This document shows positions 1 through 64,000 of a stretch of DNA of 64,000 bases, in pieces. The stretch's first letter is position 1. The number at the start of each line of letters is the position of its first letter. The stretch lies in the NCBI GenBank assembly GCA_001662655.1, contig KV460217.1; one strand, written 5' to 3'. The translations under genes and the position numbers were made by a program. The notes beneath the pieces are model-generated. The model saw nothing but the letters and a program-made list of their open reading frames with translations, was not told the origin of the DNA and did not search any database. Source of the stretch: Pseudogymnoascus verrucosus. Taxonomy: Eukaryota.

Positions 1-432
1 CTTGTGGTGCGGCTCTGGGGAGCGGTCTTGGATGTCCTGGACCTTCTTTCCCTTGTGATGCGGTTCGGGAGAGCGGTCTTGAATGTCCTGGACCTTCTTT
101 CCCTTGTGATGAGGCTCGGGAGAGCGGTCTTCAAGCTCCTCTTCGTGGCGCGCGGCTGCCTGGACCTTCTTTCCCTTATGATGCGGTTCTGGGGAGCGGT
201 CTTGGACTGCCTGGACCTTCTTTCCCTTGTGGTGAGGCTCGGGAGAGCGGTCTTGAATGTCCTGGGCCTTCTTTCCCTTGTGATGCGGNNNNNNNNNNNN
301 NNNNNNNNNNNNNNNNNNNNNNNNNNNNNNNNNNNNNNNNNNNNNNNNNNNNNNNNNNNNNNCCTTCTTTCCCTTGTGATGCGGTTCTGGGGAGCGGTCT
401 TGAACTGCTTGGACCTTCTTTCCCTTGTGGTG
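1..432 (-). repeat. Coding tandem repeat, 51-bp unit (one 72-bp variant), containing a 74-N assembly gap
   Basis: CCTTCTTTCCCTT(G/A)TG recurs at ~51-nt period on the + strand. True copy number is unknown because of the gap and the window edge. Confidence 0.95.
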
Positions 433-665
433 ACGGGCCTCCAAGTCAATGGCTACACCGCGAGCGATAACTGCACCACCGCCCTGTGAGGTGTTAGTAT
501 TTGTTGGATGAATGAGATCAAGTTCAGTTGTAGATGAGGTAATTATGAAGGATGAAGAAGACATACAATATGACGTCTAGCTAAGCCACCGCTAGCCACA
601 TCCTGTCCGTTGATGAGAGGGGCAAGCGCCAAAAGGCCAAATGCCAAAAGAGTCGAGGTATGCAT
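1..665 (-). CDS. Secreted Kex2-processed repeat protein (KEP), putative RiPP precursor; 3' end runs off the window
   Basis: ATG at 665. Exon 1 (665-567) reads MHTSTLLAFGLLALAPLINGQDVASGGLARRHI (signal peptide plus RR). Intron 566-484 is GTATGT...CTAAC...CAG. Exon 2 reads GGGAVIARGVAIDLEAR, then 17-aa repeats HHKGKK(V/A)Q(A/D)(V/I)QDRSPEP, one with the longer spacer VQAAARHEEELEDR. Eight cores are visible (last one partial), interrupted by an N gap at 289-362. Confidence 0.9.
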
Positions 666-2116
666 GCTGAATAAATATAAACGAAAGGCTGGCCAGCAGC
701 TTTGAGCGAATAAGAAGAGAGGGAATGGAAGGGAAAAGAGAAGCGAAAAGAACAAAGCACAAGCGTCAAGCTGATGGAGAGAGAATTCAGATGAGAGCAC
801 GAATACAAGAGCAGATTTGAGTCCTTTATGACTGATTCCTTGGCCCGCGTAGACTGGATGTCGATGGGATGAGAAAACACGCTAAGTCTTCGCGAGGCGC
901 TCTGGGGAAGGGGAAAGGGAGGTTGTTCGGGCCATGGTGGAGTTCATGATAGTCTCAGAAGGTGTTCCAAGACCGTTGCACCAGGTGCCCAAGCGTTGAT
1001 GTCTCTTTTTGAGAGTATTCCCAGTATGTTCGTAGTGGCATTCTCGCATGGGTGAGAAATGCCGCAGTCTATCATGGCCCGTCGAGGAAAGATGAGCCGC
1101 AAGCGACAGACCTCGCCTGTGTTCCAGGCCAGGGCGGGTTTCGCCATGGCGTCGAGAAAGCTTGAGTGCCCTATAAACAGCAGTCACGAGTGATACAGAT
1201 CGGCCAGACCCCACTGTCTGCCGCCAGCCGTTGGTGGGATAAATGATGGGGTTCAAACAAACCAGCGCCGAGACAACTCACGTCGGCGCGTGGTGCCAAG
1301 ATGCCATCCAATGGAGGGTTATCTGCTGGCTGGAGCAGTTTCACAGTCCGGGGAAAGTTTCCTGGGTCTGTATAGAGAATAGCCCGTATGGGAGAGCCCG
1401 TATGTGGAGCGATGTACGAAGTAGCATGGTTTGGTGATGTTTGAGCCCGCCGCGCATAGACTTTCCCCACCCTTCTCCACCAAGTGTCGGAGTTCCAGTA
1501 TCAGAATCCCAGGGCGACGGTGATTGAGGCTCTCATAAAGATAAAAAATGGATTTTTGTGCTCTTTGTGCTTTTTATGAATTTTGCGATTGGTGGAAAAG
1601 GAGACATTGCAAGGTAGCTGCGACGCGACTTGTCTTGGTATCGCTTAATTGTGAGGAAAGGGGATCTCCAAGGGACTTGGCTCCGAAACATCTGGAGCAT
1701 CATCGACCACAACGTCAAACCAAGAGGCGACGCAATTGCTCAAATAGGACAATTTCCGATGCGCAAAGGGCCTATTGTGGTTCTACTCTGATATATTTCG
1801 GTATATTCTGGTATATACTCCAACGAACATGATACAGGACTCCCCTGGAACTCGGTGCCGTCGTAACCGCCATCCCTGATGCTTGAGCAGTGGCATCACG
1901 AGGTAGGCGTCTGAGTGCTAAGCATCTGCGATTTCCCTTGACCATGTCCAATCCCCCCCGCTGGAAATATTGAATATCTCCAAGTTGACCTTCATTTCTA
2001 TTGTTGTTTGCTGTTGTGTTTCCTTTATCTCCTTCTTTTCCCTTCCACCAAAGCCTTCAACCAGAGCTGGATCTCTACGTGCTTGTTCTATTCTTGTATA
2101 ATTTTGTTTTTTGAAT

Positions 2117-3139
2117 ATGGCTTCTGTGAAATACTACCCGGTGTCGCTGGCCGACGAGAAGGAATCATACTCGCCCTCAGACACATCCTCCACGACGCTC
2201 CTTCCCTATGAAGAGGACCACAGAATCACCGAGAGGCGGCAGCTCAAGTCGGTACTACAGTCGAAATGGCTCCTGTTAGCACACGCGCTATTTTTCTTAT
2301 TCTCGCTGGCTATCTTCTTACGGGGCATCACCTTCTCAGCGCCAACAACTGCGAAGTTTGTGAAGGAGTTCTCGGAATACTGTGAGTGCTGGTCAACTTT
2401 GTTCCCCTCGAGTGCCCAGGCTGACTGTATATAGCTCCCGCGGCCCATGTGATAGAATATGAAGACATGAAGTTCAACGGCAGCATGTATGCTACATCGG
2501 CGTACATTGGCAAAGGTCCTGAAGTCGACGCTGCTTGGGATGTCATCTCATATAATGGTACGCTTCATATAGGACATGTCCATTCCTCGATAAATCCCAT
2601 CACTACACCCTTACTTCATCGATATTTTAGCCTTCATTCTAGAAAGCATCAAACTGACACTCGCACAGTCGGCGACCAGATGATTTCCGCCGCCGAGCTC
2701 CGCAAAATCGATAAGCCAACCACCGTCCTCAAAGTGACAGACCCCCGTACAGGCATCGAAGGCTACCGCGTCGGCCTCGAAGTCTTCCACCAGCTTCACT
2801 GCCTTAATCTGCTCCGCCAGGCTACCCATATTGACTACTATGGGGGCCGCGGTGGAGACTTTTCGGAAGGGATTGATGGCCTACGGATGCATCTCGGTTT
2901 GTGCTCCCTACAATACCAACGTCGGAAATTGGTAGCTGCTTGCTAACGTGCCGACAGATCACTGCCTAGAGATGTTGCGCATGAACCTAATGTGCCAGAG
3001 CGATGTTGGGCTCATTACGTTCGAGATGACGGATGAGGGCATCTGGCCCGACTTCAGCACGTGGCACACGTGTCGTAAGTTCGATAATGTGCTTGACTGG
3101 GCGATGGAGAATGCGGTAGCGAACGATGACCCGATGTAA
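2117..3139 (+). CDS. DUF3328 / UstYa-like oxidase
   Basis: Four exons (2117-2381, 2435-2557, 2669-2896, 2958-3139) with canonical GT-AG introns. N-terminal TM helix (WLLLAHALFFLFSLAIFL), G..PEVDAAW motif, FHQLHCLNLLR, and after splicing HLDHCLEMLRMNLMCQSD (two HxxHC motifs), then PDFSTWHTCRKFD. Confidence 0.95.
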
Positions 3140-3293
3140 TATTCCGGGTTTCGTAGAATTGAACAATAATAAGTCATATTTGACAGACTACTATTAATAT
3201 TGATGGGGGTCTTGCCAAAGAGGGTATTATGAAACTGTGCCCGATATCGCCAGATAAAGGTAAGTCGTCCAAGTTGCTTCCGACAACCTCTTC

Positions 3294-4392
3294 TCAATCC
3301 ACAAACACGTCGCCCCTCTCAATCGTCTCAAAGGCCTTCATGGTATGCTCCCACACCTTATCCCCCAATCCCTTCAGTCCCCATTCTCGATAAAACTTCT
3401 CGCTCCCTTTACATACCTCTCCATTCCAATTCACCGCATACACCCTACCGCCAATCAGTCCATTCACCCCCGTCGCCACCTCTTCCTCCACCACTGGCAC
3501 CATAGTGCCCGCCTCCCCATCTCCACCCGCTCTCCCTCGAAACATCGCCGACGTAGACATAAACAAGTTCCTCTCCCCCGACTCCTTCAGATCCAGCAGA
3601 AACGGTGTCAGCAGCGGAAGCACCACCCAGTGAAACAGCCACTTAACGAATGGCGAGAACCTGGCGTGCTCGAACTCCGGCGTCTTCACAAGTCCGGGGT
3701 GAACGTGTAGGCAGCTCAACGATGGGTTCTCTGCGGCGATATGCAAAAAGGAGAAGGTGATCATGAAGATGGCGTGGGAAAGGTGGTTTAGCACGCTGTG
3801 ATGGGCGCGGAGGGAGAGGTCGTCGGGGTAGACGCCTCGCTCGTGGTTTGGTGCTAAGACGGAGACGGCACGGGGGGAGGGGGCGCGCTGGAGGAGGGGG
3901 AGGAGGAGAGTGAGGAGGCGGATGCGGGAGTAGTAGCGAAGAACCATGAGAGCATCTAGGCCTTCGGGTGTTTCTAGAGAGGGGTTAATATGGATTCTGG
4001 AGATGGGTGGGGTCGAAGGCGGCTTCGCACTTACCTCTCCTGCCTTCAAAAGTGATATATCCATGGGTCATAAATAGCAAATCGAGCTTCCCACCCTCCT
4101 CCCTCTTTAGTATCTCCGCACACACTGTATCCACATTCTTCAATAGCGACAAGTCCGCGCTGAGGAAGACGAATGTCCCTTCCGGACAAATCTCGAGGCA
4201 GTCCGCGATGATAGCCGCGGCGCGCGGTTCGCTGCGGCCAATAATGTAGACACGAGGCGCGGTGCTGTTACCGGCAAGGGCGCGAAGGGCAGATTCACCG
4301 AGGCCGCTGGTGGCGCCGGCGAAGACGGCGGTGATGGGGGGGAGAGTGCGGAGGTGGGCGTTTGAGGCGCGGACGGTGGAGAGGGGGATCAT
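3294..4392 (-). CDS. Short-chain dehydrogenase/reductase (atypical fungal SDR)
   Basis: Starts MIPLSTVRASN with Rossmann motif AVFAGATSGLG. Intron 4034-3974 joins ...FEGRR to ETPEGLDALMVLRYYSR. HVHPGLVKT motif present. Confidence 0.88.
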
Positions 4393-5792
4393 AGTAGCAA
4401 TACGAGGTTCAGTGATTATGGAAGGAATGTCACCTCGATAATTATAGATGATTAGAAATATTTTATTGTTGATTGTGAGTGGTCGTGTATGTCGATGCGC
4501 GCGCGTTGCGAGAAAAGTAAGGGTGGCGACTATCACTTGAGGCGGGGTAGTCAACAGTGACGCGGATAAATATCGTGATAGGTCAAGACACTGATACTTG
4601 AATACTCTCATACTGTTGCATGCATATCCATAGGATATCAACGTTGTAAATTGTAAAATTTTAGTTATAATATATTTATGTGCATTTTCCAAGTTGAAAA
4701 TTAATTATTTAGTAAACGTCTATAAGTAAATTAAAATATATTCTTTAAACTTTTATTTAATATCCGTTCAGTAAATCTTCCTTTATTTAGTGCAGCAGTA
4801 GATCAATTATAATACAAACTTCATCTACTTATTATAAGAACATAGGCATATTTCACAATTTATTACAAATGAAGCCTTCCTTAGATGGTGGTAACTGTAG
4901 CAACATTCTTTGCTTGGCAATATATTTGTTTCTTGCCTTATATATTAGGAAATATCACGTGATTTAGGTGACGGCTATCGTAACTATCGACTATCGCCAA
5001 TTCGAGGCCAGCGCAACAACCATTTAAAGTTAAACATCGACACTCAAACCCGCGATCCTTCGTTCCTGACCATAACGCAAATCTAATAGACTATGGGTTC
5101 ATTATAACCACTCTTTTATGCTGGTCAGAAAATCTTACCTAGGCGCTATCTGAATTACGCTAAAGCTGTCTATTTGCGTGGTTCGTAGCGGCGCTGGTGG
5201 ATTGATCCAGGGAAACTTTAATCAGGTGAGTTTGATATGAAGCTTAGCAACGTTTTATATACCATAGCCCGAGCTCAGATTTTCTTCATCAAATGAGCAA
5301 CTAGTGTTGCCCATTTATTTATGCATATTCACCTCATTTGTTACCGATCTACGATCTACGCTACATTCTTCTTATTTGTACAGCTTCCACGTTTTGTTGG
5401 CTTCACAGTAGAGTCATATTGAACTCAAGGCTCTTCTGCAATAAATCTGCTTTCAAACATCTTCTGTGGCTAGATCACCTGTCAAGTGGCTGCGGATTGT
5501 TGGCATGTTGCTTCATCTCATACAACACCTACAGCTAAAGAACACTGTTGGCTGCGATTCTCAAGGTCTATTTCTTGCTGGTCTATTTTCGTTAGGAGAT
5601 AAAATTACTGTACTAACTCGTCCATAGACTACCCTAAACTCACTGTATCTGACACGGTGCTCTCATAATTACTTGCCTTCATCCTCGGCCCCTTTCGTCG
5701 GTGTTGCAGATGAATTGTGAGCTACAACCTGTCGCGTCGGGAATTCCTCTGGTTCGGGTATCCATCCAAGAACCGGCAAATTCTAGCCGAAT

Positions 5793-8320
5793 ATGGTGAT
5801 GATGGATTCTGCACATGGCAACGATGTTGTCATGGCTGAGAGCGTTGTGGAAAATGGCGGGAATGGATTTATCGACCCGAGGGATATGCACATCATCGAG
5901 CATGGCCTCACCGAGAATGGCGACGGCATTGGGCAACTAAATTTTGAAGAAGAAGAAGAAGATGCTGCAGATATGTCAGATATTTCTGAACATTCAGTGG
6001 ATTCGCAGGCCTTAACGTTTACCGGGCGAAAGAAACACCTGCCCACTGGATGTTGCTACGACGACCGGATGAAGTTACATGCAAATGCTGATTTCTCCGT
6101 TGATCCGCCGCACCCCGAGGATCCAAGGAGGATACAATCAATAATGAGGGCATTCAAGGAAGCAAAACTCGTTTATACTGGCCCGGAAGAGAACCTTGCA
6201 GGAATCTTGAAGAATTCGCCAACCGCGTATATGTATCGAATTGCAGCGAGGGGCGCCACGCCAGCAGAGATCTGCACGGTTCATACGCCACTGCATTTCA
6301 AGTGGGTTTCTGACCTCTCTGGCATGTCATCGGATGAGCTGCGCGCTATGAGCAAGGCCCTGGACACAGGGCGAAAGTCGCTATATGTTGGGAATTACAC
6401 TTATGAAGCCGCACTGATTGCCGCTGGTGGTGCTATTGAGACCTGCAAGAACGTTGTGGCGGGCACGGTCAAGAACGCAATTGCTGTTATTCGACCTCCT
6501 GGACATCACGCCGAGAGTGATGAGGCTTTGGGATTCTGTATGTTTAACAACGTTCCCGTTGCGGCACGTGTTTGCCAGGCCGACTTCCCTGATACCTGTC
6601 GAAAAGTCCTGATTCTTGATTGGGACGTACACCACGGCAACGGAATTCAGAATATATTCTACGACGACCCGAATGTTCTATATATATCACTCCACGTGTA
6701 CAAAGACGGAACTTTCTACCCCGGCTTCCCTGATGACCCATCAGTGCCTGATGGAGGGCTAGGAAACGTTGGTGCTGGCCCCGGCTCTGGGAGAAATGTG
6801 AACATCCCGTGGCACGCGCAGGGCATGGGTGACGGTGAGTACCTCGGCGCCTTCCAGAAAATCGTTATGCCCATCGCCCAGGAATTTAACCCAGACCTTG
6901 TCATCGTCGCTGCTGGCTTTGACGCCGCGGACGGCGATGAGCTGGGCAGCTGCTTTGTTTCGCCTGCGTGTTACGCGCACATGACCCATATGTTGATGTC
7001 GCTTGCTGGCGGAAAAGTAGCCGTCTGTCTCGAGGGCGGGTACAATCTCAAAGCGATCTCGCGGTCTGCTTTGGCCGTGGCGAAAACATTGATGGGAGAG
7101 CCGCCGGACCGCATTGAGTTGCCGCCGATCAACAAGGAGGCGCTGAAGATCCTGCATCGAGTTAAGGAAGCCCATGCGCCGTTCTGGGAGTGCATGCAGC
7201 CGGGGAAGATTAATGTGAAAGAAGAGGAAGACGCGGATGGGGCGAGGTTTAACGCTGTTATCCGCGCATATCAATATAAGGTCCTCCGAGAGAAGTACAA
7301 GATGGTCGATATGTACGTTACGAGGGATAAACTGGCCAAGGGGCTGGAGTACCAGGTGCTGATCACGAGCGAGTTTCCGGCGGCAAAGAAGATTCTTCTT
7401 ATCGTTCACGATCCGTAAGTTGTGTATGTCAAGATTCCGAAAGCATGCTGATGATTGTCACAGACCTGAACTCCTGGCTATTTCTGATCCCATCGACTAC
7501 TCCGTTGAGCCACATAATTCGCGGATGGTAAATTCTACTGCTTCTACTGGAGTCTGTGTCCGTGGAACTAACTTGCCATAGAACGACGGTGTAATGGCCT
7601 ACATTGACTGGGCCTACAACAACGGCTACGCGGTCATTGACGTCAATATGCCCATGCACATCGAAGACACAGACGTTTGTCTCCCACACCAGCTAGTCCC
7701 ATCCATAAAGCTGACATAAGTAGGCGAACATTGAAGAAGAAGGATTTATCGAGCGCCCAACCGAGATGGTGCATCGCGAGCGCATGAAGGAGCTCATGTG
7801 CTACCTATGGGATAACTATCTTGAACTCCACGATTCGGAGCACGTCGTGCTTATGGGTGTTGGAGATTCCTACAGTGCTGTTAGAGAACTGCTTGTGAAT
7901 AGAGGTAAGGTTTTTTTTTTGTTTCTGTTATTTGGTTTTGGTTTCGCGGGCCCTGGGATACTTTCAAACGCTCCCCTGGATCATCCCTCCTCCCCTCCAA
8001 ATGTCCACACACTAACTCTACTCCCAGAGTCCAAGCACAAAGTTCCCCTCGTCGTATCCTTTGTCTCTGGCTCCCTGCGACCCGTTCGCAGCGAGACAGA
8101 CGCCAGTCTTGCGCACTGGTACAAGAAGCATTCCCGCGTGTATGTAGCAGCCGATCACCTGTGCTGGACGGATCCGGAGTTGGAGCGGAAAGTGACGAAG
8201 AGCCGGTTCGGGCGCGTCGTGAAGAGCGGAGAAGAGGGGCTGAACAATATGCTCCGGGCGCATTTGCCAGAGGTAGTGGGGTTGTTGGGGAGTGTGGGCG
8301 AGGAGGGTGAAGAGGAATAG
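5793..8320 (+). CDS. HDA1: Class II histone deacetylase (Hda1/Clr3/HdaA) with C-terminal Arb2-like region
   Basis: HPEDPRRI, RPPGHHA, GFCMFNNV, LDWDVHHGNG, GFDAADGD and LEGGYNL motifs. Several small 3' exons after a donor at 7415. Start codon uncertain. Confidence 0.95.
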
Positions 8321-8829
8321 GGCGATTCGGGGGCGAAGATTTGAGATGAGAGGGAGAGTACGTCGCTTCAGTGGGGCATGATGGGACTGTATTCAATGCT
8401 GCCGTATAAATATAAACGGGCCTTTGGCAGTCTTTGGCAGTAATATATAGTCTGCTATACATATATACACAAAGCTTCTATTCACGTGGATAAAGCCTGG
8501 AAATTTCTGGAAATAAGATATCAATATATTAGAGTGGAAGAGAGGTTGGAGGTGGGGTCGGTAAGGGTGCAGAACTGCAACAGCTCTTTTCATTTGATAT
8601 ATAATAGTGACTGAGCGCTAGCTATTATTCTAGTACGTTTAGACAGGTTCTAATTCTCTTTTCTATACTGCTTCTCATTTCTTACGAACGATACTTCAAG
8701 TAACGTTATGTGCTAAGATTTTATATAAATTGCATATTTTGTTCTAACTATATATCCCGTTGCTGCATCGCCTCGGCCTCTGCGTACTTGCCCTGCGGGC
8801 GAAGCAATGATGCGAGGTTGTTCATGCTG

Positions 8830-9372
8830 CTAGGCGTGTGTAGGTGGTCCTTCCTCCACTTGTTCCTGACCTTCCTGCACCAGGACAACCTCTTCCCAAA
8901 CATATCGCTCTCCTTCAGTGACATCCACCGACGCAGCTCTGGTGTACAAAGAATCGGCGCCAGAATTGCTTGACTCTGTTTCCCGAGCGAAGGAAAGATT
9001 TCGATACCGATTCGTGCGTGCGGCTACATTGAATTCATCCATTTCCCTTTCAAACCGAATCCTGTCTCGAGTCTCCATGCGTTGCTCCGTCTCAAACCGA
9101 GTCCTGTCTCGAGCCTCCATGTGTCGACTAATGACACATTGTGCCCAGCCGACGCCTAGAGCGGCCAATCCTACAGGGACTACAACCACGGCCACTATAA
9201 GCGTTCCCAACCCCAGGTCCGGTGTGTCCCGTTTAGCAATGGCTGCATAGTGAGGTCCTCCGCCCTGGCCGTCTGCCGCGTAGCCGTTTCCGTTGGCTGG
9301 GTCAAATCCTTCTACGCGGCGGATCGCTATGTTAAGTTCTCCGTTGAGATGTGCAGCATGTTCGTCTGCCAT
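8830..9372 (-). CDS. Hypothetical single-pass membrane protein
   Basis: Open frame with a hydrophobic stretch (LGTLIVAVVVVPVGLAALGVGWA) and an internal 14-aa duplication (MEARDRTRFETEQR/METRDRIRFEREM). A small upstream exon is possible (GTAAGT donor near 9456). Confidence 0.5.
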   Translation of the reverse strand: MADEHAAHLNGELNIAIRRVEGFDPANGNGYAADGQGGGPHYAAIAKRDTPDLGLGTLIVAVVVVPVGLAALGVGWAQCVISRHMEARDRTRFETEQRMETRDRIRFEREMDEFNVAARTNRYRNLSFARETESSNSGADSLYTRAASVDVTEGERYVWEEVVLVQEGQEQVEEGPPTHA

Positions 9373-9596
9373 GTTCACACTGCTGAAGTGATCGAGCAAA
9401 AGCTCGCTCGAGTCTGAACATTCAGTTTCATGAATAGCTCCGTGTATGCACACTTACCCGCTTTGAGAGTATGATACATTAAAACGTTTGCGAGATTACA
9501 CTTTACTACTGTGCCAATACTGTAACCAAGAGTCTTGATGTGTAGGACCCATTTGTCCACGGGTACCGAGGTATAAATAGGAGGGGAAGGGTGGCA

Positions 9597-9697
9597 CTCC
9601 ACGTGACGTGCAAGTCAGTCAGTCCAGCGACGAGCGAGTCAGTCGTGCAGCAAGCGAGTCAGTCGTGCGGCTGGACTGACTCGCACGTCACGTGGAG
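9597..9697. repeat. ~28-bp imperfect inverted repeat enclosing two 16-bp direct repeats
   Basis: CTCCACGTGACGTGC..AGTCAGTCCAGC pairs with GCTGGACTGACT.GCACGTCACGTGGAG. The loop holds AGCGAGTCAGTCGTGC twice. Confidence 0.85.
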
Positions 9698-11384
9698 CTT
9701 TGAAATCACCAGTCCACTTTCGCAAGCTGGCCACGCAACCCACCGAGTCAATAAAGTGAGGACTAGGACCGGTTTTTAGTGCGCTGCATTAGATGGTTGG
9801 GGGGGAATTCAATTGACTGACTCTACTGCGGATATACGGTTCTTCTGAGCTCTCATTGTTCTGCGCCTAAAGAGTGCGAAGCGTAATTTGACCGAACGTG
9901 TGGATCCCGACTAAATTGGCCGTAACCGAGCCAAATTTGCAACACATGGCGCCAAGAAGACGGGATGACGGTGGTGGTGTTGTCGGCGCGGTTGCTCGTT
10001 TAGTTGTGATGGCGCTTAGGATGGGTAAAAAGGGCATGGGTAGTATTACATATAGCACTCGACATGAGGATAAGTGTTACATACGACCATAGACTCAAGA
10101 GAATTGGGCATCCCGTCCGCTCTGCCATACACAAGCTTGAGATCGGTGGATTAGTAGTTGGGTGGGTGACCACCAGCGAATACCCACTGTTGTATGTTTT
10201 TGTCATTTTTTTGTCATTTTTTTTGTCTCCTTATAAAAATTTTGCCTCGCCCTGGACAGCTAGGAATAGATGCTCCCGTTGTCGAGAACGAACAAGAGGA
10301 GGGGTAGCGACAGCGGCACCAACAATGGGACACCTTTAGCAACGCATAACACCAAATCAGTATCGTCGACTGGGACCGGGTAGACCCTTTTCTGTTTACT
10401 CCTCTCGAGACTAGGCGGTAATTCGGCTCATGATATGATCGTGCAATCTGTGATCGGTAATGGTGACTGTACATGCGATACTTTGCGGCGGGGATGGTGG
10501 GGAATGATGGAATGGCGTTTACCAAGCTTGCGGGGTTGGGGGCGTCAGATGGCAGTGACAGCGGGTGAGAGAAGCTGTGGGCTGGTGGATGTGGAAGGAA
10601 AAGGGGGGCAGTTACTGTGGGACTGCCATAGGATGGCAGTGCTTATACTTGAAAGGAATGTGATGTTGCATCTAACCCCAGCACAGAAACTGTAATTGAT
10701 TGATAGGCCTTTTCTCCACAAGAGCCTACAGCTATAACTCTAGGAAATAGATGCTATAATCGAGCTACTTTTCTTTAGATCTGACATTTGTAACTCAGGA
10801 AAACAGATGCTATGATCGGCGAGAATATGGACGAGATTGGTGCAGCCATAGGTTCGGTGTAATTAGTCGCGAACCCCGGAATGCGGGTTAACTTGCGGGG
10901 TAACCATGACATATCTGGGCAGATCAATGTAAGATCTCTGAATCCATTTAACCTCAAGCTACTCTTTCTAGAAAGGGATTTAATTGCCCGTTTCTTGCCA
11001 ACAGCAACGTGGGGAAGCGGGGAAATCGGAACCAACCTAGTTTTCAGAGCCATTGCCGAAGCCTGTTATACGAGAGAGCAATGCGACATGCACTATCAGA
11101 CTCCTTTGACTCGGGAGAAAGACAAACGAGACCGGGTCGAAGAAAGAGTAATAAGAAGCACTTTCGTACTCATTCTCTTTGATAATTGTTGGCGACGGTT
11201 CATTCGTGGAATTTCTAGTTTTTATCTCACTATTTTGCCGTCTCTGTAGCACCTCTGAGAAGCACCAGCCTACGCTTGTTGAGCATATGCTCTAAGTGAT
11301 GAGTATTTATCAAAGCTTTCTTCTAAGGTCATGCCTTTCATGTTCCATCCTTCTGTGTTTACTTGCAGTGACAGCAAGCAGTAA

Positions 11385-12940
11385 ATGCGTCTCAGGGTTT
11401 TGATCCAAGATGTCACCCAGCTCCTTTTCTTGGGCTCTATCGCCTTCTACGGGAAATATGGTGTAGAGGCCAGCGCTGACACACGCCTTGGTGCTACTGT
11501 TCGTGAACGGACCCGACTCCATTCTGGCTGGAAATTTTTGCATTCACCTACCACGCCAGATGGCGTGACCTACAGCTTGCGGCCTGACAATGAAAGCGAG
11601 GACTTGGAGGAGCTGCGAGATTGGGTCCTTCCTGTTGCAAACGAGTTCATTGCTGACGCCGATCAACACTACAACAGGCCTGATTTTGAGCCCAAGGTTG
11701 ACATTGAGTATGTAGCCGATGGCTTCGATGATAGGAACTGGACTTCAGTCACAGTTCCTCATGACTGGGCCATAACGGGAGACTTTGTTGGCTCTTCGGA
11801 GGTGCTTGGCGATATGGGTAGCTTGCCAGTTCGAGGCGTCGGCTGGTACCGCCAGAAGCTGTCTTTCACGAAGAACGACAAAGATAAGTCAATCTACCTT
11901 GACGTTAAAGGAGCAATGGCGTTTTCTATGGTATGGCTTAACGGCCACTTGGTCGGCGGATGGCCTAATGGGTATCTTACCTATCGTCTTGACCTCACTC
12001 CATACGTGAAATTTGGAAAAGAGAACCACCTGGCAATCCGGGCAGAGAATCCTCAGTCGAAGAAATTCTCTCGGTTATATCCAGGGGCGGGCATCTACCG
12101 TGACGTCTGGGTCATAAAGGTTTCTAAAACGCACGTCGCTCACTATGGTACTCATATTTCGACGAAGGATGTGTCAGCAAAATCCGCCACTGTTGATTTC
12201 TCCATCACGATTGATAATAAGGACACTACGCAGCATCAGCCTGTCAAGGTCATCACTAAAGTTTACAAATACAAAGATGGCAAGGTTGGGCAAAAGGTTG
12301 GCGCGTTCCCTATTGAAAACCTTCGTTTAGTCCCTGGGGAGTCCCATGCTTCCAATACTTCAATCACGATCAAGAACCCCTCGCTCTGGGGGCCTCCTCC
12401 CACCCAGGAACCGAATCTGTACATCGCCATTACTGAGTTGTATGACCTGGAAAATCGACTGCTTGATGAATACGAAACAACCTTCGGTATTCGTACTCTT
12501 AACTTTGAGGCAAACAACAGCCTATTTGTTAACGGTGAACACACCTATATACAAGGTGTTAATTAGCACCATGACCTTAGAGCTCTTAGCGCTGCCTAGA
12601 ACCTCCACGTAAGCATGCGTTAGTTAGAGACGTTAAAGGAACTTAGAGTTAACGCTATCTAGATAGTATATAATCTACTAACACTAGATCTACTAAGACT
12701 TATAGATAAGCTAAGCTTTATAGTTATTAATAAGATTTTTAACTATTAGCTAGAGGGAAAGAGTATATTAGACTTTTACTTAATCTTTAAAGACTAGTAA
12801 GCCTAATGTTAGATCCTTTATATAGTAAGATTAGAACTATTCTTCTATTATTATATAGAGTATTAGGAATAAAGTATGTAAGTAAATATATAACTTACTA
12901 AGAGTAGCTAAGATCCTCTTTATACTTTATAATATAGTTT
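11385..12940 (+). pseudogene. GH2 beta-galactosidase-like gene, RIP-mutated and 3'-truncated
   Basis: Intact 393-aa N-terminal part (VTVPHDWAI, GVGWYR, LNGHLVG, LYPGAGIYRDV, FGIR). From 12564 the TIM-barrel sequence NQHHDLGALG..., NAIR, WSIGNE is still recognisable but full of CAG->TAG and TGG->TAG changes. It abuts a transposase remnant near 12940. Confidence 0.9.
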
Positions 12941-13855
12941 AACATATAATTTAATAGACTCTCTAAGCTTAGAATATAGATATTATAAATTAAATGATAT
13001 AGAATTACTTTCTTAAATTAACTCTTATTATAACTACCTAGCTAACTTCTATTCTATAATATAAGAATATTAATACTCTATTCTAAGATGTTATATAGGC
13101 TAGTAAAATCTATAATACTATATTACTTATAAGCTTCTTAAACCCTATTAAAGAGGGAGAAGAAGAGGATATAACTACTTATAAGGATATTGTCACGGGT
13201 ACGGCAGGAGGCCCGACTCGGGGGCGACGCGGGCCCGGGGACTAGGGCTAGGGGACCGGTGCCTTAGGCATCCCGTGGCAGTCGCGCCCATGCACCCACA
13301 TGCCCTATGCCCTATAGCCAGTAAGAGGGTGGCACGTACCACCGACCCGCCGCCGAGTCGGCGGGGACCCGACTGCGAAGCAGTAGATAAGAGTAGCTGA
13401 GCCCCCTATAGGGAGGGCTCAGGGATTAGTCTGTTGAATACCATTTCTGTTACCGGAGCCTGCGGCCGTAGCACACTTCCACCAAACCCTTACAGATATT
13501 CTATAAGAGGTAATATAGGAGCATTTAGGCCTACTATTAGCTAAAGCTAAAGCTAAAGATAAAGAAGAGCTAGAACAGCTATTACTAACACTATAAGAAG
13601 CCTACTAAGCTCTTTAAGTTCTTATAGAATATATAGAGGGATTAAATACACTTAGGAAATCATATTCTAGGGCCTTAGAGCGCCTTACTACTAATATTAA
13701 GGCTCTAGTAATATCATTAAGGTAGTAGAGTACTCTAGATAGTTAGATTATGTAGTTATTTAATTAAATCACATGTTTTCTAGTATACTGATATTTTAAT
13801 TATAACAATAAAAAAGTCTAGTTAAAATTACATCGTTATAACGGAGGTTCTACTG
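12940..13855 (+). mobile_element. RIP-degraded, 5'-truncated pogo/Tc1-mariner-type DNA transposon
   Basis: Reversing the transitions gives a transposase-like C-terminus (..AW..V...TI.NCF.K, FLNP.EE, ending Q.TLDSW). The right end reads CAGTAGAACCTCCGTTATAACG on the minus strand and is flanked by TA at 13856-13857. Left boundary approximate. Confidence 0.7.
13191..13494. mobile_element. Solo LTR (304 bp)
   Basis: GC-rich block in AT-rich DNA. Starts TGTCACGGGT and ends ACCCTTACA (TG...CA, short imperfect inverted termini). 5-bp target-site duplication GATAT at 13186-13190 and 13495-13499. Confidence 0.88.
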
Positions 13856-14537
13856 TATTATGCAATTAGAGTTTATGGCTAACATCCCTACAATTTGACC
13901 CATAGGATCATCCGATGATCCCACTAGACCTTCTTGCCACCCTATCCTTCGATTAGGATTAGAGAGTTAGAAAGTATCCCGAGACCTCAGCTCGGCCACT
14001 TTGACCTTCTACCCTCCCGACATCTTCATCGCAAAAACATGTTATTCGCTTCATTTTAGGATTGGATTCTCTCGAAATTCGATAAGATCAGACTGGATAC
14101 TCCATCTTGGTATTTATTGACCTCAGCAGCTTTTTTTAAGTGGCCATCGATTTCATTTTTCAATTTAAAGCACGCAGTATATCCACAGCTGTTACCCAGG
14201 ACTTCTTTCTCAGGAACAGCTACGAGGTTCCATATCGCTGCGGCCACTTCAAAAAACCACTGCAGTCAGTGTTAATAATGAAAGTGACATTTGGAACATC
14301 GAGCTCTCGCATGCAATGATTGATAACGTTGCCACGGCCGCGCGTTAACAGGAACGCAAGAAAAAACGTCACGGAATACCGAAATCTGGGCCGCAAAGGG
14401 GCAATATATATTCGATTGGATATTATAAGGACTTTGCAAATCTGCACAACCACCGTGATCGCTTAGAATCTCCCAGTGTACATCCAAACCGTATACTATC
14501 GGGCGATACCCGTTCTATAAATGTCTTGAAACGCGCT

Positions 14538-15529
14538 TTAGACAGTCTCGCGCTCGGTCTTCGTCACGCGGGCCTCGCGGCCCTTGTCGGACCATGGGAA
14601 GTGGGCGACTGGGACGACGAAGAAAGAGTTGCTGGTAATCTGAGTTAGCATTACTGCTCCAACCATCTTTGAATCGTGGCTTGACATACCTTGTGTCAGC
14701 GATACCAGCCAGAGCATTATACCATGCCAAAAACGCAGCAAACAATCCAAAGTAACCACCAGCCACGATGAGGCCAGGTTGCGGGATGTTAGCAGTGCCG
14801 GCAGCGTTAGGAACCAATCGTAGATGGCCGATCATGAGACAGAGGTAAGCAATATCCAGGGTGAAGAAGAGCATGAAAAATGCAAGCGTAGAACGAACTG
14901 TGCAGATAAGCAGGAGAGTGGTGAAGATGAACCACCCAGCCAAATAGAAGCCGATCGCATGGTTAAACTCATCCTTGTTCGTGTAGGCGCTGCCGATCGC
15001 AAAGCCACCGGGTGTCAAGATAATAGCGAACGAGATCCAGAATCCACCGTAAGACGAGAGCGCAGTAGCACCGAAGGTGTTGCCGACAGCCATCTCCCTG
15101 TGACAATCGTATTAACTGCATGGACGACGGGAGCGGGAAAGGTATAGGTTCGAAAACAAGTACATACCACATGCCGGCGCACAATTGAACGAAGCCACCA
15201 TATCCGAAAGCGAGACTGACGATGATGTTGGGCGCGGCGACACCTCGGACTTTGATGTTAATCAGGGAAAGTACAAAGGTCGTCAACGCGAAAGCACAGA
15301 GGCCAAGGGGAGCAGGGTTGGCGAATTGGCGGTTGGGAGTCGGCCTGTAAAGACCTGGCTGGAATTCACCTCCAAAGGCAGGCAGACGGGCAGAGTCACC
15401 CGTGTGCGAGTGCAGGAGGGGATTGCCACCATAGTCGTATGCGTTGATCTTATCGCCAGTGGAAGAGTTGGTGCTGCTGCTGATGGCAGCAGCCTTCTCG
15501 TCGACCACTTGGTCTGTGTGTATCGACAT
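14538..15529 (-). CDS. Gpr1/Fun34/YaaH (Ato/SatP, AcpA-like) acetate/ammonium transporter
   Basis: AFGGEFQPG, ANPAPLGLCAFALTT, WEMAVGNTFGATALSSYGGFW motifs. Introns 15167-15098 and 14689-14632. Confidence 0.95.
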
Positions 15530-16993
15530 AATGTCGCTTCGAGTCTCAAAAGGATCAGCAAAAATAAACTCGAACTGAGAAGAAGATGATATCGTCCCCT
15601 GCGAGACAGGAAAGTCACGGATGTTTGAATCAGTGGACAGCGAGTGACAGATATATGCATGTTCGAGGGTTTTCCTAGATGGATTCTTATTGGACGTGAG
15701 TCTCGGTCGGGAGGGGATTAGAGCCCGTCAGTTGCGGATGAAAGGAATAGTTACAAGGGCTCGAGTTGGAGACTAAGGGTGCTACTGGAACTCATAAGCC
15801 GCTAGTCCATATGTTGTGCATCAAACAAGCTCCTCGTCGTGATAGTTGACATGGCTGAGAAACGCCATTCTTCCCCACGCCCCGCACAGAATAGGAATAA
15901 TAAGCGGTTAATGAGTAATCGTCCGTGATTACTCATTCAAAACGGCTACATCAACCGTTTAAGGGAGCCTTGGCAATTCATTTTAAGTTTATCCTAGCGT
16001 TCACCCTAACCTGTATCCTCGCTAGTTAGGCGCTGTGACTGTTTGCATGGGTGATCTGCAGTCTTTTGGATTGTGTTGTCTGGGGATGCGGTGGCCTCAT
16101 GTCTGGTCCACGATTGTGGCCAAACGCCATGTGTCAAGTAGTACCAATCGCCACGTCTAGCTAAACCCAGTTCTCTCGGCCGGCCGGAGGAAGGTGGGTC
16201 GTGGGCTTGATCACATCAAAATGTAACAAAAACCTTCCTGCTCATCTGATTTCATCGATACGACGTTAGGATTCCCCATTTCCGCGGGGGCGAACGGCGA
16301 AACCGACGAAAACCATCAACATGTGGTGCAAACTCCATTATCGGCATCGGAAGTCGCGGATATGGCGGCACTGCGTTCATGTGCACGTAAGCCCTTACCA
16401 GTCGGCAGATCACCTAGCCTGAGCCTAGGCCAGCATTCATTTCTCCCCACACAATCTACAAGATATCGAAGTTCTCAATAATTCAGAGTCCCGCCCACAG
16501 GCCACCCGAAGGATGAAGTCCGCAGCCCTTCCTCGTCAGACTACCTAGCAGCCTCATCGCAATTAAAATACTGCTCTCACCGCCGAGGCATTTCGGCAGC
16601 GCCCACCGCCGCCGTCGTCTTCTCCTCGCTACAGCGCTCGCCTTCGAGCGCGATGGCGTCGAGGAGCATGGCGTGCCCGACTATGCAGCGCAGGTTGTAG
16701 TCATGTGTCGCGGTCAGACGGGCGAGCTTGCGACCCATGCGGGAAAGGGCATCGATCTGATGGAAGGAAGGTTCCTTAATGGGGGGCTCACTTCACTTCC
16801 ACACTTCGGGGCACATCACTACCAACACTCCCGCACAGTACCAAACTTCGGCACTCGGAAACTATAGGATCCCCCATCTCACCGCCAAGATCTACGATAA
16901 TCACCCAGATGTGAGGAATCATAGTACTAAAGATGAGAGGCGGCTTGAGCATAATACAAACAGACAAGACACTGGGAGAGCACCCAAACTACT

Positions 16994-18642
16994 TTGTCCA
17001 CCATAGCTATCCATCTTCTCTTCCTCATGTTCCCCTCGATGGTCGGCGCTGTGGACATCTTCCGCTCGAACGACCCGTTGCCAATGCAAGCTGCGCAACT
17101 GACGTTGATATGGAAAACTCCAGGAAGGATCCTAAATCCTCTGGCTGAACCCTTGACGATGCAAGTAGGCTTGGGCTCTAGTGCTATCAATCTCAATGTG
17201 AGTGTAACTTGATAAAATCATTTCCATCATACGTTAGCTGATGTAATAGAATATTGTTATCGAAGGAAGCTTCAAACCAGTGAGCACGAACATCGCAGGA
17301 ACTGTCAATCAAGGCGATATAGCTTTGGTATCATGCGACTCCAACAACTCTTCCTCCATGACTCAAGACGCCGTGGTCGGCTCAATTATCCCTAATAACC
17401 CCGCTGCCATCGTTCTATACAGCCTCGCTTCCGCTCATGGCGAAGTTAAGGACATCGGCCCATACATACAGTAATTCACTTTAAGGAACGTCTCATTAGA
17501 AACTATGAGGATGCTCGTATCTACGACATCAGCGAATGCAACGATTCGATCTTCCCCAGCTATTATTGCGCCACAGTCCACATAAAATCAAACTTCAGCC
17601 GCTGGCATGAGCGCACTGTACGTTATTATTAGCATTATCACAGTGCTCGTCCTGTTCCTCATTATCGCAGCCTAGCGAGCCCACAACAATCCAAGTCGGA
17701 ATGGGCCTAGAACTGGCCATCGCGGTCGCTTAAGACAAAGCCGAGCGAAAGGGCTTGCCAAAGCAATGCTCGAAACCCTTCCGATTTTGAAGTTTTGAGA
17801 CGCCCTCCCGTCAGAGGCGGAGCTTCGGGATACCGAACTCGATGACACACGTTCAGCCGAAACAGCCGAAACACCACAATCAACTGCTCATGTTACTACT
17901 GCTGATAGCAAACAAGAGGCTAGGCCACAACCGGATGTGGTCGCTGTTGAAGCTGATATTGCAACAACCCCCGAATCCGATGAACGCGGGTCAACATCAT
18001 AACCAGAGCCTGAGCTATCGGACGAACACCTTGGATGTTCTATATGCACGGAGGATTTTACACAGGGTGAGAATGTCAGGGTTTTACCTTGTAACCATCA
18101 ATATCATCCTGTATGTATTGACCCTTGGCTGCTAAATGTTTCCGGAACATGCCCATTGTGGTAAGTAGCCGGCCTCCACCAATTGTTTCACGTCCACTCT
18201 AGTATACCCTAGCCGCGTTGATCTTCAGCCTGTGGGCAGCAACACCGACGAGACCCCCTCTCCAACAGACGCGGAAGCGGATGAGACGTCAGCTGTACGG
18301 GGTGGTGAAAATGCCCACTACTCCCGCGTACAGCGGATCCTAGCTACGCGCCACGCGCCTATCCACGAACGCAAGGCGATTCTGAGGCAGCTAGCCAGCG
18401 AATTTGACCAACAGCGACAGACAGAGCCTAGCTCCACTACAGCAGCCGACGAGGGACCAAGAAATCAGCATAGTTTGGCGACAAGGATCTTCTCTAGTCG
18501 CACAAGGCGCAGCAGAAACGCGCCGGAGGTATCATCGGCAGTAGCCCCGGCCACTACGACTCCAACCGCCGGCAAGGCCTCGACGAGCCCTACAGCACCA
18601 GCTACCAATACGGCAACCGAAGAGGCTTCGCCAAGACCGTGA
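16994..18642 (+). pseudogene. Signal peptide-luminal domain-TM-RING-H2 E3 ligase pseudogene
   Basis: One frame encodes a TM helix, RQSRAKGLAKAMLETLPILKF and CSICTEDF...LPCNHQYHPVCIDPWLLNVSGTCPLCR, but carries in-frame stops at 17472, 17583, 17673, 17796 and 18000. Introns ~17198-17249 and 18161-18212. Start codon not identified. Confidence 0.88.
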
Positions 18643-19120
18643 GCCCTGTGCAGAGCCCTTGGAATTAAACATTCCTATTTCAGATACGGTTGCATTAGGA
18701 CTGGGTCGTTTTGGAGACGGCATACCACGTTTGCGATAGCAACCACCAGAAGCCAGCCCATGGCTTCTCAGACTGCAACGGTGGACTAGCAAACCCCTAT
18801 CAAAATCAGTTCCTGTTCGTTCCCGATTGTCCACTGGTAGAAGCGGTGAGAGTGGCACTCGCGGTTACTTTGGCTGAAGCACATGTCGCTACCGTCGTCG
18901 AGGAAATGATGCGTGACTGCAGGTCTCCAACGTTGCTTGTCGATGGGTCTGGCGTTACCAGGCAACCACAAAAGTCAAAGATTCAAATATCGTGTTAACT
19001 TAAACCTTGCTACGTAAAAGAAGATGGAAAAACAGTCACAAACTACCCCCCACACCTAGAGCATAATGGGCCTAGTTCTCATCGAAGGCGAAAGCCAGAT
19101 CGCCGACATATTACTTTAAA

Positions 19121-20257
19121 CAGCTAATATCATAAATGGGCCTCTTTTTAATTCGAAAATCATAAATAGGCCTCTTTTTATATATAATATCATAAGTAGG
19201 CCTCTTTTTAATACAATATCAGGAATGGGCCTCTTTTTTTCTTATCGCGCACGTGCCTAATTATTCTGCTAGTTATATGACTAAGCATTAGCTGACTTTG
19301 ATTTCCTGCTCTAATTGAAGTTACAAATTTAATTTACATAGCAGACGACTAAGGGTATTATGATGTCCTAGCTATTCCTATGCTCCTAGACTCTCAGACT
19401 CCTAATCCTCTATAAGTTCATCATTTCAATCTTCCTAGATATTCATATCTAGTTATATGCAGGCGTATGCGATGGACAAGCTACATGTCCTTTGCTTAGA
19501 TGGTGACACGCTTAGCGTAAATAGCGGCTAGGTTAGTCACTAGATTGATTACTATAATGTTTACTATACCTTAAATTCATAGTGTAGTATATCTTCCTCC
19601 CCTTCTTCTTAGTCTTTAACAGTCTTGCATTTCAAGACAAATCTCATTGGCTTTAAGGTCTTAGTCTAGTACGATTGCCCGTTGTCTTTAAAAGCAGCTG
19701 TAATAGATAGCTTAGTGTAAGGCGGTCCTTACGTGATAGCACGTAAGGTGCTACGCTAAAGGTAGCCCTACAGTAGAGCTGTCATTTAGGTATAGCCCGG
19801 TTATTAGGGTTCACGGTATAGGAAGATATATTAGGGGCTAGAGCCTTAGGGGAGGACTCTAGTCAATAGTCGCTATATCTACGTAGACCTATTGTGCTTA
19901 CTAAATACGATACCCATCCTGCCTCCTAACCTGGTTCCCTAGACTCCTGTGAGACCCTAGGCTTACGCTTTACACTTAGCTTCTTTCATTAAAGGGAAAA
20001 CATCGCCTATTACTAGAGTAGACATTATACGAGTAAGGATATAGTAATATACGGCTAGGAATACTAAAATATAAAATGTAAATAGAGGCAGTTAGAGTTT
20101 TCACTCGCGTAATATGTTATAGGCGGTGAGCGATAAGAAAAAAAGAGGCCCATTCCTGATATTATATTAAAAAGAGGCCTACTTATGATATTATATATAA
20201 AAAGAGGCCTATTTATGATTTTCGAATTAAAAAGAGGCCCATTTATGATATTAGCTG
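19121..20257. mobile_element. Non-autonomous Mutator-like (MULE) TIR element, 1137 bp
   Basis: ~128-bp near-perfect TIRs, each made of four ~30-bp subrepeats (core GGCCTCTTTTT). 9-bp TSD TACTTTAAA at 19112-19120 and 20258-20266. The interior is TA-rich with no ORF. Confidence 0.92.
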
Positions 20258-20523
20258 TACTTTAAAAGCAGTTAGGTTCTATTTATTATATAAGAGCTAC
20301 TTATAATTATAGTAAGTTATACTACTTATATAGGCTTTAAAGGCACTATGTACATTATTTAGAAATAGATTAATTAAAGTAATAGTAGCTATTTATATAG
20401 GTGTAGGTGTATAATATAAAGCTTTAATATTCTACTCTACTATTCTATCTTCCCTACTCCTTAGTAGGTTAGTAGTTTAGCTAGGTAGTTAGCTAACTAG
20501 AATAGTTAGTAGTTAGGCTAGAA

Positions 20524-20787
20524 TATATTTAAGGTGTTAATTAACATTATGATCTTAGAGCTCTAGGTACTACCTAGAATCTCTATATAAGTATATATTA
20601 GTTAGAGACGTTAAAGGAACTTAGAGTTAATGCTATCTAGATAGTATATAATCTACTAATACTAGACCTACTAAGACTAATAGATAAGCTAGGCTTCATA
20701 GTTATTAATAATATTTTTAACTACTAACTAGAAGGGAAGAGTACATTAGACTTTTACTTAATATTTAAAGTCTAGCATAAGCCTAAT
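20524..20787 (+). pseudogene. Second RIP-damaged fragment of the GH2 catalytic domain
   Basis: Aligns by eye with ~12546-12807; for example TTAGTTAGAGACGTTAAAGGAACTTAGAGTTAA occurs in both copies. Confidence 0.88.
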
Positions 20788-21297
20788 GGCACATCCCCAA
20801 CCACCTCCCTGATTTTCCATTGGCTGGGGGGCCCGAGCTGGCGAAGCTGGCGTTCCGAATGATATACCAGCGGGATGTACGGCCTGATATTGCTGGTGAC
20901 ATGGTGGTGCGGGATGAATACAAAGGCTGGTTTATAGAAGCTCGACCGATATCGTGAGTGATTTTCTTACGCACTTTCTTTGTCGGAAACATACGCTGAC
21001 ACCCCCTTGTACTGTAGTATGATTGATTACTACGGGGTTACATTCGACCATCTTGTTCAAGCCGATGACACAGATTTAGAAGTACTCCAAATCAATATCG
21101 TTGAGATTGAAGATGATGGCGGCGCTTATGCAAACAAGTATAACCCGTTTGATATAGATCCTGTCGAGTATATTGAGCAAAAAGTGCTTACTGTGCCCAG
21201 GTGCTGCCAGAAACGGAATGGGACCACGGATCAGAGGAGGGTTAATGATGGGGTAAATATCCGGGATGGGAGGGTTGTTCATATGGTTTATAAGTGA
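20788..21297 (+). CDS. Hypothetical protein, probably 5'-truncated
   Basis: Frame ...PDFPLAGGPELAKLAFRMIYQRDVRPD...EARPIS splices (GTGAGT ~20954, TAG ~21018) to MIDYYGVTFDHLV...VPRCCQKR. No in-frame ATG before 20859. Confidence 0.5.
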
Positions 21298-21338
21298 GAT
21301 ACTGCACGTTCATATGGTTTATAAGTGAAATACTGCAC
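21277..21338. repeat. 31-bp tandem duplication over the stop codon of the hypothetical gene
   Basis: GTTCATATGGTTTATAAGTGA(G/A)ATACTGCAC twice. Confidence 0.9.
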
Positions 21339-21411
21339 TATTCCATATTTTGTAAAGCCAGCAAAAAGCAGATATGTCTGTCTGTAGGATAATATAGCAG
21401 ATCTGTGGAAT

Positions 21412-24400
21412 TCAAAGGCGTGGTTCATGATCTGCAGTCTTGAGAAGTAACTCCGCTATATTCCAGTACTTTTTCTCGATGGCGATAGTGAGCGGAGACT
21501 GATTAGTACAATTTCGTGCGCCAATGTCAATGTCGGCCTTGCTAGTTTCAAGCAGTACTCTTACCACCTGCTCATTTCCCCATTTTGCAGCAATGAAGAA
21601 CGCTGTATTAGCCATGACATCCATTGCGTTAGCTTTGATCTTACTATGCTGAAGTAGCATCGCCGCTGGCCCATGCTGAGATTTTGCCGCATATGAGAGC
21701 GCCGTTCTATTGAACGTGTCTTTTGCGTTAACTTCAATCTTACTATGCTTAAGGAGTAGTGCCACTGCTCCCTCACGTCCAAGCCTTGCAGCACACATGA
21801 GCGCTGTTAGGCCCCAATTTTTTTCTGTGTCGCCTTCAGCCTTTCTCGGTTTTGCTTTGATTTTGGCGTTGACGTTAACCTTGCTATGCTGGATCTGGAT
21901 CTGAGAGGGAATTGGAGCATCTCCAATTCCCTCTCAGATCTAAGTTCTACAGCATATATAAGCGTAGGAAATCCGATGGCGTCTCTCCTGTTGACTTGAA
22001 TATCACTGCGTCGAAGTGACAGCTCCACTACAGCCTCGTGTTGCCCTCCGATGGCTAACATAAGCAGCGTCCAATCGTCAAAATCTTGCATATTAACGTC
22101 AATTTCGTTCGAAGTTCTCTGGAACAGGTTTTTAATTGTTCTGTCTGCGGTAGACTGTCTCTCGTTGCTATTAGGATCATTTTGGGGCTTTAGAATCAAC
22201 TGGACAAGCTTAAGAAGTCCGTTCTGTGATGCTATGTGCAAGAGAGTCATGTGTGTCTCTCTATATTGAACCTCCTTGAAGGAAGTGTTTAGGAGCTGCC
22301 CGTAGAGTTGTAGTAGCTCTCCTTGATTGGGATTTATATTTTCTACTATTTTTGCATGGTATGTCCAGTGAAAAGTTGCGTAGCAAAAGAAGGGATGGTC
22401 ATCATCAAAGGCAATGGTGTTTGAAACCGGTCTATGGTTTGTCGTAGTGTCTTGTAGTGCCCGTACAGTATAGTATCTTGCAAGTATTTCCTTTGAAAAC
22501 AAATAATGTATGCAAGACTTTAGTAGCTGTAGATGTACACGGCCAACGAAATCAAGGGCTGAAGGCCCAGAAGTTGGAGCGCCGTCGTCGAGGTACCGCA
22601 GCCCCCTTGAGACTAGGTAGTCGTACACTGATTGGTGTCTTAGATGCACAGTGTGTTCTTCGTCGTGCTTGTTGATTACTACCAAGTTGCACGAAAGCCT
22701 TTTTATCATATTTACCATTTTGTGATGATTTCTTCTGCACTCCACTGACTTCTGCCATACTAGACCAGATGGGTCAAATGCCATTGCATCGTATAGCTCG
22801 TTCACATGTAGAGGTCGCCGGGAAAAACAAATCCAGCGTAGAAGTCGCAGCGATTGTGATCGATAGATTATATCCATTATCTGAAAACTCTTATCATAAA
22901 GGTCGTCGAGTCCTTCAGGGAGATCTCCCAGAAATTCAAGAATGTGTTTTAATGGTGCAAAGCCTTTGATTAAATCTTTAGCCTTCTTAACGACAATAAC
23001 AGCCCATTGAAAAATGCCAGAGGCCATTTCCACAGTCCACTTTATAAGTTCTCGAGCCTCATAGTGCTTTCCATTGATTCTAGCGATTTTGTTCTGCACA
23101 TAAGTCCATATGTCTTGTCGATTTTTGTTCCCAATCGATATTTTGAGACCACCGTTCGCTAAGAAAGGGTAATCTCGGCGGGAGATACAGACATTCAAGC
23201 TAATTCCAAATCTGTCTTGTGATGTCAAGCTTTCGAAGTACTCTGCTAACTCCATAGGTACCTCACCGCCGTTAGGTACGTTGCCGCCGAACTCATCAAG
23301 TGCATCTATGTAAACACGAAGTATGTATTCCTCTGGATATCTCTTTGCGATGTGTAACATAAAATCCTCTAGCATTTCTTTCAGGTCACGTTCATGCCAC
23401 TCCCATTTTATTCCAGGTTCGCCTTGTAACTCGCATCTTTTGTCGAACTCCGAAGTTAAATCAGACGGCCATGTTGGAATCTGTCGTAGGATCTGGTGCA
23501 GCAGAGAGCGAAACAACCCAATGCGGGTTTTCTGAAGAGGGGCACCAGCACTGTAGCAGAAGAAAGAAACCAGAATGATCTTTTTCTGGGCTCGCTGGGG
23601 TGGTCCTTGCTTGTCGACCTTAGTTTCTGTCTGCAAAGTGTCTTGCTCGTATATGTATTTCATAAGCGTCGATTTTCCTGACCCAGGGATCCCAATAATC
23701 CATAGCAGACTTTGGCTTTGCGCAAGCCAGGATTTGTAGTCAGGTTCGTCACATAGCCACTCGCATGTGTCTTCCACAGCTTCTGATATGTCCTTTTTGT
23801 GGTGCTCCATCTCGGGAAAATACAAGGATTGTAGAAGAGCTATAGAGTAAAATCAATATTGAACTGGATATAAAATGCGATTGATTAAGACAAGACATAC
23901 TAATAGAGTTCTGAAAACCGGAAAAGTCTATATAGCATACATTTGTTAAACCAAAACATCGTTCTCATTAAGGTGCGTCCTTACTATGATAATTGAATGC
24001 CCCTGCCCCATTATTATTTAGCTGCGGGCCCTTTCCTGTATTACTGTTCGTGTAAGTGCCTTCTCCAATATTATTATTCGTGACCCTCCTCGCTATGTTA
24101 TTTCCACTTCCCGAGCTGTGCTGAATGATAGATCCACTATCTTCAGGGATCGAAGGAGGCATGTCGAGCATTTCTTGAATCGCCTCTTCAAGTTTCTTAA
24201 TTTCATCCCCAGTCGCCGTTCCCATTAATTTGTCGCACGTCACCAGCTTAATGTGCTCCATAATCTCTCCCATTAATTCCTCTACTCGCTTCCCCTTGCC
24301 TACTGCAGCGACGGCCTTTTTATACCGTTCCAACCGGTTGGCATCTGCATCGGGTAGAACCGCTTTGAATATTTTGTTTAGCGCTTCGACCTTCTCGTGG

Positions 24401-24645
24401 CAGGCCCTGATATTGTTCTCGGCTTCATTCGTTTGCTCGTCATCGAGCTTCGTTGCCTGTCCTTTCTTCTCTGCATTTCGAAGGATCGTAAGCACCAGTG
24501 GAAATTTCGCAGCAATGCTACGAAACTCTTTGGGTAGGCCTTTGGCGTCTTTGTAGGCTGAGTGGAGAGATTTCGTGGATTTGACGATTTCGATTGTTCC
24601 TGTGATGAGGCTAATGATGACCCCAACCTCACCAACGATAGACAT
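21412..24645 (-). CDS. Fungal NLR: SesA (HeLo-like) N-terminal domain, G/N-rich amyloid-like motif, NACHT, ankyrin repeats; frameshifted in the ankyrin region
   Basis: ATG 24645 (MSIVGEVGVIISLITGTI...AYKDAKGLPKEF). Introns 23984-23928 and 23900-23840 around a 27-nt exon join it in frame to LLQSLYFPEM...TCEWL. Walker A GIPGSGKST, Walker B VYIDALDE, ankyrin repeats (TLLHIASQNG, TALSYAA, SPLTIA). Frame break at ~21890-21910. Confidence 0.85.
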
Positions 24646-25602
24646 GACGAGAACAGCTGAAATACAACTGTCAGTACTTTTAACAACTGTGACAACAACG
24701 GATTTTCCCACCTAGCGTTTTTCGACACTATTTCTCTAAGCAGTTGATATCTAACCTCAACTTACAGAAGGGTCGAAGTCGTTATTGTATGTGGATTCTC
24801 TTCTCCTCACGGCACGCCCGCCTAGCCTCGTTTGTGACGACCACCATGTCGGCTTGCATCTTCACCGACTGGACGTCTATAAGTGGCGCAACTGAGCAGG
24901 ACTTGACTGGCTAGCCTTGTTAACGTAAACATACATTGTACTAAACTCCGCGGAAGTGTTCAACATGCCAATCGGGTGTTCAGTATCTGAAGGGGGGCGC
25001 TGGTTGTTCCATCCACCAAACCTAATGATGTTTCCATATAAGTAACCGGATCTCATCTTCGCCAATTAGGAGAGGTCGATAGCGAGACTCCTAGGAATGA
25101 GCCGTCGCAAAATTGGACAGCACTCCTGCCACGAAACTATGAGTACCTGCTCAAGACGAGTGTACGAAGTCACCATCCAGGCTGTTGTTGAGCTGTAACT
25201 GCGGACACCTTGCCAAGGGCAACCCAACTATTTCGGCTTTCTTTGACTGTGGCCGTATATGATAATTGCTCCCATATGTAGTCTAAGTAAACCAGTATTA
25301 GTGGGAGGCTCGGCAGTCGAGATGAGTTGCAGTAGTCAGGGCATATAATAGATGAGGCAGTAGGATGCGAGTGATGGAAACGAAGATCCAAGAGGCGAGA
25401 GCGGGCGCCAACTGACCGTCGTCCTCGAATGGCAGTTTGCGCAATAGCCTCAATCACGTTTGTATCAGAGCCAACGACAGGACAAATATCTTCTCTTATT
25501 ACAGATAAACAGCACACTTGACTTATCTCTTCACTGGCAGTTGTATATTCTTGTATGCATTGATTAACAGCCATGATATCGTGCCCTAGTATACACCCCA
25601 GC

Positions 25603-27534
25603 CTAAGAACTACAGCTACACTGCATCCCCCTCCCCTCCCTTGGCACATCTCCCACCCACCTCTCCTCCTCCTCCCGGTCTCCACCCCACGTCTCCTCAA
25701 AGGGGTTCAGCGCCATCTTCATCACGCGCCCCAGTACCTCCCTCTCCCCTTCCTTCTCCACGCGCCGAATAACCTCGTCCAGGATCCACGATCGCGGGAT
25801 GAAATTCGGGTTCACAGCCCTCATAGCCGCTTGCCTCTCCTCCTCCGCCTCCGCTGTAACTTCCTGTGCGGCCCAGTCCTCTACAACTCTCGCACGCCAC
25901 TTATCCAACCACACGCCAACACGCTCCCTCGCCACAGCCTCATCCCCAACCACCCCCTCCTTATGGAAGAACAACCCCGCCTTCTCCTTCCTACCCTCCT
26001 CGGTCTCAATCTCTTTAATGTACACCCCACTCAGCCGGCGGAAGAACTGGTTAAAATCCAGCTTCAGCGCCTCCATCGTATCTAGTAGCTCGCTAAACAG
26101 GGTTTCGAAGTCATCTGGCTTGTGAACCTTGAGTCCCAGGCGCGCAGTCATGAGGCGCTTGTACTCTTCCAGGAATACCGCCTTGTACTCCTCACCCGTA
26201 CGTGTGATGAGCCCCTCGGCGCGCGAGACGAGCTCGTCGGCGTCTTCCTGCCTGACACCTTTTTCGACGAATTCAGCAGCGTCGACGCCAGCGCCAGCGC
26301 CGATTAGCTCGCCGAGGGTTTCGCCCAGGCGCACGAGGTTCCACCAGATGATAGTGGGCTGGTTGCGGTAGGAGTAGCGTAGCATGCCGTCGTCGTGGTT
26401 TGGGGTGTAGTTAGGGTCGAAGGTGTCGAGGAAGGCAAAGGGCCCAAAGTCGAGGGAGAGGCCCATGAGGGATGTGTTGTCAGTGTTGAGGACGCCGTTG
26501 GTGAAGGCGTAAGCTTGCCACGCTGCAACGGTCTTGGCGTTGCGGCGGGTTATTTCGCGGTAGAGTCTGGCGTATCGGTTTTCCTCCAACCCAGACGGAC
26601 CGTCGATTGTGTCTTTTTCAATGGGGGTAGATGGGGGCTCAGCAGTATCTTGCTGGTCGTCTGGGAGGCGAGCGGGAAGGGAGCTCCACCCGCTGAAGAC
26701 ATGCTCGGCGGTGTAGTCGGCGAGCTTGCGGATGAGGTCCCTGTCACCACGGGCGCGGAGGAGATCAAATGTACCGATGCGTAGCCACGATTGTGCAAAC
26801 CGTGTTACGATTGCTCCCGGTTCCGTCCTTTCGCGGCGGACCTTCGAGTGTGGGAGGAGAGTGAGGGACAGGGCACGGGTGGTTGGAATGCGAAGGGCAT
26901 TGAGTGCTTCGGAGACGACGAATTCGCGGATCGATGAGCGCAGGACTGCCTTGCCATCTGCGAAGCGCGAGTATGGCGTCATCCCAGCTCCCTTCAGTTG
27001 TAACTCGTATCTAGTCTTCGTATCAGGGTTTGTCGTCTCGAATAGGGAGATGGCGCGGCCGTCGCCGAGTTGACCGGCCCAGGACCCGAATTGCCAACCT
27101 CCGTAGCATTGTGCCCAGGGGTATCCCCCTTCTTGCTTGTCTTCGTTCCACCCAAGTAGCCTATTACCAGCAACGAGCTGGCGGAACTCTTCTGTCTCTG
27201 CTTCCTCTGGCTTTATCCCCAGGTCTCTTAGTGCCGCGGTGCTAACTCCGAGTAGTTCAGGGTCCACCGCCTCCTCAGGGCGCACCCAAGTAAACAGGGC
27301 ACCTTTGACCATCCGAGGGCCTAGATCATCTCTCGGTGTCTTATGTGATATCGCTGGGCTTGGAAACGCAGAGTCGGCAGGCAGATTGGCCGTAAAGTTC
27401 CATGACTTCCGGAGATCCTTCAGGGCTACGCCTCGGGAGGGGCCACGGGAGGAGGCGCTGCTGGTGATATGGGACGACATCTGCGCGAAACGTGCGCAGG
27501 TGTTCACAGGTCGTATCAATTGTCGGAATAGCAT
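25603..27534 (-). CDS. FMP40: Protein adenylyltransferase SelO / Fmp40 (mitochondrial)
   Basis: YGGWQFGSWAGQLGDGRA, QLKGAGMTPYSRFADGKAVLRSSIRE, GVLNTDN, DFGPF and C-terminal QCSCSS. Arg-rich presequence from M at 27534. Confidence 0.96.
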   Translation of the reverse strand: MLFRQLIRPVNTCARFAQMSSHITSSASSRGPSRGVALKDLRKSWNFTANLPADSAFPSPAISHKTPRDDLGPRMVKGALFTWVRPEEAVDPELLGVSTAALRDLGIKPEEAETEEFRQLVAGNRLLGWNEDKQEGGYPWAQCYGGWQFGSWAGQLGDGRAISLFETTNPDTKTRYELQLKGAGMTPYSRFADGKAVLRSSIREFVVSEALNALRIPTTRALSLTLLPHSKVRRERTEPGAIVTRFAQSWLRIGTFDLLRARGDRDLIRKLADYTAEHVFSGWSSLPARLPDDQQDTAEPPSTPIEKDTIDGPSGLEENRYARLYREITRRNAKTVAAWQAYAFTNGVLNTDNTSLMGLSLDFGPFAFLDTFDPNYTPNHDDGMLRYSYRNQPTIIWWNLVRLGETLGELIGAGAGVDAAEFVEKGVRQEDADELVSRAEGLITRTGEEYKAVFLEEYKRLMTARLGLKVHKPDDFETLFSELLDTMEALKLDFNQFFRRLSGVYIKEIETEEGRKEKAGLFFHKEGVVGDEAVARERVGVWLDKWRARVVEDWAAQEVTAEAEEERQAAMRAVNPNFIPRSWILDEVIRRVEKEGEREVLGRVMKMALNPFEETWGGDREEEERWVGDVPREGRGMQCSCSS

Positions 27535-28018
27535 GCCATATATACCAGTAATATATATGTAAGAAAGCGCTGAATAATGTATGGAGATGAAATAAAGTGC
27601 TGAGGGCGGCGGGAGTGACGTTATGCCGTAGCCGGATAACAAGCCTCAAACGTGGGATTTGTGGCGATAACCGATAAGGAAACAGCTCAAATATAGATCT
27701 CGATTTCTTCAAGTATAATTTTACACAATGCTGGATTCCAGGCTCATTCTAGAGGGGCAAAGTAAATTTCTTCATAGTTCATTCATATCTACCGCTAATT
27801 AATGTAAATTGGACCCTGAAGTCTACGGCAAACCAGTTCCGGTAGGCTCCACCTGTCTACCGACAGTAGTGCAACAGAGCTCGTCATACCCCGCCATTGC
27901 CCCTCAAATATATGTCTACACTTCCCATTTTTAACGCATTCTGTGTGCAATTCCTCGGTATTAAAGCCGAAGCTGCGATAAAGCTACAACAATAATTCTA
28001 TCTTAACAATTTGTCAAC

Positions 28019-29031
28019 ATGAATTCCACTACAGCTTCCTACAACCCCTCTCATGAAGGGAACACTAGTGCCGATTCCCCAAAAGAGGTCCAAGGAGTCC
28101 CAATCCTCGCACTCAACGATGGCCACAAGATCCCCATGGTTTGTTTTCACTTCTGATTCCCATTCTCGCAAACTTCAAGCTAACCGTATCCCAGCTTGGC
28201 TATGGTACCGGCACCGCCCAGGCCCGTGTAGGGAACACCGGCAACGACATAGACGAATCTCTTGTAGCTACGATCCTCATGGCCATCCACGCCGGCTACC
28301 ACCACCTCGATGGCGCCGAATATTACGGTAACGAGCGCGAGCTCGGTGAAGCAATCAAGCAATCCGGCCTCCCCCGCTCAACCTTCTTCGTCACCACCAA
28401 AATACCCGGCACCGAACCCACAGACACTGAGGCTAGCATCACCGCCTCCCTCGAGAAACTCGGCCTCGACTACGTGGACCTTTACCTCATTCACGCTCCC
28501 TTCTTTGCCTCCACGGACGCTGAACTGCAGGCCAAGTGGGCCGAGTTTGAAGCCGTCAAGGCCAGCGGCCGCGCACGTAGCATTGGCGTTAGCAACTTCT
28601 TGCAGTCGCACCTCGAGACGATCCTCAAGACCGCCAAGGTCGTGCCAGCCGTCAACCAGATTGAGTACCACCCATACCTACAGCACAAGGGCCTGGTAGA
28701 GTTTAACCAGGAGCACGGAATCGCGACAGTTGCGTATTCGCCGCTGGCGACGCTGCTACACGCGCGACCAGGGCCAATGGACCGCTATTATTCGAACTTG
28801 GCAGCGAAATATGGGGTTACTGAGGCGGAGGTAGCGTTGAGGTGGGTAGTGGACCAGGGGATGGTGGTGCTGACGACTAGTTCGAAAGAGGATCGGTTGA
28901 AGGGATACTTGGCGAACATTGGGAGGTGGAAGCTGACGCCGAGAGAAGTGGACAATATTAAGGAGATTGGAAAGGAGAAGCATTATAGAGGGTATTGGAA
29001 GAACAAATTTGCGGCTGACGATAGGTCGTAG
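28019..29031 (+). CDS. Aldo/keto reductase
   Basis: Exon 1 (28019-28138) ends LNDGHKIPM; intron 28139-28194; then LGYGTGT, HLDGAEYY, LGLDYVDLYLIHAP, IGVSNF, NQIEYHPY. Confidence 0.95.
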
Positions 29032-29310
29032 AGTTGCAAAGATAGTTCTCAGGTTACTCGCGCGCCAAAGCGCCAACTATTTAATTCTTCTAATGTCTTG
29101 TCTTGAAATTTGCATTGTGTTTAGAATTATCATTGTGGAGGCTGTATATAGCCACTTTCCTGAAGGCAGAATGAAGGCTAGTTTCCATGGGTATTCCGAT
29201 TCCTATAGTAAACTCCGTGTGCCACAGCTCATGACGTGCAAGAACTCCTAGTAAACTCCAAACGCCAGCTCATGCACCAAGAACCCATTTCTTTCACCTC
29301 AATCTCAATC

Positions 29311-30182
29311 TCACCTCGTCGCGCCGCTTCCCTCCACTCTTGTCCCCACCAACGCCCCCATCCTCTTCCTCTCATTCTCCAGCGCCCTCTTCTTCCCCTC
29401 CACCACCAAATTACTCTGCAGCTCATACGCCTTCATTTTCGCTGCTGCCTCAGCCGTCAACGCCAACACCTTCTCCGCCGCTCCACGCCCCAACTCCTCT
29501 CCCTTCGGCCGCTTCCACTTCTCCCTCTCCGCGGGGTCGCGGATCCAGTCTCCACCTCTGAACTCGAACTCCCTACTCGTTTTCTTTGGGTCTGGCCTTG
29601 CCGCCAGGCGCGAGATAATTGCATCCATCTCCTCTGCCGTAACATCCTGCGACGCTTCGCTCACTCCCCCTTCCGCGGCAGCGCGCACCTTACCACGCTC
29701 AGCGGCAATGATGCGATCACGTTCCTGGAGAGCAAGGTGAATCTGTACCCGCTTTGCAGCTTTCTTCTGTGCGGTGAGGTTCTCAATCGTCTGAACGAGG
29801 GTAGCTTCGCGGGTTAGGGGCGCAGAGGAGGGGATTGTGGGAACTCCGTGGAAAGGGAGGAAGATGGAGGGGAGGAGGCTGATGGTCGGGGGAGTAGGTG
29901 TGGCTGGTGTGGCAGGCTGTAGGTTGTTAGTCAGGCATTTGAGGAGTGAGCGTTAGGAGTCCATACCGACGTGGTTGTGTCTGTTAGCTGTACCGGTGGC
30001 GGAGGTGAGATACGGTGTCGCTTTGGCTCGTCGAATCGCTGAGGCACATCAAACGAGACGCGTTTGGCAAGAGGTGGCCTGTTTGAAGGTGGAGGTGGTC
30101 TAGCTGGGAATGTATGGCTTCTTTCCAGGGCAGGAGACGCTGGGGCTGCGGGCGCCGTCGTGTCGATCTCCATCGGGTCCAT
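29311..30182 (-). CDS. Hypothetical protein (Pro-rich N-terminus, charged helical C-terminus)
   Basis: ORF 30182 splices (GTATGG...CTAAC...CAG, ~29964-29917) into a stop-free frame continuous with ORF 29311..29688. Confidence 0.65.
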
Positions 30183-31092
30183 TATTGCCCTAGTGGTGAT
30201 GTTGGCGTGGAGGTGAACTCGAATTTTGATTACTGATCAGGTTGAGGTTGAGGTGTAGGTCTAGACTAAAAGCTTTGTTGAGTGTTCTGGCGGCTAGAAG
30301 GCGCGCCTTCCTAATTGATCCTTGTAGGTGCGGCTTAATAGGTCTAGATATAGAGGTGAGAGTCTGCCATAATGCTGGATTTATAATCCGAGAGGAAAAC
30401 GCTTATGAGGGTGTTACGTTACACGCTCTTGATGCAAGCCTTTCCTTTGTGTAGGTGAATTCTAGGCTCACCTTTACTCAACACTAATACCAATGAACAG
30501 GTTGCCTGTGTAGTTAAAACTACTTGGAATGAATTTAGACATGTAGTTTTGTGGCCATCTGCTCACTTACTACCTATCACATCAAACAAAATCCAAGCCC
30601 TTATTAATGAATAATTTGTTCCTGTTCATCCAAGGAGGTTGTTCCAACAGATTAGGCTGAGAGAAAGGGGAACCACGTGCATTCATGGGTTGGTGTTTGT
30701 AGTCACGTGGAATCTAGTATCTGGTAGGTAGGGAGGGAACTGCCGACTTAGCCCTTAGTATTAGATCAGCAAATCCCGTAGAAGAGAAATCGTGATATCA
30801 TGCATCTAGATCGCCGAGGTTCGTATAGAGCCTCACGCTACTGGCAGCAAGACCTGCGCTTTGTCAGAAATGACGTGAAGCGCGAAGCAATATATGCAGA
30901 AAGCTTCGGCTTGCTTTCCCCGCGTTTGTTGGGTAAAAGAGGGGTCCGAGAGCTTCATATTAATACTCATGTAATTTATTTTTCTATTGCTATATATACG
31001 AGCAGAAAACCCCATCGTCTATATAAGCTTTCTCTATAGGATCTACCCTTATAATACAGCATACATACACTCTACTAAACGAACCATCTACC

Positions 31093-31597
31093 ATGTCTAC
31101 TCAAACAGGAAGCTGCTGTTGCGGCAACATCAAGGTCACCGTCACCGGCGAGCCTGTGAAGAACGCATGTCCTACAAATCGCCGTGAACATGAACGTAGT
31201 ATCTAACAGCATACTAGGTCCTCTGCCACTGCCTCGATTGCCACAAGACCTCGGGTTCGGTGTTTAGCCACAACGCATTAGTACTTGACAAGGACTTCAC
31301 TCTCGTCTCCGGTACCTAGCCTCGCCCCCTTCCCTGCTCCTCTCTTTTCCCACACTGACGTCTCTAGGTACTCCTAAGGAGTTCACTAAGAAAGGCGACT
31401 CTGGGGGCGTCATCACGTCGCACTTCTGCGGCGATTGCGGCACGACGCTGTGGCGTAGCGGTGACTTCTTTCCGGGAGGGAAGATCGTGAAGACGGGCAT
31501 CATAGATGATCTGACTTGGGTGGGGGAAAGGCAGGCGACGGGTGAGCTGTTCCCCGAGCGCAAGACCGCGTGGATTCCCAATCTCGTGAAGTCATAA
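31093..31597 (+). CDS. GFA / Mss4-like (CENP-V family) zinc-binding protein
   Basis: Not in the ORF track. Exons 31093-31164, 31218-31311 and 31368-31597 give GSCCCGNI...LCHCLDCHKTSGS...HFCGDCGTTLW. Confidence 0.9.
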
Positions 31598-31776
31598 GCT
31601 TGAAAATGTGGTTGAGAGTGCGACGTGTTTAAATTTCTTGGTGTTGGATTTGGTATATAGTGATATACAATGGAGAGTTTGTGGCGATTCGGGGGTTAGA
31701 ACTGCCGTGACAACTGTGATGACAACTGCCGTAGCCGTGAATGTTATTATCAGCAGCTGATGTAATCGGACTGGGT

Positions 31777-32849
31777 TCAGCGAGGCGGTAAGAATTGCCG
31801 TATGTAAGCTCTCCCCTGTCTGAGAAACTCCCGCACCAGATCCTCGAGTCGGCGATCCTTCTTCTTCCGCATCCAAATGAGTACCAGCATCAGGAAGAAC
31901 GCATCGAAGGCCACCTGCTTTAATGCAGCAAATAGCAGCCAGCCCAGCCAGGCGCCAATCGTGCGTCGCCTCTTGTCCCTCCACTCCCTCCCCGAAGCAA
32001 TCTGCTCCCGCAGCGCTGCTACCTCGGCAGTCATCTTCACTAACGTCGACTCAACCTTCGTCCTCCAGGGCGTCCCCTTCGCCTTGTCTGCATCCTGGAT
32101 GTCCTCGTCCGACCCATCCTCCCCCTCAACAAGTCGCCGTACGTGTTCCCTGTCCGCCTCATCGTCCTGGGACATAGGGCTTAGCACTTTCATCGGGCCC
32201 TCGCTGCCTGACATGGGCGCCGTAAATCTACGTCCCGACCCTCCGCGGGGTGGTGACGAATTTGACGAGCTCGCGCTGTTATGTTTAATTTGGTCCCAGA
32301 CGAACTCTAGTTCGGCAACTAGCTCCCTCGAGTCCCTGTACATACTTGCGTTAGTAACCAGTATCGAGAGGTGCAGTATGGGAAACTCACGAAGTCGTAC
32401 TCGCATAACGGTGCATAGTCTCGATCAATGCTTCGATATACCTTCTCTTAGCCTCCGTCCGGCTAACACCCTTTTGTGCATCCCAAGCATCCCACTTCTC
32501 CTGCTCCCTTATTGTGTCCTCATCTTTCGTATATCCCCCACCACCCGGCCTATCCATCACGCCATCCACATCCCCCTCCATAGCTTGTTTGTATAATCCA
32601 TAGAGGCGTAGGCGGTCGGCCGGTGGCGGCCGAGCAGAACCGGTACGTGGGATTTTCTTGACGGTGTTGAGGGCGTGCACAAACACACGATCTAAAGTAG
32701 GGAACATTGTCAGTCTACGTTCTTCGAATTGAGGTCCGGAGGTCAAGTGGTAGGCATAAGACAGAGTACACGCGACATCCGGAGGTCCGTATGAGGTGCT
32801 CTGAGGCAAGGTATCAAGGGGTTGCAAACTCACCAACTGAGTCAGCCAT
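31777..32849 (-). CDS. ATG37: Acyl-CoA-binding membrane protein (Atg37/ACBD5-like)
   Basis: MADSV spliced to DRVFVHAL...RLRLYGLYKQAMEGD...KWDAW...AKRRYI (ACBP domain), then coiled coil and C-terminal TM segment. Confidence 0.88.
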
Positions 32850-33354
32850 CCTGTCAGCGTTATGTCATTGAAGCCAATGTCGCCCTGATAGCAAGTGTAG
32901 AAAGCGCGTCTGAGATATAAATCCAGAGCAGAGCGCTAGTTATATCGTTGCCAGAAAGGACAAGCCGCTATTATAGTGATGTTTGGAGATTAAAGGTCAT
33001 GCATTGGGTCCAGCCGGACGGCTCCACGAGAAAGTATGGGGGGGAGCCGAGGCACGGCGGTACCATTTGGCAGGCACAGAAGTGACAGCCAACGCGTTCG
33101 CCCGTGACAGCCGATAAGAAGGTGCGATAAGCGTGAGTATGGCTGGAGAGCCAAACCCCAAGGTGGCGTACTACTATTCAGAAAATGCTTATGAATCCAT
33201 ATGGCAGCCTCGCATCTTCCACCACTATCTATGTGCTGTAATATATTTCCTACAACAACAACCCCTTCTATACAATGATACAATAACATCGATCTCTAGA
33301 GATTCGTTCTCTCATTATTTGATATACACACACCACATACCGATATACAGCACA

Positions 33355-34410
33355 ATGGCAGCTGCAGAAGTCGCCCCGCTCTCTCCGGATGCAGATGAAG
33401 AGACTCAAACTATCACCCTCTCCCACCACAACACTCCCCAGACTCTCACGCTCCCCCTCTCTGCAACAATCGCCGACCTCTCCGCCGCCGTCACCTCGAC
33501 CCTCTCCGTCCCCGCCACAAACCAAAAATTCATGATCCCAAAGCTCGGCCTCCTCAAACCGCCCTTCAAAGACCCCGCCCTCCCAGTATCCTCCTTCGCT
33601 GCCGCAAAGATAACACTCATGGGCGCCACCACCACCGAGCTACAATCCCTCAACGAAGCTCGCGCTGTGGCTGAACGAACCTTCACACGCCCGAAGCCGC
33701 GGCAGACGGTACAGGCCTATAAAACACACGACTGGAAGCGCGAACAGGAGGAGAACCAGTACACCTTCGCCACCCTCCGCCCCCTACCGTATCTCCCCAA
33801 CCCCTCACGCTCGCTCGCGTTTCTACAACGTCTTAAGGATGATGCGGGCATCAAGGCCTCGATGCGGAAGCATAAATTTTCGGTGCCGCTGCTGACGGAA
33901 ATGAATCCCGTGGAGCATACAACGGCATCAATGGACGGGGTGTCGCGCACGCTGGGGCTAAACCGCAATCGCGGGGAAGTGATCGAGCTGCGTCTGCGCA
34001 CGGATGCGTACGACGGATACAGGGACTACAAGACGATTCGACGGACACTGTGCCATGAGCTGGCTCATAATGTGTGGGGTGATCACGACCGCAATTTCTG
34101 GAACCTATGTCATGAGATTGAGAAGGAGGTTGAGAAGGCGGATTGGAAGACAGGCGGGAATGTAGTAGGAAACGAGGAATATTACGAGGGTGGCGGGGGA
34201 GGGTTTGGTGAGGAGGAAGCGGAGGATGAAGGGGGGTGGACTGGTGGGGAGTTTGTGCTTGGTGCTGCCACGGGGACCGAGGGTGTCGGCGGGCCGGCAA
34301 GGGGGGAGGCGGGGTTGAGTCGAAGAGAGGTTCTTGCTAGAGCTGCGGAGGAGAGGATCAAGCGGCAGAGAGAGCAGGAGAATGGAGGGGAGGACCTCAG
34401 TAGGCCGTGA
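33355..34410 (+). CDS. Ubiquitin-like plus WLM (Wss1-like) metalloprotease
   Basis: N-terminal UBL-like segment, LGLNRNRGEVIELRLRTD and HELAH (HExxH). Confidence 0.9.
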   Translation: MAAAEVAPLSPDADEETQTITLSHHNTPQTLTLPLSATIADLSAAVTSTLSVPATNQKFMIPKLGLLKPPFKDPALPVSSFAAAKITLMGATTTELQSLNEARAVAERTFTRPKPRQTVQAYKTHDWKREQEENQYTFATLRPLPYLPNPSRSLAFLQRLKDDAGIKASMRKHKFSVPLLTEMNPVEHTTASMDGVSRTLGLNRNRGEVIELRLRTDAYDGYRDYKTIRRTLCHELAHNVWGDHDRNFWNLCHEIEKEVEKADWKTGGNVVGNEEYYEGGGGGFGEEEAEDEGGWTGGEFVLGAATGTEGVGGPARGEAGLSRREVLARAAEERIKRQREQENGGEDLSRP

Positions 34411-34896
34411 AGAAGACTTATGATATGGTCATTACCCTTTCCATGGCAACTGGAGCTTACAAAGCTAACTGGATGCCTTCTTCTACGACGACTAAAGTGT
34501 ACTATTAAGCTCTAATATCCTATGTAATTAACAACTTCAAATGAGAGTTTTGCATAAGAATAGCTTGAACCCCCAATCGCCGCTCGAAATGTTTTACAGT
34601 AACTATATGAATCTTTCTACGAGTTAGTTACTTAAAAATGAGAAAATTTTCTATTAGCTACAGCTACAGCTATCAGTTGTCAGCAAGCACATCCTAAGAC
34701 TTTTTGGCAGCACGAGTATGAAAGAGGCACTGAGAATTCCTGTGTTCAAACCAAAACCTTTAGAATTATAAGCTACGGAACGAGCTCTATCAAAACAACG
34801 CACGTCTCTAGAATTATAATCTACCAAAACATCATCTATCAAAACAACGCAGACTTCTAGAATATAACAACTTCCCCCTCATTCTAAAACCGACCC

Positions 34897-36102
34897 CTAC
34901 AGAACTAAAAATTTCCTATCTTCATCTACCCCCTCATCCTCCGTGATCCACTCTTGCTCAATTCCCGACAGAGGCTCTTCACCCCGCTCCTCTTCCACAA
35001 CCTGGCACGAATCACTCGGATACGAATCCGCATAAAGGCCTGCGTACCAGCCATAACTAATATCGTAACCAATCTTCTCCAGAAACTCCTCTCGCTCAGT
35101 CTTGCACGTGCACCCGTCATGGAAGTCCAGCAGTGCGTCCGGCGTCATGTAGAGTAGTCGCATGATCTTGCGGCCCACGGACATGTCGTCTCCCCAGGAC
35201 TCAGCGGCCATGGCATCCCTCACCGACTTGCCTTTCAGCTTGTCGGGGGCGAGCATAGCGTCATTTCCGTATGAGCTGTAGGTACCGAAGTAGAGCAGGT
35301 CACGCGTCGGATGTCCTTGGTTGTAATGCAGCTGCACCGCGGAGTTGGAGAGGCAACAGTCATGGGTGAGAGTGTCACGGAAAACTGCGCGGAGTTCGTC
35401 GATCTCACGCAGCTCACGCGTCCGGTATTGTCTCAAGATGCTAGGGCCCACGGAGGCCTCGAAATCCATGGTGTAAGCCGAATTGTACGTCCAAAGTCGG
35501 TAAATGGCCCGACGAAGTCGATGCCTTTCCTCCTGGAGGAGAAAGCGCCGGTTTTCAGGCTTGACGCGCCATCGAAGCATGGGGTAGAGCGCAACCCATC
35601 TATTGGCAGTTCGCCCGCATTTGGCAATCTGCTTGGCCAATGCAAGAGAGAAGCATGGGTCACGGGTCTGGTGAGGGAGTTCGCTGGAGTTGAGCGTCAC
35701 AAGCTGTGTAACGTCGTGCAGAGGGCCGAATTGAGTTTCGAGAACGTTCTGGACGATTATAAGCTTCCGCGAACTGGCGTAGGCTCGGTGAAAGAGGTGG
35801 CAGGTCGCAGACAAGGCACAGATGGACTCTATGTCTGGTAAGAACCCGAAAATAAGTTGCACAATCTCTAATGGCAGGTACTGCATGTCTGATTCTTGAT
35901 TTGCTTGAAAGCGGGCTTCATGCGAGCGCTTTCCGCCTCCCAAGAAGCTTGAACGGTCTCCGTGTAGCAGGCTATCAACTCCAGGTATCAAAGAAGAAAG
36001 TCGTTTATTGGTATGAATATCGTGCGAAGCTGCGGAGGTCGTTGCAGCGTAGGAAAGGGGATTTGCGTGATGGGGGAAATGGTGCAGCATCATGAGATCC
36101 AT
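34897..36102 (-). CDS. F-box domain protein
   Basis: LPLEIVQLIFGFLPDIESICALSATCHLF in a 401-aa ORF. Confidence 0.75.
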   Translation of the reverse strand: MDLMMLHHFPHHANPLSYAATTSAASHDIHTNKRLSSLIPGVDSLLHGDRSSFLGGGKRSHEARFQANQESDMQYLPLEIVQLIFGFLPDIESICALSATCHLFHRAYASSRKLIIVQNVLETQFGPLHDVTQLVTLNSSELPHQTRDPCFSLALAKQIAKCGRTANRWVALYPMLRWRVKPENRRFLLQEERHRLRRAIYRLWTYNSAYTMDFEASVGPSILRQYRTRELREIDELRAVFRDTLTHDCCLSNSAVQLHYNQGHPTRDLLYFGTYSSYGNDAMLAPDKLKGKSVRDAMAAESWGDDMSVGRKIMRLLYMTPDALLDFHDGCTCKTEREEFLEKIGYDISYGWYAGLYADSYPSDSCQVVEEERGEEPLSGIEQEWITEDEGVDEDRKFLVL

Positions 36103-37432
36103 GATTACAGAGTTTCTTTTGAGTCAAGGTATGGGTATGTTGGTTTTCAGTCTTCTACATTGTGTCAGCAATTGCAGTCAGAAGATGGGAATATAACTCA
36201 AGACAATAGTAATAGGGCACTCACAGTTATTGACAAGCCAATTCGTGTCTAAACAACTTGGGAAATGCCAGCGAGGAACAGTTTCGCAGCGTCTCAGTCT
36301 CAGCTTCCTCCTCGACCCCCAATCTTCAGTCTATCTCAACACTTCTCACACCAAAGGAACAGGTATCAACCAGAGGTCTCGCAACAGAGTTTGCTCGATT
36401 CCAATGAATTGACTGACGAGTGATGAACTGCGTTTGCAACGCTTGTGTCACACCACCGTCAAGAGCTGTGATAAGTAGCTCAGCTCTTGGAGACCCCGTC
36501 GTTGGGGCTATAATAAAAGCCGAGAACATCTTGCGAGGTTCTCACGTTTTTTGCGCTCAGCCAGCGTTGGCTAAAGGGGATTGAGTTACTCATGATGATC
36601 GATGGGGAGGGAAGGAGAAGATTTGGGTGCGACGTTGGTTGTTTATACTCTGGGGGTGACAGGGGTGCCAAGTGCCAAGACCAACGTCGGTATGAGCTCT
36701 GACTCTGACTGTAACCCATTTTAATATGATGTGACGCAAGGTAATTTCATTTAACAGACATTTTCAACATATCCATAATCACGAACGGATCATAGTCACA
36801 ATTAGAATAGATATATAATTTAAATTTCTTTCATAATTTTGCTCAACTACGGTTTCTAGCCTTAAAAGATGATCTCTTCTCGATATCTATCAAAGTATTA
36901 GCATTATGAAACCCATTGATGCCTTGACGTAGATAAATATTTGAGTTGATTCAGAACATGTTTCTTATCTCACAGAGCACTGTGTGCCTCAACGAGCTGG
37001 GTTATATATCTGGTCTCTTGACCATTTGTCATCATTTAAGAGGGTATGAGGGAGTAAAAAAAATAATAATAACATACCAAATTCGGACCAACATTGAAAA
37101 CACATCAGTTTGAAGATGTTAACCTCTCTTCATGCACCGTTATCCCATAGAGTAATGAGAAACGGCGCTTGGTAAGGAAAGGATATGGTATCTGATCTCG
37201 GCACGATGAAAATAGTATTCCTTCAGCATAAGAGCATGGGAAAGCTCGGAATGCTGTACACACTAATGCCTTGCATGTCACAGCACACATCACCAACGGG
37301 AAGGGGAACGAAACAAAAAGTCAGTTGTCATCAAAAAGCTCTGTTGGTGCCACAATACAGTTACCGATCCGCATTATACTCAACCCAACACCCACAACGC
37401 CGTCCATGCCATCCCAAATGCGAAACCCGCGA

Positions 37433-38482
37433 TTAAGCAAACAGAGCCGCCGCATCCAGCCCATCCGTGGGCTTCTGGAACCCGTCTGATCGCAGGCCCA
37501 ACTCGTCGTGCCGCGCCAGCTTCTCGATACTCTGCTCGGCGCGCTGGTTGTACCTGCCCGCCTTCTTGTGTCGGATGTCGGAACGGACTTGGTTGGGCGA
37601 CACGAACTCCTTGTTCTCGTAGATCACCGGTCCACCAAATGAACCCTCGAGGATCACGATTGGCGTAAGCACGAAACGCGGGCCGATCTCGACGAGGCTG
37701 ACCTCGGTCTCTGAACCCTTAACCTTCTTGGCTTTCTTCGCTGCGGCCTCGGCGGCCTCATCTTCCTCCTCTCCTGGCTTTACTTTCGAGGGGATCGATT
37801 CGCTGATCTGGTAGTTGCGGATCCATACCTTACCATCGGCGAGGGTAAAGCCCATAACGTGGTCGACGAACGGCTTAACCTTACGGGCGCCCTTTGGTAC
37901 GCCGAAGATGTGAAGGAACATCTCCTTGAGGAGACGGAGATGTGGCTCTTTATCGAATTTGGCATCGAACGAAAGGACAGGCCGGGAGCCTTTCAGGCAG
38001 TTACCGGTGAAGTGGAGCTCTTCCATAGTGTGTACTGTATCTAGTGAGCAATAGCCTAGAAGTAGAAGTAGTGAAGAGCCTTACAATTTTGCATGTGCAT
38101 CTTAACTGTCGGTCCGTTGGGCGCCTTGCTCATCCACAGGTAAAGATCCTTTCCCTTCCTGGCCTCGAAGAAAAACACATTGTTGCAGTTGTATAACTCA
38201 GCAAGTTCGTTTAGTTGATATAATTTCGTCTTGGTATCAAGCTTGACATCCTTTCGGCTGTGGGGAAGGAGGGAGTGAAGGTCATTAAGTAGATGGCGAT
38301 GTCTATTGCGCTTCAAGTTAATATTCTAGGTGCTTCATCCGTCAACTGGGGAATTCCAACCTGTATGTAACACCTCTTGACGAGAGAATCAAGACTTTTT
38401 GCTTGTTCCTCTTGATTATGCTGCTTGCGCCCTCCTCCTTTCCGTTCGTAGGCTTCGATAATGACTTATAAACGGACGCCAT
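37433..38482 (-). CDS. BRX1: Ribosome biogenesis protein Brx1
   Basis: VLILSSRGV, LNELAELYNCNN, GPTVK, ELHFTGNCLKGSRP, EIGPRFVL, GSFGG; two introns. Confidence 0.97.
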
Positions 38483-39062
38483 TGTGGTAATGTCCTTGAA
38501 GTTGTGAGAGTCGCGAAATTCTCTAAATCTTCTTGAGTTTCTCAATCGCAACTCGAGAACTTTTTGGCGGAGTTATCTTAGCGCAAGGCTAAGATTGCCT
38601 ATATTACGCTAACCCACAAACGGTCAAGCTCTGTTTTGCTCAGGTCGAAGCATCATGGGTTACAGGTTGGAGAGGAGACCTCGTAAATAAATCAATACTG
38701 AGAATTATGATCATACTCTAGGTTAAATACAAACAGAAATACAAACACATTAATCACTGTTTGTGTTCATTCGCACCAGACATTCATATTGACAAGAATT
38801 CAGGAAATACTGTTACACGTGAAGGAACCCAATCTTCATGCCGAATCCAAAAAGGGAACACAATGGATGATTATAAAAATCCATTTGAGTAGACCGGTAC
38901 AAAGCAAAAAGTCATCGCTCAAGACCAGAACCCGGCGATCATGAGATGAGACCCCCTTTCATCCAGTTTCCGTCTTACAGACAAGTAAATACGCCACCGC
39001 TGTATCAATCAAACAATCTCTTTCACCAACCAATATCTGTGAATCGAAGGGGTATAAGTTCC

Positions 39063-39974
<912 letters not shown>

Positions 39975-40636
39975 GTTGGCGGTCGTGATGTCGTGGTGAT
40001 GATGGGGGGGAGGAGGGGTTGTAGAGAGGTTCGTTCGTCACCGCATCACACTATGTATTTCGTCCGGGTGGATGTAGTGGACAAGGCAACACGATTAAAT
40101 TGGCGAGCCCGCAGTTGCTGCACCACACACGCGCCACACCGCGCCACACCGCGCCACACACACATGGAAGCTTAAGAAGCTCGTCTAGCCCGTTTCAGTG
40201 AATTCACAATAAAGAAGCCAACGACGAACAAGCAACAACAAACATTCTTTGTCCAGTATTTAAAGGAAGCAGGGCATTCTTCTTGAACCTACATTACATT
40301 AATACAACTCCTAAATACATAAAAGTTCAAGTTAACGTGTCATTCATCCTCTAGAGGCTCGTACACACGTTTCATTACACGCCTGGACCCTGGAACCAAG
40401 GAGCATTATATAGTCACGTGTGTGTAAGTATTCTCATTCTTTGATATCGATATCGTTCAAACAGCCTAACAGGATATAGAAATACTCTAGACGCGGCCAT
40501 CCTAGGAGCTAGGCTCTGCTCTGAACCTTGCAGCTGCATAAAGTCGAGGTGAAGCTGTACCAAAGCACAACGTCGCTCTTACTTAACTTGGCGATGAATC
40601 TCGAGTGCGGTGTGCCGATTGCCGCCTAAACAGACA

Positions 40637-43600
40637 ATGGCATCCAGTTCCCCGCCACCAGGTTCAGGTTCAGGTTCAAGTTCAGACAGTGAAAGTGATG
40701 AGGATGTATATGTCGTCAAGCGGATCCTGTCCGAAGGAGGTAGGGACGAAGAACGGGTATTCCTTATCGAGTGGGAGGGGTATCCCCTTTTAGAATCTAC
40801 CTGGGAACCCGAGGAAAATGTCCTAAGTAAGGACACATTAAAGGCATGGCAAGAAGAAAAGCTCCGTCAACGAGAAGGTCTTTCCGAGCCATTTGACACC
40901 GATGAGTTCGACAAGCTTAAAGAGGAGTATGACAAGCGCAAACTGAGGCGAGAAAAACTTGGGCTTCCACCACAATCAAAGACCTCGAAATCCGAAAGCA
41001 AGGGAGATTCCTCCAGCGATGAAGCCGAGGAGGCCTATGTTGAAGTTCCAGACGCTGAAGGAATACCACTGTCAAAGAAATCACAGCAAGCTCGGGTAAA
41101 ACGCCGCGATACTACTCTCAGTGACGATGATACTGTTATGAATGATGCTCCTACAAGTGAAGATCGATCTAGAAAAGAGGCCAGACCCACCAAGAACGGG
41201 ACCGAGACAAAGGCCAAAGTTCACAAAGCTCCAATAATAGAAGCACCTAGCGCAACAGGTTATCAAGGAACGGCTCATAGAGGCCCGGTCTCCCACTCTG
41301 CCGATGCCCCAAGAGAGCGATCAGGAAAAGGAAGGCCGCGTACGACCGGACGGGGTAGCCACATGGCAATGTCAAAACCCAAGGCCCGAAGAACCATCGA
41401 GAACAGGATCTTAACTGAAACCCGTTCAAAGGAGGCAAAGGCACCGCAACTCTTTACAAACAAGAGCCAGGAACGCAGATTCGAATTGGGTGCTAGGGGG
41501 TTGGCAGATCGTGCTCCTGCGCAACTGCCCCGCCTGATGAATCCAGCCGAGTACCGTATTCGGAAGAAGACCTCAGTGCCAGTTCCCGGGGGAGCTCAAA
41601 GCACACAGACGCCAGTCTCTACACCAGGTGACCAACAACCGGTTCCCAGTTCAACGGCGGCAACGGCACCTATGGTATCTAGTCCCGAAGAGTTCATTCC
41701 TCAACAGGAGGCTACTGCCGTCGGATTTGGGGAAGAGCAGCCAAACCACTCTCCTATTGCCACATTTCATCCACCTACTGCACCAATGGGCTCAACTTCT
41801 TCAATTCCAATTCACGGCCACCCAGCCAGTTCCGGAGCGCAAGATGTGGCAAATGTCCTTCCATCAGCACCAGTACGAAAAGTATCACTGGCTAATTACT
41901 CTGCGAAACAAAACGGTGTCGCGCCGAAACCAGTCTCTATGTTTAATCAGGCGCAGGGTGGTTTGAGTGAGACTACTCTGAAATCATTCTTCGGGGATCG
42001 TCAGGCTCAAGATGACCCTCTTGTCCTAACATTTATTGACGTTAGCGTTCACAACATGGCCTGGGGGGCTGCGGCCCAACAACTCCGAAGCAAAGATCTC
42101 ACCTTCAACTACATCTGTCGATCTACAGATGTCGACAACTTCAAGTCGGAGTTTAATCCCACTTTATTGGCAAGAGGGAAGGTTACCGCAGGCACTGGAG
42201 ATGACCAGAAAGTCCAAGACAGTATCTCCGCCCTGGGTGATTATTTAAGAGTTAACATTTCCGGTTTGCTTTATAACTTGGAGTCTCTCAATGTTGTCAT
42301 ATACCCGACACGATGTGAAGAATGGAAATTTATCGAGTCCGGTGCTCAGCTTCAGCACAGCGGTCAACTATCGTTTTTTTCGTTCACCACGCCATCAAAA
42401 CTCGTGTGCCCGTCTTATAACAGAGAGGCAGAAAGTAGGATGTCCAAAATGAAAGTTAATGGATGTGAGGACTATCAACTTCTAAGCAGGGCAATATTTG
42501 GATTCAGCTACCAAAGTCTCCACCAAGTCGACAAGAAAAGCCCTCGGGACTCGTTTTTTCTCCTGTTCCCTAACATGACAGCCCCACTTGCAGACCATAC
42601 GGCTGCCTGGTTACGGTCCTCAAACAAGGAGTGCAGGATATATACTTGCCAGCAAGCTGGGTCTTGGCGCCAATTTGTGAAATACACTGGTAATCCAGAG
42701 GGAGGGAGCCTGATTATCCACCACAAGATGATCTCCTTGATTCCGAGATACCCAGAGCTTCAAAAGTTCTTGCTCAACGGATTAAACAACGTGTGGTGTA
42801 TAGATGAAGATTTTCCAAAGGGCAAATACTTAATAAGGCTCTTTCCCCATGGAGGAGCGGTATGCCTAACCTCGGGATTCCTATCCGGAGAACCAGAAAT
42901 GGCTCTATTCTTCTTGAACTGGTTCTTGTCGAAAAGGGGGGGGTCTCGAGCTTCATCTGGAACTTGGAAGCTACTCGTATGCCGTGATATATATAAATTT
43001 GTATCTGACCAGGCAATCGGCGCTGCCAAACGAAGAGCGAAACTTCTTGAGACCCTTCCAGCCGGCCTTACTGATTCTCAAATACAATCTATTGCTACCG
43101 GCATCGGACTATCAATGAAGAATTGCAAAGATCGTTTCGATCTTATGGATGTGGTAGGCAGACTTGTTCACCCGAAGAACGAGAAGGAAAGAGATCTCGA
43201 CGCCGTGTTGCAAGCGGATGATACTCGTACCCTAATAGTATTTGCGGATGAAGAGATTAAGCCGTCCGATGACCGTGGGCTCATCCGCTACTTCGCATAT
43301 TGGTCGGTTCTTCATTTGAAAAAATTCCGCAAATTCGTTGCCATCGGCTCGAAAACAAGCCCTGAAGAGCATGAGGAGGCGGCTGCACAGCCGCCAAAGA
43401 TATCAAATTCCTCCGGCACAAAGCCTCCATCAGAAAACACACCACAGGATCGGCCTCCGTCTAAGAGCCCTGGGACATCGAAGTGGAAGCGCAGCTGCTT
43501 TGCTTCTGTAGATGGAGCAGATGACGATGACGATTATGAGCCGACCATCGAGCCTCAGCCAGATACGACTCAAATATCAGAGACAGATGACTTGAACGCC

Positions 43601-44476
43601 GGCGTCGCTCCAGAAGACTTAAACCTAGGGGTTCTTAAATTTATCGTCGAAACGGGTGTAACCTACATTGTGGCGACGGATTTCATGAACCGGGCTAAGG
43701 GCAACCACGAACGGGCAATGATGCTCTACGAGTTTTCAAAAAAGGCCAAAAAGCAGGCTGAAGAAGCCGCTGGTGCGCCGGTGGCAGCTGAGACGCCGCC
43801 GGTTCCTCCTACACCTGTCACCGATGCAAATGTAGCGATCCCATCCACCGAGGCCGTCACCACCGAAGACGTCGTCATGGAAGACGCACCACCTGTCGCA
43901 CCGGACGCTGCACCGTCTACCCCCCAACCCACGGATACCAATTCCCCGGCCCAAAACAACGTCCCGGATGCCCAACCTTCCTCTCAGACCTCAAACTCAG
44001 GCATCATAACTTCCGAAGCCGGCCTCCGCTTTGTCCCACGCTCCGTGCGCTCATCTGGCACAGTGCGAAACGAGCTGAATATCCGACCTGGCTATGTTCC
44101 GCCGGAGGATAAAGAGGTGTACAAAGTGAGCCGCGGACGCTCAGGGAGTGTTGAGAGAGCGTCGAAGTCGAGGTCGCGGAGTGGTTCTAGTGGTGTAGAA
44201 GAAGGGGGGATAGGTAGTGGGGCGGCATCAGCATCGGTGTCGCCGGGTGGTGTTTTGACGCCTGTTACGCCTGCTACGCCTAGTGAGTGGCGGAAGGATC
44301 AGATCGATCGGATGGAGGGGGTTAAGGGGGCGGAGGAGGGGAAGGGGGAAGGGAAGCTTAGTACGTTGGAGTGGTATGCGGAGATGAAGTTGAAGGGGGT
44401 GGAATGGAATCACATCGCTGTTGTGGGGTGGGAAGACGCGTTTAAGTTGCTGAGGGTTGAGTATAAGAAGAAGTGA
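40637..44476 (+). CDS. Large chromodomain protein (Chp1-like) with UBA-like segment and PYM/WIBG-like Mago-binding motif
   Basis: Chromodomain YVVKRILSE...FLIEWEGYPLLESTWEPEEN, a central globular region, a UBA-like FIVETGV...AKGNHERAM segment, and GLRFVPRSVRSSGTVRNELNIRPGYVPPED near the C-terminus. Confidence 0.85.
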   Translation: MASSSPPPGSGSGSSSDSESDEDVYVVKRILSEGGRDEERVFLIEWEGYPLLESTWEPEENVLSKDTLKAWQEEKLRQREGLSEPFDTDEFDKLKEEYDKRKLRREKLGLPPQSKTSKSESKGDSSSDEAEEAYVEVPDAEGIPLSKKSQQARVKRRDTTLSDDDTVMNDAPTSEDRSRKEARPTKNGTETKAKVHKAPIIEAPSATGYQGTAHRGPVSHSADAPRERSGKGRPRTTGRGSHMAMSKPKARRTIENRILTETRSKEAKAPQLFTNKSQERRFELGARGLADRAPAQLPRLMNPAEYRIRKKTSVPVPGGAQSTQTPVSTPGDQQPVPSSTAATAPMVSSPEEFIPQQEATAVGFGEEQPNHSPIATFHPPTAPMGSTSSIPIHGHPASSGAQDVANVLPSAPVRKVSLANYSAKQNGVAPKPVSMFNQAQGGLSETTLKSFFGDRQAQDDPLVLTFIDVSVHNMAWGAAAQQLRSKDLTFNYICRSTDVDNFKSEFNPTLLARGKVTAGTGDDQKVQDSISALGDYLRVNISGLLYNLESLNVVIYPTRCEEWKFIESGAQLQHSGQLSFFSFTTPSKLVCPSYNREAESRMSKMKVNGCEDYQLLSRAIFGFSYQSLHQVDKKSPRDSFFLLFPNMTAPLADHTAAWLRSSNKECRIYTCQQAGSWRQFVKYTGNPEGGSLIIHHKMISLIPRYPELQKFLLNGLNNVWCIDEDFPKGKYLIRLFPHGGAVCLTSGFLSGEPEMALFFLNWFLSKRGGSRASSGTWKLLVCRDIYKFVSDQAIGAAKRRAKLLETLPAGLTDSQIQSIATGIGLSMKNCKDRFDLMDVVGRLVHPKNEKERDLDAVLQADDTRTLIVFADEEIKPSDDRGLIRYFAYWSVLHLKKFRKFVAIGSKTSPEEHEEAAAQPPKISNSSGTKPPSENTPQDRPPSKSPGTSKWKRSCFASVDGADDDDDYEPTIEPQPDTTQISETDDLNAGVAPEDLNLGVLKFIVETGVTYIVATDFMNRAKGNHERAMMLYEFSKKAKKQAEEAAGAPVAAETPPVPPTPVTDANVAIPSTEAVTTEDVVMEDAPPVAPDAAPSTPQPTDTNSPAQNNVPDAQPSSQTSNSGIITSEAGLRFVPRSVRSSGTVRNELNIRPGYVPPEDKEVYKVSRGRSGSVERASKSRSRSGSSGVEEGGIGSGAASASVSPGGVLTPVTPATPSEWRKDQIDRMEGVKGAEEGKGEGKLSTLEWYAEMKLKGVEWNHIAVVGWEDAFKLLRVEYKKK

Positions 44477-44860
44477 TACCCTCGGTTCTTTGCATTGCTG
44501 GTTAATGTTGCTTCACTGGCGTCGGCTATTTTTTGCGAGTAGGCTATCTTGCATCATTCATGGAGCTTAGGGCTGGCGTATATTTCAGAATTCAGGGAGC
44601 TTAGGACTGGCGCTTAGTTTAGAAGATATTGCTATCTTATAGCACTAATCGAATAGGCTCAGGAGTCAATAACGTCTAACAATTAAAGATTCTTTATTTT
44701 GCTACGCTTGAACACGCCTAATCTAACAAACATCGGCCACCCCGTTGTCGTGCTGCTCAGCTTTTTGCATTCCGTGACGCCCAGTGCTAGTATACAAACA
44801 CATCCATTCGCCTCTCCGAACTCCGGCCTTGCCCCTACCCACCCCATTCCCAATCTCCAT

Positions 44861-46409
<1,549 letters not shown>

Positions 46410-47437
46410 TTATTCGGGGTATACAGGAGGGTAGGATGTGGAATGGTAGAGCGGGCGTAGGAGTGATGGTGGTATAAAGATCAATTAAAGATTATTAGCA
46501 GTAGCCCGTAGTAGGTAGTAGTACGGTTATCGCGAAGCCCACCTGTACCGTACCGCCTTACGCCCTGTCATACAACAAACGCAACGCCGCTCTAGCACTA
46601 CAGTACGTACTACCTACACTTCCGCTGTACGCGACCTGACCGACGCGTCTATAATCTGCAGTGGTATAAATTCTTAATATATTGAAACAACTCAACAGCC
46701 AACGGCTTAACTTCGCGGCAAGTTGCATGTGGCCACACAAAGCCATACAGATTAAATTCAGAATCCGTAATTCAGATTTGGGGTTCTCTTTTCATGCGCA
46801 GCAGTCTACTCTTTAGGATCTCTTGACTACTACAGTTTCTGTCTACTTAATCATTGATTTTTAGCCACTTGTGCCTGCCGCCAGACCCTGCCGCCACCGA
46901 CCGCCAAAGCCAGCCAAGCCAATTTAGTTATTGCTTCTCAAACAGTAATAACTGCACCTGAACTACACCTCATTTTTTTTTGCTTCTGAATCCACCTCAA
47001 CTCCTCACGACTATATAACGCCCCCTCTTCTACTCGAAGCTCCTCCTCCTCCTGCTCTTTTTTCTATACATTTTAAAGAGAGCCTGTACAGCAGCTGCGA
47101 TACCCCTCCTCGTCAACACCGCTTTTTGTCTCATCCAAGACCAGCCAGTCACCAAGGGGTCCACTACCCACTGTACTACACTGTACTGTAAGTTATTTGC
47201 AATCGCATTCGAAGTGAATCTATTTAGATCCTATATTCCTTCATTTGGCACTTGAATAGCACACCTGCTAACGTTCATCGCCTCAGACGCGCACTCCATA
47301 CAAACCAGCATTGGCTTCCCTGGCCCTGCGAAATATCGGATGTTGCCCGAACGCGCATCCTACGGTCATTCATGATCAGGCGCATGATTGCCGAGTCATC
47401 ATACCTGTAGCTGGAACGCTACGCGCAATCGCGCAAT

Positions 47438-50361
47438 ATGTCAGGAGACCGTTCTCACTGGGATTCACGGCAAAATTCGCCCCGGAGTCCACACCGAGGC
47501 GGCCGCGGTGGTGGCCGAGGTCAATATCGAGGACGCGGGCGAGGATCGTATCATGAAGACCGAAGTCGGGAGGACCAGGACGAACGAGAGCGAGAACGGC
47601 GCGCTGCTGCTGCGGAAAACTACCGGAATAATCGAGGGCAATATTCGCCTGCGGAATATCGTGACCGTAACAGAGGTATGTACAATTTGCCTTGGAAGGT
47701 CATTCTTCTGATTTGATTGATCTAAAACTCTGGCTAACTAACTGCACAGACAATGGCACGTCTCGGGACTCGAGCGAGCACGGATATCGTCGAACGTTAC
47801 CAAAACCACAAGAGTCGACTCCTTCAACCCCTACTAGGTGCGGACTAGGCACTGAGTTCGCGTCAGCAATACAGTCGTTGGCTGAGTGGACCACAGAGGA
47901 GAAAAATTTACGTCTCAGGTGCGAACGGGCGAGGCAAGACTGCGATGAGGCAAGGTATATTTTCGATTCAGGGAAGCCTACACATTCCCAATTTCCTATT
48001 GAGGCGGAAAGAGCAAAAGAAAGATATGCTAAGGAAAAGTCGGCGCTTGAAGCTTTGGAGGCAAAGTTGAAAGAGGCAAATTCCAAGATATCCAGCACCA
48101 CCACGGTCGTGGCGCAACACTATGATTCCCTTATTTCTTCCAAAGGTGGAGCGAGATCGTTTCAGCTTGGCACTGGGATCGAGAATGGGTTATCAGAAGC
48201 TGACGATAAGTTTTTGAAGCTCGAAAGGGATATGAAAGCCGAGAACCGGAAGCTTCAGGAGGAATTTGATTTGCGTCTTAAAGGTGCCGAAGATAGGATA
48301 AGGAGCGACTCTCGTGACCAGGTGGTCGCCATGAATTCATCTATATTAAGCAAAACCGATAATCTCCTTACGCTTAGCAGAGACGTCCTTGAGCTTAAGA
48401 AGCACTCAGACTATCACAAAAATCAGCTCAGTCAACAGCAGGATCAGCTGAGAGAATACAAAACTGCCATCAAGAAGCTTGGTGGAGCACCAGTTAATGG
48501 GTATTCAAGCGACGCTCCTTCTCCAGGCGATGAGAAGACTCTCATGCGCATCCAGTCAGTGGAGACTCAATTGGCTGCCGAACATTCGTCAAATCTAAAG
48601 CTAGCATCTCGAATCGAAACTGTCGAACAGGTACAAACCACTAATACGTTGGCAATGCAACAAGAGATCCAACTTGCCGTTGCTAATACGTCAAGCTTGG
48701 AGCTCGTACCAAGAATCGATGCTATCGAAAGGAGCCAAGCCGCTATGTTGCAAATACAAGATAATTTTGAACAGCTGCAACACAACGTCGGTGGCTTTGA
48801 TGATGATCTAAGCCGCCATGACCAGAGAATCAAAGCCTTGGAGAGTTCTTCAGATAGACCTCAATTGTCGGATACCACTGGTCCCGGAAATGACACTACT
48901 CCTGTTGCAAGCCTAGTAACGCAACAGATAAATGCTCTTAAGAATTATATGAGCGAAAGCATTGTGGAGATCAAAGCATCACAGGATGCTTCTGACGGAG
49001 CGCATGGGTCACTAATACAAGGGTTACTTGGCAATGTCTCAACAATGGAGGCTAGGGTGGCTGGATTAATGAATGGCGTCGAAGCACTTCATGCTCAACA
49101 AAAGGCCACGTTTGACGAGTTAAGGCAGTTGTTGAGAAGGGTTGGGTCCCTGGAGTCTGACTTCGTTCATATGAAACCTGTCAAGGCTGTAGCACCGTTA
49201 AACGGATCGGAGAATGCGGCCTCTGCATCTACAACCGGTTTTCTTCAAAATGGCGTTCACGCACCAGGGATTGATTGGGGCCCAGCTCTAAATTCTTTGA
49301 GTAGTGAAGTGGCCGATATCAATCGCAGACTGGCCGAAACTAAGCAATTCGAAGCTGGAATCAACATGGGTATACGGAACTTGGACACGCGGATGAATAA
49401 CATCTTTACCGATCATCTCTCTAAGCAGATCCTTGGGCAGCTCCAAACGGTGTATCCGAATCTCGTCCAGGTTGAAACTCTTGTCCGAGACTTAAACACT
49501 CGTATGGGACTCGTCGAAGGCACCTTTCACAATCATACCGAGAGTATTGGCTACATCAGAGATTCTCAGGACGCGGTTCAAGGTAGGCTACGAACCTGGG
49601 AGAGTAACTATACCACGGCGATTGCAAATTTATCGACGGCGGTAGACTCTGTTAGAGACTCCGTTCATATCCTACAATCCCCGGGTGTTGGCTTTAGGAC
49701 GCCTGGTGGGAGCAACGAACAGGACGCGATTCAGGGTAGGCAACAAGCCGGGGATAATAACTATACCACGACGATTGCAAATTTATCGGCGGCGGTAGAC
49801 TCTATTAAAGGATCCGTTTCTATCCTACAGTCCCAGGCTGATGGCTCTAAAGCTTATTTAAAGGAAGAAATGACGGTGCGGATGGACTCGCTATTCAAAG
49901 ACCTTAAGGAACATATTGAGGCAGTATCCAAACGTTTGCAGAGGCAGATTGAGGATATTGAGCACCTAATCGAGTTCGATGAGGATGGAAAAGTGCAGTC
50001 AGTGAAAGAAGCGATCCACGTTCTCACGGAGAACTATGGGAAGATGATGGGAGAGTTCGACGCGCTTGATTACCAAGTGCAAAAGCTTAAGGCGGAATCT
50101 GCCTCGAGCCGTGAAGGCAGTGCCGTCAATCAGCCGCAGGTTGGCAAGGTACAAGAAACCGTGCCATCTGCCTCTGGCCCTAGGGCTGTTTCGACAGCAC
50201 TCCCTTCCCCTGCGTCGTTAATATCTAGGCAGTCTGGAAACAAGCGCAGTGCTCCGTCTTCGCCTTCGGCTAGGTCACAAGTGTCTGGTCAGAAGCAAAC
50301 AAGCAAGAGGAGACGAGAGGCCCAAGGGCCATTTGTGTTCTCGGATGGGGACCAGGAGTAG
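47438..50361 (+). CDS. Long coiled-coil hypothetical protein with RG-rich N-terminus
   Basis: Exon 1 from 47438, intron ~47676-47749, then a long heptad-rich ORF ending in a basic NLS-like tail. Confidence 0.8.
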
Positions 50362-50957
50362 GGTGTTAGCTAGGGAAGCTAAGAAATGGCGTTTCAGGAG
50401 GTCGAGATTCAAGAAGAGCGCTTCTTACATTTACTTTTTTAGCGAGACGTTCATGGCTACTGTCCGACACAAAAGTTCATTTGGGCTTATTGCTTGCTGT
50501 CAACAATGCAGTACCAATTTTGCTTTAAATGCACGAAAGCGAAATATACGACCATACGATTTTAAAGGCTGCAGTGGCTCTAGCTGCTAAGTCGGTCACG
50601 ACAGAACATCAATCACCTATAATGCAGCAAGTTGCCTTACTACATTTTTAATCATCTGGCTTCTATTAGAGCGAAGGAATAGGTGGTTGCAGCTTAGAGA
50701 GGGGAGTTGGCGTTTTCAGAGATACCAACCTATTACTATTGTTACATAGGCACAATAATACAAGACAACGATGCAACAAGAACAAAGACAACATCTAAAG
50801 CTAAGGGAACATATAATAAATGGACAACATTATGATTCCTTATTGTAATCTAGTAGCAGTTATGCTCCTTTAACTACTATTTCATCTCCCCCTTTATACA
50901 CTTCTTTATCTACAACTATATAATTCTGTAACTATACTACCTCGTAGCTTATTCCCA

Positions 50958-51622
50958 TTATGGGCTTACTTCCTCCTGTGGTATAATGCGGTCCCTATCA
51001 CTGCCAAACGTCCCCTCGCCCTCTGGTATTATAGGCTCCTCCTGCGTCTCCCACGGCTTCTTTCGCCTCGAAGCGGCCGGCTGGGTCGCCTTGTCGGCGA
51101 GCACGGTAGGTGGGATGTCCATGATGCCAGGTATCGGAGCACCACTATTGATGAGGGCGACAATATCCGCGAAAGAGGTTGGGAAAGAGGGATTGGGGTC
51201 GGCGTTGGCGGTGCCGCTGGCTGGTGGATGCGGGGTCGACTCCCCAGCAGCGTCGCTCGGCTTTGGCGCCGGGAACTCTTCAGGGGATTGCGAGGCAAGA
51301 TGCGCCTTGTACGCGTCGAAGTCGATTGTCTGGTTTGTTTTGCGCGCGTAGTAGAATGTTCGGGCGCGGATGGTGAGGTCTCTCAACTGGGAGGGGCTTG
51401 GGTTTGGGCCGAGGATGGCGGCGAGGCCAGCCTTGCGAACGTCAATGTCTTAGATGGAATTGGATTGAGTGGCGTAAATAGCGTAAGACATACCTGGAAT
51501 TCACCATCTTTCTCCCAGTTGTAGGAATCCAGCTCTTGAAAGAGCTTTTCGTTGTTTGACGGCTCTGTCGACATTTCTTTCGACATTCCGGCCACAAACT
51601 TGGGAGTTGTTTGGTCTTCCAT
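50958..51622 (-). CDS. PEX39: DUF5572/KPWE-motif protein (PEX39-like peroxin)
   Basis: LFQELDSYNWEKDGEFQ spliced to AGLAAIL...ARTFYYARK, then SFADIVALINSGAPIPGI and RRKKPWE. Confidence 0.75.
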
Positions 51623-52057
51623 GTGAGTTTGTCGCTCGGCCGGTCATTAAGCGCAGGGCTGATGGACAAGGCTGACAGTTGTGCATGGATTAGTTAAACG
51701 AGGTTTAGCTCAGCCTTTTCGGCTTTTTCGCGTTTTTATTGGGTGGCTGGGGGTTGTCTGGCAACTGGCGTTTACGTTTACCATCCCCTTGGTCTTGGCA
51801 CCGCGGAATCCACCACCGCGCACAAACTTCACCACCCAAGCCCGCCAGAGACGAGAGAGATCCACTGTGACAACCTCCTCCCTCTTCCTTCAACACCACT
51901 CAACGTTCGATCTTCACCAGTCTTCAATCTATACGTTTTCGGACCCGGCGCGATCATACTACTTTCTTCTTTTCTCGCTCTGATTTGATTTCAGATCGCT
52001 TGATATAGTACTGCCCCGTTTCTTTTTGCGCTGAGGAGCGGCGCGACCTAGTTCGAC

Positions 52058-54147
52058 ATGTCCGAGTTCATCGGGTGAGTTCCAGCCTCCGCGTCACAGC
52101 CTGGCCAACAAATCATACCGGGAATCCTTTAGCTAATCGATGCTCGCAGATCACGCATATCCCTTGTTTCGAGGAGTGATATTCGGTACGAATAGGGTCC
52201 AATTGCACGTCCCCAAAGGACCCAACTGACCGCCGCGGCTGCAGCTATGTAGGCACTTTGCATGAGATCAATTCCGAGACATCGACCGTTGCACTCGAGA
52301 ACGTTACATCTTTTGGTACTGAGGGTCGGAAGGGAAACCCAGACGAAGAGATTGCGGCGAGCGACAGCATCTACGAATACATTGTCTTCCGTGGCAGTGA
52401 TGTCAAAGACTTGCGGATCGAGGAAGCTCCAGCTGCGAAGGAGAACAAGCCACCACAGGTGCCAAATGACCCTGCCATCCTAGGTGTACGTCTATCACTC
52501 CCTTCAGAACCTCTACAGACTGCCCCCGAGTCAAAGCACATCCTGAGATGACGAAAAATTCCGGATGTAAACCATTACTTTCTCCGAGAGCGCAAACCCC
52601 ATGTGGAGATTTCCGTTGCCTTCCTTCTGATCTATCCCAACATTATTCACTCATTTTATCAAATGTGGTGTTTCAAAGCTAACATAAATGCTTAGTCGGG
52701 ATCTCGTCCTGTCCAGCAACAGCAGCAAGCGCCACAACAGCCGCCAGCACCTCCAGGGCAAGGTGGACGACAGTTCCAACAGCAGCCAGGGCCGCCACAG
52801 AACCAAGGCCAGCAGAACCCAGCCGGTCCTGCGTCCCAACAACAACAACAACAGTACCCTCCTCAGTTCTACCCTCCCCCAGGCCCAGGACAATGGGGCC
52901 GTGGCGGTCCACTTCCACCTGGAGCTGGATATCCTGGCATGCCTTATCCTCCACCTCCACCAGGGTGGTATCCTCCCCCAGGACAAGGATTCCCCCAGCC
53001 AGGCCCGTTCCCGTACGGCCCATATGGTCCATTTCCCCCAGGACCTCCAGGAGGACCCCCAGGACCACCTGGCCCACCAAACCAGCAATTCCCGCAGCAG
53101 AAACCTGCGCCAATCGGTCCAGGTGGAAGGCAACAGACAACACCCGGTCCCACGGATAAGTCTGTTGAGCCAAAGAGCCTAGGCGGCCAGGCCCCAGCTG
53201 CTCCAGGGCCCCATGCGAAGGGGCCAAAGCAACAACAGGCACCTGTCGAGTTGAAGGGGTCGCCTGTCCAAGCCCCAGCTCCTAAGGAGGCTCCAGCTGC
53301 CACAACTGGCCCTGCTGCTCCCGCTGCTACCAAGACCGCTCCAACTGGACCTAAGGGCGGCAGGATCCCACCTGCGGTCCCACTTGCAAGCCCAAGTGCT
53401 GCTAAAGCCCATGCTGCGACCACTAGCAAAGCCCCCGCCCCAGCAGTCAATGTTCTCGCTCGCTCTGCTGTCGAAGATGCTACTCAAGCTGCCACCGCAG
53501 CGGTCGCCGCGGCCATGGCCAAGCTTCCCCCTGTCGAGGGTCAGCACCAGAACGGTAATGCCATTGACAACCTGACCAGAAAGGTCAACGAAATGAGAAC
53601 AAACGACACGATCCGTGCTCCCCGTCAACCAGGCGTCGGCGGGTTTGGTGGACGCGGTGGTGCGTCGCGAGGCCGTGGAGGACCTCGCCAGGAGGCCCGC
53701 AAGGTTGAGGTCCCCAAGGACGATTTTGACTTCGAATCATCCAACGCCAAGTTCAACAAGCAAGATCTGGTCAAGGAAGCGATTGCTGGCACTTCGCCTG
53801 CCGAAAGCCCAATTGAGGAGGCAGCACCAGAGACGGCGGCAACAGGGTCCTACAACAAGTCGTCTTCCTTCTTTGACGACCTGTCCAGCGAAAGCAAGGA
53901 CCGCGCAGAGGGCGACTCCACTGGCAGGCGCCCAGGTGGCCGCGAATGGCGCGGTGAGGAGCAGAAGAAGAACTTCGAGACCTTCGGACAGGGCAGCGTC
54001 GATAATGGGTACCGAGGTGGTTTCCGCGGCCGAGGACGCGGACGCGGCGGCATGAGAGGTCGCGGACACTTTGGCGGAAACGGACAGCCCGGCGCACGCG
54101 GCGGGCGCGGTGCGCATCGCGGAGGAGCCCAGGAGGGCGGCCTATAA
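52058..54147 (+). CDS. SCD6: Scd6/Lsm14/Sum2 P-body protein
   Basis: MSEFIGSRISLVSRSDIRYVG...YEYIVFRGSDVKDL (Lsm14 domain), DFDFESSNAKFNK (FDF), SFFDDLS (FFD), NFETFG (TFG) and RGG tail. Confidence 0.96.
52543..52635 (+). ncRNA. Intronic box C/D snoRNA, snR52-like (18S Am420 guide)
   Basis: Inside SCD6 intron 52486-52695. Box C ATGACGA (52548), D' CCGA (52584), C' GTGGAGA (52603), box D CTGA (52627). The guide GTTGCCTTCCTT is complementary to conserved 18S AAGGAAGGCAGC. Confidence 0.8.
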
Positions 54148-55164
54148 CTCGCGACATAGGAGTTTTCAACGTTTTCTACCGATGTCGACGGAATGACGGA
54201 CGGTGTATCAACAGACTCTTTACGGCGGACAAAAATCTGAAATATCTGGAAAAAGACAGCGCGTTTTTCTTCACATGTCTCGTTCTTTATGCTTTTGCTT
54301 GCCGCGCTTTTACTCGCTCGGCATTGGCTCGCTGTGTCTACCGTGGGGATTTTTCAAAGGAGTCTTGTGGGATACCAAGATTACGATTGTAGTGTGGATT
54401 TATCTACACATTTTTTTTTCTTTCATATTGTTGTACTACAAGCATTACGACTCGCATGATACGGTTCATGATGGAATCTGGGTGGCCTGGCGGCAGGTCA
54501 TGGCCAAGGATCGGATCGAGGATGGATATGGCCAGTAGATGGATCTCTGTTACGGGGCCTTCGTTATGACGGCTGGTTTGCATAAAAATGGAGGTGAAAG
54601 GGGGGTTTGGTTTGATAGAGACTTGCAGCTAGATACTGCAGAGCATAGTCGAATAATAAATGCGTCAAACCAACAATATTTGTCTGCAATGTACAGTGAT
54701 TCTGGTGTATTTTTTGTCGATATATGCGCGTCATATTCTCAGCTACTGTGCTCAAGCCATGTGCCGAGAATATATTTGAACTCCGACTTCTCAGCTTTCT
54801 CCTTTTAGAACAGCACGTTTATGTTAGTGTATTACGAACTATACTAATGTTTTATATTTCCTTTCTCCTTTACTTGCGGTCCTCTATGCTTTCATCCTTT
54901 ATACACGTGTTCTGGAAGGGACAGCTCAGCTTCGAGGAACAACATTCCTCCGACTCCGCCACAGGGTTCCGCAAGCATCGAGAGCTGCCCCGTGTCCAAT
55001 TCAGGACGCGATATACCAACTGCCTCTCAACTGCCGCACGCTGCTTTTCAACACGATCCCCAGCGCACTCGATGACCTGCCGTTGAAACCGCGCAACTTG
55101 ATAATTGCTTGGAGGAAGACACATACCCCTTCGTGACGGGCATCTGCGCCATCAAACCGCCAAT

Positions 55165-55980
55165 ATGAATTTGTTCCGTCTCCTGGGTACGCATCTTTTA
55201 ATTGGGGAAGGCTTCATGGGATGAAGGGCTAATTGTTGCGTAGCTGATTTCAGCCATTTGTTGTCCATTTTGATCCTGCTGGATAAGATGATCAGGACAA
55301 ACGTGAGGCGCCCTCCTTCCAATGCGTCACGCCTACTCTGGAGCTATACTGACATCCCTCCCAGAGCTGTTCCGGAATCTCGTTCAAGTCGCAAGCATTA
55401 TACCTCATTGTCTACGTGACGCGCTACCTTGGTATGCCACTCTTCGCCTCCTATCCAGGCGCTCCAACTAACAGCCCGCCCCGCAGATATCTTCACAACC
55501 TTCACGGACAGCTACTACAACAGCATCTTCAAGATCCTCTTCATCTCCTCCTCGGGCTACACGCTCTACCTGATGATGACGACCTACAAGCCCACGCAAT
55601 CCGCTCCCCTCGACACCTTCCGCGTGCAATACCTCCTCCTAGGCGCCTTCGTCCTCGGCGCCCTCTTCCCGCCGGAATACAGCGTGCGCGAAGTCCTCTG
55701 GAGCTTCAGCATCTGGCTTGAGAGCGTGGCTATCCTGCCGCAGCTGTTCATGCTGCAGCGCACGGGCGAAGCGGACACGATCACCGTGCACTACATTTTT
55801 GCACTGGGTATCTACCGCGCGCTATACATCCCCAACTGGATCTGGAGGTACTGGTCGACTGGGCATCTGGATAAGATCTCGGTGCTGGCGGGGCTTGTGC
55901 AGACTGTGCTGTACAGTGATTTCTTCTGGATCTACTATACCAAGGTCATGAAGGGGAAGAAGTTCGCATTGCCGGTATAA
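55165..55980 (+). CDS. ERD2: ER lumen protein-retaining (HDEL) receptor
   Basis: MNLFRLLADFSH..., SCSGISFKSQ, VTRYLD, WSFSIWLESVAILPQL, YRALYIPNW, YSDFF; three introns. Confidence 0.97.
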
Positions 55981-56400
55981 GGGTGGCGTTGGACTGGATG
56001 GATGGGGGGGCAGATGAGGTTGTGGAGACTGAGCGTGGATTTGGGGCCGGAATGGCGTGGACTGTGTATTGAGGTGTATCAGATGATGATGTGGATTGAA
56101 AAACGGGCCCTTTTTGCCGTGTACGACTTAGCATTGGACTGGCGTTGGAATGGCACACTGGTTATTATAGACGCAGCGATTGCCGGGTGGTTCTACTGTG
56201 TTTGTTGAATATATATTGCAGCAAATCACCTATTACAGATCCTCTTCTCCGTGCTCTTGTCCGTGAACTCTCACTCCATGACACTACTAAATGGACTCAC
56301 GCAGATAAGTGTAATGTACATGTATATTATCTAGACTATAAAAAACTCGTAAATCTCATAAGGACAACGCTCAATATGCCATCCCATAACCCCTCGTCCA

Positions 56401-57603
56401 TCAAGAACCAAGCTCATATGGACTATGCGACATTCTATACGCCGACAACTCAACAGGGGTATACCGCCTCGGAGGAGGAGGCGGCATACGGTGATACGGA
56501 TTCGCATACACCTCGTACTTAGCATACGGGTCGAACTTGTCGGTGCTTCCCATACTAGCATCTCTACTGATAGAGGTCTGCATGTCGGGGAAGTGGAAGG
56601 GCCCGGAGATGGCGGGCTTGCCGATAGACGGCGAGGGCTGCTTAGGCTCCCGGTCACGCTGGCGCTTCCGTAGGAACATGACACCGAGGATGACGAAGCA
56701 GATTAGGGCGGCGCCGCCAACTGCGCCTCCCACTATGGCGCCGACGTTGTTAGGGGCGGATGGAGGCGTGGCCGCAGTATCAGATGATGATGAAGAGGGC
56801 GATTCGTCTGACACCAGCTTTGTTGGGGCAGATATCCCTGCGCCGGTCGGCGGAGGCGAAGTGATATGGTCTGAAGACGATGAGGAAGCCGAGTCCGAAG
56901 AGTCCGAAGAAGACGTTGAGGTCGTACTCGAAGATGAGGGTGGAGGTGTGGTGGAGGTCGTTGGGGGGATGGTAGTGGATTTCTCAGCGGGAGTGGGAGT
57001 CTTCGTTGGTGTTGGCGTTGTTGTAAACGATGTAGGCGACGCCAGCAAGTGGTCTGTTTTAGGTGTATTTGCGCAGGCAATATACGCATACGTCTGATCC
57101 GGACCCGCGGTCAGGAGCGCAGTCGAGCAAAAGTCGTTACCGGCATCCGTGCTAATATCGAGTCAGGCAACTTTCTTGTAGACCAAACGGAGCATCCACA
57201 CATACCAGTGAAAAGTCGTGACAGTGGAATCGCCGGAGATGCCACATCCAGTAGAGCAGGCATGGTTATCAACACATGCACCCGCAAGACCACAGTCACT
57301 TGCTGCTATGACTGTGGTGGGACAGAATCCCCATAGTTGCTTCTGTATGTCGACACGGCAGTCGAAGCCAGCGTCGGCAGTACGAGGATGGTCTGCCCTT
57401 CCCTCGCCGAATCCGCATGTCGATGCGCGAACTTGCTCCTGCCGCTTCTTAAAAAGCCCTAGGATGGGTGCAAGTAATCCAACAGTTGAGTTAGAGCTCG
57501 ATGCCTGCATCAGCTTCTGGCCTGGCCGAGCCGTTGTCGATGCTTCGACCAAGTTATGATATTGAAGGGCAAGAAAAACGAGGGAAATAAGCAGGCTCCT
57601 CAT
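56401..57603 (-). CDS. Type I membrane protein: signal peptide, Cys-rich ectodomain, S/T/P-rich stalk, TM helix
   Basis: MRSLLISLVFLAL..., Cys-rich domain, one intron (~57205-57152), GAIVGGAVGGAALICFVILGVMFL followed by RKRQR. Confidence 0.85.
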
Positions 57604-58246
57604 TATGAATAGGAAAAGATCATCAATGCTTCAATGACGAACAACGAAAGAATAATAATGCGATAGACAGAGAATGAAACTTGACATATGAGTACCAGAG
57701 CAAGAAGTGGACGCACCTACTATGTATACTTACTTGCGAGGGGTATCATTTCCCAACCAACATTTTTCTGTAACGCTCTGCTTCATAGCTCCTGTTGGAT
57801 GTTGTTATTTTGAGAGTCGTGGTGGATCGAGTACCAGTAGTCACTTTTAGAGTCTCCATACTACGACCAGGTAAACCAGTAACGAGGTCATCCCTGTGGT
57901 CGCTCTATGTTACAAAATGAAGCCATGGGCGGCTCGCGTCAACTGAGAGCGTTTATACCTGGACGGTGATTAGTCCACACGATTCCTTGGCAAGACTTAA
58001 CCCTTTAGCCCACAAGCCAGCCGCCACTAACCACCACGGGAGGAGCCTCGCCCTGACAGACCGACAGGCCATATTTGGCAGGGAGCCACCGAAGGCAACC
58101 ACGCCATTTATCCACCCGCCAGGGCAGCGACGCCAACAGCTGTCAACTGTATCGTTTCAGTATATTGAATAAGCGCGCAATAGCTGCCATGAACACCATA
58201 TCGATATGAATCCTCAGTTACTACAACTAACAAATCTCAACGGACC

Positions 58247-59652
58247 ATGTCCCGGAAACTCAGGGTCCTGGTTTCAACCATCTGCCTGTCCTTCGCTGTT
58301 GTGTCAATTCTAATCAGCGCCACTTATCTTTCTGGCTCGTCGTCTTCGCGAGAGTTTGTTAAGTCATGGGCGGGAAAACTGTCGCCATCGTTGAACAGCC
58401 CATCCTCAAATTCCACAGGTGAGCCCGACGATTAGCGGAAGCAACGGGATTGAGTACTGACACCTCCTGAGCAGCTCCCCAAGATGCTAGTGGGAAGCCT
58501 GATAATGGCCTGGTCCCGGTCCTGCGAGAAGGCAATGCAACATTACTCGAAATGGCCCCGGCCTATATCAAGTCTATCATGACGCCGGAGGACAATACCA
58601 TCCCTCGAATGGAATGCCCAGCTACAGAGGGCAAACGATACGACTACCTCAAAGCAAAGTCGGAGAAGCCGTTCTTTCGCGCCGTGCGACCAAAATACTT
58701 CTTCGCCATCGACCTACATCAGTGTATCGACCTCCTCCCAAGGCTAATCAGCTCTGCCGTAGAAGCCATGCGCTTCCTCGGTCCCGAGAACTGTGCCTTA
58801 TCGATAGTAGAGGGCCGCTCTACCGACGGGACCTTTGAAATCTTGAAGCTGCTGCGCGCAGAAATCGAGACTATGGGCGCCTCATATTACTTCAATTCCT
58901 CGGATCTGAACCCCACCTCTGGAGCCCGCATTGAAATCCTCGCTCAGCTACGGAACCTCGCCGTGCAGCCTCTGATGGCCCAACCCGAGAAGTACGATGC
59001 TTCTACGACAGTCATCTTCCTCAACGATGTCGCGATATGCAAGGAAGATATCCTCGAGCTCATCCACCAGCGCCTGCACCAGTCCGCCGATATGGTGTGT
59101 GCCATGGATTGGACCTATGTCGGCGAGCACCCTACTTTCTACGATGTGTGGATCGCGCGCGATATGGCCGGGGACACATTCTTCAGTATCCCACCCGACG
59201 GGAACTGGGACTCCGCGTGGAACCTGTTCTGGAACAACACGCTAGCGCGGGAGCGGTTCTTCGAGCACAAACCCTTCCAGGTGTTTGCGTGCTGGAACGG
59301 GGCGACGGCGTTCACGGCGAAGCCGCTGCTAGAGCTTGCGATGGGATTCCGTGGCCCGAAGCAGAAGGAGTGTTTCCAAGGGGAACCGGAGATCTTCTGT
59401 AAGGAGCTGTGGAAGGCGGGGTATGGAAAGATTGCGGTGGTGCCGAGTGTCAACTTGGAGTACTCGAATGAGCGGGGGAAGGATATCAAGGCGCTAAAGG
59501 GGTATGCATCGCAGTGGGTGGCTAAGGATGGGGATGATCCGAAAGATACGGCATCAAAGATCCAGTGGGTAAAGGACCCGCCGAAGCTGGTTAAGTGTAT
59601 GCCGAATTACCAGGAACAGACATGGGTGCCGTGGGATCAGAGTTTGGCGTAA
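58247..59652 (+). CDS. Alpha-1,3-mannosyltransferase CMT1/CAP59 family (GT69)
   Basis: Type II anchor, intron 58419-58474, SIVEGRSTDGT, LAQLRN, IFLNDV, CAMDW, FYDVWIARD, PFQVFACWNG. Confidence 0.92.
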
Positions 59653-60370
59653 AAAGAGGTTACATAGCAGGATATGTGTAAGACTATTGGCACGGAACAA
59701 TATACAATAAAATAATAATCCATCATTGCTATATAAGTCTGTGGGAAGACAGTCCTTGCTCTCCCTTTGGACGTGGTTATTATATGATCATACATATTAA
59801 ACGCTTTCCGCCAGCACAATGTGCGCAAGGATCTCCGCTGTTCTCGCCACGTCTTCAGCGTGCGCTTAGTCGTAGAACGCTTCATCCAATTCCTTTAACG
59901 TCTTCCCGCCAGTCTCTGGAACGAACTACTAAGTCCATGCGAATGAGAGGAGACAGAAGACCGCGAAGAAGGTGTAGAACATAACTTCGGATGCGACATA
60001 ACTCGGCACTAACTCTCGGTCTCACATGTGCATCTGCGAAAGCGAAATAAAGTCACTGCTACTAAGTCTACTTTAAAGGTAAATGTATTTTTTTCTCACG
60101 GATGTGGAAGTGCTATCTGTTTAGATGACTAGAAAGGGTTGCACAATGCTCTTTCACTGGTACAGCAAGCTAATAGAAAACCCGAAATTAATTTCTAAAA
60201 AGTTGTCAATGCCAAGGGCTTGTCATTAATATTCCGGCTTCACTTTACATATAGCTCAATGAATACAAAGGGGGGTGGGGGGAAATGGAACGAATGAAAG
60301 GAGGAAAGACGCCATGTGTGCATGAGTTGACAAGCTTGAGCATGTACTGCATTCACGGTCCCCTCGAATC

Positions 60371-62827
60371 TCAGGCAGGACATCCGCTCGCAGGGTAGTT
60401 GCAGCTACTCGCTACTCTGCCTCCAGTAATCGCAACATTGTTGAAAATGAAGTTCGAGCACGACCCATTGCCGCAAAGAATGTAGTAGTCCTTCGCTGTA
60501 TCAGTGGCTGTTCCAGTCACATTCTGGAATAACACATTCTGAATTAGGACTCCTGAAGAAGGGTTTCCTGTCGCACCACCGTTGAGGTAATCTTGCTGGA
60601 CGTCAATGCCGAAGGTGGAAGTGTCACTGATGGCGATGTTGGAGTACGTGACGTTGGCGATGTAGCCAGTTGTGTTATAGTTGGTTTTGATGCGGCAGCC
60701 ATTCTGGGAGTCAATGACGGAGGAATTAGTGAACTATAGTATGTGTTAGAGATATCTGTCATGAATATATCACATTCTTATTTTTCTACTTACCAGAATA
60801 TTCGTCACGTTATTATTGGACTTTCCTCCCACTGAGCCAATGGATAATCCGTGTCCACCATGGCACTCTAGATTCGACACTGTTATGTTATTACCGCTTG
60901 TTATAGCCACACAGTCATCCTGGTTGTAAACAACACTTCTTTGGACAACGATATTGCTCGATGAGCTAACGTCAAAGCCGTCCGAGTTGTGTGCCGCTGC
61001 CAGCCTGTTGCTGCGACTGTTAGGAGCATCACCCGCCGTGTTATTCAGGACCAAGTCCTGGAAAACGACATCGGAGCTGCCAGAAATGGTAAATAGATGG
61101 ACGGGCCAGTTCTGGATATGCAGATTTTTAATCACGGACTTTCCGGTCACTTTGTTGACGACGATGAAGTGATCTGGTTTCGGGACTCCTCCGTTTGAAC
61201 CAAGGCCGTCCCAGTAAGCCTGGCCGTTGCCGTCAATGATTGCGCCAGGGTTGGCGGTGATACTGATGCTCTGGCCGCCAATGGTGATAGGGTTGAAGGT
61301 GGAAGAATTGGTGAAGCCAAAGGTGGTTAGTCCATCGAATGTCACTGTTGTTCCTGTTTTGAGCCCAGAGAGGTTGATTGCGGAGCCATTTGGAGCGGCA
61401 ATATTGGACAAGACAATATTGGTACAAGATGCAACGGCGGCAGAGATCTGAGAGTAGTCCGTACATACGCATGGTGTGCCTGATGAAGCGGATGTAGTGA
61501 GGGTGTTAGCTGAGCTAGTAATCAAAGTCTCGCTTGTAGAGGCAGCAGACGCAGAAGACGGAGCAATGAGAGTGGTGGTTGGAATAGACGTATGAGTAGA
61601 TGTAGTCGAGGCAGTCGTGGTCGCCGTACAGCTCTTAGTGTTCTTAGTGTTTCCGGGAGCCTTGTGATCTTCAGGCGTACATCCTTCATCATGGAGATCA
61701 CTTGGGTCAAGATAAGTGGTATCAACCCACCACTCGTCCTGGAAGTTCTCACCGAGAATAGACCGAATCGGGATGGATGCATTCAGCTGCTCGCTGAAAG
61801 TCGCTCTGGGTCCTTCTTCCCGCACAGATCCAGGACCATAGTTCCCATACTCTCCAAATGTGACATTGCCAATATTGGGCGTACTTGTAGACCATTGTTT
61901 CCAACCAGCGGGGTCAATAATGTTTCCCAAGTAACTCCCTTGGAAGACTACTCGGGCGAAGGATCCCCAAGGTCGACCAAGAGAGTTGGTTCCTGCGGGG
62001 ATGGTGTCGTTAATTCCAGTAATGTTAGAGCGACTGATAATGTACCATGAAGGGTTGGTGGCACTGCTGCGGCCTGAGGCAGTGATGGAACCAGTTGCGA
62101 TCGTGCGGATGTCAATGTTCTCGAACCATGCAAGTGCAGTTTGTCCGAAAATGAAGTCTACAGCACCGACGATAAGACTTTTGGCATAGAGCTGGGAACC
62201 TGTACAGATACTTCGTCAACATACGTTCGAATAATCATTCTCCCGCGACTTACCTGTCTCCGCAAGAAGAGTGTCCTGATATCCAATCAGCTGACAGCCA
62301 TAGTAGCCCTGGCCTGTGGTCTCTGCAGAGACGGCCAGGTTCTGGCCATTCTTTGGAATATGACCAAAAGTGTTGACAACGTTCAAGTTGTATACTTTGG
62401 TGTTTGGATTCCATTGACGAAGAGTCGCCGTAAGGTCATCATTCGTAGTGTTGATCAGCGCAAGATTGTATGTGATAGTAGCAGTGTTATGCTCATACCC
62501 CTTAGAGTTGCAGGTATAGCCTTGAACAGTAAGGTTAGACTTGAGACGAGGAATGTAGACTTGTTCCACATATGTCCCAGGGAAGATAAACAGATTTTGC
62601 GGTCGAGTAGTAGTGTGATTGAGAGCATTCACGCCCTCCTGAATAGTAGAGAAAGATCCTAGGTGTGGATGAACGCTGTTGTCCACTATAACCGCGCCTG
62701 CTTCGGGGGAGACCCTGGCCCATGGGCCAGAGCAGGTGTGCGAGGGTACATGCGAGACGGGGTAACCTGGAAGAGCCTGCGAAATAGCAAAGCAAGTTGT
62801 GAGCGCAAGATGGACATAACCAAACAT
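60371..62827 (-). CDS. Bifunctional secreted pectinase: CE8 pectin methylesterase fused to GH28 endo-polygalacturonase (~780 aa)
   Basis: Exons 62827-62254, 62199-60794 and 60733-60371 translate without stops. PME motifs GQNLA, GYQDTL, DFIFG, LGRPW; S/T linker; GH28 motifs HNSDG, QDD, GHG, RIK. Confidence 0.93.
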
Positions 62828-64000
62828 GATGCCTCAATGCCCCTTGAACAGAATTATAGATGGTAGTCGACTGCTCTGATATATGGTTGAAGAGGGGAAC
62901 CACCGAATTTATATTGTTCGGACGAAAGTGCGCCCATACCATGTAGTTATATTTTTTTCGAAGGGGACTCCACGGAAACTGGGACTCAGTTGTGGTGTTT
63001 CCCCAGCTCCAGCTCCAGCTTCATATCCGGGGTACCTACCCCGCCCAGTACTAGGTAGTAGGTTCCATCAGTTACGTGCTACGTACGGACATATTGTCCC
63101 TGATCTCGTTTTAGCGTCGACTTCCCAATGGGAGCTTAATTTCTCTGTACCTGTCAATCGAAGTTAGTGCGATTTTGCATAGAATCTGGAGAATCTGGAG
63201 AAAGAAAGTTTCCGCCAATTATGAAGCTTGGACCATTTTTATTAGGGAAATAAGCTCTTTCAAGCATTTACTTGTGCAGAATGTAGGGGTGATATACGCA
63301 CCCCCTGTTGTTATATAACACCGGCCACGCCTAATTAGTAATTTCGCAATATTTAATTAGAGGTTCTGCCGATACCTAGCTTTGCTAACTATTTGTACTG
63401 TAAAATAAGTAACTGAACGGCAGACATTTCGTGCGACCAATGTTCAATTCCCACCAATACAATAATAGTGCTCACGTACCGCCGTTGCTCTAGACATTGC
63501 AGTACTACTAGGCCACGCGTCCTAGTGAGGACTATTTGCAATTTCCCATCTAGCTTCTGTCTAACCACATGACCTGGCACGGTACAAGTATTTTCTACAG
63601 TGCAGTAACTAGGCGGTCTATGCATCCAGCCTAAGAATTGCTTCTAGCCATGGCGGGAATTTTGTGTAGTAGTTGTCAGAAGTTAATGTGTATTACTAGA
63701 ACGTTGTTATCTGAATACCCACCAAGGTAATTCATGAGTACGGTATGGCGTCGGATCAACCACCACCAAGGGTCTCGTGCTCTAGTTGAAATGCGTTTAC
63801 CAACCTAAAGGGCAAAACAAGCATTTAACGGGGTATTATCTGCTTCCCCTTATCCTGCTTCTCTCTCTCTTTCTTGGTAAGTGGTTTTGCGGATGGCTCT
63901 GGGGCCACGGTTCCGGGTGTTCCTGGAGCTGCAGAACAGCTGCAAGCAACCGTACCATCCGTAAGGCGCCCTGGACGCTTGGCCAGGCGTTTTTCCTCGA

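What the first reader, a model, noticed from the sequence alone, without database searches (positions are those of the whole stretch)
1..3139. Candidate new fungal RiPP system: His/Lys-core (HHKG) repeat precursor divergently paired with a DUF3328 oxidase
Seen: a minus-strand spliced gene absent from the ORF track encodes a signal peptide and at least 8 copies of HHKGKK. It shares a ~1.45-kb divergent intergenic region with an intact DUF3328 gene carrying two HxxHC motifs. Established: repeat precursor plus DUF3328/UstYa is the dikaritin architecture (ustiloxin YAIG, phomopsin YVIPID, asperipin-2a FYYTGY, victorin GLKLAF), and those cores are cyclised through Tyr or Phe-derived residues. Inference: this repeat has no Tyr, Phe or Trp, so any DUF3328 chemistry would have to act on His, Lys or aliphatic residues (crosslinking, hydroxylation or halogenation). 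A His-His-Lys product could bind Cu/Zn. I do not recognise this core from any characterised RiPP.
Basis: partly seen in the sequence, partly recalled or inferred. Interest (0 to 1): 0.92.

Follow-up and report, generated by a model that had tools for sequence, protein, structure and literature searches.

The report
His-His repeat peptide gene with UstYa oxidase
A fungal gene for a secreted protein made of repeated His-His-Lys-Gly units sits head-to-head with a UstYa/DUF3328 oxidase gene, and the same pair recurs in many other fungi, so it is probably a peptide-making system of a type listed in a 2020 survey whose product is still unknown.

Summary
On the minus strand, a two-exon gene (665..567, 483..1, running off the window) encodes a signal/pro-peptide and 8 HHK sites. 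Seven are complete HHKGKK, and a 74-N gap interrupts the array. An intact four-exon UstYa/DUF3328 gene with two HxxHC motifs starts 1,451 bp away on the plus strand.

The pairing is conserved. Of 23 non-redundant metagenomic loci with at least 2 kb upstream of a related DUF3328 gene, 18 carry a divergent His-His repeat gene. Under a strict pattern, all 27 matching ORFs lie upstream on the opposite strand and none lies elsewhere in 583,585 bp. Other neighbouring genes differ between loci.

The conserved element is Arg, then 0-3 X-Pro/X-Ala dipeptides, then His-His (184 of 187 sites). This looks like Kex2-type cleavage followed by Ste13-type trimming, which would give peptides that begin with His-His. 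A second subtype reads HHTEAQIAAKK.

The shared promoters are about 2.7-fold enriched in PacC-type GCCARG sites.

The system is not wholly new. Umemura (2020) listed di-histidine repeat-protein types G-3 and G-8 as accompanied by DUF3328 genes, and G-8 includes Pseudogymnoascus. I found no characterised product.

Verdict: a real, probably dikaritin-like RiPP pair with a Tyr-free core. The chemistry and function are unknown, and metal binding is only an inference.

The parts
567..665 (-). Exon 1 of the repeat-protein gene: start codon, hydrophobic signal peptide and a short pro-segment ending in Arg-Arg-His-Ile
   Evidence: The same N-terminus and junction appear in database protein P0002. The N-terminus is conserved in P0003, P0146 and the L046 gene.
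484..566 (-). Intron (83 nt) with GTATGT donor, ACTAAC branch site and CAG acceptor
   Evidence: The same two-exon layout (signal exon, intron, repeat exon) is seen in related loci.
1..483 (-). Exon 2: repeat array of 17-residue units, each ending Arg-Ser-Pro-Glu-Pro-His-His-Lys-Gly-Lys-Lys. It holds 8 HHK sites, with first His codons at 432, 381, 285, 234, 183, 111, 60 and 9. The gene continues beyond base 1.
289..362 (.). Assembly gap of 74 N inside the repeat array, so the copy number is uncertain
666..2116 (.). Shared divergent promoter region (1,451 bp) with four GCCARG (PacC-type) consensus matches at 839-844 (-), 1128-1133 (+), 1295-1300 (+) and 1676-1681 (-)
   Evidence: with the sequence read. 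Enrichment across 19 non-redundant pairs is shown.
2117..2381 (+). UstYa/DUF3328 gene, exon 1: cytosolic N-terminus and a single predicted transmembrane helix (residues about 53-71)
   Evidence: It is 87.5% identical to P0004 residues 1-88. The model shows a helix at 35-73.
2435..2557 (+). UstYa/DUF3328 gene, exon 2
   Evidence: UstYa profile positions 52-90.
2669..2896 (+). UstYa/DUF3328 gene, exon 3, with the first HxxHC motif (HQLHC) and the start of the second
   Evidence: UstYa 56.4 bits.
2958..3139 (+). UstYa/DUF3328 gene, exon 4 with stop codon. It completes the second HxxHC motif (HLDHC).
   Evidence: UstYa 71.1 bits.

Best explanation
This is a two-gene module. One gene encodes a secreted Kex2-processed repeat protein (KEP) of the 'di-histidine' kind. 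The other encodes its dedicated membrane-anchored UstYa/DUF3328 oxidase. Both are transcribed divergently from one 1.45-kb promoter.

**Shown**
- Both genes are intact.
- The pair is conserved as a unit across divergent ascomycetes, while the surrounding genes change.
- Every repeat carries His-His preceded by Arg and an even-length X-Pro/X-Ala spacer.

**Inferred**
1. In the secretory pathway the precursor is cut after that Arg by a kexin-type protease.
2. A Ste13-type dipeptidyl aminopeptidase then trims the X-Pro dipeptides. The released peptides therefore start with His-His. In this window they would be HHKG followed by KK and an acidic spacer. The KK may be a second cleavage site, which would give the tetrapeptide HHKG.
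3. The lumenal UstYa domain oxidatively modifies the His-His core. The chemistry is unknown and cannot be the Tyr-based ether cyclisation of ustiloxin, phomopsin or asperipin.

**More speculative**
- The products bind Cu, Zn or Ni through the free amine and the two imidazoles.
- The pair is switched on by PacC at alkaline pH, when such metals are scarce.
For: **Gene models and domains:**

**Conserved linkage**
- A scan with a DUF3328 alignment gave 79 loci.
- Of 31 loci with at least 2 kb upstream of the predicted DUF3328 start, 23 have a divergent His-His repeat gene. That is 18 of 23 non-redundant groups.
- The strict pattern R(X[P/A])0-4HH[KRQT][GEP], required at least twice per ORF, found 27 ORFs in 25 of the 79 loci. 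All are on the opposite strand, 1.1-2.4 kb upstream of the DUF3328 match. None is elsewhere in 583,585 bp read in six frames.
- In a named genome the two genes have consecutive locus tags, NX059_002924 and NX059_002925.

**Neighbours are not conserved**.
- The exception is a Fungal_trans regulator plus an ABC transporter in one clade. There the pair is inverted as a unit between L015 and L040.

**Processing signature**
- 184 of 187 His-His sites follow Arg plus 0-3 X-Pro/X-Ala dipeptides, in 17 spacer variants.
- XA/XP after the kexin site is the Ste13 signature (PMC6339444, passages read).

**Co-inheritance:** loci of the HHTE subtype form one clade in the DUF3328 tree.

**Precedent**
- DUF3328 proteins next to KEP genes cyclise or modify them (PMC7329392 section 7; PMC10540207 and PMC12048977 passages).
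- Di-His KEP types G-3 and G-8 have a DUF3328 gene within 15 genes in 57 of 64 and 45 of 49 cases (PMC7329392 Table 2).

**PacC-type sites:** 70 in 23.2 kb of 19 non-redundant promoters (3.0/kb). Controls gave 1.2/kb in the rest of the loci, 1.12/kb in ORF-free segments, and 28.3 +/- 5.0 (max 47) in 200 resamplings.
Against: - There is no expression, peptide or mass-spectrometry evidence, so modification is inferred only from gene linkage and precedent.
- The residue before the cleavage Arg is basic at only 12 of 187 sites (mostly Ala, Thr or Glu). The site is therefore not a canonical KR/RR kexin site.
- All characterised DUF3328 RiPP cyclisations in the papers read use Tyr, and this core has none.
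- Five non-redundant DUF3328 groups of the same subfamily lack the repeat gene within the sequence held: L005/6, L018/19/61, L050, L060 and L067.
- A related protein, P0003, is listed in Umemura's Table S2 with no DUF3328 in the vicinity.
- Recalled Cu/Zn regulator motifs are not enriched in the promoters: AfMac1 in 0 of 19, Zap1 in 0 of 19, and Mac1 CuRE in 6 of 19 with one site each.
- The 187 sites are not independent, because many are copies within one protein.
Confidence: 0.55

Rival explanations
1. The repeat protein is processed to unmodified linear His-His peptides, acting as a signal, an antimicrobial or a metal binder. The DUF3328 gene shares only the promoter and acts on another substrate or has another role.
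For: - The Ste13-type signature otherwise marks unmodified alpha-pheromone-like KEPs (PMC6339444 passages).
- No aromatic residue is available for the known DUF3328 chemistry.
- No other tailoring genes are conserved.
Against: - The pair stays together as a unit through changes of neighbourhood and through an inversion.
- Pheromone-type KEPs are almost never accompanied by DUF3328 genes (PMC7329392 abstract and section 8 passages).
- The DUF3328 clades follow the repeat subtype.
Confidence: 0.2
2. The gene encodes an intact secreted or cell-wall, intrinsically disordered His/Lys-rich protein that is not cut into peptides. It could act as a metal-binding or adhesive coat. The repeats are a fast-evolving linker.
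For: - Relatives P0003 and P0146 carry a C-terminal Cys/Thr-rich duplicated domain after only 2-3 repeats.
- P0145 has Cys-containing units.
- The copy number varies widely.
Against: - The Arg-(X-Pro/Ala)n-His-His rule holds at 184 of 187 sites in 17 spacer variants. That is hard to explain without proteolytic processing.
- In L046 the protein is only a signal peptide plus 8 repeats, ending right after the last unit.
Confidence: 0.12
3. The His-His protein is a partner rather than a substrate. It could be a metal donor or chaperone that loads the HxxHC sites of the UstYa oxidase in the secretory pathway, or a decoy.
For: - Adjacent His pairs and N-terminal His are known metal ligands (recalled).
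- HHKG-containing semenogelin peptides bind Zn(II) and Cu(II) (PMC10466376, abstract and passages).
- The genes are strictly co-inherited.
Against: - There is no precedent in the papers read.
- Multi-copy repeats with processing sites fit a product precursor better than a chaperone.
Confidence: 0.08
4. The adjacency is chance: DUF3328 genes are numerous in fungi and the neighbour is unrelated.
For: The right-hand flank of the window holds only housekeeping-type genes.
Against: - 18 of 23 non-redundant loci keep the pair.
- All 27 strict-pattern ORFs are in the same relative position and orientation, and none is elsewhere.
Confidence: 0.02

Closest known systems
Di-histidine KEP types G-3 (#6) and G-8 (#15) of Umemura 2020 (PMC7329392)
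   Same: - Secreted repeat proteins with an HH motif 'accompanied by P'.
- A DUF3328 gene within 15 genes in 57 of 64 (G-3) and 45 of 49 (G-8) cases.
- G-8 lists Pseudogymnoascus and Parastagonospora. G-3 lists Botrytis, Rutstroemia, Lachnellula and Rhynchosporium. These genera also appear among my DUF3328 orthologues and repeat-protein hits.
   Different: - I could not fetch the sequences of the type members, so identity with G-8 or G-3 rests on shared features, not on alignment.
- The survey gives no processing rule, subtype analysis, promoter analysis or product.
- The relatives I could look up in its Table S2 were either absent (4 accessions) or listed as type 0 without a DUF3328 gene (P0003).
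Dikaritins: ustiloxin (UstA with UstYa/UstYb), phomopsin, asperipin-2a
   Same: - A signal peptide plus tandem core repeats.
- Kexin-type processing.
- An adjacent UstYa-family protein with two HxxHC motifs.
- A minimal cluster, as in asperipin-2a, which has a single DUF3328 gene.
   Different: - The core has no Tyr, so the ether macrocycle chemistry cannot apply.
- The conserved cleavage site is a single Arg plus X-Pro trimming rather than KR.
- No tyrosinase, methyltransferase or reductase gene is conserved next to the pair.
Epichloecyclins (gigA with gigB, a DUF3328 gene; PMC10540207)
   Same: - A multi-core precursor cyclised by one DUF3328 protein.
- The first residue of the core is proposed to take part in the link, so the peptide N-terminus matters.
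   Different: - That link still needs a conserved Tyr.
- That cluster also has a SET methyltransferase and its own kexin, and neither is seen here.
Ascomycete alpha-pheromone precursors (Kex2/Kex1/Ste13 processing)
   Same: Repeats preceded by a basic cleavage site and X-Ala/X-Pro dipeptides (PMC6339444).
   Different: - The P2 residue is rarely basic here.
- There is no pheromone core motif.
- A DUF3328 gene is adjacent, which pheromone genes almost never have (PMC7329392).

Membership tests
UstYa / DUF3328 (PF11807), plus-strand gene | Match to the Pfam profile above the curated cutoff | tested here: met
   Exons 3 and 4 score 56.4 and 71.1 bits against a cutoff of 25. The full-length orthologue P0004 scores 191.5 bits.
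UstYa / DUF3328 (PF11807), plus-strand gene | Two HxxHC motifs (a feature recalled from the ustiloxin literature) | tested here: met
   HQLHC at residue 170 and HLDHC at residue 204. H170, H173, C174 and H204 are invariant, and H207 and C208 nearly invariant, in 51 sequences.
UstYa / DUF3328 (PF11807), plus-strand gene | N-terminal membrane anchor | tested here: met
   The best 19-residue hydropathy window starts at residue 53 (mean 2.08). The model shows a long helix at 35-73. No dedicated topology predictor was run.
Dikaritin-type RiPP system (KEP precursor plus UstYa) | Precursor with an N-terminal signal peptide | tested here: met
   A hydrophobic N-terminus is encoded by exon 1 and is conserved in relatives. 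This was judged by inspection; no signal-peptide program was available.
Dikaritin-type RiPP system (KEP precursor plus UstYa) | Tandemly repeated core peptides | tested here: met
   Period of 51 nt and 8 HHK sites.
Dikaritin-type RiPP system (KEP precursor plus UstYa) | Repeats bounded by dibasic Kex2 sites (KR, RR or KK) | tested here: inconclusive
   In the window, KK follows each of the 7 complete HHKG units. The family-wide conserved site is a single Arg with a non-basic P2 residue at 175 of 187 sites.
Dikaritin-type RiPP system (KEP precursor plus UstYa) | DUF3328 gene in the vicinity of the precursor gene | tested here: met
   The genes are divergent with 1,451 bp between start codons. 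The arrangement is conserved in 18 of 23 non-redundant loci.
Dikaritin-type RiPP system (KEP precursor plus UstYa) | Tyr (or another aromatic residue) in the core, used for macrocyclisation | tested here: not met
   The window's repeat unit has no Tyr, Phe or Trp. Positions 1-4 of the conserved core are HH plus KG, TE, TP, RG or QG.
Dikaritin-type RiPP system (KEP precursor plus UstYa) | A post-translationally modified (cyclic) product | not testable with these tools
   This needs LC-MS/MS or NMR.
Umemura di-His KEP types G-3 / G-8 | Repeats with an HH motif accompanied by Pro, and a DUF3328 gene within 15 genes | tested here: met
   PMC7329392 sections 6-7 and Table 2.
Umemura di-His KEP types G-3 / G-8 | Reciprocal BlastP E < 1e-30 with over 70% coverage to a type member (the paper's own rule) | not tested
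Alpha-pheromone-like unmodified KEPs | KR/RR site followed by X-Ala/X-Pro dipeptides | tested here: inconclusive
   The dipeptide signature is met at 184 of 187 sites, but P2 is basic at only 12 of 187.
Alpha-pheromone-like unmodified KEPs | No DUF3328 gene nearby (all but three cases in PMC7329392) | tested here: not met
   A DUF3328 gene is adjacent.

The most novel reading that the evidence does not exclude
The His-His repeat gene plus UstYa pair is a widespread ascomycete system, found in Leotiomycetes, Dothideomycetes and Sordariomycetes. It would make small secreted, oxidatively modified peptides with an N-terminal His-His that act as ribosomal metallophores for Cu, Zn or Ni. It would be induced through PacC at alkaline pH, when these metals are poorly available. 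That would be the first Tyr-independent chemistry for the UstYa family, acting on His (for example an imidazole crosslink or oxidation). It would also be a fungal counterpart of bacterial ribosomal copper-binding peptides.
Probability: 0.2. Interest if true: 0.85.

Novelty: new member of a known kind. Interest (0 to 1): 0.55.

Why it matters
- All UstYa/DUF3328 reactions on ribosomal peptides described in the papers I read use a tyrosine. A conserved, minimal two-gene pair whose core is His-His would show what else this fungus-specific oxidase family can do.
- The pair is small enough to test directly by co-expressing two genes.
- The processing rule predicts the exact peptide N-terminus to look for by mass spectrometry.
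- The PacC-site enrichment predicts the induction condition.
- If the products are metal binders, this would be a new kind of fungal metal-acquisition or metal-defence molecule present in many plant-associated and soil fungi.

Tried and rejected
- **Whole genome to extend left of the window:** none is held.
- **Database model of the left end.** The C-terminus is known only from database model P0002. That model appears to skip part of the array, and its last residues may be mis-called.
- **Locus-tag test in Pseudogymnoascus sp. WSF 3629.**
  - The relative P0003 (VE00_08512) and the DUF3328 orthologue (VE00_11186) lie on different contigs.
  - Umemura's Table S2 lists P0003 without a DUF3328 gene nearby.
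  - P0003 has a different C-terminal domain and may be a paralogue, so this neither supports nor refutes linkage for the window's gene.
- **SDR-like gene at 3294-4704 as a cluster member:** rejected. It is next to the DUF3328 gene only in L037 (89% identical), with a weak match in L050, and it is absent from L046.
- **Pfam on the repeat protein:** only sub-threshold matches caused by composition bias.
- **Complex prediction** (DUF3328 lumenal part with two repeats): no verdict, score 0.00.
- **Protein atlas:** best scores 0.78-0.81, below the level of a lead.
- **Fold of the DUF3328 orthologue.**
  - Model pLDDT 79.3.
  - No Foldseek PDB match at E <= 0.001.
  - Best VIA-align Z was 4.8.
  - No solved relative was found. 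This does not show that the fold is new.
- **Recalled promoter motifs**:
  - AfMac1 TGTGCTCA in 0 of 19.
  - Zap1 palindrome in 0 of 19.
  - Mac1 CuRE in 6 of 19.
  - SreA in 4 of 19.
- **Literature searches.**
  - 'HHKG' anywhere: 22 papers, none fungal.
  - DUF3328 + di-histidine: only PMC7329392.
  - UstYa + histidine and UstYa/dikaritin/copper: listings read, with no characterised His-His product.
  - These cover open-access papers and bioRxiv only.
- **Umemura's supplements:** they hold accessions and types but no sequences (no 'HHKG').
- **The search of earlier findings:** nothing.
Full report
**1. What is in the window**

Repeat gene (minus strand):
- An ATG at 665 opens a 33-codon exon (665..567) that encodes a hydrophobic signal peptide and a short segment ending in Arg-Arg-His-Ile.
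- An 83-nt intron follows (566..484) with a GTATGT donor, an ACTAAC branch site and a CAG acceptor.
- The intron joins in phase to an open frame from 483 to base 1 that runs off the window.
- A database protein without a source name (P0002) has exactly this exon junction.
- Exon 2 is a tandem array with a 51-nt period and 86-91% matches.
- The 17-residue unit ends Arg-Ser-Pro-Glu-Pro-His-His-Lys-Gly-Lys-Lys. There are 8 HHK sites: 7 complete HHKGKK and one cut by the window edge.
- A run of 74 N (289-362) interrupts the array.

UstYa gene (plus strand):
- Its ATG is 1,451 bp away. The gene has four exons (2117-2381, 2435-2557, 2669-2896, 2958-3139) and encodes 265 residues without a stop.
- It has one hydrophobic helix near residue 53 and the motifs HQLHC and HLDHC.
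- Exons 3 and 4 alone exceed the Pfam UstYa cutoff.
- Its closest relatives are Pseudogymnoascus proteins. Exon 1 is 87.5% and exon 4 is 95% identical to P0004. The window therefore comes from a Pseudogymnoascus-like Leotiomycete.
- The window holds no second copy of either gene.

**2. Is the pairing more than chance?**

- I scanned metagenome contigs with an alignment of ten DUF3328 orthologues and obtained 79 loci, each oriented with the DUF3328 match on the plus strand.
- Six-frame searches found minus-strand genes with repeated His-His motifs 1.1-2.5 kb upstream in many of them.
- Loci I first scored as negative turned out to carry a second subtype, in which His-His is followed by TEAQIAAKK.
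- Under a strict pattern (Arg, 0-4 X-Pro/Ala dipeptides, HH, then K/R/Q/T and G/E/P, at least twice in one ORF), 27 ORFs in 25 of the 79 loci match. All are on the opposite strand and upstream of the DUF3328 match. None lies anywhere else in 583,585 bp.
- Counting only loci with at least 2 kb upstream of the predicted start, 23 of 31 have the gene. After merging loci with identical DUF3328 C-termini, that is 18 of 23 groups.
- The five negative groups are L005/6, L018/19/61, L050, L060 and L067. Four of them form one small clade.
- In Plenodomus lindquistii the two genes have consecutive locus tags.

**3. What else is conserved?**

Very little.
- The window's right flank holds an SDR-like gene, a histone deacetylase, a GH2, an acetate-transporter-like gene, an NLR-like gene, SelO and other housekeeping-type genes.
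- The SDR is adjacent only in the nearest relative, L037.
- In other loci the neighbours include Noc2/VPS28/MMM1, a WD40 protein with a fatty-acid hydroxylase, CBS and ribosomal S2, and PIG-P with WSC.
- One clade keeps a Fungal_trans regulator and an ABC transporter beside the pair (L015, L039/40, partly L035). The regulators are 46-68% identical and the transporters 69% identical. The pair is inverted as a unit between L015 and L040.
- The conserved module is therefore the two genes and their shared promoter.

**4. The conserved element and what it implies**

- I pooled the window, 19 non-redundant loci and 13 database relatives. In this set 184 of 187 His-His sites are preceded by Arg and then by nothing or by one to three X-Pro/X-Ala dipeptides.
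- There are 17 spacer variants, including EP, DP, SP, AP, EA, SPEP, EPEP, DPEA and EAVPEP. Two further sites sit at sequence edges.
- An even-length X-Pro/X-Ala spacer after a basic cleavage site is the signature of Ste13-type dipeptidyl aminopeptidase trimming (PMC6339444, passages). The mature peptides are therefore predicted to begin with His-His.
- The residue before the Arg is rarely basic (12 of 187), so the endoprotease site is atypical for Kex2. A hydrophobic P4 residue may compensate, but that is recalled and not tested.
- After His-His come KG (120 sites), TE (29), TP (9), RG (9) or QG (9).
- In the window KK follows each HHKG. In L066 and L076 KR follows. Both could be second cleavage sites giving a tetrapeptide. 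Other lineages have no dibasic site there.

**5. Mechanism**

- DUF3328 proteins next to KEP genes are needed for cyclisation in ustiloxin, phomopsin, asperipin-2a and the epichloecyclins. Elsewhere they hydroxylate or chlorinate (PMC7329392 section 7; PMC10540207 and PMC12048977 passages).
- By that precedent, and given the linkage shown above, the most likely reading is that the lumenal UstYa domain modifies the His-His core of the processed or partly processed precursor.
- Nothing here shows the modification, and the known Tyr-based chemistry cannot apply.
- The DUF3328 model (pLDDT 79.3) has no solved structural relative in the libraries searched.

**6. Regulation and function (inference)**

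- In the core intergenic regions of 19 non-redundant pairs, the most enriched hexamers are GCCAAG and TGAAAC.
- GCCARG, which I recall as the PacC site, occurs 70 times in 23.2 kb (3.0/kb). Controls gave 1.2/kb in the rest of the loci, 1.12/kb in 52 ORF-free control segments, and 28.3 +/- 5.0 (max 47) in 200 resamplings.
- The window has four such sites.
- TGAAAC, which I recall as the core of the Ste12 element, occurs 40 times against 11.4 expected and is present in 19 of 19 regions.
- Recalled Cu and Zn regulator motifs are not enriched.
- An N-terminal His-His with a free amine is a plausible Cu(II), Ni(II) or Zn(II) ligand. Human semenogelin peptides containing HHKG bind Zn(II) and Cu(II) (PMC10466376).
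- Alkaline induction of a metal-binding peptide would make biological sense, but this is conjecture.

**7. Comparison with what is known**

- Umemura's survey of 7,878 KEPs (PMC7329392) states that types G-3 and G-8 carry di-histidine motifs accompanied by Pro.
- Their genes have a DUF3328 gene within 15 genes in 57 of 64 (G-3) and 45 of 49 (G-8) cases.
- G-8 includes Pseudogymnoascus. One entry, KFY25998.1, was seen in Table S2.
- The kind of system is therefore already in print as a computational class. I could not align this gene with the type members.
- I found no paper that characterises a product (open-access library only).
- This analysis adds:
  - the processing rule that fixes the peptide N-terminus;
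  - the two subtypes and their match to DUF3328 clades;
  - the demonstration that only the two-gene unit is conserved;
  - the PacC-type site enrichment.

**8. Verdict**

- It is a new member of a previously listed but uncharacterised class, not a newly recognised system.
- Interest is moderate to high, because the pair offers a clean two-gene test of Tyr-independent UstYa chemistry.

Noticed in passing
window 666-2116 and the intergenic regions of L015, L016, L020, L022, L026, L029, L030, L039, L041, L043, L046, L052, L055, L057, L064, L066, L068, L076: TGAAAC/GTTTCA is present in 19 of 19 shared promoters (40 sites against 11.4 expected from the rest of the loci). CTGAAAC occurs 15 times against 1.6 expected. 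In some loci it abuts a GCCAAG site. It resembles the Ste12 pheromone-response core (recalled).
   Followed up: partly
L015, L029, L030, L039; proteins P0152, P0153, P0160, P0165, P0167: In the Dothideomycete-like members, a conserved acidic block containing Ala-His-Trp-Ala-Asp-Leu-His-Thr-Arg precedes many His-His sites. It could be a leader-like recognition sequence. The window's units lack it.
   Followed up: no
L015:135-4099 and L040:11114-18789: A Fungal_trans regulator and an ABC_membrane-type transporter, homologous between the two loci, flank the pair. The pair is inverted as a unit between the two loci.
   Followed up: partly
L028:6724-7227 (-): A second UstYa-family ORF lies just downstream of the paired DUF3328 gene in this locus. 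M28 peptidase ORFs lie near the pair in L028 and L038.
   Followed up: no
proteins P0003 and P0146: These Pseudogymnoascus relatives share the signal/pro region and 2-3 repeats. They then carry a duplicated domain of about 70 residues, rich in Cys, Thr and Gly, of no known family. P0003 is listed without a DUF3328 gene nearby, and one of its His-His sites has decayed to Arg-Lys.
   Followed up: partly
window 3294-4704 (-): A spliced short-chain dehydrogenase-like gene lies tail-to-tail with the DUF3328 gene. Its adh_short match is 24.7 bits, just under the cutoff. It is conserved next to the DUF3328 gene only in the closest relative, L037.
   Followed up: yes
window 21412-24711 (-): An NLR-like gene with SesA, NPHP3_N-type NTPase and ankyrin repeats. 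A SelO adenylyltransferase gene follows at 25603-27645 (-).
   Followed up: no
window 60770-62833 (-): An ORF pair that combines pectinesterase and GH28 polygalacturonase domains in one reading direction, possibly a fused pectin-degrading enzyme.
   Followed up: no

Follow-up and report, generated by a model that had tools for sequence, protein, structure and literature searches.

The window, which is the whole analysed stretch of 64,000 nucleotides of Pseudogymnoascus verrucosus DNA (contig KV460217.1), carries on its minus strand a gene that is best explained, with moderate confidence, as a spliced all-in-one NLR, the first exon of which is a shuffled module and the introns of which are removed constitutively. 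A single SesA(HeLo-like)–sigma-like motif–NACHT–ANK product would be obtained by removal of both short introns (Table 1). The published work is cited by PMC number or DOI.

Table 1. Coordinates of the gene features in the window
Feature	Position	Strand	Characteristics
Exon 1	23985..24645	(-)	661 nt with a phase-1 end; encodes a hydrophobic helix at the N-terminus, the SesA/HeLo-like helical bundle and the sigma-like motif
SesA domain (PF17107)	24244..24606	(-)	aa 14-134; Pfam E 8.2e-33, 113.6 bits against a cut-off of 26.3
G/N-rich sigma-like motif	23986..24135	(-)	four GxG units at aa 179, 194, 204 and 213
Intron 1	23928..23984	(-)	57 nt (3n), GT-AG, GTAAGG..TAG, phase 1; branch candidate TTTAAC
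In-frame stop within intron 1	23970-23968	(-)	TAA, then TGA (two stops in succession)
Micro-exon	23901..23927	(-)	27 nt; also in models P0012 and P0176
Intron 2	23840..23900	(-)	61 nt, GT-AG, GTATGT..TAG
Exon 3	21807..23839	(-)	NACHT followed by a winged helix and the first ankyrin repeats; spliced frame closes at 906 aa
NPHP3_N (NACHT)	23771-23184	(-)	Pfam E 2e-25
Remaining ankyrin repeats	21412..21933	(-)	Ank_2 E 1e-21; out of frame with exon 3 in the present allele
Perfect 20-nt inverted repeat	21894..21940	(-)	arms 21898-21917 and 21921-21940; a related DNA contig is 20 bases shorter here

With both introns removed at their canonical sites, the predicted splicing brings SesA, motif, NACHT and ANK into one frame, and the spliced model contains Walker A at residue 279 and Walker B at residue 407, which is the effector-NACHT-repeat layout of an all-in-one receptor. 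These exon and intron boundaries and the in-frame fusion had been proposed in the first-pass annotation, and they are corroborated by two named Pseudogymnoascus proteins, P0012 and P0176, predicted models with 96–99% identity and the identical exon junction. A comparable junction is present in P0013, and in P0014 SesA and the same NACHT lie in a single uninterrupted frame with a shortened motif. One ground for the all-in-one reading is this in-frame canonical splicing together with the arrangements found in these four proteins. Counterparts of the micro-exon, 33 nt in length, occur in six related loci. The unspliced frame continues, just as was initially claimed, with SKDAP and a stop to give 225 aa, and the named record P0178 of the P0012/P0176 cluster is annotated as this stand-alone form, which was counted against the all-in-one reading; the fused and the 225-aa annotations within one cluster mean that gene predictors disagree and that all splice models are predictions. 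The gene is flanked by a SelO gene and by an AT-rich repeat region, with no other gene in between, and neither sesB nor a second NLR was detected among the 25 other window frames scanned. In the public model of P0013 the upstream SelO gene (25603-27645 in the window) is merged with the NLR into a protein of 1747 aa, probably an annotation merge, which still shows the conserved gene order.

The SesA domain assigned to exon 1 from its letters was recovered by profile search with PF17107, and residues 3-21 in front of and within it are strongly hydrophobic (mean hydropathy 1.96). The structure of the exon-1 protein was modelled from an alignment of 96 sequences, one of them entered twice, after an earlier 12-sequence model of poor quality (pLDDT 48); the mean pLDDT reached 79.8, with a predicted helical bundle to about residue 161 and a low-confidence tail across the motif. 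The structural matches include the MLKL N-terminal domain (Z 9.7, rmsd 3.4, 132 aligned residues), Rx-CC (Z 9.6) and AtMLKL3 (Z 9.2), while generic bundles score equal or higher, because of which the modelled bundle agrees with the published HeLo-like/MLKL link and falls short of proving it. A Foldseek search gave no match at E up to 0.001 with either structure model.

The sigma motif is described in terms of submotifs A (GxGxQFN) and B, that is, of G/N/Q-rich repeats (PMC3321046), and the third GxG unit of the window motif resembles submotif A with L replacing F. The proposal that the motif is sigma-like was upheld by a home-made profile built from 11 relatives that pass the Pfam cut-off, on which it scores 21.6 bits, a value reached by 0 of 1000 shuffles (hhalign probability 76%), but not by the Pfam profiles themselves, since neither NACHT_sigma (PF17106, at E up to 1) nor Ses_B matched it, and nothing in the whole genome exceeded the cut-off of either. 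From about 100 short matches 50 were selected and scanned, and 9 of these relatives pass the NACHT_sigma cut-off at the equivalent position; the scores of close relatives on the same home-made profile range between 17.8 and -3.4 bits, which indicates that the window clade has a divergent form of the sigma motif. Identity to P0013 is 78% in the motif, 76% in the SesA domain and 61% in NACHT; being as conserved as the effector domain and more conserved than NACHT, the motif is under constraint. When the motif peptide was compared with its own genome, only the motif itself was returned (one candidate scored). At 24030-24070 the window clade and P0001 possess an extra 10-residue repeat unit of the motif relative to P0002-P0008.

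The activity of such a protein can be pictured as follows. Ligand sensed by the ankyrin repeats would cause NACHT oligomerisation, by which the internal G/N-rich motifs would be clustered as an in-cis scaffold, and the clustered motifs would help to free the N-terminal hydrophobic helix of the MLKL-like bundle, with membrane damage as the result. Exon 1 together with intron 1 would act as a portable effector-motif module ahead of varied nucleotide-binding domains, and the stop in intron 1 would mainly route unspliced transcripts to nonsense-mediated decay. Splicing in vivo, decay, the amyloid or scaffold role and killing are thus parts of the picture that we infer, whereas the anatomy of the gene, its domains, the conservation of the motif and the recurring module are shown. 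Amyloid and prion behaviour has been demonstrated for Nectria SesA (10.1101/205690), while in vitro no aggregation was seen for an internal sigma-like peptide taken from a Coleophoma NLR (PMC8086366), a result that makes the amyloid-scaffold step of the all-in-one reading less secure.

The relatives were examined among the best 150 of 1744 representative matches, where 48 proteins exceed 260 aa and 29 of these 48 contain a Walker A motif. In 12 of the 29 the linker is sigma-like, with a score of 12 bits or more on one or other of two home-made profiles (two of the 12 helped to build a profile), and such effector-motif-NBD relatives, named in Botrytis, Scytalidium, Drechslerella, Arthrobotrys, Rasamsonia and Lecanicillium, carry ANK, WD40 or TPR repeats. 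The fusion-type architecture suggested in the first-pass annotation is therefore common among these best matches, and it has already been described: four HeLo-like proteins with sigma in Ascomycota and five BaMLKL-motif-NACHT-TPR proteins in Fibularhizoctonia, with a proposed oligomer scaffold, have the same protein layout as the window gene (PMC9815663).

In its own genome the window gene is one of 12 SesA matches, three of which contain the motif, and in all three a phase-1 donor lies directly behind it, before different NBDs, the partners being NACHT-ANK, NACHT-WD40-like and P-loop NTPase/TPR-like. The donor has the same position in 9 of 10 metagenome loci (two pairs are duplicates, and the tenth locus is without the motif), where the downstream partners are two NACHT types and a C2H2-like gene. 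The same exon 1 and intron ahead of different partners, together with a break of similarity inside the intron of locus L014, look like a shuffled exon module, and the recurrence of the sigma-like linker among relatives and of the module ahead of varied NBDs is the second ground for the all-in-one reading. Motif-less SesA-NACHT genes are also present in this genome; three of them (L022, L023 and L026) are intron-less, and one (L021) has an intron after its N-terminal domain too. Some single loci deserve mention in this connection. At 1849-3260 of L013 a SesA-motif exon is apparently spliced to the C2H2-like zinc-finger gene, and P0014 has a zinc-finger-like region ahead of SesA-NACHT. At 1258-1690 of L014 lies a SesA-motif copy which resembles the clade as far as a point inside intron 1 and is followed about 0.75 kb downstream by a HET-domain frame; possibly it is a stand-alone copy cut at the intron.

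Introns that stay in a transcript usually contain a stop codon, and the ordinary consequence is decay. From base composition alone an in-frame stop is expected in about 73% of such introns, so that the stop of intron 1 by itself is no more than chance, and in Yarrowia in-frame stops in retained introns are the rule, up to 93% (PMC2911113). The pairwise identity of intron 1 in the related clade (0.62–0.92) overlaps with that of four-fold sites (0.61–0.82). The all-in-one reading is favoured, thirdly, because retained-intron stops are expected, because these identities overlap and because no separate sigma-motif NLR was found: a second motif copy is absent from the 64-kb window, and a search within about 1.5 kb upstream of 68 NACHT and 8 NB-ARC matches gave no N-terminal sigma-like motif, the match counts being lower bounds and the profiles narrow.

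The early stop may be given another meaning, in which the locus has a dual output. Splicing would produce the receptor, whereas retention of intron 1 or polyadenylation within it would produce a functional 225-aa SesA-sigma effector, and the internal motif of the activated receptor would template the identical C-terminal motif of the short form, resulting in amyloid amplification with a matched, co-inherited partner. This explanation is considered unlikely, despite the fact that several observations agree with it. In size and layout the short product matches a stand-alone SesA, for which 210 codons are known in Nectria (PMC516043), and its nearest Atlas clusters have lengths of 201-232 aa. The donor position directly behind the motif, described above for the own-genome genes and the metagenome loci, is accompanied by a stop 1–4 free codons past the donor codon in all three intron lineages (chance 0.26 each), and these early stops were counted against the all-in-one reading. 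The search among the NACHT and NB-ARC matches of the genome gave no other sigma-type partner, and plant NLRs do yield N-terminal-domain-only isoforms through intronic polyadenylation (PMC8116057). But the stop lies 2556 nt ahead of the normal end, which makes a transcript with the retained intron a typical target of decay, except if polyadenylation takes place within the intron; the motif-less L021 has its intron in a similar place; and the amyloid nature of the motif is putative. The read-through tail also differs between clades, and its fourth residue varies (A, G, V, T, S) across eight relatives. As a coding signal a conserved SKDAP tail was ruled out, SK being supplied by the donor and the following residues drifting. 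Yeast-type 3'-end elements are present in introns 1-2 (4.9% of 2000 shuffles) and were given no weight, the word list having been chosen post hoc.

Some comparative properties of intron 1 itself bear on this matter. A comparison of seven related loci shows 17 invariant columns among the 28 non-signal ones of intron 1, while of 33 four-fold sites 10 are invariant (Fisher p 0.016), an excess that a purely neutral intron does not predict and that was counted against the all-in-one reading and for the dual output. Around the branch site a 17-base segment (23939-23957) is common to the window gene and the paralog L003, a similarity seen in 52 of 5000 shuffles, although the two genes have only 34% amino acid identity and saturated four-fold sites; the shared pattern, which was built from these two introns, occurs in the genome at those two places only. 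Branch candidates of the form TTRAY are present in 8 of 8 introns; the consensus is CTRAY. Both the segment and the TTRAY candidates may be taken in favour of the dual output, against which it must be set that these hints, the early stops and the conserved columns included, are post hoc, come from about three independent lineages and show little excess in the pairwise test. As comparative evidence they are weak and small, and would fit a regulated decay equally well.

Such regulated unproductive splicing, in which a weak intron 1 would be retained and the transcript directed to nonsense-mediated decay, keeping a toxic NLR low until it is needed and making no short protein, is regarded as distinctly improbable. 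It would cover the non-consensus branch candidates, the excess conservation of the intron and the early stop, all this without a poly(A) site, and retention of a first intron with decay is documented in a yeast (PMC2911113). It gives no reason for the exact coincidence of the donor with the motif's end, and the conservation signal of the intron, on which it draws, is weak.

The donor position has been approached also from the side of protein ends. A GTAAG or GTATG donor is seen in a protein as the dipeptide G/S/R/C-K/M, and this is found in the last seven residues of 25 of 64 short motif-bearing relatives (98 short matches minus 34 without motif) against 7% of control windows; the ends crowd near the dipeptide, 19 of 32 lying within four residues (p 0.006), and annotated stand-alone proteins ending in GKD or GKDD are known in Bipolaris, Stipitochalara and Pseudomassariella. 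These observations would suit a recent fusion or a still separate pair, in which a stand-alone sesA-sigma gene lay or lies upstream of the NLR, its C-terminal G/S-K codons giving the GTAAG donor and its stop and spacer becoming, or resembling, an intron. We hold this to be very unlikely. In six of seven related loci (L002, at 2138-2198, L007, L008, L010, L012 and L013) intron 1 contains an ATG that shares the frame of the next exon, and in L006 it is out of frame, but in the window none of four intron-1 ATGs is in frame, by which an internal ATG restart was ruled out there. Moreover, the distance between the stop and the NACHT exon's first methionine is only some 160 nt, the downstream N-terminus is without the motif copy that two-gene systems require, the GK ends are known at the protein level, and the presence of the layout across several genera argues against a fresh fusion intermediate. 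The short proteins with GK ends may be of two kinds: either many of them are exon-1 read-throughs from intron-blind software, or the conserved end of true effectors can supply the donor and so favour fusion. In loci of the L002 type a transcript that keeps the intron might contain another reading frame, with its start about 14 nt past the effector stop.

It can also be supposed, with much reservation, that the donor and early stop behind the motif mark a whole ascomycete NLR family, in which one locus would encode both a receptor and its amyloid-matched effector and the choice between splicing and polyadenylation would set their ratio. Such a layout would stand between the two-gene and the all-in-one forms, and its donor may have come from the conserved G/S-K end of stand-alone SesA proteins.

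The all-in-one reading can be compared with several known systems. Nectria haematococca's ses locus (SesA, SesB, HET-eN) contains a SesA of similar size followed by G/N/Q-rich repeats, and a NACHT-ankyrin receptor (PMC3321046, PMC516043); there effector and receptor are separate adjacent genes with a motif copy each, whereas here one copy is joined to NACHT by predicted splicing. In the two-gene systems generally (HET-S/NWD2, ses, HELLP/PP) the separate adjacent NLR has an N-terminal motif, and a gene of this type was found neither in the window nor near the NACHT/NB-ARC matches with profiles of limited sensitivity. The all-in-one sesA-NACHT protein NWD3 of Podospora is similar in having a SesA-like domain N-terminal to NACHT and repeats, but in the accessible part of the description NLRs of this type are presented without a retained amyloid motif (PMC3321046), while the window gene keeps one. 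For the short form the closest precedents are truncated plant NLR isoforms, such as TIR-only products of FPA-dependent intronic polyadenylation and intron retention in RPS4 (PMC8116057), which give an N-terminal-domain-only product; these contain no amyloid motif and were shown by RNA data, while the short form of the window gene is predicted from DNA.

Both two-gene and all-in-one forms are treated in the literature (PMC3321046, PMC5485727). In the accessible text of PMC9815663 the words "intron" and "isoform" are absent, and the post-motif intron and a possible short product are undiscussed there. In the literature covered, with subscription papers and supplements outside it, no description was found of a fungal NLR with an isoform releasing an effector-amyloid protein, nor of an intron directly behind the motif with a nearby stop ahead of different NBDs; loci of this kind may be listed in the supplements of PMC9815663. 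As for alternative splicing in fungal NLRs, the accessible parts of these sources show it only for ankyrin mini-exons of Tuber (PMC9815663, PMC12258605, PMC4986451, PMC12881547, PMC13449251, PMC516043). The protein layout is thus already known, and the recurrent intron placement was not found in print.

The short form, if true, would account for the maintenance by selection, in all-in-one fungal NLRs, of an amyloid motif that seems redundant. It would also solve partner matching and co-inheritance by a single gene and offer a definite path by which two-gene and fused architectures could be connected, a point that PMC3321046 leaves unsettled. If it is untrue, the effector-motif exon is still a shuffled module, and annotation pipelines call such loci either way, as 225 aa or as fused, which affects the counts of stand-alone amyloid effectors.

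The designation of the product as a full NLR could not be retained for the present allele. The 20-nt inverted duplication (Table 1) causes a frameshift after the first ankyrin repeats, with which the spliced frame ends, the last repeats following behind it in another frame, so that the C-terminal sensor repeats are not intact. A GT-AG intron of 40-130 nt restoring the frame was searched for around the frameshift and none was found, and the named model P0176 omits this region. The allele may be impaired through the loss of its last ankyrin repeats, or the 20 extra bases may be an assembly error rather than a real frameshift. The model of a related strain, P0012, likewise ends early within this ankyrin region, but at another position, and together with the window it may indicate that C-terminal decay is recurrent while exon 1 remains intact. 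Just past the last ankyrin frame of the NLR lies a tandem 31-nt duplication (21277-21338), which is single copy in the related contig. Further downstream, at 19114-20262, an element of about 1.15 kb adjoins an AT-rich tract; it has 133-nt terminal inverted repeats, 98% complementary and with four 30-nt subrepeats each, and is probably a non-autonomous DNA transposon.
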